DNA from: Torpedo marmorata
Lineage: Eukaryota
Assembly (NCBI GenBank): GCA_977017645.1
Contig: OZ360223.1
Coordinates: forward strand, 131,254,001 to 131,318,000
Direction: 5' to 3'
Length of the DNA: 64,000 bases
Shown: one piece after another, positions 1 to 64,000 of the stretch
Position numbering within the stretch: position 1 is the stretch's first letter
How the letters are laid out: every line of letters begins with the position of its first letter
Translations under genes and position numbers: made by a program
The notes under the pieces: model-generated
Seen by the model: the letters and a program-made list of their open reading frames with translations, nothing else
What the model was told of the DNA's origin: nothing
Databases searched by the model: none

Positions 1-6
1 CCCAGA

Positions 7-2712
7 TTGGACCAAGACGATCAGATGAAATTAAACTCCCCTTTCTCCAGAGAGGAGATCGAAGAAGCCTTGAGTTCATTACAAGTTAATAAATCATCGG
101 GGGAGAATGGTTTCCTGCCCGAGTTCTACAGAGAATTTAAAGAACTTCTGATGCCCCTTATTATGGATGTGGTCAACCGGGCAGCGGAAACACAGACTCT
201 CCCGGAATCCTTTTCAACAGCTATTATTACGGTTATACCCAAGAAAAATAGAGATCTATTAAAGCCGTCTTCATATAGACCTATTTCATTGCTAAATGCT
301 GATTATAAGATAATAGCTAAGGCATTAGCGAATAGATTGGGTCATTATTTTTCAAAATTGATAAATCCGGATCAAGTCGGATTTGTGAAGAGGAGATACT
401 CTGCTAACAAATTGGGTAGATTATTTAGTATAATACATTTGGCACAATCCAAAATAGACCCAAGCATAGCCGTGTCTTTAGACACGGAAAAAGCCTTTGA
501 TAGGCTGGAATGGCCTTTTTTATTTAAAGTACTTGAAAAGTTTGGACTGGGACAATCATTTGTCCAATGGGTAAAAACACTTTACTATAAACCTCGGGCT
601 AAAATTATAACGAATGGGCAAATATCGTCGACATTCTCACTGAGTAGATCCAGTAGGCAGGGTTGTCCACTGTCTCCAGGGCTTTTTGTATTAGCAATTG
701 AACCTTTAGCGGAAGCTATCAAGAGGGATCCAGAAATAAAGGGATTCAAGGTGGATCAGGTAGATCACAAGATTAACTTGTTTGCAGATGATGTATTGTT
801 ATATCTAACAAACCCGGCTGAGTCTTTGACCAAATTGCAGACTACACTGGAGGATTACGGTATGATTTCAGGATATAAAATAAATTTAGACAAAAGTGAA
901 ATAATGCCACTGACGAAATTTGATTATAAAAAATATCAACAGTGGAGTCGCTTTAGATGGCAACCAGAAGGTATCAAGTATCTAGAGATAATGACTGATA
1001 ATAATCTACAGAATTTATATAAACTCAATTACCTCCCGGTGCTTGGAAAGATTGAAGACGATTTACTTAGATGGAGAAGTCTGCCCATCACATTAGTGGG
1101 CAGGGTTAATTGTATCAAAATGACGGTGATGCTGAAATTGCAATACCTTTTTCAATTTTTACCTATCCCTTTGCCACAAACCTTTTTCAAAACACTCAGT
1201 GGATATGTAAGACAGTTCATCTGGAATGGTAAAGTTTCCAGAGTCTCCATGGAAAAGCTGACGTGGGATTATAAATTGGGGGGTTTACGATTACCAGATT
1301 TTAAGAAGTATTACTTTGCAGCCCAGTCGAGGTTACTCTCATCCTTTTTTGAGGAGGTTGATATCCTTCCATGGGTCCAAATTGGACTAAATACTATAGG
1401 GGAGAAAATAGCTAAGGACTTTATTTACAAATGGAATACTAAGTTTAAATCAAAAAGAATGAACAACCCCATTCTGAAACATATGATTAAAATTTGGCAA
1501 GAAATCAATGAGTGTATTGGAGGAAAAGTTGGAATATCCCCCAAAACACCTCTGTTTCAAAATGAACTTATGCTCATGAATTTAGGTAATAAAATATTGA
1601 ACGTTTGGTATCAGAAGGGGATTCGGCATATTGAAGATTGTTATGATAATGGACAGCTTATGTCCTTTGAACAACACAGCACCAATAGCCTGAATACGAC
1701 TGGGATTGTCTGATCTCAGAAGCTAAGCAGGCACAGGACTGGTCAGTATTTGGAGGGGAGACCGCCAAGGAAGACCAGGTGCTGTAGGTTTCTCTGAGGG
1801 GCGCTGGACAAAATAGCGACCCTCTGTCTGCCATACGGTACACAGAAATTAAAGAATTTCATGTATGTTACATTCTAAATGTAGTATTACGTGACAATAA
1901 TGGAACCTTTACCTTTACAACTTAAAGATAAATATGATTTGTCTAATAGAACCTTTCACTGTTTTCTCCAATTAAGATCCTTCCTGCGAGAAAGGTGGGG
2001 TCCTACAATGACTCCACCTACAAGCAACGAGGTAGAACAGTTACTTCGACTGGGAAATGCACTCAAATTTATATCCAGAATGTACTTTGTGCTCCAAGGC
2101 GAAAGCCCTAAGCCAGGTATACATAGATCGAGGGAGAGGTGGGAGTCGGACCTGGGTACGACATTCAGGAGCGTTGCTGGTCAGACTGGTGTCTGATTAG
2201 TATGACGACAGTTATTAATGCTAGATACAGGTTGGTCCAGTATAATTTCTTGCACCAACTATATCTCACACCACAAAAGTTACACAAATCAAAATCCGAA
2301 ATATCGGAAATATGTTTCAGATGTGGTGGAGAAATTGGAACTTTCCTGCACTCCACTTGGTCCTGTGCAAAGGTAAGACCATTTTGGTATGATATATCTA
2401 ATACACTAACCAGAATTACGGGAGTAGCCTTTCCACTGGACCCGGAGTTGTATCTCTTAGGAAACCTAATGGACATAAGCTACAAATTATCTAAATTCCA
2501 AATTCAATTTGTGCTAGTTACTTTGTCCGTAGCAAAAAAAAATGCATAGCAGTCACTTGGAAGTCCGACTCCCCCCTTCTTATCAATCGATGGTCAGCAG
2601 AAATGCGCAGTTGTATTCCTATGGAGAAAATCACATATAATCTTAGGAATAAATATGATACATTTGTTAAGGTGTGGCAACCATACCTAGAGTATATTGG
2701 TGTCGAGTTATA
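7..2712 (+). pseudogene. L1 ORF2 (reverse transcriptase plus C-terminal zinc knuckle), disrupted
   Basis: Open for about 555 codons up to the SINE insertion, then frameshifts. Ends ...VWQPYLEYIGVEL*. Confidence 0.9.
1676..1916 (+). mobile_element. 5S rRNA-derived SINE (SINE3 type) with Rex1/Babar-like 3' tail
   Basis: 1676-1790 aligns to 5S rRNA (GTCTGATCTCAGAAGCTAAGCAGG; TGGAGGGGAGACCGCC; GGTGCTGTAGG). Tail AAAGAATTTCATG...GTGACAATAA then (ACCTTT)2. TSD ACAAC at 1671-1675 and 1917-1921; removing the insert restores L1 MSFEQLKDKY. Confidence 0.9.
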
Positions 2713-2995
2713 ATTTAAACCCTAAAGTACAGTACAATATAATGTATAAATATTTAATGGTGTCACGTCTCCAAGAAGATTGAAAAATCAATGTAAGCAC
2801 TGACGGTTCGTTTAGTTTTTTTTTCTTTTTCTTCTGTTTGTTTTACTTCTTTATGTTTTTTCTTTTCAGTTGGAGGGAGGGAGGGAGGGAGGGAGAGTTT
2901 AATAATAATGTTGTGTATAATTGGAAATTGTGTATTTTTTGTTTATATTGTGAACTTTTCTTGAAAATGAAAAATAAAATATTTTTTTTAAAAAA

Positions 2996-3425
2996 GAATC
3001 CTCTCCAATAGCTTCCCTTCTACTGATGCAAGTCTCACCAGCCTATAATTTGCTTGATTGTCCCTATTTCCCTCCTTAAACATAGGAACAGCATTGGCTA
3101 TTTTCAAATCTTCTGGCATCTTAGCTGTGACTAAAAAGGATACAAAGATCTCAGCCAAGGCCCAATAACTTCCTGCTTTGCCTCCCTCAGTATCCCAGGA
3201 TAGATACTATTGGGGCCTGGGAACTTATAGACCTTAATGCTCTTCACAAGATCAAATACCTCCTGTTTCTTAATATCAACATATTCTCCCAAACTATTAT
3301 CCATGTCCTTCTCCTTTGTGAATACTAATGCAAAGCAATCATTTACTTCCTTGTCACCTTGGCCCCAGGCAAAAATTCCCTCCTTTGTCTTTAACTGGTC
3401 CTGCCCTTTCCTTAGCTACTTTGTT
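2996..3425 (-). mobile_element. CR1 LINE fragment (start of RT region)
   Basis: Reverse strand reads VPMFKEGNRDNQANYRLVRLASVEGKLLERI, a degenerate CR1 motif. Confidence 0.8.
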
Positions 3426-4134
3426 TGATCTCTTCTTGACTCACATGTATTGGTCTGTCCATTGCAGAATGGAGGTTAGGAACACAATGAGCACATACAC
3501 TTTACAGAAGCAGATGAGCTGAGATAGTGGGAGACAATGATATTAAGATGGAGAAAGACAATGGTTCCAACATGTGGAATGAAACACCTCCCAGGGTTCA
3601 AGACTGTGACCTTGCTAAAAAATACAGCTGCTAACAACCATTGGGGGATTTTTACCATCTATTTTCTCATGTGCATTACAGCCCAGATAGAACTGGTATG
3701 GCTTTAATGCAAGCCTACCACTAAAGGGAATCATAAGCCACTCTGAGAATTCAGGCACATGTAAAAGGGAGTGTCCCTCAGACACTCAAAGCATTAGGAA
3801 TTCTGGCACCAACTGAAACAAAAACGGCAAAACAGAAGAGAATCATTGCAAACCACCATACCACAAACCAGGCTCTCATTTTGAAGCAAAGGACATTACC
3901 ACTTAAAGTTGTACCACCAATATCTCCAGACTAAGCTGTTATCTCTTTGATGATTTTTTTCCCACATCCGTGACTCACTTCTCATGTCTCAGACTGTTCC
4001 TCCAAGACATGACATTCCAGCTGTGGTTTATGTGTCACTTCGGCTGCCTTGATTCCAGGTGTTTCTCATGGGGAAGAGGGAAAAGAGAATAACAAAAGAA
4101 CATAACCAGGATAGGAGCGTCCATAACTAGAAAA

Positions 4135-4405
4135 CATTGGATCAAGGGAAGGAGGAATGATTTAAAGGAGACCTGAGGGGGGAGCAACTTTTTAGGTTGT
4201 TGCGTATATGGAATGAGCTGCCAGAGGAAGTGATAGAGGCAGATGCAATTATGACATTTAAAAGATATTTACAGGTTCATAGATAGGGAAGTTTAGGAGG
4301 GATGGGGGCCAAGCACAGGGAATAAGCTGAGATGGGAAATTTAGTTGGCATGGATGAATTGGGTGGAGTGCCTTTTTCCATCTTGCATAGCACTATGACT
4401 CTATA
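4135..4405 (+). mobile_element. CR1 3' fragment
   Basis: WNELPEEVIEA..FKRYL motif followed by the CR1 tail ending CTATGACTCTAT. Confidence 0.75.
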
Positions 4406-4514
4406 ACAACCAGAAACAGGAGTTGGCTCTTAAGCCTGCTCTGCCATTCAATTAGATCTTGTCTGATCAAACAACTCACGTCTACTTTTCCTCCCCATAT
4501 CCTCTGATCCCTTA
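4406..4514 (-). mobile_element. CR1 3' tail fragment
   Basis: GAAACAGGAG..GCCTGCTCTGCCATTCAAT..GATC matches the antisense CR1 tails at 11160 and 49615. Confidence 0.6.
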
Positions 4515-4820
4515 GCACAGTGGTAGATCAGTTAGTGCTGATGTTCCACATCTCCGGTTGTGTTTGACCTTAACTTCAGGTGCTGTCTGGAGTTTGCACG
4601 CTCTCCTTGCCTCCTCCTTGTGTTGCGGTGTCTTCCCAAATCATAAAGCTATTCTGGTTGGTCGGTTGATTGGCTGTTGTAAATTGCTCCTGGTGCAGGA
4701 GCAAGCCGGAACAATCAAGGTTGATGGGCAAGGTAGTGAGAAAAGGTCACAGAGGAATAATTGGAAATGGAGCTCATTGAGAGCCAGGATAGACATGATG
4801 GGCAGAATGACCTTTTATTT
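4515..4820 (+). mobile_element. Old tRNA-headed V-SINE
   Basis: GCACAGTGGT..GTTAGTGCTG head, then GGAGTTTGCACGCTCTCC and TTGATTGGCTGTTGTAAATTGC V-domain-like blocks. Confidence 0.6.
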
Positions 4821-6443
4821 CATATGAAAATATGAGTGATGTGTATCAATCTTACCCTTGACTGCAATAAACATAAATCTTGATCTTTACACACATGATG
4901 CAGTTTAAACTTTTTTTTTCTCCACAAGACTGTTAGCCCAGCTGACTGAATGAAACAAGTTCCAAGTCTGAGGTCCAGAAGGATTATAACTACCTCAGGA
5001 ACCAGACCTGGAAGTGTGCTAACCAGGAGGAAATTAATCACTGACATCTCTAAATTGAGTAGGCAACTTGCTTCGCATTATGCCTTAATTCCTTTGTCAC
5101 TGAAGTCCATAATATATAGCTATGGCCATTAACTGAAATTCCATTTCACTGTCCAACTTCAAACACTTTAGCATGCTAGAGGCATAAAGTACATTTGTTA
5201 TGTTGAACTCACGGGTTGAGTAGTCCATGACTGAACAGTGCAAACTGAAATGGATGATTCAGTGAGGCTCCAAGTCTCATTCTTCCAATGCTCTGATCCA
5301 TGGTATTGGTTCAGGCACTATGATGAGGTAGGAAGTGGTAAGTCAGACAACACTCCCACTTCTGATCGCTCCTGAACAGCTGCATCACATCAGCGTGGAA
5401 TTCAGGTGTTGACAGAAGCTCAGGATTGGCTGTAGTCCCTTCCTGCTCTGTGACCAGGGGAGAAAACATGACAAAGCTCTGCATCCTATCTTGGTATTGA
5501 GAAGTAAAATGTCTGTCCCATCCTAAAATTCCTTTTTGTTTTGTCCACCCAAGTACAATTGCAAAAAGACTCCAAAGATAAACTTTTACTTTGTCATAGG
5601 AAATCCTTAATCGTAATGTCAACAAATCCTTGCAGACTGACCCATTGGTGTAACCTGTCATCCTATTCTGTGTGGAGGTCAGTTCAGGACAACCCTGCAG
5701 AAGCAGAGAGGACTCTTGTATCCTAAGGACAAGTTTATTGTTTCCTCAGATCCAATAACAAGCATCAATCAATTTATATTACCTTCAATACACAATTCTA
5801 AGCCTGAGGCACAAAGTGCATAAGGTCCTACATGCGTATGTACAATCAGAAAACTATATGTTAAGACTCTATCAGGGATATTTATGCCTGGAATGTGTCC
5901 GAGGTGATTGGTAAGGAGCCTTGGATTGCATCCGGATCCTGACAGCTTGATTCAAAAGTTGAAGTTGATGAAGCACCGACCATTTCAGCTCTAAGATGTT
6001 AAAAACAGTCAGAGGAAAACTTCAGAGTTCACCCGTTACATTGGCCAAATCAAGCAGACAGCTGGCAGTTCCATCGGGGACCAGCAGCCCCTTGTCCCTC
6101 AGTTCATCTCTGACCTCTCCACATGCACAGTCAAACACAGAACTCCAAAACTTGCCTTGGCATTTGACTTCTCACTTTGTCACGGGGCGAAAGTGCTGAG
6201 GAGAGGGGACAAATATACTTCACACACAAACCTGTCAAATTTGTGTTTGGCCTGGGCTGTGTATGTACATAGACCCCTTTCATTTGAATGGGAGCAACAA
6301 CCACAGTATATGTTGAATTACTTTACCTTATTTTATTGCCTTAATTATTTGTTGTGTTTTACAGAATTTTAATTACATTTATTATTTTAGAGTCATTAAT
6401 CATTTTATTTATTTTAATACTTTAATTATTCGTTAGTGCTTTA

Positions 6444-7666
6444 CATTGGCAATGATCTTTGCGTCCTCCTAGGCCACAGGGGAGGTGCTGGAGGATTGGA
6501 GAATTGCAAATGTGGTCCCCTTGTTTAAAAAAGGTAATGGGGAGAATCCTGGGAATTATAGGCCAGTGAGTCTTGTGTCAGTGGTGTGCAAACTATTGGA
6601 GAGGATTCTTAAGGAAAGGATTTACGAGCATTTAGAAAAGTACAATCTTCTCATGGATAGTCAGCATGGCTTTGTGAGGGGAAGGCCGTGCCTCATGAGC
6701 CTAATTGAGTTTTTTGAGGAGGCAACAAAAGAAATTGATGAAGGTAGGCCAGTGGATGTGGTGCATATGGATATTAGGAAAGAATTTGACAAGGTCCCCC
6801 ATGGGAGACTCGTTCAGAAAGTCATGAGGGATAGGATCCATGGAACCTTGGCTGTGTGGATTCAGAATTGGATTGCCTGTAGAAAGCAGAGAGTAGTAAT
6901 GGACGGAAAGTATACTGCCTGGAGGTTAGTTACCTTTGAAGTTCCACAGGGATGGGTCGGTAAGTTGGCAGATAATATAAAGGTTGGAGGTGTTGTGGAT
7001 AGTGTTGAAGGTTGTCGTAGGTTACAACAGGATATATACAGGATGCAGAGTTGGGCAGAAAAGGGGCAGATGGAGTTCAATCCAGATAAGTGTGGGGTTA
7101 ATCATTTTGGAAGGTCAAATTTGAAGGTATAGTACATGGTTAATGGTAGGATACTTAACAGTGTGGAAGAACAGAGGGACCTTGGGGTCCAAATCCATAG
7201 ATCTCTTGAGGTTGCCGCGCAGGTTGATTGGATAGTTAAGAAGACCTAGGCTTCATTAGTCGGGGGAATGAGTTCAGGAGTCATGAGGTAATGTTGCAGC
7301 TCTATGAATCTCTGGTGAGACCATCAGAGATAGATAAGGTAGATAGCCAGCAGCCAGCACCTTTTCCCCAGGGTGGGAGTATCATTATCTGTACAAAGTG
7401 AAGGGTGGAAAATTTAGGGGAGATATCAGGGGTATTTTTTTTTACACAGAGAGCTGTTGGTGCCTGGAATGCATTGCCAGAGGTAGTGGTGGAGGCTGGA
7501 ACAATAGGAGCATTTAAGAGACTTTTTGACAGGCACATAGATGAAAGAAAAATAGAGGGTTATGAGGTAAGGAGTGTTTCGTTTTTTTGGGTTGTAGGTT
7601 TACATAGGTCGGCACAACATCATGAGCTGAAGGGCCTGTACCGTGCTGTAATGTTCTATGTTCTAT
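6444..7666 (+). mobile_element. CR1 LINE, 5'-truncated with internal deletions
   Basis: ORF 6485-7132 has EDWRIANVVPLFKKG..NYRPVSL, SQHGFVRGR and KLADNIKVGG. 3' end FFTQRAVGAWNALP and (TTCTATG)n tail. Confidence 0.93.
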
Positions 7667-7719
7667 TATTATAATTAAATGTACTATTCTTAATTTTAAA
7701 AATATTTCAATCCACATGT

Positions 7720-7882
7720 TAAACACAAAGTCTGCAGATGCTGGAGAATTGGAACAATACACAAAAGTGCTGGAGGAACTCACCAGGTCATGCAGCATCA
7801 ATGGAAAGCAATAGGCAGTCGACTCTTCAGGCCGGAACCCTTCATTGGGGATAAAATGTCGATTGTCTATTGCTTTCCATGG
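7720..7882 (-). mobile_element. Penelope-derived terminal-repeat fragment with fold-back
   Basis: GTGCTGGAGGAACTCACCAGGTCATGCAGCATC resembles the antisense of the Penelope pLTR at 43440-43577. Inverted arms at 7793-7823 and 7858-7882. Confidence 0.7.
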
Positions 7883-8036
7883 CAACTCTCATGTTTGAAT
7901 GAGATGGTTGTGAGTACAAATTGCATTCCATAGGCTTTGGCCCAGAATCAGAGGAACATAGGATGAGCTGCAAGGTTGGAGGTTCTGACTTTGGGTGACA
8001 TGGTACATCGTTGCCCTGCCTGTTCTCCTGAATGAA

Positions 8037-8510
8037 TCTAGAATCATAGAGTTTTACAGCACTGAAACAGGCCCTTCGGTCCACCTCATCCATGCCGACC
8101 AAGTTGTGTACCCAACTAGTCCAATTTGTCTGCATTTGGCCCATATCCCACGGAACCTTTCCTACCCATGTACCTGCCCAAATATTTTTTGAACATTGCA
8201 ATTGCACACACCTCTACCACTTCCTCTAGCAGTTCATTCCACATACGTACCTACCACCACTGAAAAGAAAAGGCACCCTTTAGTTTCCTTTTAAATCTTT
8301 GGCTTTCCAATTTAAATCTATACCCTCTCGTTTGAGGCTCCCCTGCTGTGAAAAAAAAGACTGTGACCATTTATCTTATCTATGCCCCTCATATTTTTAT
8401 ATAGTTCTCCAAGGTCATCCCTCAGCCTCCGGGGGTCTAGGAGGAAAAGCCCCAGCCAATCTGGTCCCTCCATTTAACTCAAGACCTCCAGTCCTGGCTT
8501 AAAGATCCTC
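8037..8510 (-). mobile_element. CR1 3' end
   Basis: Antisense tail AGAATCATAGAG..ACAGCACTGAAACAGGCCCTTCGG and the WNELLEEVVEV motif. Confidence 0.85.
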
Positions 8511-8564
8511 CCTGCACTATTTTGCAGGTAAGTTATTTTCATTATTATTTTCATTATCTGGAAC

Positions 8565-8835
8565 TACCTATCTCTAATTTTCCCCTGAGAAAGTGGTGGC
8601 CACCTTTTGGATCACTGCAGTCCATCTGGTGAAGGTACACCTGCAGTGCTGGTGGGGACAGCTTCCAGGATTTAAATCCAGTGAAGATACAACAATGTAA
8701 TTCCATGTCAGAGTGGTGTGTGTCCATGGAGAGGAAGCTGTGGGCAGTAAAGAGGGACAGAGAGGTGTTTCTGAGTCTCTGTTGCCCTTGCCTTTCTTGG
8801 TGTTGGAGGAAATGGGGTTTGGGAGATGCTGTTAA
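8565..8835 (-). mobile_element. Old CR1/L2-group LINE 3' fragment
   Basis: Reverse strand gives HSDME..FTGFKSW and a degenerate GLQ..KRWPPL end, resembling the C-terminus of a recalled shark LINE. Confidence 0.5.
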
Positions 8836-8857
8836 ATGCACTGCATTTTGTCATTAG

Positions 8858-9185
8858 TGACCTGGCCAATATTTGTACCTCAATTACTATCGCTAAAACA
8901 GGCAATCTGTTGATCACTCTTCCGGTTTTAGTAGTATGTAAGCAATGGGCTATATACATCATCTCAACTCCACTTTGCTGCTTGATCTCCATTGGCCTTG
9001 ATTCCCCAGTTCATGTTTGATGCCTTAGCTTTCTGTTGTAGAGAATTCCAAAGAATCATAGGCCTCTGATGGAAGAAATTCCTCATCTCAGCCATAAGTG
9101 GAATCTTGCTGTGCACACGATGGCCACTAGGTTGCAGCACTGCAGACACAATATTTCTATAAGTACTTCATTGGCTGCAAACCAG
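8858..9185 (+). mobile_element. DeuSINE (SacSINE1/AmnSINE-like) 3' remnant, split by a CR1-like fragment at about 8930-9096
   Basis: GTGACCTGGCCAATATTT..CCTCAA..CTAAAACAG, then GGAATCTTGCTGTGC...AAGTACTTCATTGGCTG. These are consecutive parts of the recalled Deu domain and tail. Confidence 0.65.
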
Positions 9186-9199
9186 TGTGTCACATTCAG

Positions 9200-9984
9200 A
9201 TCTTATGAAGTACATACTGGGACCAGGTACTGAAAGAGTTAACTTGCCCAGGACTGGCTGTACTCAGAGAGAGAGACAGGTGGAGGAAAGATACTTTGTT
9301 GCACTTTTGCAAAAGCAGGTGCAAACCCCTGCAAAAAGCATTCAGTCTGGAGTTGCAAAAGGCTAGAGCAATAACACAAAAACCAGGCTTGTGCATTCCA
9401 GTAAAAGACTGGGGAAAATAGCACATGGCCTTTTGAATCAGCAAAATACTGAGATAAAGCAACTTTCGTGAAGAACAGATGTAAGATCAGCGAGACAGGC
9501 TGTGAGATCCAAATATACGCCTCAATCAGTGGTATACTGATTTGGAATCGCAATCCTCGTGTACCTTCCAAAAGGGAAAGTCATCAGGGAAGAAAAGCAC
9601 GCCAAGCATTCGTAAGCTTAAACAGACATTGTCTCTCTCTCCAACGTTCATTAAGGTCCTTCGTGCCAGTGCACAGAGCTGAATTTGGACCCTGAACATA
9701 GAGAGTGATTTTTGTAGATTGTATTTTTGGGACTGACTTATTTTTATGACTGACCTGGGGTTTTGGGGAAGGTTTTCCATTTTTACATGAGGGTTGGACA
9801 CAGACTGTAATGGTCTGGGCTTTACACACACACACACTCTTTAGATAAAAATAGTGTTTATAGATGTTTATAGTGGGGTTAATTGTTAAGAAATTATATG
9901 TTTAATTGTCTTTAATAAATATAAATTTAAATTTTACCCCTTTTGCATTGCGTCTTCTGTCGTTGCTGGTTTGAATTTGTAACA
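9200..9984 (+). mobile_element. 5'-truncated solo LTR of the Gmr1-like family
   Basis: Reverse complement of LTR 12161-13032. Ends GAATTTGTAACA followed by ATAT. The first ~55 bp are missing. Confidence 0.92.
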
Positions 9985-10099
9985 ATATTTATACAATAGA
10001 AAAAAAATGAACAATATACGGTAATTATGATATGTGCTACAGAACTAGTAAAAAAAAGTTACAATAATGATCATATGTAAAAATTCAGAAGTACAATCC

Positions 10100-10315
10100 A
10101 ATGCTCACTAATATTTGACATTTCCATCCTGGGGAAAAAATACTTTATTTACTCTATGTATGCCTCTCATAATTCTATCAGATTGTCCTCATCTTCTGAT
10201 GCTCCAGAGAAGATAATTCAAGTTTGTCCAAAATCTCCTCACAGCTAATACTCTAATCTAAGCAATATTTTGATGACTTATTGCACCTTCTCATATCTCC
10301 ACATTATTCCTATAA
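10100..10315 (-). mobile_element. Degenerate CR1 fragment
   Basis: TTTGACATTTCCATCCTGGGG..CTCCAGAGAA..AGTTTGTCCAA matches other antisense CR1 copies, e.g. 35068-35190. Confidence 0.7.
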
Positions 10316-11159
10316 TTCCTGCATCTGAATTAACAAATCCGCCAGTCCTATGGATGTAAAATGAAATCATCACAACTTGAGAGACTGTCAGTGTAACGGG
10401 TTTGCATAGGGTGTAGAAAAAGAGACGACTCACGGAATTGTTTTCCAACATTTATTCGCTCCCTTTAGAAGACAAAATATACAACCATTGTCTTCTGGGT
10501 TTTCTTCCTTTTTTGCCCCTTTTGCTCCCTTAGCAAGTAACAAGCAGTATCAGGAACAGGAAGGGAGGGGCTTAGGAGGCGCACAAGAGGTGTGCACCGC
10601 CAAACTCATTCCCACCGGAAACATTATTAAAATGACAGTAAATACAAGTGACTCATTGAGATAAAATTCACAAATACAGAATTGATAAAAAAAATTATTA
10701 AAACACATTTTTAACTCTGTTACATCAGCAGCACTTGAGCAGAATCAGCCATATTTCATTTTGGAAGCAAGTCTCTGTGGTTGTATTAATGACATGTTGA
10801 CAGAATTGCAACAAAATGTAGTCGGTAAGATTTATCAATGATTCCCAACAATTCCTGTAACTTAATAGAAGATGGATACTTATTTTGGTTTCATCCTGTA
10901 AAACCACCATTGTAGGACTATGTGCTCTGTAACATTAGTCATCAGATTTGTCACTGACTGTACACACCAGATGTTAGAAAATTCCTGAATTGTTACTCAC
11001 AGAGAGTTCTTTACCAACTGAACAGTTGAAAGAAGGGAAGAGTTCTAATAGACAGCAGATTAGATACACTCACAGAAAACACAAGAAACTTAACTTTACT
11101 TAAAGTGATGCACAAAACCAGTAGCTGGTGAATTGCTTGAGGAAGAAGTGAACAATAAA

Positions 11160-11306
11160 ACACAAGAAATAGGAGCAGGAGTTGGCCATCTTGCTCATCA
11201 AGCCTGCTCCACCATTCAGTAAGATCACGGCTAATCTGGCCGTGGAATCAGCTCCACTTACCTGCCTGTTCCCCATAAATCTTAATTCCCCTATTATTCA
11301 AAAATA
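11160..11306 (-). mobile_element. CR1 3' tail
   Basis: AAGAAATAGGAGCAGGAGT..GCCAT, nearly the same as 49625-49755. Cut at TA by the Tigger-like MITE. Confidence 0.8.
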
Positions 11307-11632
11307 CAGTACAACTCCGATTATCCGAAATGGTCGGGACCGGGCCTATTTCGGATAAACGATATTTTCGGATAACTAGTCATTTTTTAAAAACAGCCCA
11401 GTAGCAACAGCAAATCACTTGTAACAGTGTTTAAACAACAACAAACAACAAGGGAGGCTTTTTAAGCATGAAATAATGTTTAATTTTCACCAAAACACAA
11501 CCTGAACAAAATAAGATAAATCCAACACCAAAAACTCAAAATTCTACTCAGAGGTTTTTCCAAAATTCTAAATTTTTTCAACCTGTGATGTCAGTTCGGC
11601 TCCAAAAAAATTTCGGATAACTGAGGATTTCT
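11307..11632. mobile_element. Tigger/pogo-like MITE; left part, resumes at 19640 after the L1 insertion
   Basis: TA followed by TIR CAGTACAACTCCGATTATCCGAAA, with repeated TTCGGATAA subterminal motifs. Related to 38279-39168. Confidence 0.8.
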
Positions 11633-12160
11633 TTTTAAAATATTTTTATTGAGTTTAACATATAACATGTATACAGAAAAAAATTCTTTTAAAAAACACA
11701 TATATAAAGAAAAAAGAAATGGAACTGCATTGACCAGTTCCTAAGTTCAGATGAGAGATAAGTTATGAATGTTAAAGCTCATATTTCAAATTATTGAACT
11801 AAAAAGAATAATATAAAAGAAAAAAAATCAACAAAAAAAAACCTAACAAACTAAAACTAATCTAACCCCTCCCTCTAATCAAGGTTACCTTTATACAAAA
11901 AAAAGGAAAAGAAAAATGGATCAGATAGCGACCTCCAGACATCGGACAGAGAATCCTCAGGATATTCACGGTTATTAATTCTTCCAATCATGATAGTATT
12001 CTATGAATGGGCCCCATATCTTTAAAAATTGGAACTTTCTAGCTTTAATATTATATCTAATTTTCTCCAAGCTCAAATAAGACATTACATCCTGTAACCA
12101 CTGTATATGTGTAGGTGAGGAACCATCTTTCCATTTCAATAGAATTGCTCGTCTGGCTAT

Positions 12161-13032
12161 TGTTACAAAATCAAACCAGCAATGACAGAAGACGAAATGC
12201 AAAAGTGGTAAAATTGAAATTTATATTTATTAAAGACAATTAAACATATAATTTCACAACAATTAACCCCACTATAAACGTCTATAAACACTATTCTTAT
12301 CTATAAGGTGTGTGTGTGTGTGTGTGTAAAGCCCAGACCATTACAGTCTGTGCCAAACCCTCATGTAAAAATGGAAAAACTTTCCCCAAAAACCCCAGGT
12401 CAGTCATAAAAACAAGTCAGTCAAAAAAATATGTAATACAGTCCACAAAAAGTCACTCTCTAAATTCAGATTCCAAATTCAGCTCTGTGTACTGGTAGAA
12501 GGACTTTTCAATGAACGTTGGAGAGAGACAATGACTGTTTATGCTTACGAATACATGGCTTGTTTTTTTCTTCTCTGATGACTTTCCCTTTTGGTAGAGA
12601 TTCACGAGGATTGCGACTCCAAATCAGTATGCCACTGATTGAGGCGTGTGCTTGGATCTCACAGCTGGTCTCGCTGATCTCACACCTGTTCTCCACAAAA
12701 GTTGCTTTAACTCAGGATTTCTCTGAGACAGGAGGCCATGTGCTATCCTTCCAGCCTTTTCCCCTGGGATGCACAAGCCTGGATTTGGCTGTGTTTTCTA
12801 GCCTTTGCAACTCCAAACTGCCTGCTTTTTGCAGAGGTCTGCACCTGCTTTTGCAAAAGTGTAACAAAGTATCTTTTCCACAGCCTGTCTCTCTCTGCTC
12901 TCTCTCTCTCTGGGTACACCAAGTCCTGGGCAAGTTAACACTTTCAGTACCTGGTCCCAGTGTGTACTCCAAAAGACTTCATCCTTCCTGCTGACCATCC
13001 GCAGTCCAAATGGTCAGTCATGGTCCATAACA
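12161..13032 (-). repeat. 3' LTR
   Basis: 872 bp, TGTTAC...ATAACA. About 22 substitutions (counted by eye, ~2.5%) versus the other LTR. Contains (TG)n and (TC)n tracts. Confidence 0.96.
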
Positions 13033-13044
13033 CCTCCCACCCAC
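13033..13044 (-). promoter_or_regulatory. Polypurine tract
   Basis: GTGGGTGGGAGG directly abuts the 3' LTR on the minus strand. Confidence 0.8.
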
Positions 13045-13164
13045 AAAGAAAATTTTGGTCTGCAAGAAAAAAATTTTGGAAATTAATTGAGGTGTCACAA
13101 TATAAACAAAATCTACAGTGTTCATCCACAAATACAAAATATGAACTATTTTCATTGATAAAGT

Positions 13165-15720
13165 TTAACATCTAGAAAGACAATCAGCAATTACATTATC
13201 TTTCCCTTTTATATGTGTTATTACCAAATCATATTCTTGCAAAATTAGACTCCAATTCAACAACCGTCGATTCTTATTTTTCATTTTACAAAGAAAAACC
13301 AATGGATTATAGTCAGTATACACTAGGAGTGGTTTTTGAGCTGTACAGATATAAACATCAAAGTGTTGCAGAGCCAACACAAGAGCCACAACTCTTTTTC
13401 TATGGTTGAATAATTCCTTTGATGATCATTGAACTTCTTTGAGAAGTAGGATACCGGATGGTCAATGTCCTCTTCATTCTTCTTCTGTAACAGCACCGCA
13501 TCCACAGCTTCATCGCTGGCATCCACGGCTAAAGAAAACGGCTGTTCTAAATTAGGTGACTTAAGCACAGGTTGGTGGCATAACATGGCTTTCAATTTGA
13601 CAAATGCTTCCTGACAACCTGTCGACCATACAAATTTTTCTCCCTTTCTAAGCAAATTTGTGAGAGGGAGCGCAAGATCAGCAAAGTTTTTACAGAACTT
13701 GCGGTAGTAGCCAATCATTCCCAGGAACCTCCTCAGAGTTTTCTTACCAGTTGAAACAGGGAACTCGGAAATAGTCACAACCTTTTCCTCTACTGGCGCC
13801 AACTTCCCCTGTCTTACTACATAACTCAGAGAATTAACAGTCCCATGACCCTCTCTGAAACTGGTTTTATCTGTCTCCTCCTTACCCCTGTCAATAACCA
13901 GCACCTCTGGTAAATGTTCAGTCTCTTTTTTCGGCACTTGTTCAAAATATGGCTTAATCATATTCACATGACAGACCTGTGTGTCTCGTCTGTGATTAGG
14001 TGTTACTATGACATAGGTGACATCATTAATTTTTGACTTAACTCTATAGGGTCCTGAAAATCTAGCCCTAAGAGGATTTGAACGGATGGGAAACAGAACT
14101 AATACGTTCTCACCAGGTTTAAAAGTTCTCATCTTAGCCTTTCGATCATACCAAACCTTCATTCTCTATTGAGTGGCCTTTAAATTCTCCTTTGCCATCT
14201 CACAAGCCCTATGTAACCGATCCTTAAATTTTGAAACATAATCTAACAGATTTAAATGCACATCACGATTAATCCACTGTTCAATTAATAATCTTAAAGG
14301 ACCTCTCACCTCATGTCCGAAAACTAACTCAAATGGACCAAGTGATTCTTGGACAGACTCCCTCACTGCAAATAACAACAAATGAACCCCCTCATCTCAA
14401 TCCTTTTCCTTTTCACAACAATAGGTTCTAATCATGTTTTTCGAAGTCGAATGGAACCTCTCCAAGGCCCCTTGACTTTCTGGATGGTACGCAGAGGATA
14501 CAATCTGTTTAACTCCTAGTCCATCAACCACTTGTTGGAAAACGCCTGACATGAAATTACTGCCCTGATCTGATTGAATTTCCCTTGGCAAACCTACCAA
14601 GGTGAAAAACTTTACCATAGCCTTTACAATTGACTTTGCTTTAATGTTTCTCAGAGGAATGGCCTCTGGAAATCTGGTGGCTGCACACATAATTGTTAAC
14701 AAATACTGCTTTGGTTTTGGGCAATGGGCCAACACAGTCCACAATCACTCTCGAGAAAGGCTCAATGAAAGCAGGGATAGGTTGCAAGGGTGCCACCGGG
14801 GGACCCTGATTAGGTTTACCCACCACCTGACAAGTGTGACAGGCCCGGCAAAAGCTTACAACCTCCCTTCTCAAACTGGGCCAGTAAAATTGTTTCATTA
14901 TCTTCCTTATAGTTTTATTTACCCCAAGGTGACCACCTAAGGGTGTACTATGAGCCAAAGTTATTATTGCATCCCTATATACTTTAGGGATCACAACCTG
15001 CTGCACTACTGCCCATTCTTCATTGGCAGGAACATCACATGGTCTCCACTTTCTCATCAACACCCCATCTTTTTCATAATAACCCACTGGCACCTTTTTA
15101 ATCTCCTCTTCAGAGAGAACCTTATCCCTCACCTCAGCAAGATCAGGATCGTCCTTTTGCCTTGCTATTAGCTCCTGTCGGGATAGTGAAAAATCTGTGC
15201 CTATAGGTGTCTTATCAGTGGATGGGTGTAACATAGGAGATTGCTCAACCTTTTCCAGGTTTTCTTGATTATCACTGTCTTTTTCTTTCACCAAGTTATT
15301 TTCCACTGCCTTCTCTACAGTGAAATTTTTCTTAGACATGGCCCTGGTTATGGCACATGCTGGATAAATATCAGAGTCTTTCTCTGACTTATCACTGACT
15401 GGCTTAGTGGTCATTCGCACTGCAGGAACTACTTTACCCTTGGCCAAGTCATTGCCTAACAACAGTGAGACTCCTTCTACTGGCAACTCTGATCTCACTC
15501 CTATTATAACAGGTCCTTCCACCAATTCTGAGTCCAACACTATTTTGTGCAAAGGAATGGACTCAACATCACCACCAATTCCTTTAATTAAATTTATGTC
15601 ACCAGTGTCAGTAGCTTAACAAAATTCCAAGACACTATCTAACACAAGTGACTGAGCAGCTCCAGTATCTCGCAAGATTTTCACTGGAACTTGTTTTGAT
15701 CCTGCCTTAACTGAAACAAA
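13165..15720 (-). pseudogene. pol: pol: protease, integrase (HHCC + DDE), truncated RT, RNase H
   Basis: LRDTGA protease; HSTPLGGHLG..CHTC; IQSDQGSNF..SAYHPESQGALER; LAVDASD..YFSKKF..YSTIEKE; NVIADCLSR. Several stops and frameshifts; no YxDD. Confidence 0.92.
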
Positions 15721-17031
15721 ACCATCAGTCACAAAAGGTTTAAATACATCTTTAACTTTGTCAGTAAATTTATCTCCTTCCTGGGTGTTATGCCTCTTCT
15801 CACTCTGAATACAAGCATTAGGTGTTGCATCCTTTTCTCTCTTCTTTTTCAACACTGGACAGCTTGCTATCATATGACCAGCCTTCCTACAGTAGTGGCA
15901 AATGGGACCCGAATGGTTTTCCCTTTTCCAGTTTCCTTCATCCCTTTCCTTAACACCACTTCCAAATTTACTTTCCACTTGCTTGGGATTATCCACAGTG
16001 ACCTTTTGGAAAATTCTACCTGACGTCCACTTAGGCTTGTGGGTTAAAGCATATTCATCTGCTAACTTAGCTGAATTTTGCCAAGTTTTCACCTCCTTTT
16101 CATCTAAGTATGCCTTAATATCCTCAGGAACACACCTTTTTATCTCCTCGATTATTATCAATTTTCTCAATTGATTGTAATCATTGTTTACTGCCTTAGA
16201 TGTGCACCACCGGTCAAAACACACAACCTTTTCATAGGCAAACTCTGTGTAAGATTGGGTTGCTGATCTTTTTAAATTTCTAAACTTCTGTCTATAAGCC
16301 TCTGGAACTAACTCATAAGCCTGGAATATAGCCTTTTTCACCATTTCATAATCAGCAGCTTGCTCCGTGGTAAGAGTAGAATAAGCTTGCTGAGCTTTTC
16401 CTTTTATTACACTTTGTAACATAAGAGACCATTGGTCTTGTGGCCATTTTAATTTCACAGCCACCTTCTCAAAATGCTGGAACTACTTATCTATTTCTGC
16501 CTCCTCAAATGGAGGAACCAACCTAACTTCTATACTAGCCAAAAACCCCTCAACAGGATGACGAATTTGATCTTGGTGCTCTTCTTGTCTCCCCTCATTT
16601 TCCAACTTTATCTTTTCCAGCATATATCTCCTATTTCTCTCATCGTTCTCGTGTCTCTTTAGTTCCAATTCTGTGTCTAATTTCTTTTGTTCCAATTCCA
16701 ATTCCAATTTCTTTTGTTCCCTGTCTGCCTCCAATTCTAATTTCTTTTGTTCCCTGGCTGCCTCCAATTTCTTTTGTTCCAATTCCAATTTCTTTATTTC
16801 CAACTGTATGTTTTCAGAAGGTTTACCCTTGGGAAACTGCTCTAACATGCTCTCCTCCAATTTTTTTTCTTTTATATAGTGTTTGACAATTTTTCTCCCA
16901 ATCTCTGCCTTTTTCATAGATAATTTTACTGAAGCAATGCCCAACCCTGTTGCTATAGCCACTAACTGTTCCTTTTTTGCATTCTTTAAAGTATCAGGTT
17001 CAGGTGATTCCAAAAAACGTTCTACATCCAT
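15721..17031 (-). pseudogene. gag: gag with coiled-coil repeat, SCAN-like capsid region and CCHC knuckle
   Basis: MDVERFLE..; KKLELEQ repeats; LVPPFEE..FEKVA..WPQDQWSLMLQ..GKAQQAY..YELVPEAYRQKFR; CHYCRKAGHMIASC. One in-frame stop near 16485. Confidence 0.9.
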
Positions 17032-17135
17032 TGTTGCTGGTTTTACGTTACACACACACTAGCTTTTAATTAGCTTTACAAAAGGAATGTCTTAAACCAA
17101 ACTGGGATTCCTTCAATTACCAAGTTGGATTTTGA

Positions 17136-17159
17136 TTCAAATCCTAGGACGAGCCCCCA
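17136..17159 (-). promoter_or_regulatory. Primer binding site (tRNA-Pro)
   Basis: TGGGGGCTCGTCCTAGGATTTGAA, 4 bp inside the 5' LTR. The canonical tRNA-Pro PBS is TGGGGGCTCGTCCGGGAT. Confidence 0.9.
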
Positions 17160-17163
17160 ATTT

Positions 17164-18036
17164 TGTTACAAAATCAAACCAGCAACGACAGAAGACGCAG
17201 TGCAAAAGGGGTAAAATTGAAATTTATATTTATTAAAGACAATTGAACATATAATTTCACAACAATTAACCCCACTATAAACGTCTATAAACACTATTCT
17301 TATCTAAAAGGTGTGTGTGTGTGTGTGTAAAGCCCAGACCATTACAGTCTGTGCCAAACCCTCATGTAAAAATGGAAAAACTTTCCCCAAAAACCCCAGG
17401 TCAGCCATAAAAACAAGTCAGTCAAAAAAATATATAATACAGTCCACAAAAATTCACTCTCTAAGTTCAGGTTCCAAATTCAGCTCTGTGTGCTGGTAGA
17501 AGGACTTTTTAATGAACGTTGGAGAGAGACAATGACTGTTTATGCTTACGAATACTTGGCTTGTTTTTTTCTTCTCTGATGACTTTCCCTTTTGGTAGAG
17601 ATTCACAAGGATTGCGACTCCAAATCAGTATGCCACTGATTGAGGCGTGTGCTTGGATCTCACAGCTGGTCTCGCTGATCTCACGCCTGTTCTCCACAAA
17701 AGTTGCTTTTAACTCAGGATTTCTCTGAGACAGGAGGCCATGTGCTATCCTTCCAGCCTTTTCCCCTGGGATGCACAAGCCTGGATTTGGCTGTGTTCTC
17801 TAGCCTTTGCAACTCCAAACTGCCTGCTTTTTGCAGAGGTCTGCACCTGCTTTTGCAAAAGTGCAACAAAGTATCTTTTCCACAGCGTGTCTCTCTCTGC
17901 TCTCTCTCTCTCTCTGGGTACACCAAGTCCTGGGCAAGTTAACTCTTTCAGTACCTGATCCCAGTGTGTACTCCAAAAGACTTCATCCTTCCTGCTGACC
18001 GTCCGCAGTCCAAATGGTCAGTCATGGTCCATAACA
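17164..18036 (-). repeat. 5' LTR
   Basis: 873-bp direct repeat of 12161-13032. Confidence 0.96.
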
Positions 18037-18275
18037 CTATCAACGTGGAAAAGGCTAAAACTTTCTCCTGAGATGCAGACAGAAGTATATTTGGTTCAAG
18101 TGAAAAACCAAACAGAGAAATTATCGGACATGGTTCTATTTTAATCTTAAAAATCGTCGATAAAGTTTGAAAAATATCTTTCCAAAATCTCTCTAAAAAT
18201 CAGTGAGGCTTCAAAAATTTTACACTTCTCACATAGTGGATCAATATCTGCATAAAAACGAGATAATTTAAGTTT

Positions 18276-19142
18276 TGTTATGGACCATGACTGACCATTT
18301 GGACTACGGATGGTCAGCAGGAACAATGACATCTTTTGAGTACACACTGGGACCAGGTACTGAAAGAGCTAACTTGCCCATGACTGGCTGTGCTCAGAGA
18401 GAGAGACACATAGAGGGAGAGACAGGCTGTGGAAAGATACTTTGTTGCATTTTTGCAAAAGCAGGTGCAAACCTCTGCAAAAAGCATTCAGTTTGGAGTT
18501 TCAAAAGGCTGAAGCAACAACACTAAAACCAGGCTTGTTCATTCCAGTAGAAAGACTGGGTTAAAATAGCACATGTCCTCTTGTATCAGCAAAGTCCTGA
18601 TATAAAGCAACTTTCGTGGAGAACAGGCGTGAGATCAGCGAGACAGGCTGTGAGATCCAAGTACACGCCTCAATCAGTGGTTATACAGATTTGGAAGACC
18701 ATCCTCGTGCACCTACCAAAAGGGAAAGTCATCAGGGAAGAAAAGCAGGCCAAGCATTCGTAAGCTTAAACAGACATTGTCCCTCTCTCCAACGTTCATT
18801 AAGAAGTCCTTCGTGCCAGTGCACAGAGCTGAATTTGGACCCTGAACATAGAGAGTGATTTTTGTGGACTGTATTTTTGGGACTGACTTATTTTTATGAC
18901 TGACCTGGGGGTTTTGGGGAAGGTTTTCTATTTTTTTTTCTTGAGGGTTGGGCACAGACTGTAATGGTCTGGGCTTTACACACACACACACACTCTATTT
19001 AGATAAGAATAGTGTTTATAGACGTTTATAGTGGGGTTGATTGTTGTGAAATTATATGTTTAATTGTCGTTAATAAATATAAATTTCAATTTTGCCCCTT
19101 TTGAATTGCGTCTTCTGTCATTGCTGGTTTGAATTTGAACCA
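18276..19142 (+). mobile_element. Solo LTR, same family, opposite orientation
   Basis: TGTTATGGACC...TTGAACCA. TSD GTTT at 18272-18275 and 19143-19146. Confidence 0.93.
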
Positions 19143-19902
19143 GTTTAGACATATGGATTCACCTTTTTCAGCCGTCTATGCTGGACGCAGGATTTAAGAA
19201 ATGGTATAGATTGGGAATTCATAGTTATAATGATCTTTTTATTCGAGATAACTTTGCCTCTTTTGAACAACTGGTAGTTAAATTTAATCTTACTAATAGA
19301 CATTTTTTTAGATATTTACAAATTAGACATTTTGTTCAGTCCAAGCTTTCAGATTTTCCTTGAATCTCAAATACCAACTTCCTCGATTCACTTTTTAACT
19401 TGCGTTTTTTTTTTCAGCGTGGATTAACATCATGCATATATAACGATTTATTGGATATAAGATCAGCCTCTATGGCGGGGATTAAGAATGGTTGGGAACG
19501 TGATTTGAATACAACATTTTCAGATGAAGATTGGTATCATACTCTTAGCTTGATTAACGCCTCTTCATTCTGTGCAAGACATTGTTTATTACAATTTAAG
19601 GTGGTACGTGGAATCCATATGTCCAAACTGAGGATTTCTGATTGTTTCGGATATCCTCATTTATCCGAAAGTTTTCAGAGGCGAAATGACGTCAAGTTAG
19701 AGAAGCAAATTTTTAAGCAAGTGCAGAGTCAGGGTAGGTTGAGAACAGTGGAGGAAAGAGTGTGGTGTGAGAGAGATTATATATAAACGGGATGATAATA
19801 TGGTAATAATGGTGATGATGGAACAAGGTATGGAAGAGGTGTAAATGATTAGAGCAGTGTCAATTGCAACACATGCAATCTAAATGCAAGCTTTTTAAAA
19901 TG

Positions 19903-20130
19903 TTTTAATTTAGACATAGAGCACAGTCACAGGCCCTTCTGGCCCACGATCCCGCCCGCCCAATTACCCCCAATTAACTGACAACCCCCATATGTTTTGA
20001 AGTGTGGGAGAAAACCGGAGCTCCCGGAGGAAACCCACGCAGATAAGGGGAGTACGTATAAATTCCTTTCAGACAGCGCTGGATTCTAACCCAGGGCGCT
20101 TGCGCTGTAATAGTGTTGCGCTAACCTCTA
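19903..20130 (-). mobile_element. HE1-like V-SINE (tRNA head, V domain, CR1 tail)
   Basis: GTGGGAGAAAACCGGAG..CCCGGAGGAAACCCACGCAG V domain; antisense A/B boxes GCGCTAACC and GGATTCTAACCC. Confidence 0.88.
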
Positions 20131-20819
20131 CAATTTTGATGAATCTCTTGCCTGCTCCCAATTTTACCCCTCATGTTAACTGAAGAAAAAACACTTGTTG
20201 GTTGAAAGATCACTTGTTGTTTCTCTCCTGCCAAGCAAGGACTAATTGATAGGGTGGGTGGATATGCCCAAGGCCGCAGTTTTTACTAATTGCTTCATGG
20301 CAGGGAAAGTGTGGAACAATTAAAGGCTCTGTAGTTAAAATGCCAAAAGACAGCTGCCACTCTGCCCACTTAATGAGCCTCTGTAACAGTGTGCATACGC
20401 CTCATTCCTGAGGCCTTAAAGACCAAGCCAGGTGAACTGTATGCAGTGCAAATTGTTTTAAGTGCAGCCCACTCTCATTCACCTGACAGAGCGGAATGCA
20501 GGCAAGATATATATCACCAATCCTGCCTCTGGGCCACAGGTGTAGCAATCAGACTTAAGGGGAAGCAAAGAGGAGCAGGGGGTGCCTTAATTACCTTGAT
20601 GTAAAGAGGAATAATATACTTTGGAAGCTCTTATTGCTCCATTTCTTGCTTTGTCCACAGTCCTGATTTACAAATCATTCTGTTTCATCCTTGGTTGCTT
20701 TAATTAAACAGTGTCACCATCTCACACTGTCCTTCCCTGCATGCGTTCATGAATCCTGCCAGATTCCCTGACAAGTAACACGCTCTCCATATTTCTGTCA
20801 AAGAATTTCTGAGAGTATA

Positions 20820-23360
20820 CCGAGTTAGGGAACTGGAGCTGGAGCTGGATGAACTCCGGATCATTCGAGAGGCAGAGAGGGTGATAGACAGGAGTTTCTG
20901 GGAGACAGTCACCCCCAAAAGTCAGGAGGCAGGTAGCTGGGTGACTGTCAGGAGAGGGAAGGGGAATAGACAGAGAGAGCAGAGCACCCCTGTGGCCGTT
21001 CCCATCAACAATAAGTATACCGTTTTGGATACTGTTGGTGGGGACGACCTACCACAGACAAGTTGTAGTGGTCACGTCTCTGGCACCGAGACTGGACCCT
21101 CAGCTCAGAAAGGAAGGAGGGAAAAGAGGAGAGCAGTAGTGATAGGGGATTCGATAGTTAGGGGGACAGATAAGAGGTTCTGTGGGAGAGATCGAGAATC
21201 CCAGATGGTATGTTGCCTCCCTGGTGCCAGGGTCCGCGATATCTCAGATCGAGTTCTCAGTATTCGTAGGAGGGAGGGTGAGCAGCCAGATGTCGTGGTC
21301 CATGTAAGGACCAATGACGTGGGTAGGAAGGGTGAGGAGGTCCTGCAAAGAGAGTTTAGGGAGTTAGGTGCAAAGTTGAAGGACGGGACCTCCAGGGTTG
21401 CAATCTCAGGAGTGCTACCCGTGCCACGTGCTAGTGAGGGTAGAAATAGGAAGTTAATGCAGCTAAATACGTGGCTAAAGAGATGGTGCAGGAGAGAGGG
21501 CTTCATGTTTCTGGACAATTGGGCTCTGTTCCAGGGAAGGTGGGACCTTTTCCGATGGGACGGTTTGCACCTGAACTGGAGGGGGACTAACATCCTTGCG
21601 GGTAGGTTTGCTAGTGCTTTTCCGGGGGGTTTAAACTAGATTGGCAGGGGGATGGGAACCAGCGTGTTAGAGTAGATAGTGAGGTGGAGGAGGATAAAGG
21701 TCATGCGAGGACTTCATGTATAGACAGAAATCAAAGGTTTGTACGTGATAGAAATGTTCTCAGGTGTATTTATTTAAATGCAAGGAGTATTGTCGGAAAG
21801 GCAGACGAGCTTAGGGTGTGGATTGGCACGTGGGATTACGACATTATTGCTATTAGTGAGACTTGGTTGCGGGAGGGGCAGGACTGGCAGCTCAATTTTG
21901 TTTCAGACGTGATAGAGGGGGAGGGATGAAAGGGGGAGGAGTGGCATTGCTAGTCAGGGAAAATATCACAGCTGTGCTTAGACAGGACAGCCCAGAGGGC
22001 TCGTCTACAGAGGCCATATGGGTGGAGCTGAGGAATGGGAAAGGTGTGACCACACTGATAGGGTTGTATTATAGACTGCCCAATAGTCAGAGAGAATTGG
22101 AGGAGCAAATCTGTAGAGAGATAGCAGACCGATGTAAGAAACAGAAAGCTGTGATAGTAGAAGATTTTAATTTTCCACATATTGACTGGGACTCCCATAC
22201 GGTAAAAGGGCTGGATGGCTTGGAGTTTGTCAAATGTGTTCAGGGAAGTTTTCTAAATCAATATATAGAGGTACCAATGAGAGAGGATGCAATACTGGAT
22301 CTCCTATTAGGGAACCAGACAGGTCAGGTGACAGAAGTATGTGCAGGTGAACATTTTTGGTTCAGTGACCATAATGTCATTAGTTTCAAGTTAATTATGG
22401 ATAAGGATAGGTCTGGTCCTCGAGTTGAGATTCTAAATTGGAGTAAGACCAATTTTGTGGAAATGAGAAAGGATCTAGGAAGAGTGGATTGGGATAAGTT
22501 GTTTTCTGGCAAGGATGTGTTCAGTAAGTGGAAGGCCTTAAAGGTGAAATTCTGAGAGTGCAGAGTTTGCATGTTCCTGTCAGGATTAAAGGCAAAGTTA
22601 ACAGGCATAGGGAACCTTGGTTTTCAAGGGTTTTGCAATCTGGTAAAGAGGAAGAGAGAGGTGTATAGCAGGTACAGGCAACAAGGAGCAAATGAGGTAC
22701 AAGAAGAGTATAGAAAATGTAAGAAAATACTTAAGAAGGAAATCAGGAAGGCAAAAAGAAGACATGAGGTTGCTTTGGCAGATAATGTGAAGGTAATCCC
22801 AAAGGGTTTCTACACGTATGTTAAGAGTAAAAAAGGATAGTAAGGGACAAAATTGGTCCCCTAGAAGATCAGAGTGGCCGTCTATGTGTGGAGCCTAAAA
22901 GAGTGCAGAGAAGATTTACTCGGATGTTGCCAAGACTTCAGGAACTGAGTTACAGGTTAGGACTTTATTCCCTGGAGCGTAGAAGAATGAGGGGAGATTT
23001 GATAGAGGTACTTAAAATTATGAGGGGTATAGACAGAGTAAATATAGGTAGGCTTTTTCCACTGAGGGTAGGTGAGATACAAACTAGAGGACATGGGTTA
23101 AGGGTGAAAGGGGAAAAGTTTAGGGGGAACATGAGGGGGAACTTCTTCACACAGAGAGTGGTGGAAGTGTGGTGAATGAGGTGGTGAATGCAGGCTCAAT
23201 TTTAACATTTAAGAAGAATTTGGACAGGTACATGGATGGGAGAGGTATGGAGGGCTATGGACTGGGTGCAGGTCAGTGGGACTAGGCAGAAAAATGGTTT
23301 GGCACAGACTAGAAGGGCCAAAGGGCCTGTTTCTGTGCTGTAATGTTCTATGGTTCTATG
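20820..23360 (+). mobile_element. CR1 with ORF1 and APE endonuclease; RT removed by an internal deletion near 22900
   Basis: ORF1 esterase motifs; ORF2 YLNARSI..ISETWL..GGGVALLV..SDHN; jumps from CVEPK to RVQRRFTRM; tail TTCTATGGTTCTATG. Confidence 0.93.
20821..21639 (+). pseudogene. CR1 ORF1 (SGNH esterase type), 5'-truncated but open
   Basis: VIGDSIVRG, CCLPGARV, VVHVRTND and DGLHLN motifs; coiled coil RVRELELELDEL upstream. Confidence 0.88.
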
Positions 23361-23859
23361 AGTGAGACTTCTATTTCAGACAATCCAATCCACAAATGAC
23401 ACAAACTTTCCCCTTTAAATTTCAGGTTTAATTTGTTAGCTTTTGAGGGAAAAATCGGGGAAGATAGAGGGGGTAGAAGTATTAGAGGAGAGAGAGGGAA
23501 AAACAGAACTCAGTAATGAATAATCTTTTTGCTTCATACGATTGGAGTAGGATATGGTTCAATTCTAATGAATAATTAGTTAAGCCTATGTCTTCCTTCT
23601 GAAGAATTTTTTCCCTGTTTACTTTTGCAGATCACTCATTGACATCAAAGCCCCAATTTCACTTCAAATGGATGAAAATCTGGACCAAACCTTCAACTGG
23701 CTCCAACTGCGAGACAGGATCTGGGGGATGATCAGCCAAATCTAGATAAGTTCTGCAACAACCTAAATATTTTAAGAGCATATTTAAACAATTAATCTCT
23801 GCAAAATGTTTATTAGAATGATTTTTCATAGGATAAAAAAGACACAAAATATGTCTGCA

Positions 23860-24140
23860 CAACCCCTGTGACGTGGAATTGATCCTGACCTCCTGAGTCG
23901 TTTTCACGGAGTTTGCATATTATCCCTGTGACCACATGAGTTTCCCCAGATACTCTGTTTTCCTCCCACATCTCAAAGATGCGCTTGTTGTATGGTTAAT
24001 TGGCCACTGTAGGGCCCTTAATGCAGGTGGATGGTTGGAGAGTCAGAGTGGAGATGATGGGCCTGTGACAGGGAATGGGTTACAGGGAAATATTTGGGAA
24101 ATGGGATTGTTGGCATAGACTTGATGATCAAATGGCATCC
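23860..24140 (+). mobile_element. Old V-SINE
   Basis: GGAGTTTGCATATTATCCCTGTGACC..GTTTCCCC..CTCTGTTTTCCTCCCACATCTCAAAGA V domain. Confidence 0.7.
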
Positions 24141-24624
24141 TATAAGGAAATATGATACGGGATACATGGTAGAAAAGGATGAATGAGACAAACTCTAAAA
24201 CAAGTCATTGAAAGGGCTCCGATATCAAGCCTCAAATTTAAGAATGGCACTGTAATGGGTTTTTCCTGGCCTCACTGATCACACTGTAGGTAGAATGGTA
24301 AACATAGACACCATGACTGGTTCTCTTCACTCCCCACCATCTCTCAAACCTTTTTTTCTGTTGCTTTGTGGATGGTTCACACTACCAATGTCAAATCATG
24401 AAAGCAGAACTTATTTTCAAACTTCCTGCACTGTGCTGCTGTAGAGACAAATGGCACAGGTGCAGGCACAGCCACAGCTCACTGTCTTCTTATCAAAGGG
24501 TCCATTGGAGACTTACTTCCCAAGATACATGTGGAGAAGATTTGGAACATCTGGGGCTGCTCTGAGGGACACATAGGCTTCCCTCTGCTTACAGCCCTTA
24601 GCAGTAGTCCTGCGACCTTCACCA

Positions 24625-24865
24625 GCTGGGTGGCAACGCTATTACAGCGCCAGCGACCCTGGAGCTGTTTGTAAGGAGTTTGTCCATTCTCCCTGTGACC
24701 GCGTGAGTTTCCTCCCTGTGCTCCGGTTTCCTTCCACCTTCCATAAACGTACGGGGTTTGTGGGTCAATTAGTGTATTTGGACGGCACGGGTTCATGGGC
24801 TGGAAGGGCTTGTTACTGTGATGTATGTCTAAATATTTTTTAAAATTTTAAATTTAAATTTAAAA
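24625..24865 (+). mobile_element. HE1-like V-SINE with (TTTAAA)n tail
   Basis: GCAACGCTATTACAGCGCCAGCGACC head; V domain CTCCGGTTTCCTTCCAC; AT-rich tail. Confidence 0.88.
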
Positions 24866-25500
24866 TGTAACTGTAATGCGGTAGTTATGAAGCAAGAAGA
24901 TTGTCTTTTTCTAGATGGTCTCCTTTATCATTATCTTTAATAGGTCGTATTAATGCAGTTAAAATGATAATATTACCTAAATTTTTATATTTATTTCAAG
25001 CGATTCCAGTTTTCATCCCGAAATCGTTTTTTAATAATATTGACTCAGAAGTTTCTTCCTTTATTTGGAAGAACAAAAACCCTAGAATTAGTACATTTCA
25101 TTTACAAAAATTGAAAAAAGATGGAGGTATGGCCTTACCTAATTTTAGATTTTATTATTGGGCTGCTAATATTCGCCATCTAATTTTTTGGATTTTTTAT
25201 TCTGATAAATTGGATCGTCCATTATAGACAGATTTAGAATTGAAATCTATACAGCAGTATTCAGTGGCCTCTTTATTGGGTGCCTCTCTTCCATTTAGCT
25301 TTTCCAAGATCAATAGGAATATATCTAATCCAATACTCAAACATATATTGCGAATCTGGTTCCAATTTAGGAATTTTTTTTAATTTAAAAAACTCTGTCT
25401 TATCTAGTGCTATCTCTCATAATTATTTTTTTCGACCATCAATAATTGATCAATCTTTCTCTATATGGAAAATTAAAGGTTTTGTTTCTTTTGCTAATTT

Positions 25501-28500
25501 TTTTTTTTCCGAATATTTTATTTTAAATTTTAAATTTTCACACAGTAATACATACATGAATAATATACATTGTTAACTTCAGAGAAAAGTTTTATAGTTG
25601 TATTGTATTACATAGTGCATCTACCCCTTCCCTTAATACCCCCCTCAAACCCTTATAACATTTTTCAAACATTTCAAATTAAAATTATTACTTAATATTT
25701 CTAATCCCACCCTCTACCCACACCCTCCCCTTAAATTCCCTCCCCTTCCTAAAAACTAAAAAAGAAAGAAGGAAAAAGAAAGTAATATAATATTACATAA
25801 AAGACATCAGAGAATCATCAGGGAGTGCTGCGTGATGTGCTTTACAGAAACGTGGCTAAACGAGGACATTCCGGACACGGCGCTACAGCCCAAGGGCTAA
25901 ACCCTCCATCGCGCTGACTGAACACCGGCGTCTGGAAAAACTAGGGGAGGCAGCGTTTGTGTCATCATCAATTCATCGTGGTGCACAGACGTGACGGTCA
26001 TGTCCCAGTCCTGCTCCCCCGACCTGGAACATCTGGCAATCAAGTGTCGCCCATTCTATCTGCCGAGGGAGTTCACCGCCATTATCCTGGTCGCAGTGTA
26101 CATTCCGCCCCAGGCTAACGTCAGGCTGGCACTGGAAGGACTGAGCACTGTGATAAACAGCCATGAGACAGCACATCCTGATGCCTTCCTGATCATTGTG
26201 GGAGACTTCAATCAGGTCAATCGAAGAAGTCACTGACAAACTACCACCAACACATCACTTGCGAGACCAGGGGAACCAACACACTCGACCACTGCTACAC
26301 CACCGTGAAGAACGCATACCGAGCCATACCACGACCGCACTTCGGCAAGTCTGATCACCTGGCTGTACTTCTACTCCCGGCGTACAAGCAGAGACTGAAG
26401 ACCACAGCACCAGCGGTGAGGACGGCGAAAGTATGGTCGAGGGGGGCGGAGGGGCGTCTGCAGGACTGCTTTGAATCGGTGGACTGGAACATATTCAAGC
26501 ACTCAGCCATAGACCTAAATGAATATGCAACAGGTCTCACCGACTTCATCAAGACCTGCGTGGATGAGTGTGTGCCCACGCGCAAATACCGGGTGTTCCC
26601 CAACCAGAAGCCCTGGATGAATCAGAGAATTTGCAACCTGCTGAGGACGAGAACAAGGGCATTTAAGGGCAGGGACCGGGATCTTTACAAAAAGTCCAGG
26701 CACGACCTGCGGAAGGCCATCTCTAAAGCAAAGTGGCAATTCTGGAGGAAGCTAGACTCAGAGACAGATACACGCCAGCTATGGCAGGGAGTGCAGGCCA
26801 TTACAGCCTTCAAAGCGAGGGCGAACATTATAGACGGCTGTGATGCTTCACTACCCGATGAGCTGAACACCTTCTATGCCTGCTTTGAGAAGAAGACCAA
26901 AACAGTGCCTACAAGAATCCCTGAAAAGGCTGAGGACCCTGTGATATCTGTCTCTGAGGGCGACGTCAGAACATCATTCAAGAGGGTGAACCCTCGCAAG
27001 GCGTCAGGCCCTGACGGCGTACCTGGCAGGGTATTGAAAATCTGCGGCAACCAACTAGCCGGAGTGTTCACGGACATTTTCAACATCTCATTGCGGCAGT
27101 CAAAGGTTTCCACCTGTTTCAAAAAGGCATCAATCATCCCGGTACCCAAGAAGAGTAGTGTGGGCTGCCTCAACGACTACCGCCCAGTAGCACTAACTTC
27201 TACTGTGATGAAATGCTTTGAGAGGCTGGTTATGACCAGAATTAACACATACCTAAGCAAAGATGTGGAACCACTGCAATTCCCCTATCGCCACAATCGC
27301 TCCACAGCAGATGCAATATCGCTGGCTCTCCACTCAGCTCTGGAACACCTCGAAAACAGCAATTCATACATACGGTTGCTCTTCATCGACTACAGCTCGG
27401 CCTTCAATACCATTATTCCATCAGTGCTGGTCAAGAAACTACAAACTCTAGGCCTCTGTACCCCCTCTGCAACTGGATCCTTGACTTTCTCATCAGAAGA
27501 CCACAGTCAGTACGAATTGGAAACAACGTCTCCTCCTCACTGATTATCAACACAGGCGCACCCCAAGGATGCATGCTTAGTCCACTGCTCTACTCGTTGT
27601 ACACCCATGACTGTGTGGCCAGGCACAATTCCAATGCCATCTACAAGTTTGCCGATGACACCACAGTTGTCGGCAGAATCACAAACGGCAATGAGGAAGA
27701 TAGATCAGCTCGTTGAATGGTGTAATGGCAACAACCTTGAGCTCAACATCAGCAAAACCAAGGAGATGATTGTGGACTTCAGGAGGAAGTCAGGGGAACA
27801 CGAACCAGTCCTCATGGAGGGCTCAGTCGTGGAGAGGGTCAAGAACTTCAAATTCCTGGGTGACAACATCTCCGAGGATCTGTCCTGGAGCATCCACGTT
27901 GATGCAATCACAAAGAAGGCTCGTCAGCGGCTATACTTTGTGAGGTGTCTGCAGAGATTCGGTATGTCACCAAAGACTCTCGTAAACTTCTACAGGTGTA
28001 CCGTGGAGAGCATTCTGGCTGGTTGCATCACTGCCTGGTATGGAGGCGCCAACTCCCAGGACAAGAGTAAACTCCAGAGGGTTGTTAACTCGGCCTGTGA
28101 CATCACAGGCACCAAACTTCACTCCATCGAGAACATCTACATGAGGCGGTGTCTTAAAAAAGCAGCCTCTATCCTCAAAGACCCCCACCACCCAGGCCAT
28201 ACCCTCTTCACTCTGCTTCCATCGAGAAAAAGGTACAGGAGCCTAAAGTCGAGCACTCAACGGCACAAGGACAGCTTCTTCCCCGCTGCCATCAGATTCC
28301 TGAATAATCAATGAACCAAAGACGCTGCCTTACTTTTCGTGCACTATTGTTTATAATTTTTTTATAGTAATGTCGTTAGATGGTTAATATGAATGTTAAT
28401 TGCACTATGATGCTGCCGCAAAACACCGAATTTCATGACTTGTTCATGACAATAAATTCTGATTCTGATTCTGATTCTGATTCTATATAGATTGCCCGGG

Positions 28501-29016
28501 GATTCACAGTTCGACGCAAGGTTTTCAGCAGTATTTTTATTATTTAAGTTTGAGAGAGTCAGCAAGGACGAGGATATGGAATAACACATTTACATATTTA
28601 TACCTAATGTCTGGATATATGGATGCCAAATTTGCAAAAATACCCCATATTTATTTCTCATATTATATGTTATTCTTTCCAATGGAATACAACTCTGCAT
28701 CTCAGTATTCCATCTTTCCATACCTAAATTTGTATCTGACTTTCAAGTTACTGCTATACACTTCCTCGCTACCGCTAAAGCAGTTTTAACAAATTTCAAT
28801 TGATATATTGATAACTTCAATTTTGGTCTAGTTCCTTCAACATTCCCTAATAAAAATAAATCAGGGTTTTGTGGGAGTGTAACACCCGTAATTTGTTTTA
28901 ACAAGTTCCCTAATTCCACTCCCAGAATCTTTCTCAACAGCAATAATTACAGTAATACCAAAGAAAGATAGAGATCCATTGAAACCTTCATCTTATAGAC
29001 CAATTTCATTATTAAA
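25501..29016 (-). mobile_element. Short 5'-inverted L1 (related to 52543-59300), hosting a Rex1
   Basis: Poly-T and 3'UTR at 25501-25808; 3'UTR and ORF2 end at 28485-28927; sense segment 28919-29019 (LPESFSTAIITVIPKK..LLNA). TSD TGC(T/A)AATTT at 25492-25500 and 29017-29025. Confidence 0.85.
25809..28484 (+). mobile_element. Rex1/Babar LINE, nearly complete APE-RT ORF with frameshifts
   Basis: [46 protein letters not shown] and KFADDT motifs; tail TGACAATAAA(TTCTGA)4. Confidence 0.95.
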
Positions 29017-30489
29017 TGCAAATTTATTTAAGGAAGGTTGTTTAATGTCCTTTGAACAGCTTGCAAGTAAATATGACTTACCAAATACTCATTTTTTTAG
29101 ATATTTACAGATTAGAAGTATCTTAAATACCATGTTACTGGATTTTCCATTTGTATATCCACCAGATTTAGTTGATAATATTTTTCAATTGAATCCTTCT
29201 CAGAAAGGATTAATTGGAATTATATATGATAGATTATTAAAATTACATCCAGTCCTTCATGAAAAGATTAAAAAGGCTTGGGAACTGGAACTTGCAAGAC
29301 CCTTATCTGAGGATCTATGGGACAAGATTTTTAAACTGGTAAATACATCTTCTATATGTGCCCGACATTCATTAATCCAATTCAAAGTGGTGCATTGTGT
29401 TCACATGTCCAAAGATAAATTGGCTAGTATTTTTTCTAATATTAACCCTATTTGTGACAGATGCAAATCTCAAATTGCTAAATTGACACGTATGTTTTGG
29501 TCTTGTTCATCCTTAGAAAACTATTGGAAAGAAATTTTTAATATCTTTTCAACCATACTCCAGATGGAGCTATGACCCAATCCAATAACTGCTCTTTTCG
29601 GGGTTATTCACCCAGACATAGGGAGTTTTTCTGTACCTGTTCAACGGGTTGTGGCTTTCTCTACATTGATGGCTAGAAGAGCCATCCTATTCAAATGGAA
29701 AGACTCTAGACTTCCAACAGTGTTTCAAAGGTTTTCTCATATTATGTCTTGTCTAAGCTTGGAAAAATTAGATATCATGTATTTGATTCATTGGTGAAAC
29801 TTGAAGATACATGGCGACCTTTTATGTCTTATTTTCATTTCATTAGAGTAGGTTAGGTGGGGTGTTTTTTTTATATTATACTTTTGATGTTTTTTTTTTC
29901 ATTTTCACCCATTGCAGTGGAGGGGGGACTGAGTTTTTATACTGTTTGAAGTTTTATCTTGTGATATTGTATTTTCAATTTTGTTCCCTTTTCTTCATTG
30001 TATTGTATTTCTTATAAAAACCAATAAAAAAGATTGAAAAAGAAAGAAAGAAGCAGGAAGGCTCGTCCTGCTGCTGCCCCTTCTACTTTATTGCTGTATC
30101 TTGGTGCATGTGACAATAAATGAAACACCAAACACACCAGCCAAGGGTGCAGATTACTGGCTGTTGCCTCAATGCCAAAATATTCTTCCACTGACATCAC
30201 TTTCAACCTGAACAATAGCTGTTGTTTGTCAAAAAGTGAGAACAAAGTATTAGATCAAGAGATAGGGCAAGGAACGTATTTTACGATTAAAGCAATGGAA
30301 TGCCTGGAGCTGCAGAAGCAATCAGTTTTACTGCAAAGACAACATTGAGATTGGATCTTTCCCTCAGGAGATTTCCAAAGGACTTACAAAGATTTCCAGA
30401 GGAAACTTGCTCGTCAAGAATCATTTTGTTGAATATTTTTAATTCCCCTGATGAAAAACAAAATCGAGATTTTCGGTGCCTCAGCACTT

Positions 30490-30710
30490 AGAAGTGTGAC
30501 TCATGAAGTTTGAGGGGTCACATGTGACTATGGAGACGAGAGCACAAAATTCCAGGCTATCAATCCTGAGGGAGGATTGTGCTGTTGCTAAATTTTGAAA
30601 TCCCATCTATCCCCTCAAGTGGATGCAAGTACTTTGAACAGGGCAGTGGAAAATCCTCCCAGCATCTCAGCCAACATTCATCTATTCACTAACTCCACAA
30701 TAGCAGACTG
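30490..30710 (+). mobile_element. Degenerate DeuSINE remnant
   Basis: GAGCACAAAATTCCAGGCT..CTGAGGGAG..GTGGATG..GCCAACATTCATC are collinear with the recalled Deu-domain consensus. Confidence 0.5.
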
Positions 30711-30714
30711 CAGG

Positions 30715-30908
30715 AAACTTTTGCCCATATCAGAGGTAGATAAAACTAGACATAGATTTAGGGTAAGGGGTAAGAGATTTAGAAGGAATCCGAGGGGGAC
30801 CCTTTTCACCCAGAGAGTGGTGAATACCTGGAATACACTGCCTGAGTGAATGGTGAAGCAGAACTACTGACAGCATTGAGACGAGCACTTGAATGTGAGG
30901 CATAGAAG
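30715..30908 (+). mobile_element. CR1 3' fragment
   Basis: TRHRFRVRGKRFR..FTQRVVNTWNTLP. Confidence 0.8.
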
Positions 30909-30997
30909 TGCAAGTTCAAGTTTATTGTCACGTTATACCTGGTACAGTGAGAACGGTTCGTTTTGCGAGCAAGTCAGCTCTAACATGCATACAGCAT

Positions 30998-31970
30998 ATT
31001 AGCCCCCTGCTCTACTCGCTATACACCTATCACTGGGTGGCTCAATATGACAATAACACCATCTACAAACTCGTAGACGATACCACGATAGTGGGTTGTA
31101 TAAAAAGGGGCGATGAGTCAGCATACAAGAGGGAGACTGAAAACTCGGCTGAATGGTACATCACCAAAAATCTCACACTCAATGTCACCAAAACCAAGGA
31201 ACTGATTGTTGACTTCAGGAAATGAAAACCAGAGGTGTACGAACCAGTGATCATTGGGGATCAGAGGTGGAGAGGGTGAGCAAATTTAAGTTCTTGGGAG
31301 TCACTATCTCAGAGGATATTTCCTGGACCCAACACGCTAATGGCATTGTGAAGAAAGCACGTCAGCGCCTCTACTTCCTCAGGAGTTTGCGGAGGTTTGG
31401 TATGACATCAGAAACTCTGGCAAATTTCTACAGATGTGTGGTGGAAAGTGTGCTGACCGGCTGCATCACGGTCTGGTATGGGGTCACCAATACCCCCGAG
31501 CGTAAAGCCCTGCAAAAGATAGTGGACTCAGCCCAGGACATCACAGGCAAAACCCTCCCCACCATCGAGAACATCTACAGGGAACGCTGCCATCAGAGAG
31601 CAGCAGCAATCATCAAGGATCCACACCACCCAGCCCACGCTCTGTTCTCGCTGCTGCCATCAGGAAAGAGGTATAGGTGCCACAAGACTCGCACCACCAG
31701 GTTCAAGAACAGCTGCTTCCCCACCACCATCAGACTCCTCAATAACAAACTCAATGAAGGACTCATTTAAGGACTCTTAATTGTGCACTTTATTGATTTT
31801 TTTTTCTCTGTATTGCACAGTTTGTTTACATTTCTTTATTTGTGTAGAGTACAGTTTTTTTTCACTACCAATAAGTGGTAATTCTGCCTCACCTGCAGGA
31901 AAAAGAATCTCAGGGTTGTATGTGATGTCATGTATATACTCTGATAATAAATCTGAAATCTGAAATCTGA
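30998..31970 (+). mobile_element. Rex1/Babar 3' fragment (TCTGAAA-tail subfamily)
   Basis: [32 protein letters not shown]; tail TGATAATAAA(TCTGAAA)n. Confidence 0.93.
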
Positions 31971-32029
31971 CAGTACGGAATAGAAGAAAAAGAGCACAGT
32001 GTGTAGGGTTACAGTTAAAAGATCAATTA

Positions 32030-32530
32030 GCAATGGCATGATGATGTTCATTCAGGTGCCTGATGTCTGCGGGGAAGCCTGCTAGCGCATGATCTCTTGT
32101 TCTTGAACCTTCTCGCCAATGGGAGGAAGGAGAAGAGAGTGTGGCTGGGGTGTTACAAGTCCTTCAGTATGTTGGCTGTCATTCCGTGATAGCGGAAAGT
32201 GGAAAAGGAATTGATAGAGGGGAGGAAGGTTTGTGTGATGTACTGAGCTGCATTTACCTCCATCTCCAGCTTCTTCCGATGTTGGGTGGAGAAGCTCCCG
32301 TACCACACTGTCATGCATCCAGTTAAGATGCTTTCAGTGGTGTAACCATATAAGTTATTAAGTGTCATGGGAAACATGCCAAACTTCCTTAGCCTTCGAA
32401 GGAAGTATAGGCATTGTGCGCTTTCCTGACCATCATGGTTGGTCCAGTTCAGATCAGTGGAAATGTTTACTCCAAGAACTTGAAGCTCTCTACTGTCCCC
32501 ACTTCAGCGCCATTTATGTGGACAGGGGTG
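32030..32530 (-). mobile_element. Old Rex1/Babar fragment
   Basis: ESILTGCMTVWYG..AAQYITQ motif on the minus strand. Confidence 0.75.
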
Positions 32531-32754
32531 GTTTCTATGGTATTGACGGAAGAGCTGTACGTGATAAACAGTTATCTGACTTAGGTATTCTTGGTGTCCA
32601 GGTGTTCTAGGGCCAAATGGAGGGCCAGGGAGATGGCATCTGCGGTGGACATTGTTGGACAATAGGCAAGTCGAAAGTCTCGTGACACGGGGCCAAGATA
32701 ACAACCTCTCAAAATTAATAAGACAAAGGAGTTGGGTTGGGTTGGGTAACACAC

Positions 32755-33630
32755 CTGGCTGAATGGTGCACCAAAAACAACCTTGCACTCAATGTCACCA
32801 AAACTAAGGAGCTGATTGTTGACTTCAGGAAAGGAAAGCCAGAGGCAACAATCCAGTGATCTTTGGGGGATCAGAGGTGGAGAGGGTGAGCAAATTTAGG
32901 TTCTTGGGAGTCACTATCTTGGAGGATCTTTCCTGGACCCAACCCACCAATGGCATCATGAAGAAAGCACATCAGCGTCTCTACTTCCTCAGGAGTTTGC
33001 AGAGGTTTGGTATGACATCAGAAACCCTGGCAAATTTCTACAGATTTGTGGTGGAAAGTGTGCTGACCGGCTGCATCACGGTCTGGTATGGGAACACCAA
33101 TACCCTTGAGTGTAAAGCCCTCCAAAAGGTAGTGGACACAGCCCAGGGCATTACTGGCAAAACCCTCCCCACTATTGAGTACATCTACAGGGAACGCTGC
33201 CGTCAGAGGGCAGCAGCAATCATCAAAGACCCACACCACCCAGTGCACGCTCTGTTCTCGCTGCTGCTATCAGGAGAGAGGTATAGGTGCCACAAGACTC
33301 ACACCACCAGGTTTAGGAACAGCTGATACCCCTCTACCATCAGAATCCTCATCGACAAAGTCAAATCAGAGACTAATTTAAGGACTCTTACTCGTGCACT
33401 TTATTGATTTTTATTTGCTCTCTCTGTATTGTACAGTCAGTTCCATTTTCAGTTTCATTCGTTACCTGTTAGCAGTTCTTTTGATTTGTTTACATGTTTA
33501 CGCTTTGTACAGTTTACCTTTTGCACTACTAATTAGTGGTAATCCTGCTGCGCCCGCAGGAAAAAGAATCTCAGGGTTGTATGTGATGTCATGTATGTAC
33601 TCTGACAATAAATCTGAAATCTGAATCTGA
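32755..33630 (+). mobile_element. Rex1/Babar 3' fragment (same subfamily as 30998)
   Basis: High similarity to 31146-31970; same tail. Confidence 0.93.
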
Positions 33631-34160
33631 GATGATCACTGCCTTCAGGAGAGAGGGCAGAATTCACACCCCTAACCACATTAATGGTGATGAAGTCAAA
33701 AGAGTAGATAGCTTCAAGTTTTTAAGAATAAATATCTTTAATTACCTGATCTTGGATAAGCACATTGTTGCGATGGTCAAGAAAGCGCAATGAGTCAATG
33801 AGGCTTTCTCAGAAGACTCAGGAAGTTCGGTAGACCCCCTTGTCTCTCAACAACCTTTAAAGGTGCTTCATCAAAAGCATACTTATTGGATGCATCGCAG
33901 TGTGGTAGGAGAGCCATTTTGCTAAAGATCGGAAGAAGCTGAAGAAGGCAGTGAATGCAGCTCAAAACATTATGCAAATTTCCCCTCCCCCTATGGACTC
34001 TATCTACATCTCTCACTGTCTCGAAAAGGGAGCCAACATATTGAAAGACCATCACACATCAGGAAGAAAGCTTAAGAGTATGAAAGCACGCACCAGCAGG
34101 CTTAAAGACAGTTTATTCCTCACAGCCATCAGGCTCTGGCAGATTACCTGGTCATGACAC
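33630..34160 (+). mobile_element. Old Rex1/Babar fragment
   Basis: Degenerate RVDSFKFL..FLRRLRKFG..AAQNIMQ..LKDSLF. Confidence 0.7.
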
Positions 34161-34324
34161 ATTGCTGTATGCAAATTGGTCAGAGGTCTCCCTGCATCCT
34201 TTTCTTCTGCTGCATGATAAGATCATGAAAGGCATGATATTAAAGTAAATGCTATCCCACATGGGAGATAAACAAAAATGAAATATTAATGAAAAGAACA
34301 AATGGTGTAAACATGCAATGTCTG

Positions 34325-34607
34325 AAATTAAATTTAAATTTAAAGTTAGACATACATTTTAAAATTTAGACAAACAGCACGGTGACAGGCCATTTCGGCC
34401 CACGAGCCTGTGCCGCCCAATTACACTCAATTAACCTACAACCCCCGGTACGTTTCAAATGGTGAGAGGAAACCCGTGTCCCCGGAGGAAACCCACGCAG
34501 ACACTGGGAGAAAGTACAAACTCCTTACAGACAGCGTGGGATTCGAACCCCAGTCCCAATTGCTGGCGCTATAACAGCGTTGCGCTAACCGCTATGTTAA
34601 CCGTGCC
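34325..34607 (-). mobile_element. HE1-like V-SINE, near full length
   Basis: Antisense B box GGGATTCGAACCC and A box GCGCTAACCGCT; V domain; (AAATTT)n tail. Confidence 0.9.
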
Positions 34608-34809
34608 TTTCAAATTGAATCCATACATCTAACCAATGCTCTTTGAGGTCTAGATTACACAGGCTGGCTAATTGATATCAGATATTTTCTAAAATGGAAA
34701 AGAGATTCCACCCAAAAATGATTCAGTTCAAATCCGATGAGTAGTCAAGATAATTCTCTACATAAGTCATTGAAAATGGTAAAGCATGTTATAGAATGGA
34801 TGAGTAAAA

Positions 34810-36555
34810 AACATAGAATATACAATAGCACAGCATAGGAACAGGCCCTTTGACTCACCATCTCAGTGCTATGACAGCAATTTAAAATAATCCCATCTGC
34901 CAGCACATGGCCTATATCCCTCCATACCCTGCATGCATTGCTAATGTGTCTGCTTCCACCAGCTTCGCAGTGCATTCCAGGCATCTACCACTCCCTGTGT
35001 AAAAAAATTGCCTTGCAAATCTCCTTTAAACTTTTCCTCTCTCACCTTAAACCTATGGTCCCTCGCATTTGACATTTCCACCCTGGGAAGACTCTGGCTA
35101 TCTCTGCTTCTCCTAATTTTATAATCTTCTGTCAGGTCTCCCCTCAACTTCTGATGCTCCAAAGTAAACAATCCAAGTTTGTCCAACCTCTCCTTACTTT
35201 CTAATCCAGGTAACATCCCAATGAACCTCTTCTGCACCCTCAACAAAGCCTCCACATCCAACAAGTAAAGCTGTGACCAGAACTGCATGCAATACTCCAA
35301 ATGTGGCTGAACGAAAGTGTGAGGAAGCGAACAGGAGTGAGATAGATCAACTAGTTGAGTGGTGTCACAACAACAACTTTGCACTCTATGTTAGCAAATC
35401 TAAGGAATTGATTGTGGACTTCAGGAAAGGGAAAGCAGGAGAACACAAACCAGTCCTCATCGAGGGATCAGTAGCAGAGAGGATAAAGAACTTCAAATTC
35501 CTCATTGTGAACATCTCTGGTGATCTATCCTGGGGCCATGTCGATGCAATCATGAAGAAGGCTCTCCAGTGGCTATACTTTGTAGGAGTTTGAGGAGATT
35601 TGGTATGTCACCAAAGACTTGCAAATTTCTACAGGTGTAAAGTGGAGAGCGTTCTGACTGGTTGCATCACTGTCTGGTATGAAGGTGCCAATGCACAGGA
35701 CAGGAAAAGGCTACAGAGAGTTGTGAACTCAGCCAACGTCATCATGGGCAATAAGGCTCCACTCCATCTAGGACATCTACAAGAGGCGGTGTCTCAAGAA
35801 AGCAGCCTCATCATCAAGGACCCCCCCCCCCCCACCCAGGCCATGCCCTCTTCTCATTGCTACCATCAGGAAGGAGGTACAAGAGCCTGAAGACAAACAC
35901 CCAATGGTACAAACACAGTTTCTTCCCCTCTGCCATCAGATTTCTGAATGGACAATGAACCACAGGCATTACCTTACTTTTTCTCTTCTTTTGCACTAAT
36001 TTATTTTTTTAATGTAATTTATAGCAATTTTTGCACCTGTAATACTGCCGCAAAACAACGGATTTCGTGACATGTTCATGACAATAAATTCTGATTCTGA
36101 TACAGCTGCAACATGACTTGCCAATCTTTATACTGAATACCCTGACCGATGAAGGCAAGCATCTTTACCCTCTATCCTCCTGTGCTGCCACTTTCAGGGA
36201 GTTATGGATGTGCCAGAAGGCCTCTCTGGACATCAATGCTCCTAATGATCCAGCCATTCTCCACATATTTTCCTCTTACATTTGACCTCCCAAAGTGCAA
36301 TGCCTCACATTTGTCCAGATTAAACTCCTTTTGCCATTTGTCTGCCCAAATTTCCATTGATCTATATCCTGCTGTACCCTATGACAATCTACCTTAATAT
36401 ATATCACTAACAACAGAGATCCTAGCTCAGATGCCTGCAGAATGTCACTGGTCACAGACCTCCAGTCAAAATAACATCCCTCCACCACAACCCTCTGTCT
36501 TCTATGGCCAAGTCAATTTTGAATCTAATCTACCAAGTCACCGTGGATCCCATGT
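34810..36555 (-). mobile_element. CR1 3' part, interrupted by Rex1 at 35320-36100
   Basis: PHLEYCMQFWS..FFTQGVVDAWNAL, and HGIHGDLVD..VEGCYFDWRSVTS further upstream. Confidence 0.85.
35320..36100 (+). mobile_element. Rex1/Babar 3' fragment (TTCTGA-tail subfamily)
   Basis: [21 protein letters not shown]; tail TGACAATAAATTCTGATTCTGA, as at 28447. Confidence 0.9.
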
Positions 36556-38394
36556 ACAGGGAAGGGGCCATACTGGACCTTATGTTAGTAAATTAGCTTA
36601 GTCGTCGATCAGTTTTAGTGGGAGAGCATTTTGGGAATAGTGATCACAATTCCTTTGTTATGAAAAAGGATAAGCCTGGGCCTCGTGGGAAAATATTAAA
36701 TTGGCGGATGGGAAATTATGACATCATTAGACAGGAAATCAGGGGAGTTAATTGGGAGCAGCTGGTATTGGGTGAATCCACAACTGACATGTGGAAGTTG
36801 GTAAGAACCAGCTAATTAGAGTCCAGTACTGGCATGTTTCAGCAAGGAGGAAGGATATGGATGGGAAGGTAAGAGAACCTTAGATGATGAGAGAGGTCAT
36901 AATTTATCAAAAAGAAAAAAGAAGCATATGTACAATTTAGGAAGCTAAAATCAGACAGTGCCCCGGAGGAATATAAAAATTGCAGGAAAGAGCTCAAATA
37001 GGGCATTAGGAAAGCCAAAAGGGGCCAAGGACTATTCTTGGTGATCAGGATCAAAGAGAATCCCAAGAAATGTTATACTTACATTAAAAATAAAAAGATG
37101 ACATGGGAGTGGATAGGACCACTCAAGGAGAAAGGAGGAATTTATGCTGGGATTCAGAGGAAGTGGGTGAGGTACTAAATGAGCACCTTGCATTGGTACT
37201 CACCAAGGAGAAGGACATGGACAGTGATAGGGAGCATAATGTGGAGAATGATTATGTGTTAGGGCATTTTGAGATCAAGAAAGAGGAGGTGTTAGGTCGT
37301 TTGAAGAGCAGTAATGTGGATTTGTCCCAGGTCTGATGGGTTATATCCCAGATTATTGAAAGAGGCAAGTAAGGAGATTGTTGGGGCCTTGACAACATTA
37401 GCAACAGGCAAGGTCCCGGAGGACTGAAAAGTAGCCAATGTTGTACATTTGTTCAAAAAGGGAAATAGGGATAATTCAGAAGCCTCACATCAGTGTTACG
37501 GAAACAATTGGAGAGGATACTTAGGGATAGGATCTATGCACATTTTGAAAGGCATGGTCAGATTAGGGACAGTCAGCATGGCTTTATGCAGTGAGGTCAT
37601 GCCTAACAAATTTGAGTGTTTTGAGGAGGTAGCAAAGGTGGTTGATGAGGGTAGGGCAGTTGGTGTTGTCTACATGGATGTTAGTTAGGCACATGACAAG
37701 TTCCCACATGGTAGGCTGATCCAGAAGGTACAGACGCATGGGATTCATGGTGAATTGATAGTTTGGATTCAGACTTGGTTGGCCCATATAAAGCAGAGGG
37801 TGGTGGTGGAAGGGTCTTATTCAGGCTGAAGGCTTGTGACTAGTGGTGTTCCCCAGGGATCCCAGGGATCATGAGATATACAAATAACTGAAAAAAAAAC
37901 AGTAGATGCGTGGGTTCGTAAATTTGAAGATGACACTAAGATTGGTGGAGTGGTGAACAGTGTACAGGGCTACCAAGGAATACAACGGAATATAGATCAG
38001 TTACATATATGGGCAAACAAAATGACAGATGGAGTTTAATACAGATGAGTGTGAGGTGTTGCACTGTGGGAGATCAAATGTAAGAGGAATGGTTGGGCTC
38101 TTAAAAGCATTGATGTGCAGAGGGATCTGGGAGTTCAGATCAATAGCTCCTTGAAACTCGCCTTAAAAAGATGGGGTGGGAAAGAAGACACATGGGATGC
38201 TTGCCTTCATTGGGTGGGCCATTGAGTATAAAAGTAAGAAAGTCGTGTTGCAGCTTTGGTAAGGCCACACTTAGAGTACAGTACGTTTCCGATTATCCGA
38301 AAGCCACTTTACCGAAATTGTCAGTTATCCGCGAAAATTTTCGGCGGCGACATGACGTCTCAAGTTGAAAAAAGTTGATTTTTTTTTTACCTGC

Positions 38395-38590
38395 CGTGCT
38401 CAAGTGGGACTCTGACGCGCTGTTAGTGCCATTTTGAATCCAACAGAGCTCTCGCTCTCATGTACTCAAGTGCGCTGTTAGCGCCATTTTGAATCCAACG
38501 GAGCTCTCGTGTACTCAAGTGGGACTCTGACGCGCTGTTAGCGCCATTTTGAATCCAACGGAGCTCTCGTGTACTCAAGTGTACTCAAGG
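38395..38590. repeat. ~60-bp tandem repeat, about 3 copies
   Basis: GCGCTGTTAG(T/C)GCCATTTTGAATCCAAC(A/G)GAGCTCTCG occurs three times. Confidence 0.85.
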
Positions 38591-38667
38591 TAAGAATTAA
38601 ACTTTATTTCATGCTTGAAAAACCCTCCCTTGTTCTTTGTTGTTGTTTTATGATGATGCTACTGGGC

Positions 38668-39040
38668 TGGGATCGGAGCGGTGACCTCGGGGTCCCGGGC
38701 AGTTTCCGCGACGACGGTGGGGAGGTGTGTGGGATCCGAGCGGGAACCTCGGGGTCCCGGGCAGGTTCCGCGACGGCGGTGGGGAGGTGTCGGGGATCCG
38801 AGCGGGGACCTCGGGCTCCCGGGCAGGTTCCGTGACGGCGGTGGGGAGGTGTCTGGGATCCGAGCGGGAACCTCGGGCTCCCGGGCAGGTTCCACGATGG
38901 TGGTGGGGAGGTGTCTGGGATCGGAGCGGGGACCTTGGGCTCCCGGGCAGTTTCCGCGACGGCGGTGGGGAGGTGTCGAGGATCCGAGCGGGAACCTCGG
39001 GCGCCTGGGCAGGTTTGGAGGTGGGGAGGTGTCGGGATCG
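38668..39040. repeat. 62-bp GC-rich minisatellite, about 6 copies
   Basis: Unit GGGATCCGAGCGGGAACCTCGGG..CCCGGGCAGGTTCCGCGACGGCGGTGGGGAGGTGTC, with starts at 38731 and 38793. Confidence 0.92.
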
Positions 39041-39695
39041 GCGATGGCCGATACAAGTATTCTGCTGCTTAAGTTGGGCTGCTTAAAGGCTTTTCTCAGA
39101 TATCCGGAAAATGGAGTTAACCGATACACGTCCGGTCCCGAGCATTTCGGATAATCGAAAACGTACTGTATTGTGTGAAACTCCGTTCACCCCATTACGG
39201 TAAAGATCTGAAGACTTTGGAAAGGGTGTAGAAGATATTTACCAGGATACTGCCTGGATTAGAGATTATGAGCTATGGGGAGAGGCTGGACAAATTTGGG
39301 TTGTTTTTTTCTGGAGCAGAAGTTAAGGGGAAACCTGATAGAAGTTGATAAAATCATGAGGGGAATTGATAGGGTAGAAATAATCTTTTACCCAGGATAA
39401 AAATGTCAAATACAAGAAGACATGTGTTTAAGGTGAAGGGGGAAGTTTTAAGGTGAAAGGTGATGTGTGGGACAATTTTTCTTACACATGGACTGATAGG
39501 TGCCTGGGACAGGTTGCCAGGAAAAATGGTGGAAGCCGAGAGAATTGTGGTGTTTAAAATACTTTCAGATAGACATCTGCAGGGGATAGGGATATAAATC
39601 ATGTGCAAGCAGCAGAGTTTTAGTTTAATTTGGGCGTCATGTTTGGTGCAGACACATGGGCTGAAGGGCCTGTTCCTGTGATGTTCTACATTTTA

Positions 39696-39973
39696 TGCAG
39701 CGTTGCCCCCCCCAAGCGAGGTGCTGTGCCCCCCATCGCTTGCCGTCAGACCCACCCCCGCCCGCATCACTAGCGTGCGTCAAGCGTGAATCTCGATGCA
39801 ATAAAAGCAACGATTTTCGCTGCTACGGTCGGAGGGAATGGAGGTTTCCGTCCAGTAGGCAGCTACCAGATCCCCCCCCCCCACTGAGCGAGTTTACGAC
39901 TGTCAGACTGTGCCCCCCCCCCCACCGGTTACCCTAATGCCCCCCTCTAACACTCGTTCTGGCGCCGACCCTG
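39696..39973. mobile_element. Probable hAT-like MITE end (one TIR only)
   Basis: GC-rich insert with repeated TGCCCCCC, ending CTGGCGCCGACCCTG, inside a CR1 tail. No partner TIR found. Confidence 0.45.
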
Positions 39974-40449
39974 ATTCTATGATACACTTTCTTAAATTAT
40001 AAATTGGAACACTGTCTCTCAGGAAGTAAGTTAGTTCTTGGCTGATTTTCATTAACTCCATGGTTTTAACCTATTTTCCAGCATATACAAAATGCAGCTG
40101 CATGTGGGAGTCTTGGATTGCAAAACTGGAAATTTCTTAGTCTCCTACCTCTCCCTTCATGGCCACCCCCACCAAAATCATGTCGACATATCAGAGTCTT
40201 GAAAAATCATCAATTAATTATCATTAATGTAAGAACATTTGGAAAATATTTTGTACATCTTGTGCAGACTAATCACAATGGTGCTCCCCACATCACACCC
40301 ACATGTCTACTGATTATTCCCTCACTGAAATGAAGATCCTATAATCTAATAAGAAGGAAGAAAATTGATTTTGAAATATGTAATGTAATATCAAAAGAAA
40401 CAGTAAGAGTTTCACTGAATAAGTTAATGGGAAGAAGGTGACTAAGGTA

Positions 40450-40595
40450 AAAAACACAAATGCTGGAGAAACTCAGCAGGTCAAACAGTGTCTTTTATGT
40501 AGCAAAGGTAGAAATACATAACCGACGTTTCGGGCTTGAGCCCTTCATCAAAGTATGAGAAAATGCCGGCAGGCATTTTTCGTGATTTACAAGAC
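40450..40595 (-). mobile_element. 146-bp non-autonomous Penelope-derived insert
   Basis: Antisense copy of the pLTR at 43445-43577. TSD GACTAAGGTA at 40440-40449 and 40596-40605. Confidence 0.85.
40515..40558 (-). ncRNA. Minimal type I hammerhead ribozyme motif (Penelope type)
   Basis: Minus strand reads CAUAC-U-UUGAUGA-A-GGGC UCAA GCCC-GAAA-CG-UC/GGUUAUG: perfect stem II, palindromic ACGU stem III, variant U3. Confidence 0.7.
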
Positions 40596-40657
40596 GACTA
40601 AGGTAGTTGTGGGATTTCTGAAGAATGAGACTGATGAATTAATAACATTTTCGGGTT

Positions 40658-40945
40658 AAAAACAAACTGTTGGAGGAATTCAGTGGGTCAGGCAGTATCC
40701 AGGGAGAGAAATGGGCACTTCGGGACTAGGAAAAGAAAGGGGAGACAGGCAGTATTAAAGAGAGGTGGAGGGGCCAACGGTGAGAGGTGCACCAAGGAGG
40801 GGACCCTTTCCCTTGTCAGCCCTGAAGTAGGATTTCAACCCGAAATCCATTTGCCTCCATGGATGCTGCCTGACCCATTGTGTTCCTCCAGCAGTTTGTT
40901 TTTTGGCCAAGATTACAGCATCTTCCGTCTGCAGTGTCTCTCTTT
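40658..40945. mobile_element. Penelope-derived fold-back element
   Basis: ~48-bp inverted arms at 40658-40706 and 40855-40904; decayed CTGA..GAAA hammerhead core at 40822-40845. Confidence 0.7.
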
Positions 40946-40957
40946 TCTTGGTCGATA

Positions 40958-41290
40958 GTCAGTCTGTTTCACAGGATGGAAATGTCAAATAGATGTTAAA
41001 CTAACTGGTCTAGAGTACCCTGAGCGAACTCTAAAGATCATAGCTTCAAGGGGGAAAGTTTAAAGGAGATTTACAGGACAAGTTTTTTACATGGAGAGTG
41101 ATAGGTGCCTGGAACATGCAGCCGGGAGAGATGGTGGAAGCATGTATAATAGCAATGTTTAAAAGGCATTCAGACAGGCACATGGACAAGCAGGGAATAG
41201 AGGGATATCAACCATGTGCAGACAGATGGGATTACTTTAACTTGGCATCATGGTTGATTCTGACCAATGGACTTTTTTCTGTGTTCTTAA
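40958..41290 (+). mobile_element. CR1 3' fragment
   Basis: IGAWNMQPGEMVEA..FKRHSDRHMD. Confidence 0.8.
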
Positions 41291-41423
41291 AATCCTGATA
41301 GATTACATCAAATATTTGCCTCTGTCTTCATTGTGGAGAACAGTGCAAATATCCCTACAGTAACTGATGAGCTATTTTAAAACCATAGATGCGAACTTGT
41401 AAATAAACTCTATCACAAAAAAT

Positions 41424-41580
41424 AAATTTAAATTTAAATTTAGAGATACAACACGATAACAGGGTCTTCTGGCCCATGAGCCCACGCGCCCAATTAAACC
41501 CATGTGGCCAATTAACCTACTAACCCCGTACGTCTGAGAAATGTGGGAGGAAACCAGAGTACCCGGAGGAAACCCACTCC
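41424..41580 (-). mobile_element. HE1-like V-SINE 3' half
   Basis: (AAATTT)n tail and GTGGGAGGAAACCAGAGTACCCGGAGGAAACCCAC. Confidence 0.8.
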
Positions 41581-41599
41581 AGAGGTCACTCTGACGTAA

Positions 41600-43945
41600 G
41601 TGTTAAAGAAACTTACAGGGCTAAAGGTGGATAAATCATCAGGCTAAACTTGGCAAAGGGATACTAATGTCGGGAAGTGTGAGGTCATCAACTTCAGTCA
41701 GCAGAATCAAAAGAAAGATTACTATCTAAACAGAGAGAGACTGCCAATGTGAATTTCAGAGGGATCGAGATGTTCTAGTGCATGAATCATAAAAACATTG
41801 GCATGCAGGTCTAACATGTAGTTCAGAAGGCCAACAGCATACACATACAAGATACACAAACCCAATTATCCAGGTAGACCCATTGTTTCCGCATGCTCCT
41901 GCCCCACCAAATTGGTATCATCTTCCCTCAACTCAATTTTTCCCCCCTGTTCCAGTCCCTCCCAACCGACATCCTCAATACCTCACATGCCCTCCATCTC
42001 TTCAATAACTTCCAATTCCCTAAACTTGACCACCTCATTTTCACTATAGACATCCAATCTCTCTACACCTCCATCCCCCATAGAGAAGGTCTCAAAGCCC
42101 TTTGTTTCTTTCTTAACAACAGTCCAAACCATTTCCCCTCCACCACCACCCTCCTCTGCCTGGCAGAACTTCACCCTCAATAACTTCTCCTTTGTCTCAT
42201 CCCACTTTCTCCAAGTCAAAGGAGTAGCCATAGGTAGCCGCATGGGTCCCAGCTATGCCTGCCTTTTTGTTGGCTTTCTAGAGAAATCCATGCTGTAAGC
42301 CTACACAGACAAGGCTCCTCAATTCTTCCTCTGCTGCATTGACGACTACATTGGTGCTGCCTCTTACATCCATGATGAGCTCGTCAATTTTATTCACTCT
42401 GCTGCTAACTTTCATCCCGACCTCATATTCACTTGGTCCATCGCCTGCAACACCTTCCCCTTTCTTGATCTTTCTGTCTCCATCTCTGGAGACAAACTTT
42501 CTACAGACATTTTTTACAAACATACCAACTCCCACAATGACCTCAACTTCACACCCAGTGGATTCTATTACTTTCTCTCAATTTCTCTGCCTCTGTCACA
42601 TCAACTCAGCCCTTACCCGCATCTCCTCCATTTCCCGCACATCTGCCCTGGACCCTCTGCTCCCAGACGCAACATAAACAGGATTCCCCTTGTCCTCTCC
42701 GACCACCCCATCAGTCTCCGCAGCCAACATATTATCACCACAATTTCTGTCACGTACAACACGATCCCACCACCAGACACATCTTCCCTCTCCTCCCCTC
42801 TCCGCCTTCCGTAGGGACCACTCCCTTCATGACATCCTCATCCACTCATCCCTTCCCATTAATCGCCCCCCTGGCACCTTCCGCAGCGACCGCAGGAAGT
42901 GCCACACTTGCGCCACACTTCCTCCCTCACCACCATTCGGGGCCCCAAACAGTCCCTGCAAGTGAAGCAACATTTCACTTATGAATCTGCGGGAATCATC
43001 TACTGCATCCGGTTCTCCCGTTGTGAGACTGGACACATACTGGAAGATCGCTTCACTGAGCACCTTCACTCTGTCCACATCAATGAAAGGGATCTCCCAG
43101 CGGCCAACCATTTCAATTCTGCACTCCACTCCCGTGCTGACATGTCTGTCCATGGCCTCATGCACGCCAAACAAACCAAGGCCACCCATAAATTGGAGGA
43201 GCAACACCTAATATTCTGTCTCGGTTCCAACCGGATGGCATTAACATCGACTTCTCCAGTTTCTGTTAAATCACTCCCCGTTTTCCCCCTCTTCCCCATT
43301 CTGTCTCCTTTCCTCCATCTCTCCACCCCTTCCCTCTCCATTCCCCCTCCCACTGTTTTCTGTTGTGCCCTCCCTCCCTTATCCACCTATTATCTCTTGC
43401 CTGTCGGCCTGTTCCTCCCCTGCCCCTCCCCCCACCATTTTATTCAGATGCCTGTCTACATTTTCCTCATACCTTGATAAAGGGCTCAAGCCCAAAATGT
43501 TGGTTATGTATTTTTATCTTTGCTATATAAATTATGCAGTTTGACCTGCTAAGTCTGCAGACTTTCGTGTTTTACTCCAGCATTTTGTCCTTTATTGCAA
43601 AGAGTTTAGAGGTTAAGAACAGAGGGATATGTTGCAGTTGTTAGTGCAGGCACACCTAGAATATTGTACACAGTTTTAGCCCCTTTACCTAAAAAAAGTA
43701 TAAAATAGTATTGGAGCTAGTCTAAATGAAATTGTTGAGGCTAAAAAAAGTGATAGACAGTTTGAATCTGTATTCCTTGGAGTAAAGGAGAATGAGGTGT
43801 GACTTTATTCAAACATATGAGACCCTAAGAGGGTTTGCAGGGTAGAGGTTGAGATGTTTTCACCCGTGGGAGAGTCACCAAAAAGGGGATATAGCTATAA
43901 AATAAGGGGCTGGTCACTTAAAACAGATTTTTCTCTTGGAGAGGA
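41600..43945 (+). mobile_element. Degenerate CR1 split by a Penelope element
   Basis: ...KCEVI..QRD..VLVHES..KANS | ILSFIAK..HLEYCTQF. The two flanks rejoin at CAGCAT. Confidence 0.7.
41841..43577 (+). mobile_element. Penelope-like element (RT, GIY-YIG remnant, 3' pLTR), 5'-truncated
   Basis: KIHKPNYPGRPIVS, DIQSLYTSIPH, GVAIGSRMGPSYA, IDD, LPFLDL, CHTC, IYCIRFSRC..ETG..RFTEH. TSD CAGCAT at 41835-41840 and 43578-43583. Decayed hammerhead at 43468-43508. Confidence 0.9.
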
Positions 43946-44371
43946 CAAAAGGAAATGTCTGTGACAAGGTGGAAGGCAGGAGACATTAAATGACTAAAGG
44001 CTGAATAAAGCAAGAGAAAGAGGATTGTGAGTGAAAATAACTCTGAAGGGGATATAAATACAGGCTAATTATCTGAAAATACAAAGGAATGTTGTGTGAC
44101 TTCTGCTGAAAATCTAAAATGAAAATGCTAAAAATGCTCCTTTTCAAAAATAAAATTGCGCCTTCTAGACTCAACTTTGATTTCAACAATTCCAGGTTGG
44201 CTCATTGACCTGACACGTTAACTTTGTTTCTCTCTAAGTGCATGTTGCCTGCCCTACTGATTATTTTTAGCACTTTCTCTGTTATGGCAAAAAAAAATCC
44301 ATATTTTTGAGAATCCAAAAACATGTCTAGTTTAAGGTTTCAAACTAGCACTTAAGCATCCTTCACATATA

Positions 44372-45052
44372 CCGTATATTTCGGCGTATAAGTCGACCGG
44401 CAGATAAGTCGACCCCTCTTTTTCAGCCTCATTTTAATGGTTTTATGGTATATCCGGCATATAAGTCGACCCCCAATTTTCAGGCTGTCCGGGCCTCCCA
44501 GCAACAACCCAAAATTTGTTACAACACCCCAATCGCCAAGTAACAAAGCTGTAAATTAAAATTAAAGCTGTAAGTTAAAAAAACAGTAAAAAAAACCTTT
44601 GCTTCTGGCCGGGAAGATGCAGGTGCGGCGACGTCTTTCTCCTGAGCAGGTGCGGCGACGTCTTTCTCCCGAGCAGGAGCGGAGAGCTCGTTCTCCCGAG
44701 CAGGAGCGGGGAGCTCGTTCTCCCGGGTAGGAGCGGGGACCTCGGACTCTACAATTGTAGAATGTCTGGGTGGTTTATGCCGGCGCCCGGTGGTGGGGAG
44801 TTGTCGGGGAGCGGCGGCGCCGGTGGTGGGGAGGTGCTTCCAGCGTCGACCTCTACGCCGAATCGGTTTTTCATGGGTCGACTTATACGCTGAATCGTGT
44901 TTTCAAGGGTCGACTTATACGCTGAATCGGCGTGAACTGGATTTTGAGCTGATTTTAAGGTCTCAAAAGTATATCCGGCGTATAAGTCGACCCCCGTTTT
45001 TTGAGACATTTTTGAGGGTTTCAAGGGTCAACTTATATGCCGAAATATACGG
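44372..45052. mobile_element. Tc1/mariner (Tc2-like) MITE
   Basis: TA TSDs; TIRs CCGTATATTTCGGCGTATAAGT and ACTTATATGCCGAAATATACGG; multiple TAAGTCGACC subterminal repeats; short GC-rich tandem units at 44620-44740. Confidence 0.9.
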
Positions 45053-45597
45053 TAGTTTTCATATTTGCTTTCAACACAGAAGGAGGCCTCTCAGAGCAAC
45101 CTCATCAATCACATTTCACCATTTATTTCTTCGTATCCCACATCTACCACTCCATCTGGCAGCTCAGCCCATGAACCTATCACCCTCTGTGTGCCTCTCA
45201 GGTTCTTTTTCAATCTTTTCCCTTGCACCTTGAACTGATTATCTTGAATTGTGGACTCCCTTACCCTAGGAAAAAGACTGTGACCATTTACCTTATCTAT
45301 GCCCCTCGATTTTTTTTGTACATATATATGTATACATATAAGGTCACCTCTCATCCTCCTAAGCTCCAGGGAGAAAGATCTTACCCTATCCAGCCTCTCC
45401 TTATAACTCATACCCTCCAAACCCAGCAATATCCTCGTGAATCTTTTCTGTGCTCTTTCCAACTTAATGATATACTTCCTATAGCTGGGCGACCTGAACT
45501 GCATACAATATTACAAGTGTGGTTTCACCACTATCTTGTACATCTGTAACATGACATACCAACCCCTGTTCTCAATGCCCTGTCTGATGAAGGCAAG

Positions 45598-47301
45598 TCA
45601 GATTTCAGATTTATTTATTGTCAGAGTACATACATGACATCACATACAACCCTGAGATTCTTTTTACCTGCGGGCGCGGCAGAATTACCACTAATTGGTA
45701 GTGCAAAAAATAAATTGTACACAGCGTAAACATGTAAACAAATAAAAGAACTGTAAACAGATAACGAATGTAAACAAACTGACTGTGTAATATAGAGAGA
45801 ACAAAAGAAAATCAATAAAGTGCACAAGTAAGAGTCCTTAAATGAGTCTCTGATTGAGTTTGTCGATGAGGAGTCTGGTGGTGGCGGGGTAGCAGCTGTT
45901 CCTGAACCTGGGGGTGCAAGTCTTGTGGCACCTGTACCTCTTTCCTGATGGCAGCAGTGAGAACAGAGTGTGTGCTGGGTGGTGTGAGTATTTGATGATT
46001 GCTGCTGCCCTCCAACGGCAGCGTTCCCTGTAGATGTACTCAATAGTGGGGAGGGTTTTGCCAGTAATGTCCTGGGCTGTGTCCACTACCTTTTGGAGGG
46101 CTTTACGCTCAGGGGTATTGGTGTTCCCATACTAGACCGTGATGCAGCCAGTCAGCACACTTTCCACCACACCTCTGTAGAAATTTGCCAGGGTTCCTGG
46201 TGTCATACCAAATCTCCGCAAACTCCTGGGGAAGTAGAGGCGCTGACGTGCTTTCTTCACGATGCCATTGGTGTGTAGGGTCCAGGAAAGATCTTCCGAG
46301 ATAGTGAATCTCAAGAACCTAAATTTGCACACCCTCTCCACCTCTGATCCCCCAATGATCACTGGATTGTATACCTCTGGCTTTCCTTTCCTGAAGTCAA
46401 CAATCAACTCCTTAGTTTTGGTGACATTGAGTGCAAGGTTGTTGTTGGTGCACCATTCAGCCAAGTTTTAAATCTCCATCTTGTATGCCAGCGTTTACCA
46501 AACTGGGTTCCGTGGAAGAAATGGGTACTAATAACTAAAACTTGTAAAAAAACTGTTTTTATTTAATTTAAATTTAAATTTAAATTACTTTTTACCTATG
46601 TTTCTAAACAGTTGCCTCAACGCTAACAAAACAAAATGGCGTCTTGAGGCCTGACGTCAGGCTTCAAGGTGCCATTTTCAACCAATGAGACTCGGATTTC
46701 TTTTGGCGCGAGTCTGGCCACATTTTTAAAATTTAAACTTCCTCCCCCTGTTCTTGCTCACTGGCTCGCTCGCTAAGCTGGGAGCGAGGTACGGCGGAGA
46801 CGGCCTGGGCCGCGGTGGGGAGCGAGGGGCGGTGGCGGGTGCGAGGGGCGGTGGGAGCGGCCTAGGCGGGGAGTGAGGGGATGCGGGGGCGGCCCGGGCC
46901 ACGGTGGGGAGTGAGGGGCGGCGGGGGTAGCCAGGCCTGTGGCAGGGAGCGAGGGGCGGCGGCGGGGAGCGAGGGGTGGCGGGGGTAGCCCAGGCCTGTG
47001 GCGGGGAGTGAAGGGTGGCGGGATTAGCCCAGGCCCATGGCGGGGCAAGGTCAGGGGGGGTGGGGCCTTACTGAAGCTCAGCCTAGGGCCCGGGTGGAAG
47101 TTAATCCGCTACTGGTGAGTTTATTTACTTTTTTATATGCTTTATATTTATTTATTTATATGCTTGTGTATATACCAGGTCTTTTAAACTGTAAATGACG
47201 ATTGGGGTTCCGCGATTTCCAAGTGCTACCCAAAAGGGTTCCGTGAGTTAAAAAGTTTGGGAAGCCCTGCTGTATGCTGACTCATCCCCTTCCTTTATAC
47301 A
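45598..47301 (-). mobile_element. Rex1/Babar 3' fragment (TCTGAAA subfamily) split by a hAT MITE
   Basis: Reverse complement of 31095-31970; CIKEGDESAY | ..AEWCTNNNL. Confidence 0.92.
46489..47269. mobile_element. hAT (Charlie-like) MITE with GC-rich repetitive core
   Basis: 8-bp TSD (T/C)TGTATGC at 46481-46488 and 47270-47277; TIRs CAGCGTTTACCAAACT and AGTTTGGGAAGCCCTG; GGGTTCCG subterminal motifs. Confidence 0.9.
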
Positions 47302-48514
47302 AAGTGTGCCAAATGCCTTCTTCACCACCCTGTCTACCTCTGTCACCACTTTCAGAGAAATATGTACCTGAATCTCCCAGTCTCCCGGTTCTACCATACT
47401 CTCCATGGCCCTGCCATCTGCTGTGTAAGGCCTCCCCTGGTTTAACTTACCAAAATACAACTTACTCCGCTCTTTGGTCTTACATCATGGGTTACAACCC
47501 CTTATTGCAAACAGAGACTTACATTTACAGATCATTCTTCAGTGAACTTTTGAAGTGCAGAAACGATTGTAAAGGAGAACAAATTTACCAAAAGACTATT
47601 TCATATGTTTGTGCTCTCTGTATCAGATATGGAATCAAGCTCGGTGTGGGAATCAATAAAAATAAAATTATTCTGTTGTATTCTTTGGGAGATGAAGAGT
47701 TAGCAATAACAAATTCAACAGTAACAGATTCCAAAGCATTCCATTAGGTTTTGATTTGGGTAAATCTTATTCTGCACACATAATGATGGTCACTTTAAAG
47801 TGGTCGTATCACTGTTTGAAGTCCCTTTCTTAATTGAAACTTCAGTAGTCTGAGCATACCACAGCATAGTGGTTAAGTTACTGGGCTACTTAATTTCCTG
47901 GATTTGAAGCCCTGAGGTCTGGAGTTGAATAACATGCATTTAAAACACTGGGAGACACAGTGTGGCAAGCAGGATCAGACTTCAGTTGCTGAGAGAATGA
48001 CCCATTTGTCAAACTACATGGCAACTGTAGTTGGTACGTTTTGATACCTGAGGAGGTGTGTAGGTGTGCAAGTGCGTATGCATGCGTGTGTGAGGGATAG
48101 TGAAGGTAGAGTCTGTTGTGCAGATAACCCACTCCACCACCTCCCCTCCTGCACTGCTCTCTACCCTGGTCATCCAATTGGTTGCAAAGTTTCATCCTAC
48201 ATGATTATGTTCCATCCAATGGGAAAGTAGAAGTTTATCTGCTGATTAGATATGAATGGAATCAATGAGTATGGGGTTAGCACAGAAAAGTGGAGCAGAG
48301 GCAGAATATCTGCTGTGATCTTACGTGTGCTTAATGTTATACAGTATATACACAGACTCATTATTCCACTGCAAACTGTACACAAACTTTCACAACACAG
48401 TTCACAATCACCTTAAATAACCAGCCAGCAAGAGTGTAAAATTAAGACAAATACCTTGATAAAGAATTAAGCCACTAAAATCCATTTGATTCCAACATCA
48501 ACATCTGGTAAATG

Positions 48515-48600
48515 AAAACAGGTGGAGCCTCAATTCGTCCACAAGACAACACCTTCAATAATACTGCACTCCCTCCACTCTGCCCAGGAATCTGCATGCA
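48515..48600 (-). mobile_element. Possible DeuSINE remnant
   Basis: AAGACAACACCTTC..GCACTCCCTCCACTCTGC resembles the antisense Deu core. Confidence 0.4.
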
Positions 48601-49614
48601 GATCTCTAAAGTGAAACCTGGACAAAGGATAGTGGCAACATTTGCTAATCAGCCCCGGTTTCATATATTATTTGATATTGATGTCGCCATTCATTTCTTT
48701 CCAATCACCTGAAAGAAATCACAACTTATTTAGCAGTGACGAGCACATAACAGCTTGTGGATAAGCAATGGTGATCCCCCTCCTTCTCATCAACCAAGCA
48801 GTTCAGGTCAGATCTAGGTGATAGGTACATGCTCAGGGTTATCAGCTGAATGAAGTTTTATTGCCTAAACTGAATTCCCAGAGGAAGGGCTGTTAGGCAT
48901 GGACATAGGCATACACCTGGCCTCAAATCACTGCTCTCATCTGACCAATCTGGCATCAAAATATGAGGAATTCAGGGGTCAGGGGTTATGGAGGAAAGTG
49001 ATGTTTGAAGGGCAAGACGAAGGCCAGGACAGGTTTGATACAGAAACAGCCAAATAACTTCAACCTTCAGTTATCTATATCTCTTTACTTGGCATCCAGC
49101 CCTGCCCCAACAGAAATTCCCGAGGGGTAGATTTGATATGGACAGCAGTTGTCACTTAATGATAAATCTTTCCTGTTTCATCCTTCATTGACTTCAAAAA
49201 TACCTGGCTTTGTTTTTTTTTGAATTTTCCCCAAGTTTAGCAGCGTGTCATAAGCAGGTGAGTGTTTGACAGGATGCTCACATCACAGAGACACCAACAT
49301 CAAGATTTTGTTTCCGGTTATGCATTGATTCATGTAAATCTTAAAAATGGAACAACTGTCTGAATTTCAAAGAGCAAGGTACCGGAGCCGTATCTACAAC
49401 ACAGTTTAGATGTCTTGTGGCTGAAGAATGCAACCATCTCTTTCTATCTGGGACTACAAAGAAATTAAATTTGGTCTTTTTATGCGAAAAACAAATCAGT
49501 GATCAAATAATTCACGCATTTGCTCAGAATTATTCAGATCTTGCAATGCAGAAATGAGCTTTGTTTATTCTCTGTGCCATGTTTGTGTTTCACAGGAATC
49601 TCTTCCCACTTTCA

Positions 49615-50005
49615 TAAGAAAAGAAGAAATAGGAGCAGGAGTCGGCCATTCGGCCCATTGAACCTACTCTGCCATTCACTAAGATCATGGCTGATCTGGC
49701 AGTGGACATATCCACTTGTTCTCCATAACCCTTAATTTCCCTATTCTTCAAAAATCTATCCATCTGTATCTCAAATACATTATTTGAAGCAGCCTCTACT
49801 GCTTCCTTGGGGAGAGAATTCCACATATTCACTACCCTCTGGGAGAAGCAGTTCCTCCTCATCTCTATCTTAAATCTACTCCAATGTGTATAGTCCCAGA
49901 CTACCTCATCTCTCCTCATACACTAACCCCCTCATTTCAGGAGTCAACCTCTTCTGCACCACTCTACAGTCAGGACATCATTTCTCAAGTAAGGAGACCA
50001 GAACT
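49615..50005 (-). mobile_element. CR1 3' end
   Basis: RRNCFSQRVVNMWNSLP motif and CR1 tail. Confidence 0.85.
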
Positions 50006-51099
50006 GCTTCCTTCAGTTAGATCTATATTTTTCACTTCTGGTACCCTCAGTGGTGCTATCTTCTCATTATTCTCTGGTTCAATATGTTCCTCTGTCAAGA
50101 GAACCTCAAGGCTCTCCAAAGCCAGCGGAAGGACTATACCACCTCACAAATGACCCTCCCCTCCTCACCCCCGGCCCTGTCAACAATCTCTAGATATACC
50201 GTATCTGTGATTCCCACAATGACCTCATCAGTGACTCCAGAATCGACAAAACCAGAATGGCAGTAAGTCACCCTTGATCCCAAGGCACTTTTTTTTCATC
50301 CAAAAATAAACTTCATTCACAATAAAAATATATACAAAGGAAAACATTGCAAAGTTTTTTTTAACATTCCTAGTGCCATATTCATTAAACATTCTGTGAT
50401 TGAACCTTGCAGTGTTAACCATTTATAGCATCATTGCCACATAATGTGGTTCCCCCAGGGTTACGCCCCCTTCTGTTGTTTGAGGGGATTCCCCACTAAT
50501 CTTAGCTGAGGGACTGTCTAAGATGAAGAATCGCTCCTCCTGAGTAACCTGTTCATCTTCGTAACTATCTTGCACTTATAACCTCTGGTTTTGATCATTC
50601 CACCTGTTTAACCACCTCTCCCAAACACCTGTAAAATATTTGTTTTCTAAATGTAGAAAACTTTGGGACACAAGTTACACTGATGGCAACCGAAACACAA
50701 AATAGATCTGAATAAACTTGAAAGGCACTTGAAAGAATACAGTATTAAAATAAAAGGAAATAAATGCCCAGCCCTCCTATTTCATAAACATGGGTAATTC
50801 TGTTTTACAGCAGGTAACAGTCATAAATAGCATGGATGGAAGATGATGCAAGCAATAAAGGACCTGGGGCTGCACACAATCTCATGATCTTTAAAAGATA
50901 TGGTTTGTTTTGTGTTCCTCACTGATCAAAGGCAAAGCCAATAGCCATGGAATATACTCGTGTTTTTTATTACTACAGATGCAGGGATCCAGCTGTGCAG
51001 CTAAGGACAGCTCAGGAGAGAGAAAGGATGGCTCCAGGTGACAAACTGCTGCTGTATGTGAGTAAAGGAAGATGAGACAATAAGCCAATTCTGCCTGGA

Positions 51100-51260
51100 G
51101 TTCAGCAAGAAGATCTGCAGATGCTGGGGTCAAGTGCAATGCACAAAAGTCCTGGAGAAACTCAGCAGGTCACGCAGCATCCATACGAAGTGAAGGGTAA
51201 CCAAAATTTCTGGCCTGGGCCTTTCGTCAGGAATAAGAAAAAGGACAGGCAGATGCCGGT
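51100..51260 (-). mobile_element. Penelope pLTR fragment with hammerhead-like core
   Basis: CTGGAGAAACTCAGCAGGTCACGCAGCATCC; minus strand CUGACGA-AAGGCCCAGGCCA-GAAA. Confidence 0.72.
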
Positions 51261-51269
51261 CTTGGGCGG

Positions 51270-51500
51270 AGCACTTCCTGTACCATGCCTGACAGGACAC
51301 TTTCGATGATGCATTTGAGAAAGTGGTTGAGGGACACAGAGGACATGCCAAATTTTTTCAGGCTTCTGAGGAAGTAGAGGTGTTGGTGCGATTTCTTGGC
51401 TGTCATGTGGTTGGACCAGGGCAGGTAATGGAGATAATTATGCCTTAGAAATTAAACCTGTCTACTATTTTCACCTTAGCTCCATTAATGCGGACAGGGG
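51270..51500 (-). mobile_element. Old Rex1/Babar fragment
   Basis: Antisense KSHQHLYFLRSLKKFGMS. Confidence 0.7.
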
Positions 51501-52212
51501 ATCGAGCTCGTCAGACAAGGTAAGTGTGAATCTGTGCTGCATTGAATCCAGCTGAAGGATATCCTTTTTAGATACATAGACCAAAACTCCATACAGAATT
51601 CCACATGGTCTGCACAATCTCAGCAAAATGTCCTGACACTTGTATTGCTACTTCCTTGCAACAAGGCCAACACTTGTCTTCCTAAGTACTTGCTGTTACT
51701 TTCTGCATTACATGGAGCATCTCTGTATACCAAAAGACAATTGACAATTCCTCTCCAGCCTCCCCTCACTCCCACTGATGCTGCTTGACCTGCTGAGTTT
51801 CTCCCACAGACGGTTTGTTGTTCTGCATACCAACACTTATTAATTTATCATTCTGTCCAAATTCTTCCAATTCTCTTTCCAAAATGAATACCCACATATT
51901 TTCCGACATTTTACTTATCTCTAGCATATGTTGAACTGTAGGAGGTTACAGAGACAGGGAAGCACAAGACCAAGAAGAATTAAAAAACAAGTTTGATCAC
52001 TTTTAATTTGAGGAGTAAATTGGATGATGGGTGAAGCTGGTCTTTATGTGAGCATGGAAATGAGCAGCAGAATTTATGAAGGGCAGCTGAAACCATCAGG
52101 GGATCAAGTCAAGGGGTAGCAAAAGAATGGTTGAGAGTTTCTGTTGCAAATGAACTGAGACAGGGTAAAGAATCAGGCAAAGTCATAGAGGTGAAAGTGG
52201 GCAGTCTCAATA

Positions 52213-52526
52213 GGCCTTTTCACACCGCCAAGTTCATGTGGGCACACCGTCCGATTTCTCGGGATCACCTGTAAAATGTCCAAATTGAAAAGGGCCAACC
52301 TGGCATGACGGGTCAAAATCGACTGGGCTCCGAGACCTAGTCGGAGGTAGTCTCGGAGCCCAGCCGATTTAACCTGGCAGCCGTCCTCTGGCAGTCTGAA
52401 AAGGCAAATGGCTCACCTCGTAATGTTACTGACGTCAGCGCATGCGTGCTTGCGTCACATAAAACCCATAAAAATAGAAATAAGAGATACAACAATATAA
52501 ATGTTACTTTAATGATGGCAAAGGGA
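52213..52526. mobile_element. PIF/Harbinger-like non-autonomous element, left end
   Basis: Starts GGCCTTTTCACAC after a TA-containing site; internal palindrome at 52316-52370. Cut by an L1 insertion; no right TIR seen. Confidence 0.55.
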
Positions 52527-52889
52527 CCTAAGCCACAATATTTTTTTTTATTTTTTTTTAATATTTTATTTTAAATTTTGAATTTTCTCACAGTAGTACA
52601 ACATACGTAATATACATCATTAATTCCAGTAAATAAAAAACATAATTTGTATTACAGTGTATCTAACCCATCCCTTAACCCACCCTCTATAAATTGCTAC
52701 CCCACCCTCCACCCTTCCCCTTCCTTTAATTCCCTTCCCTTACTAAAAACTAAAAGAAAAAAACAGAAAGGAAGGCATTGGTATTACTTATTAAAAACAT
52801 CTGTACGGATTGCTGCTGGGTCCACGGCTCGACGCATGGTATTCAACAATATTTATTCTTTAAATTTGAGAAGATGTAGAGGAACACAA

Positions 52890-55800
52890 TTAGATATTCA
52901 TACCTAATGATTGGATATATGGACGCCAAATTTGCAAAAATATCCCATATTTATTTCTCATATTATATGTTATTTTTTCCAATGGAATACAACTCCGCAT
53001 CTCTATATTCCATCTATCCATGCCTAAATTTGTATCTGATTTCCAAGTTACTGCTATACACTTCCTTGCTACTGCTAAAGCGATTTTTACAAATTTCAAT
53101 TGACATGTTGATAACTTCAACTTTGGTCTAGTTCCTTCCACATTCCCTAATAAAAATAAATCAGGATTCTGTGGAAATATAACACCTGTAATTTGTTTTA
53201 ACAGATTCCCTAACTCTATCCAAAAGTGTTTTACTTTAGGGCATAACCATGTTGAATGTAAAAAAGTTCCCCCCTCTTCACCACATCTAAAACACTTATT
53301 TGATAATGTAGATTTTATCTTATTCAATTTTTGTGGTGTAAGATATAGTTGATGTAAAAAATTATACTGTACTAATCTATATCTTACATTAATAGTGTTG
53401 GTCATACTATCTTGACATAAATCCGACCATCTTTTTTCATCAATTATAACATTAAGATCTTGCTCCCATCTTTGTCCAGATCTATGAAGTCCTTGTTTTA
53501 AGGCTCCCCTTTGTAACAAAGAATATATTATAGAAGTAAATTTTTAAATATTTCCTTTCCTAATAAGGGTTTCTACCTCACTACAATCTTGTAACAACAT
53601 ATCCGGACCTAGTTTTTCCCTTAAATAACCTTTTAATTGAAAATAACAAAAAAGAGTATTATTGGGTATTCCATATTTGTTTCGTAACTGTGTAAACAAC
53701 ATCAATTGGTTCCCTTCATAACAATCTTCTATCTTCTTTATTCCTTTCTGTGACCATATATTTAAAAATTGATTATCTTTTGTAAAAGGTATGAGATTAT
53801 TCTGTATCAATTACATTTTAGGTGATATAGTTCCTTTCATCCCTATCTCATCATTAATCTTATTCCAAGCATTAATCAAATGTTTTAGTAACGGTGTTTC
53901 TTTAACACCTGCCAATAATTTTGAGTTCCATTTATATATAAATTCTTCTGGTACCTTTTCTCCTATTTCTCCAAGCTCTATTCCAACCCATGCAGGTCTT
54001 CCTTCACTTTCAAAAAAAGAAGTAACAAATCTCATTTGTGCCGCTCGATAATAATTTTTAAAATTAGGGAGTTGTAAACCTCCCAATTCGTATTTCCATG
54101 TTAAACGTTCCATAGAAACTCTTGACATTTTACCTTTCCAAAGAAATTTTCGCACTTGTTTATTTAAATCGGGGAAAAAAAACCTGTGGTAATAAAATAG
54201 GTATAGTTTGATACAAATACTGTATCCTCGGAAATATATTCATTTTAATACAATTAACTCTTCCTATCAATGTAATAGGTAAATTAATCCATTTTTCCAA
54301 ATCTTATTTAATCTTTTTAAGTATTGGTAGATAATTCCATTTATATAGATTTTTAAAATTATTATCTGTTTGAATCCCGAGATATTTTATCCCATTATGT
54401 GGCCATTTAAGTTGAGTGCTTCTTTTACATAAAGTATAATCTCCCTCTGTGAGAGGCATAATTTCACTTTTATCCCAGTTTATCTTATAACCAGAAACTT
54501 TCCCATATTCTTCCAATTTAAAATGCAATTTTTGCAGAGAGGTCTCAGGCTCTGTCAAGAATATTAAAATATAGTCCACAAATAAGCAGATTTTATGTTG
54601 CTCTTGACCAACTGTAAATCCCTTAATTGCCAAATCACTTCTTATTGCCTCTGCAAGTGGTTCTATAGCTAATATAAATAAAGCTGGTGACAATGGGCAC
54701 CCTTGTCGGCTAGATCTTGTCAATCAAAACGAAGTTGATATTTGTCCGTTAGTCACTACTTTTACTTTTGGAGCATTATATAATGCTTTAATCCAATCTA
54801 TATAAATCCTCCCAAATCCAAACTTCTCCAATACTTTAAACAAAAAAATCCCACTCCAGTCTATCAAAAGCTTTCTCTGCATCTAGTGCCACCGCAACAC
54901 TTAGTACTTTTCTTTTTTGAGCAAAATGAACAATACTAAGTAACCTTGCTACATTGTCAGCTGCTTGTCTTTTTTTTGTAAAGCCTGTTTGATCCATATT
55001 TACTAATTTTGGCAAAAATGTTGTTATTCTATTGGCCAAGATTTTTGCTACAATCTTATAGTCTGCATTCAGTAATGAAATTGGTCTATATGATGAAGGT
55101 TTCAATGGGTCCCTGTCTTTTTTTAGTATTACAGTAATTATTGCTGTAGAAAAGATTCTGGAAGTGTATGAGTCACAGACGGTTGCTGTAACATATTGTT
55201 ACAAATTCAAACCAGCAACGACAGAAGACGCAATGCAAAAGGGGTAAAATTGAAATTATTATTTATTAAACACAAGTAAACATATAATTTCACAACAATT
55301 AACCCCACTATAAATGTCTATAAACACTATTCTTATCTAAAAGGTGTGTGTGTGTGTGTAAAGCCCAGACCATTACAGTCTGTACCCAACCCTTATGTAA
55401 AAATGGAAAAACTTTCCCCAAAAACCCCAGGTCAGTCATAAAAAACAAGTCAGTCAAAAAAAAAGATAATACAGTCTACAAATTCACTCTCTAAGTTCAG
55501 GCTTCAACTTCAGCTCTGTGTCTGGTAGAAGTACTTCTGAATGAACGTTGGAGAGAGACAATAACTGTTTATGCTTACAAATACTTGTTTTCTTCTCTGA
55601 TGACATCCCCTTCTTGTATGTTCATAAGGATTGCAAGTTCCAGATCAGTATACCACTGATTTAGGCGTGTGCTTGAATCTCACAGCCAGTTTCGCTGATC
55701 TCACGCCTGTTCTCCACAGAAGTTGCTTTTTCTCAGAATTTCTCTCTGAGACAGGAGGCCATGTGCTTTTCTGCCAGTGATTTTCTCTGGCTTGCACAAG

Positions 55801-57582
55801 CCTGGATTTGGCTGTGTCCTGTAGCCTTTGCAACTTACAACTGTCTGCTTTTCCTGCAGAAATCTGCACCTGCTTTTTGCAAAAGTGAAACAAATGTATC
55901 TTGTCCAGTCTGTCTGTCTCTCTCTCTCTCTGGTCTCTCTCTGTCTGGGTACACCAAGAGTGCAACAATGTATCTTGTCTGGGTACACCAAGTAGCTGGG
56001 GGAAGTTAACTCTTTCAGTACCTGGCCCCAGTGTATACTCCAAAAGACTTCATCCTTCCTGCTGACCGTCCGCAGTCCAAATGGTCAGTCATGGTCCATA
56101 ACAATATCCATAAACACAGGAATTAATAATTCCTTAAACTCTTTATAAAACTCTGGCGGAAAACCATCCTCTCCCGGTGCTTTATTACTTTGTAGTGTAC
56201 TCATTGCATCCTTCACCTCCTTCTGCATAAACTGGGTACTTAATTCTAGTTGCTCTTGCATATTTAATCTTGGTAAATTTATTTGTGATAAATATCCATC
56301 GATTTTACTATCATCTTGCAGAGATTCTGATTTATATAAATCAGAATAGAAGTTTTTTAAAAGAATCATTTATTATTTGAGGTTTATAGCTAATAACATC
56401 AGCCTCGGTTTTAACTGCATTAATTGTTCTTGATGCCTGTTCTGTTTTTAATTGCCATGCTAGTACTTTATGTGAATGTTCACCTAACTCATAATATCTT
56501 TGCTTAGTTCTTATAATAATCTTCTCCGTTCTATAAGTCTGTAATACGTTATATTGAAGTTTTTTATTAATTAATTGTCTACGTTTATCTACAGAGCTCC
56601 TCTTTTGTAAATCTTTATCTAAAATTGTTATTTCTTTTTCTAATTGGTCTATTTCTCTCATATATTCCTTTTTAATTTTTGAAGAATAACTTATGATTTG
56701 ACCTCTTAAATATACTTTCAAAGTTTCCCATATTACAAATTTATCAGGCATGGAGTTTAGATTTGTTTCGCAAAATATCTGAATTTGCCTCCTTATAAAA
56801 TCACAGAAATCTGTTCTTTTTAATAATAAAGGATTCAATCTCCATCTATATATCGATTTTTCTTTATCAGGTACAACAATTGTCATCAATAAAGGTGAAT
56901 GGTCAGACAAAATCCTTGCTTTATACTCTGCTTCCAGAATTCTGTCTTGCAGTTGAGCTGAAACTAAAATTAAATCAATTCTGGAATAAGAATCATGCCT
57001 ACTAGAATAAAATGAAAAATCTTTATCCCTTGGATGAATTCTTCTCCAGGCATCTATCAAGTTTAAGTCTTTCATTAATACCAGCGTAGCTCTCGCTGCC
57101 TTAGTTCTCTTCACTCCTCTTGTAGACTTATATAAGACCAGATCTAAACAAAAGTTGAAGTCTCCCCCTATTATAATATTCTCATGTGCTTCCGCTATAT
57201 TAAGAAAAGTTTCTTGAATAAACTTATCATCATCCATATTGGGAAGATATATATTCAAAAAAGTCCAAAATTCTGAATATATCTGACAGTGGATCATTAC
57301 ATATCTCCCTACAGGATCCGTCACAACGCTCTGAATTATAATTGGAAGATTCTTTTTTATTAAAATTGCCACACCCCTTGCTTTAGAATTAAATGAAGAA
57401 GCCGCTACATATCCCACCCAGTCTCTTTTTAATTTCAAATGTTCTTTCTCTGCTAAATGTGTCTCTTGTAAAAAAGGCACATCAACACCCAATTTTTTAA
57501 TATACGCTAATACTCTTTTCCTCTTAATTGGTCCATTTATCCCATTAATATTAAAGTTCAAAAATCTTGCTATATTACTCAT
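52890..57582 (-). pseudogene. L1 ORF2 (APE endonuclease, RT, zinc knuckle), frameshifted and LTR-interrupted
   Basis: NFNINGIN..LQETH..GGDFN..SRID..SDH; YRPISLLN; QGCPLSP; CFRC. Confidence 0.93.
55197..56103 (-). mobile_element. Solo LTR of the Gmr1-like family (variant with internal duplication)
   Basis: TGTTAC...ATAACA; TSD ATAT at 55193-55196 and 56104-56107; duplicated TGTATCTTGTC and CTGGGTACACCAAG blocks at 55895-55992. Confidence 0.95.
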
Positions 57583-58059
57583 TTTAAATTACATATTTCA
57601 TTCCTTTTAATGTTACCTCTTCCAGCCCAGACCCCCTAACTCTCTCCCTTTTACTTCGTTCTTCAATCTCCATCGCGTCAATATATGTCCCCCCCAGCAA
57701 TCAATACAAATAGAAAATAAAAAATATAAAATTAAAGAATACACTCCCCCCCTTCCACAAAAGTAAAAAAACAAGCTAACTACATCCCCTCTAGCGCTTT
57801 TAAAATACACAGCGCTACCCCCCTCTATTTTACGGGTCACGACCAAAGTCGCAAAAGTACACTTGATTCCAGTAGTAGTCAGGACCTCATTCTCCTCCCC
57901 CCCCAACCCCCCTGGTATAAAATTTTTATATATATGTATTCTTTTAAAAGAAAAGAAATACAAACACAAAGTAGTCAATCATCAATTTTGCCAAATTTAC
58001 AAACGGATATAAGTTGTTCCATCGCCAATTGTAAGACTTTCTCTTTTCTAACGTTCCTC

Positions 58060-59159
58060 TCCAACTCTCAAAGCCTGCGGAAGTTCGTTAGCAAATTCCT
58101 CTGCCAGAGTACAGTTTGTAAAGATTTGTTTTGTTGGTCTGGTAGAAAGAGCTTCAAGGTCGCAGTACAAATCTGTAGCCCTTCTCCCAAAGGATCTTTT
58201 TAGCTGGGTTGAATTCCTTCATTAAGTCAGCACTTATATCAGGATAAAAAAGAATTCTGGCCTCATTATATATCAAAGCGCCATGTCTTGCTCTTGCTTG
58301 TTCCATCGCCAGTTGTAAAACTTTCTCCCTATCTTGATAACGAAGGAATTTAATTAAAATTGAACGCGGATTTTGATCTTGTGACGGCTTTGCTCTTAGA
58401 GCCGTGTGTGCTCTTTCAATTTCAATTGTATGATCAAACTTATCTGGACGCAGTACATCAGGTATCCAAGTTTTAATAAAAGCAATCATATCTTGCCCTT
58501 CTTCTTCTTCTTTAAGACCAACTATTTTTATATGATTTCTTCTACTGAAATTCTCCAATATATCCACTTTTTGTTGAAGCTTCTTATTTTCCATTACTAA
58601 GGCAGTGATATTATTTTCCACCTTATCCACTCTCTCTTCAGTATATTCCATGTCAGCTTGTACTTTCTTAACTTTTTTCTCAACCTTTTGACTTTAAGCC
58701 TTTTATATCTTTTATCACTTCTTTAACATCCTTCATATCAGCCTTTAATTCATTCAGTATTCTTAACAAAGCTGCATAACCTGCTGATTTGCCTTTTTCC
58801 TCCACAGCTGATAATGCTCGCTCCTCCCGTGGTTGTTGTTGTAATTATTCGACTTCCAGCTGGCCCCCTTCGTCATCTGAGTCAGAGCCTCTTGAATCAT
58901 CTTGTCCCGACGCTGCAGAGTCTGGTGAAAGCTGCGGAGTTCCGCGCTTGCGCACTACCGGCCCGACTTCTTCCTCGACGCTATGATCTTGTGGTCGAGG
59001 ACGTGCAGTGCCAGCAGAGATCCCCATCAACGGTGCATCCTCCCGGGGATCCATTTGAACTTCAGCTCCCCGGTGTCGAGGCCTTTTTGCAGTCAGAGTC
59101 TTCTCCTTTCGTTGAGCTTTAGGTAAGGCTCTGGCTGATTTGTCTTTTTTTAAAGGCAT
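58060..59159 (-). pseudogene. L1 ORF1, disrupted (3' boundary approximate)
   Basis: MPLKKDK..; coiled coil; LENFSRRNHIKIVGL..IERAH..PRSILIKFLRYQD. Confidence 0.85.
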
Positions 59160-60289
59160 TATTACTTTTTTACTGGTGCTTAAATACTTTTTTAAGAAGG
59201 TTAAAACTTTTTAAAACGTTTTTTAATCGACACTTTTTAAACATTCCCAGGAGGGTCAGGTTACTACGTCCTAACCCTACGGCATCACGTGACGTCCCCC
59301 CCTAAGCCACAATATTAAAAGTATTTTCTTTCTTTTCTTTTTAAAATCTCTTTATTAATTCCATAAAATCATGGATTTAACAGTTCATTCACTATATATG
59401 TTTCTGGAAGAGTATGGGTTTCCATAGCCTGTTCTAATACTTGCATGAATATAGGAATTAACAAATCTTTAAATTCTTTATAGAATTCAGGTGGAAATCC
59501 ATCTTCTCCAGGTGACTTATTACTTTGCAAAGAAGTCATAGCTTCCTTTACTTCTACCTCAGTAATTAAAGCATTTTGTTCTGTTTGCTCCTGTATATTT
59601 AATCTGGGTAGTATTATGTGTGGTAGATAAGTATTTATCTTATTATCATCTCTTAAAGACTCTGAGCTATATAGTTTTGAATAAAAAATTTTAAAAGACT
59701 CATTTATTTCTTGAGGTTTATATGTCACTACATTATTTTCTTTTTTGATTGCATTGATTGTTCTTGAAATCTGTCCCGCCTTTAATTGCCAAGCTAATAC
59801 CTTATGTGATCGCTCACCTAGTTCGTAATATCTCTGTTTCATTCTTATTATTGCTTTTTCAGTTGTATACGTTTGTAACGTATTATATTGAATTTTTTTA
59901 TTAATCAAGTATCTACGTTTATCTTCTGAAGGAGAAATTTGTAAGTCTTTCTCTAATATTGTAATTTTATTCTTTTTTAATGTTAGAAGTAAAACTTATA
60001 ATTTGGCTTCTTAAATACGCTTTTATAGTGTCCCATATAATAAATTTATCATTTACCGAGTTCAAATTTGTATCACAAAATAATTGAATATGTGTTCGAA
60101 CAAACTCACAAAAATCTTTTCTTTTCAACATCAAAGAATTGGGTCTCCACCTATAAATCGATTTCTCCTTATCAGGCATTTCCATCGTTATTAATAAAGG
60201 CGAATGATCAGATATGAATCTTGGTTTATAATCCGCTTCTACAACCCTAGCTTGCATTTGGGCGGGAAATCAAAAATAAATCAATTCTT

Positions 60290-61406
60290 TTTTTTTTGAA
60301 TATTTTATTTGTATTTTTTAAAGCCAAACATGTTATCAATAACAAAATAATACATCGTCAAATATAATATTTGTCTGTTGACTATTATACTAAAAAAACA
60401 ACAAAATTACAAACAAAGGAAAACCCACCCACCCAATTCCCCCCTAAATAACCATATAACCATACAACAATTACAGCACGGAAACAGGCCATTAGGCCCT
60501 TCCAGTCCGCACTGAACCAAACATTCCTATCTAGTCCCACCTACCTGCACCCTGCCCATAACCCTCCACTTCCTTCTCATCCATATACTTGTCCAACTTT
60601 TTCTTAAATAATAAAATTGACTCTGCCGCCACTACTTCTCCCGGAAGCTCATTCCACACCGCTACCACTCTCTGAGTAAAGAAGTTCCCCCTCATGTTAC
60701 CTCTAAACCTCTGCCCCTTAATTCTTAGCTCATGTCCTCTTGTTTCAATCTCTCCTATTCTTAATGGAAATAGTCTATCCACATCCACTCTGTCTATCCC
60801 TTTCATAATTTTAAATACCTCTATCAAATCCCCTCTCAACCTTCTACGCTCCAAAGAATAAAGACCTAATATGCTCAATCTCTCCTTGTACTCTAGATTC
60901 TTAAACCCAGGTAACATTCTGGTAAATCTTCTCTGCACTCTCTCCACCTTGTTGATATCCTTCCTATAATTTGGCGACCAGAACTGCACACAGAACTCTA
61001 AATTGGTCGCACCAAAGCCTTATATAATCTCAACATCACTTCCCAACTCCTATATTCTATGCAATGATTGGTAAAGGCCAGCATACTAAAAGCCTTCTTC
61101 ACCATCCTATTCACATGAGTTTCCACCTTCAGGGAACGATGCACCGTTATTCCTAAATCTTTCTGCTCTTCTGTATTCATCAATGAAAGAAAAGAGAGGA
61201 ATAGAATAAGGAAAGGTTGAAATAGAAAAGGAAAGAAGATGTTGGAGGCTCGTCGTCCACCCCGCAGGCTTAAATTACTTGGCACACTCGGATTTCTGAA
61301 GAGTAAACGGACATAGGTCCTGGAGGCGAGGGAGGGCCTGGTTATAGATTTACAGCCATGTGTTGTAAATATGGAGTCCAAATCTTTAAAAATATATCAT
61401 ATCTAT
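60290..61406 (-). mobile_element. Short L1 3' end nested in the L1 endonuclease; itself split by CR1
   Basis: RYDIFLKIWTPYLQHMAVNL*, 3'UTR and poly-A. Host SYSR | IDLF rejoins across a short TTCTT repeat. Confidence 0.8.
60449..61185 (-). mobile_element. CR1 3' end, relatively well preserved
   Basis: ORF 60531-60989 QFWSPNYRKD..FFTQRVVAVWNELP; (ATATGGTT)n tail. Confidence 0.93.
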
Positions 61407-62508
61407 TTCTTGAATAGGAATCAAATCTAGTCGAATAAAATGAATAATCTTTTTCTCTAGGGTGAATTCTTCTCCATAAATCTATTAGATTTAAATCTCT
61501 CATCAAATCCAATGTTACCTTAGCTGCTTTCATTCTTCTTATTACCTGTGTAGATCTATCTAACAATGGATCTAAACAGAAATTGAAGTCTCCCCCTATT
61601 AAAATATTATCACGTGCCTGTGCTAGATTAAAAAAAGTATCTCAAATTAATTTCTCATTGTCAACATTCGGGGCATACAAATTCAAAAAAGTCCACATCT
61701 CAGAATATATTTGACAATGTACCATTACATATCTCCCTGATGGATCTGTAACAACATTCTGAACTTTAATTGGAAGATTATTTTTTATCAAAATCACCAC
61801 CCCTCTTGATTTAGAGTTAAATGAGGAGGACATTTGATATCCCACCCAATCCCTTTTTAATTTCAAGTGTTCTTTTTCAGTCAAATGTGTTTCTTGAAGA
61901 AAAGCTACATCAACTCCCAGTTTCTTAATATATGTTAATATTCTCTTCCTTTTTACGGGCCCGTTTAACCCATTGACATTAAAATTTAAAAACCTTATTT
62001 ATATATTCATCAAAATATATAAAAAAATATATAACACCTCCCCCTGCAAGTCTCCTCCATACAGTAAATGACTTCATATGTCCGAGCGCACTTCCTCAAG
62101 CAATCCAAAAAAAAGGAAAAAAGACAAATACAAATATAAAAGATATATAATTATACAGTTATACTTATAACAATAACAAAAACCCTCCCAGTAAGTGTTG
62201 TATAGTTTGACAACACTAACTCCCTCTATTTTACGGGTTGTGACTAAAGTCACTAAAACACATATAATCCCACAGTAATCAACCCCACCCCCCCCCCACT
62301 CCTCCCAACTCCCTTGGTATTATTTTTATATCTTAATCACTTCATTAATTCAATTTAAACAATTAATTAATTAATTAATCAACCACAATTAACAAATTAT
62401 CCCAAAAATCAAGGGAAAAAAAAGAAACAAAATACTACTTCAATTTCTTCTGTCTCAATTATACAATTTGAGTTTTAAAAAAAACAGAAAGAGAAAAAAA
62501 AAATTAAA

Positions 62509-63741
62509 TCAGTCTAGCAAATTCACATTGGTCGCAGCTGGCTGCATTGCAGGAAGGTTCCAAGCATATTCCTCCGCTTCATAAGGATTGTTGAAAATTT
62601 TATTTTGTTCTCCCGTAACAAAAACCTTCAAGGTTGCAGGATGTCGAAGAATAAATCTATATCCTTTGTCATAAAGAATCTTCTTAGCTGGGTTAAATTC
62701 TTTTCTTCTCCTTAAAAGATCTTCACTCATGTCACGATAAAACAAAATACTATCCCCTTCCCATTGTAATGGACCATTTCTGTCCCTCGCTCCTTTCAGT
62801 GCCAGACTAAGAACTTTCTCTCTATCTTGATAGCGCAGGAACTTTATCAATATAGAACGTGGTTTCTGATTAGAAGGAGGCTTTGATCTGAGAGCTCTAT
62901 GTGCTCGTTCCACTTCAATTGGATATGGAAAGTTTTCTTCTCCCAATACTTTAGGGAACCACTTTTGAAAAAAGTTAATCACATCCAAACCTTCTTTTCC
63001 TTCTGTAAGACCTACTATTTTAATATTGTTTCTTCTGCTAAAGTTCTCCAAAATATCAACTTTTTCAACAAGCTTTTGATTTATTGATACCAAACCAGTA
63101 ATTGTATTTTCTGTATAAGATACCCTTTGCTCAACTCGTTCTACATCCTCTTGTGTTCCAGTCATTCTTTCTTCCATTTTATCCAGTCTTTTCTTCATTT
63201 TATTTACAACTTCTAATACTTTATTAGTTTCTGCCTTTCCATCTTTAAATCCCTTTTCCATTTGTACTTCCATTTGTACTTGCAATGCCTTAATTTGCTG
63301 CATTATAATTATAGTTTGAGGATTTAATTTAGTATCCTCCATTACCTCCTCTTGTATCTCTTCTTCTTCATCTTCTGCCTCTTCTAACGAACCTCTTCTG
63401 GATCCCATCTCTTCCTCCGGCGCTGACGCTGAAGACCCCGACTTCTCAAGGGTTTGCTGCCCTCCCAGTAATGCTTTGAGCATTACAGCAGTGCGCATGC
63501 GCGGTTTCTCGCGCATGCGCATACGCGTTGCACTTCTGGGTTCCCCACCGACGTCTTCTCTCTGTGGTAATGGCTGAGAGACGCCGGCAGAGGTCCCTTC
63601 CATAGGGTCTAAAAATCGGGTGGCAGCACGAACTCCAGTCCCCTGCTTCAACGTTGCGGTAGGCCTAACTTCTTTCTTCTCCTTTTCTTCCCGTCGGGTT
63701 CCAGGAGTCTCTGTAGTCGCTTTTTCTTTTTTTTGAGGCAT
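62509..63741 (-). CDS. L1 ORF1 protein (coiled coil + RRM + CTD), open frame of 410 aa
   Basis: LENFSRRNNIKIVGL, VERAHR, PRSILIKFLRY and HPATLKV motifs; ATG ~140 bp from the element 5' end. Confidence 0.9.
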   Translation of the reverse strand: MPQKKEKATTETPGTRREEKEKKEVRPTATLKQGTGVRAATRFLDPMEGTSAGVSQPLPQREDVGGEPRSATRMRMREKPRMRTAVMLKALLGGQQTLEKSGSSASAPEEEMGSRRGSLEEAEDEEEEIQEEVMEDTKLNPQTIIIMQQIKALQVQMEVQMEKGFKDGKAETNKVLEVVNKMKKRLDKMEERMTGTQEDVERVEQRVSYTENTITGLVSINQKLVEKVDILENFSRRNNIKIVGLTEGKEGLDVINFFQKWFPKVLGEENFPYPIEVERAHRALRSKPPSNQKPRSILIKFLRYQDREKVLSLALKGARDRNGPLQWEGDSILFYRDMSEDLLRRRKEFNPAKKILYDKGYRFILRHPATLKVFVTGEQNKIFNNPYEAEEYAWNLPAMQPAATNVNLLD

Positions 63742-64000
63742 TATGGAGGTAAAGTAGATGTATTTAAATATCGTTTAAAGATATTTATAAAGTTAAAACA
63801 GTACTTATTTCGGACTTTTTTTACTAATTTCCCAAGGGAGTGAGGAGCTTACGTGTTGATCCTACGGCATCACGTGACGTCCCCTCACTTTGAGTAATGT
63901 TGAGTGAGTAATGAAATCTGACTAGGACCCTGGGAAGAACTCACCTACTCTTTCTTAGGTGAAAGGGTGGATATGGAAAGGATGTTTTCTCTTGTTTCCA

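Follow-up and report, generated by a model that had tools for sequence, protein, structure and literature searches.

The window, by which we mean the whole stretch of 64,000 nucleotides of Torpedo marmorata DNA analysed here, contains two decayed L1-type elements. Both have Pfam matches to Exo_endo_phos and RVT_1 and the L1-type layout, with ORF1 and a spacer before ORF2. ORF1 of these elements has no Pfam match, and thus the L1 label rests on the layout and on known L1 motifs. On a protein tree of the sampled copies, the first element (copy 1) belongs to family A and the second (copy 2) to family B; the family labels are our own. The ORF2 of copy 2 is split by a fragment of another retroelement (60531-61396, minus strand), which has no Pfam match and which we take to resemble the 3' end of a CR1-type LINE.

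The spacers of both elements contain, on the minus strand, a block of two hairpins separated by a conserved linker (Table 1). A preliminary description of this DNA had noted an identical 17-mer at 57821-57837 and 62222-62238, which is indeed present and corresponds to the linker, and two flanking hairpins, which read as described: GCGAC-UUUG-GUCGU and GUGAC-UUUA-GUCAC for hairpin 1, AGCGCU..AGCGCU and AGUGUU..AACACU for hairpin 2. The pairing of hairpin 1 stands, but not its length of 5 bp, as up to 7 bp are formed across families. The block had been placed approximately 180-210 nt upstream of ORF2; measured from its 3' end, the distance is 203 nt to the AUG at 57582 and 173 nt to the AUG at 62010. 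The spacers had also been said to be mostly unalignable outside the block. This has to be amended for the region downstream of it, which is not wholly unalignable. Nor should the spacers be taken as non-coding: a hidden reading frame of 60-90 codons, which had been overlooked, has its beginning covered by the block. In both window copies the start AUG of this frame has been privately lost (AAG at 57864, AUA at 62265) and the frame ends early; in intact family A copies the stop is mostly at -9 or +1. The one-base difference at 57632, in the region of copy 1, is seen in contigs of four sequencing runs, which cover the family A spacer; among the runs listed, none was recorded as RNA.

Table 1. 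Features of the two spacer blocks and the adjacent ORF2 starts (positions in the window)
Feature	Position	Strand	Remarks
Upstream G-rich/pyrimidine hairpin H0, predicted, copy 1 (family A)	57877..57908	-	pairing in 97.5% of cells (31 copies of family A); changes relative to the commonest pair one-sided only
Hidden-ORF start site 1, copy 1	57862..57864	-	AAG here (private decay); AUG in 37/41 family A copies
Hairpin 1, copy 1 (7 bp and tetraloop)	57837..57854	-	both-sided change in 7/7 pairs, 33 copies
Conserved linker CYYG-N6-RGAGGGRGKU, copy 1	57817..57836	-	translated R-K-I-E-G-G
Start site 2 in the linker, copy 1	57826-57828	-	AUA here; AUG in 26/44 family C copies
Hairpin 2, copy 1	57792..57817	-	both-sided change in 5/9 pairs
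3' G tract after hairpin 2, copy 1	57783..57791	-	in all seven families, at variable distance
Hidden ORF, copy 1 (83 codons)	57613..57864	-	likely gained one base near 57632; stops 33 nt short of the ORF2 AUG
ORF2 start (AUG at 57582) and endonuclease domain, copy 1	56341..57582	-	Pfam Exo_endo_phos, E 1e-15
Start site 1, copy 2 (family B)	62263..62265	-	AUA here; AUG in 23/30 family B copies
Hairpin 1, copy 2	62238..62255	-	7-bp form in 24/30 family B copies
Conserved linker, copy 2	62218..62237	-	translated R-K-I-E-G-V
Hairpin 2, copy 2 (8 bp)	62194..62217	-	
Hidden ORF, copy 2	62074..62265	-	63 codons, shortened by a length change in a U run
ORF2 start (AUG at 62010) and beginning of endonuclease, copy 2	61642..62010	-	Pfam Exo_endo_phos, E 2e-9

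A search of the window with a 16-mer, allowing at most two mismatches, yielded two occurrences against 0.02 expected, a number reached in none of 100 shuffles. The exact 16-mer has 3,018 copies in the 6.2-Gb genome, compared to one for the reversed control, and a looser core pattern has 32,915 matches against 3,686 for its control. Three loci matching the loose pattern (L312, L342, L343) are similar copies of another repeat and have no L1 endonuclease motif downstream. As a guard against circular sampling, L1 copies were drawn by motifs of the ORF2 endonuclease (54,734 matches for the first pattern) and not by the element, and further listed loci were added; the loci from the 16-mer search and from most endonuclease-motif searches come from the beginning of one contig. 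The protein tree separates clade A (families A-G, with both window copies) from a distant clade B at about 35% identity. Families F and G were assigned by position and eye only. Eighty more L1 loci were taken from host DNA in metagenome assemblies, and two segments of these, L234:1100-1620 and L171:1-270, align with family G along the spacer, which might reflect horizontal transfer or a related host. No relatives were found in viral and prokaryotic collections.

The hairpins, initially described from two sequences, covary over five L1 families. In 33 copies of families A-E, 89% of 617 cells are paired and 12 of the 19 pairs have both-sided changes, whereas slid controls pair in 34-65% of cells and none of 500 shuffles reaches the covariation score. 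RNAalifold recovers, unprompted, both hairpins and a 3-bp middle stem. On an ORF2-DNA tree of 27 copies, 14 compensatory same-branch events were observed over 15 pairs, 11 of them on internal branches; matched non-paired columns (20,000 draws) give a mean of 0.95 and a maximum of 9 such events, with the register of hairpin 1 uncertain in family E. Thus the objection that significant covariation might be lacking does not hold. Neither does CpG decay in single copies explain the changes, as they are common to several copies per family and include a U-A/A-U transversion pair. Among 14 hairpin-1 haplotypes, each found in at least 2 of 103 copies (84 cells), there are 71 Watson-Crick pairs, 11 G-U pairs and 2 A-C pairs. 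Since symmetric CpG decay would produce the last two classes equally, this favours the sense RNA and argues against such decay. At fourfold sites of ORF2, families A-E are 21-56% identical and silent sites are near saturation between these families, compared to 13-18 of 20 core bases kept.

Taken alone, neither window block folds better than its shuffled versions (z -0.10 and -0.44), and thus the case rests on covariation. For the 80-nt core, z falls below -1.64 in 18 (sense) and 19 (antisense) of 31 copies, so that the strand is not given by folding. Medians are -5.8 to -10.4 kcal/mol for single hairpins; the 80-nt core has -17 to -34 kcal/mol.

The Rfam search proposed in the preliminary description produced no match on any spacer element, with E up to 5 in the window (52000-64000) and up to 10 at 20 other loci. 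Elsewhere, near an L1 of another clade, a 5S rRNA-like sequence (L142:570-688) exceeds the Rfam threshold (51 bits) and may be a pseudogene or a 5S-derived SINE. Model R1 detects families A-E and, weakly, family G (E 0.003); family F and clade B were not found with it, nor was any of the 80 metagenome loci (best E 0.16). Thus on present evidence the two-hairpin structure is clade-specific. The covariation and the Rfam result support a real, selected cis-acting RNA element without an Rfam family, as had been suggested.

Several further pairings agree with the sequences and are considered candidates. The linker may form either the local 3-bp hairpin or a long-range helix with the 5' end. The latter shows 94% pairing over 45 copies of family C, against as much as 80% in slid controls, and a haplotype shuffle gives p 0.10; in family A it has no both-sided change. 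A candidate pseudoknot of 4 bp in family A reaches 97.5% pairing, and one of its pairs has changed on both sides. The third candidate is the upstream hairpin H0.

The linker lies in a long open frame, in which it reads R-x-x-E-G-G. No stop interrupts this frame until 15 nt or less from the ORF2 AUG in 19 of 41 copies of family A and 27 of 44 of family C; the remaining two frames from the core are closed after 0-10 codons in family A, and mostly by codon 17 in family C. Most copies without the full frame are broken in U or G runs or by point stops. In family C, 30 of 44 copies have a core-to-ORF2 distance divisible by three, with nine such lengths from 201 to 234. The frame is open for 80-93 codons in 16 of 30 family B copies, and for 69-83 codons in five of six family E copies, the samples being small for families D (n=4) and E (n=6). 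In nearly all copies 166-254 nt separate the core from the ORF2 AUG downstream (395 nt where one copy has an insertion), and this interval contains 0-8 AUGs; no depletion of AUG was seen in the spacers. A spacer of another locus, L138, has a MITE-like insertion of about 200 nt with inverted repeats directly before the ORF2 AUG.

In clade A, 14 of 19 spacers have a frame of at least 45 codons ending at most 15 nt from the ORF2 AUG, as do 10 of 12 spacers in clade B and 39 of 50 from the metagenome loci; di- and trinucleotide shuffles predict 2.3-3.9, 1.5-2.2 and 9-13, respectively. The genome sets in this count have about one copy per subfamily and were not picked for intactness; the 50 metagenome spacers are what is left of the 80 loci after dropping near-duplicates and those with too little upstream DNA or no in-frame ATG. 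A larger set gave 44/57, 20/26 and 10/11. An AUG leads at least 30 codons in nine of the 14 clade A, five of the 10 clade B and 31 of the 39 metagenome frames. Taking the three sets together, 63 of 81 spacers have such a frame with its stop at -13 to +14 relative to the ORF2 AUG, and 41 of these 63 stops are in the -1 frame; many ORF2 starts are in stop-start contexts. As the frame occurs in clade B and the metagenome loci, where model R1 found no such structure, it does not need these hairpins. A separate observation concerns family E (L037, L122, L124, L127-L129), where the 20 codons that precede the endonuclease motif are free of AUG. Five of these six copies have a GUG overlapped by UGA at the position of the ORF2 AUG of other families, a possible non-AUG restart.

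Twelve clade B loci (L081, L083, L087, L091, L093, L094, L096, L097, L099, L101, L105, L107) have a different conserved layout, 350-100 nt before ORF2, in the order GGAGC, GRAAG-type motif, GGGUU, variable GAGC-led hairpin, long G tract, AAGGUU; GGAGC is enriched in clade B spacers relative to shuffles (z 6.1). Three more clade-specific motifs were noted by eye in metagenome loci (L195, L197, L207, L218, L220, L228, L231, L232; L203, L213, L233, L249; L239, L245, L246). Their apparent stems are a UCCUC..GUGGA hairpin, CCUGCAG-hairpin-AUAGG, and GGAGGG-CCC..CCCUCC-ACCCACCAAC. All three spacer sets contain strand-biased G tracts, with GGGA enriched relative to shuffles (z 7.6 in the metagenome). 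Four-run G-quadruplex-like patterns were seen on the sense strand of 5/19, 10/12 and 17/52 spacers, and on the antisense strand of 0, 0 and 1.

The positions of start codons link the frame to the hairpins. An in-frame AUG within -37 to +25 of the core is present in 80 of 101 copies, an out-of-frame one in six. Start site 1, an AUG 10 nt before hairpin 1, was found in 37 of 41 copies of family A, five of six of family B and all four of family D. In family C the position is that of start site 2, about 13 nt before hairpin 2, with AUG in 26 of 44 copies; the other 18 have no in-frame AUG near the core and contain ACG (nine copies) or ACA, GUA or GAA (nine copies). In family E the AUG is at the foot of hairpin 1 and not ahead of it. 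Where the ORF1 stop was found, start site 1 is about 130-250 nt past it in most copies of families A and B, and several AUGs lie in this interval; the distance from that stop to the core is about 90-140 nt in most copies of family C.

The hidden peptide is under weak selection. Its amino acids drift almost freely, including through the stems, and thus it is the frame that is conserved, not the peptide. In the core, the codon GAG is kept in 99 of 101 copies, and GGU or GUU likewise in 99 of 101, while the first codon varies between Arg, Cys and His, a pattern that indicates constraint on nucleotides there. Among copies picked for an intact frame, 14 from family C and 11 from family A, both tails have a dN/dS of 0.67 and the core has 0.83 and 1.39; post-insertion mutations push these values towards 1, and the pairs are not independent. 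Shifted frames give 0.61-0.88 and the first 30 codons of ORF2 give 0.03 and 0.37. Five of the six segments of the hidden frame thus lie at 0.67-1.39, near the shifted frames, which falls short of purifying selection.

We slightly favour the following interpretation of these sequence patterns. The covarying hairpins over the start of the hidden ORF would set initiation there. Firstly, they would pause the small subunit over an in-frame AUG or near-cognate codon 10-15 nt upstream. Secondly, the hidden frame would be translated, and elongating ribosomes would pass the AUGs of the spacer and terminate beside the ORF2 AUG. Finally, ORF2 would be reached by termination-reinitiation. Reinitiation had been among the options proposed initially, and the hidden ORF points to it, although by a route different from anything suggested then. 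The ribosomes may come from termination on ORF1 or from internal entry, the two being about evenly balanced. Several observations stand against this interpretation: the hidden ORF is general in other L1 sets while the two-hairpin structure is not; the hairpins are weak and close to the start codon, as discussed below; the AUG is missing near the core in 18 of 44 family C copies and misplaced relative to hairpin 1 in family E; the hydrophobic middle of the peptide has a low dN/dS in family C; and a conserved UGGGA tether was not seen.

Some other routes to ORF2 were considered and rejected. A two-step relay via an internal AUGA in family B is rejected since 16 of 30 copies are continuous. A shunt would call for a stable hairpin late in the spacer, but its 3' half shows none (mean z 0.0, 4 of 31 below -1.64). 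A frameshift extension of ORF1 is contradicted by many family C copies with an in-frame stop just 5' of hairpin 1. Inspection by eye revealed no conserved YAG at ORF2 that could serve as a splice site, and A(A/T)TAAA counts of 0-3 as regards polyA signals.

A bolder version, which we consider possible but rather doubtful, is that long-spacer L1s are three-ORF messages, in which the clade-specific RNA would recruit ribosomes internally, at AUG or non-AUG codons, onto the hidden ORF, with stop-restart at ORF2. If so, a new class of compact entry sites in retrotransposons would have its first defined member in this block, and the middle ORF would have been lost from mammalian L1s with short spacers, the long-spacer form being thought ancestral in vertebrates.

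Comparably doubtful, if not slightly more so, is the possibility that the hidden ORF relays ribosomes while the hairpins do another job, such as binding of ORF1p, ORF2p or a host protein, RNA stability or an elongation pause, their position being incidental. The occurrence of the frame in clades without this structure is consistent with that, as are the weakness of the hairpins for start-site enhancement and the freedom of amino acids to change through the stems. However, four families keep their in-frame AUGs at a fixed distance before one or the other hairpin, in a stretch with hardly any out-of-frame AUGs, which argues against an incidental position.

It is improbable that the hidden ORF encodes a working membrane micropeptide, a third L1 protein whose synthesis is controlled by the hairpins, with coupling to ORF2 secondary. 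Every intact copy tested does have a 19-residue hydrophobic window (Kyte-Doolittle 1.8-3.1 in 14 family C copies, 1.2-1.7 in 11 family A copies), and dN/dS of this segment is 0.37 in family C. However, the same segment has 1.02 in family A, and the tails, as noted, resemble shifted frames. Hydrophobic residues are the default product of U-rich RNA, the peptide has no Pfam match, and the stop is held at the start of ORF2.

Even less probable is a classical IRES delivering ribosomes directly to the ORF2 AUG. A structured G-rich element in a dicistronic spacer would suit this option of the preliminary description, and GGGA is over-represented (z 2.2, 2.8 and 7.6, shuffles being the sole control). 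However, such an IRES fits poorly with a core separated from the AUG by the distance and the AUGs given above, leaves the conserved open frame unexplained, and has no Rfam IRES match at the E values searched. The IRESs predicted for L1 spacers in the accessible text of PMC5381506 lie within 10 nt of ORF2.

Non-LTR elements carry ribozymes, and families A-E share a few invariant bases in the linker. Separation of the ORF1 and ORF2 messages by a self-cleaving ribozyme or at a processing site is nevertheless very unlikely, and this earlier suggestion has found no support, as there is no Rfam ribozyme match and the linker loop of families F and G has another length and sequence. In a comparison by eye, the consensus folds of twister, pistol, HDV-like and type IV IRES structures do not fit.

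L1 families can recombine, and single copies fold no better than shuffles, but a neutral relic of shared ancestry, module exchange or CpG decay is the least likely reading of all, given the compensatory events, the nearly saturated fourfold sites, the G-U/A-C skew and the excess of the frame over shuffles; module exchange, moreover, would not produce stems that differ in sequence yet keep their pairs.

By the tests made, the favoured mode likely resembles termination-reinitiation, and is likely neither TURBS nor an IGR IRES. In human L1, unconventional termination-reinitiation is the reported mode of ORF2 translation (Alisch et al. 2006, as cited in PMC5972666, PMC4072516 and PMC5381506). The element class is the same, and in both cases ORF2 starts close to the stop of an upstream ORF. 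However, in human L1 this ORF is ORF1 and the spacer has 63 nt, whereas here it is a separate hidden ORF in a spacer of 260-500 nt and starts in a covarying structure. Megabat L1 shares the long spacer, where removal of AUGs cut retrotransposition 3.3-fold and shuffling 8.8-fold (PMC4072516); in contrast to our elements, neither a conserved long ORF ending at ORF2 nor a conserved structure is described in the available part of that paper.

In calicivirus and influenza B, stop and restart are within about 14 nt and often overlap, as here, the calicivirus ORFs overlapping by 1-14 nt (PMC5972666, in the part available). However, TURBS lie 40-90 nt before the stop-restart site and have a fixed UGGGA, held in a motif 2/2* stem, whereas the hairpins considered here are found where the upstream ORF begins, 150-250 nt ahead of that site. 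No conserved UGGGA tether was observed 40-90 nt before the restart across the three sets. In the -60 to -31 bin, GGGA occurs in 13/19 clade A, 4/12 clade B and 3/50 other spacers, and UGGGA in clade A has z 0.7. In the non-LTR retrotransposon SART1 (Kojima et al. 2005, as cited in PMC5972666), stop-restart also involves an RNA structure, which is required there and proposed here. There, according to the same source, ORF1 is coupled directly to ORF2 and the structure is downstream of the restart site.

START, as outlined in the available text of PMC11165317, involves a hairpin a short way downstream of an AUG or near-cognate codon, within a translated frame. A structure downstream of an in-frame start is found here too, the frame being predicted. 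However, START was found to need a stability of about -15 kcal/mol and to work best with the structure at +20 to +26 (14 nt according to earlier work cited there), whereas our hairpins are weaker (-6 to -10 kcal/mol) and nearer (approximately +11 to +16). The dicistrovirus IGR IRES, server-predicted for L1 spacers in PMC5381506, is likewise a structured RNA in a dicistronic gap, but it has nested pseudoknots and ends at the start of the downstream ORF, whereas the core described here is far upstream of ORF2 and has no Rfam match.

The same paper, in its accessible text, infers that long spacers are ancestral, reports no shared structure among spacers, and calls reinitiation over long spacers inefficient and risky; the terms "uORF", "upstream ORF" and "stop codon" are absent from its main text as available. 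The extra L1 ORFs named in the accessible part of PMC5203782 are antisense only. A search of the literature, covering few subscription journals and no Repbase annotations, with sources available in part, found no such structure and no conserved spacer ORF ending at ORF2.

How ORF2 protein is made from a dicistronic L1 RNA is an open question, most difficult where the spacer is long and rich in AUGs. This paradox would be removed by a conserved frame that finishes on the start of ORF2 and is headed by a covarying structure, which would also give exact testable mutations. If this interpretation is true, many "intergenic" annotations of L1 elements hide a translated ORF, and one-base slips in its U and G runs may silence ORF2 without touching ORF2 itself.
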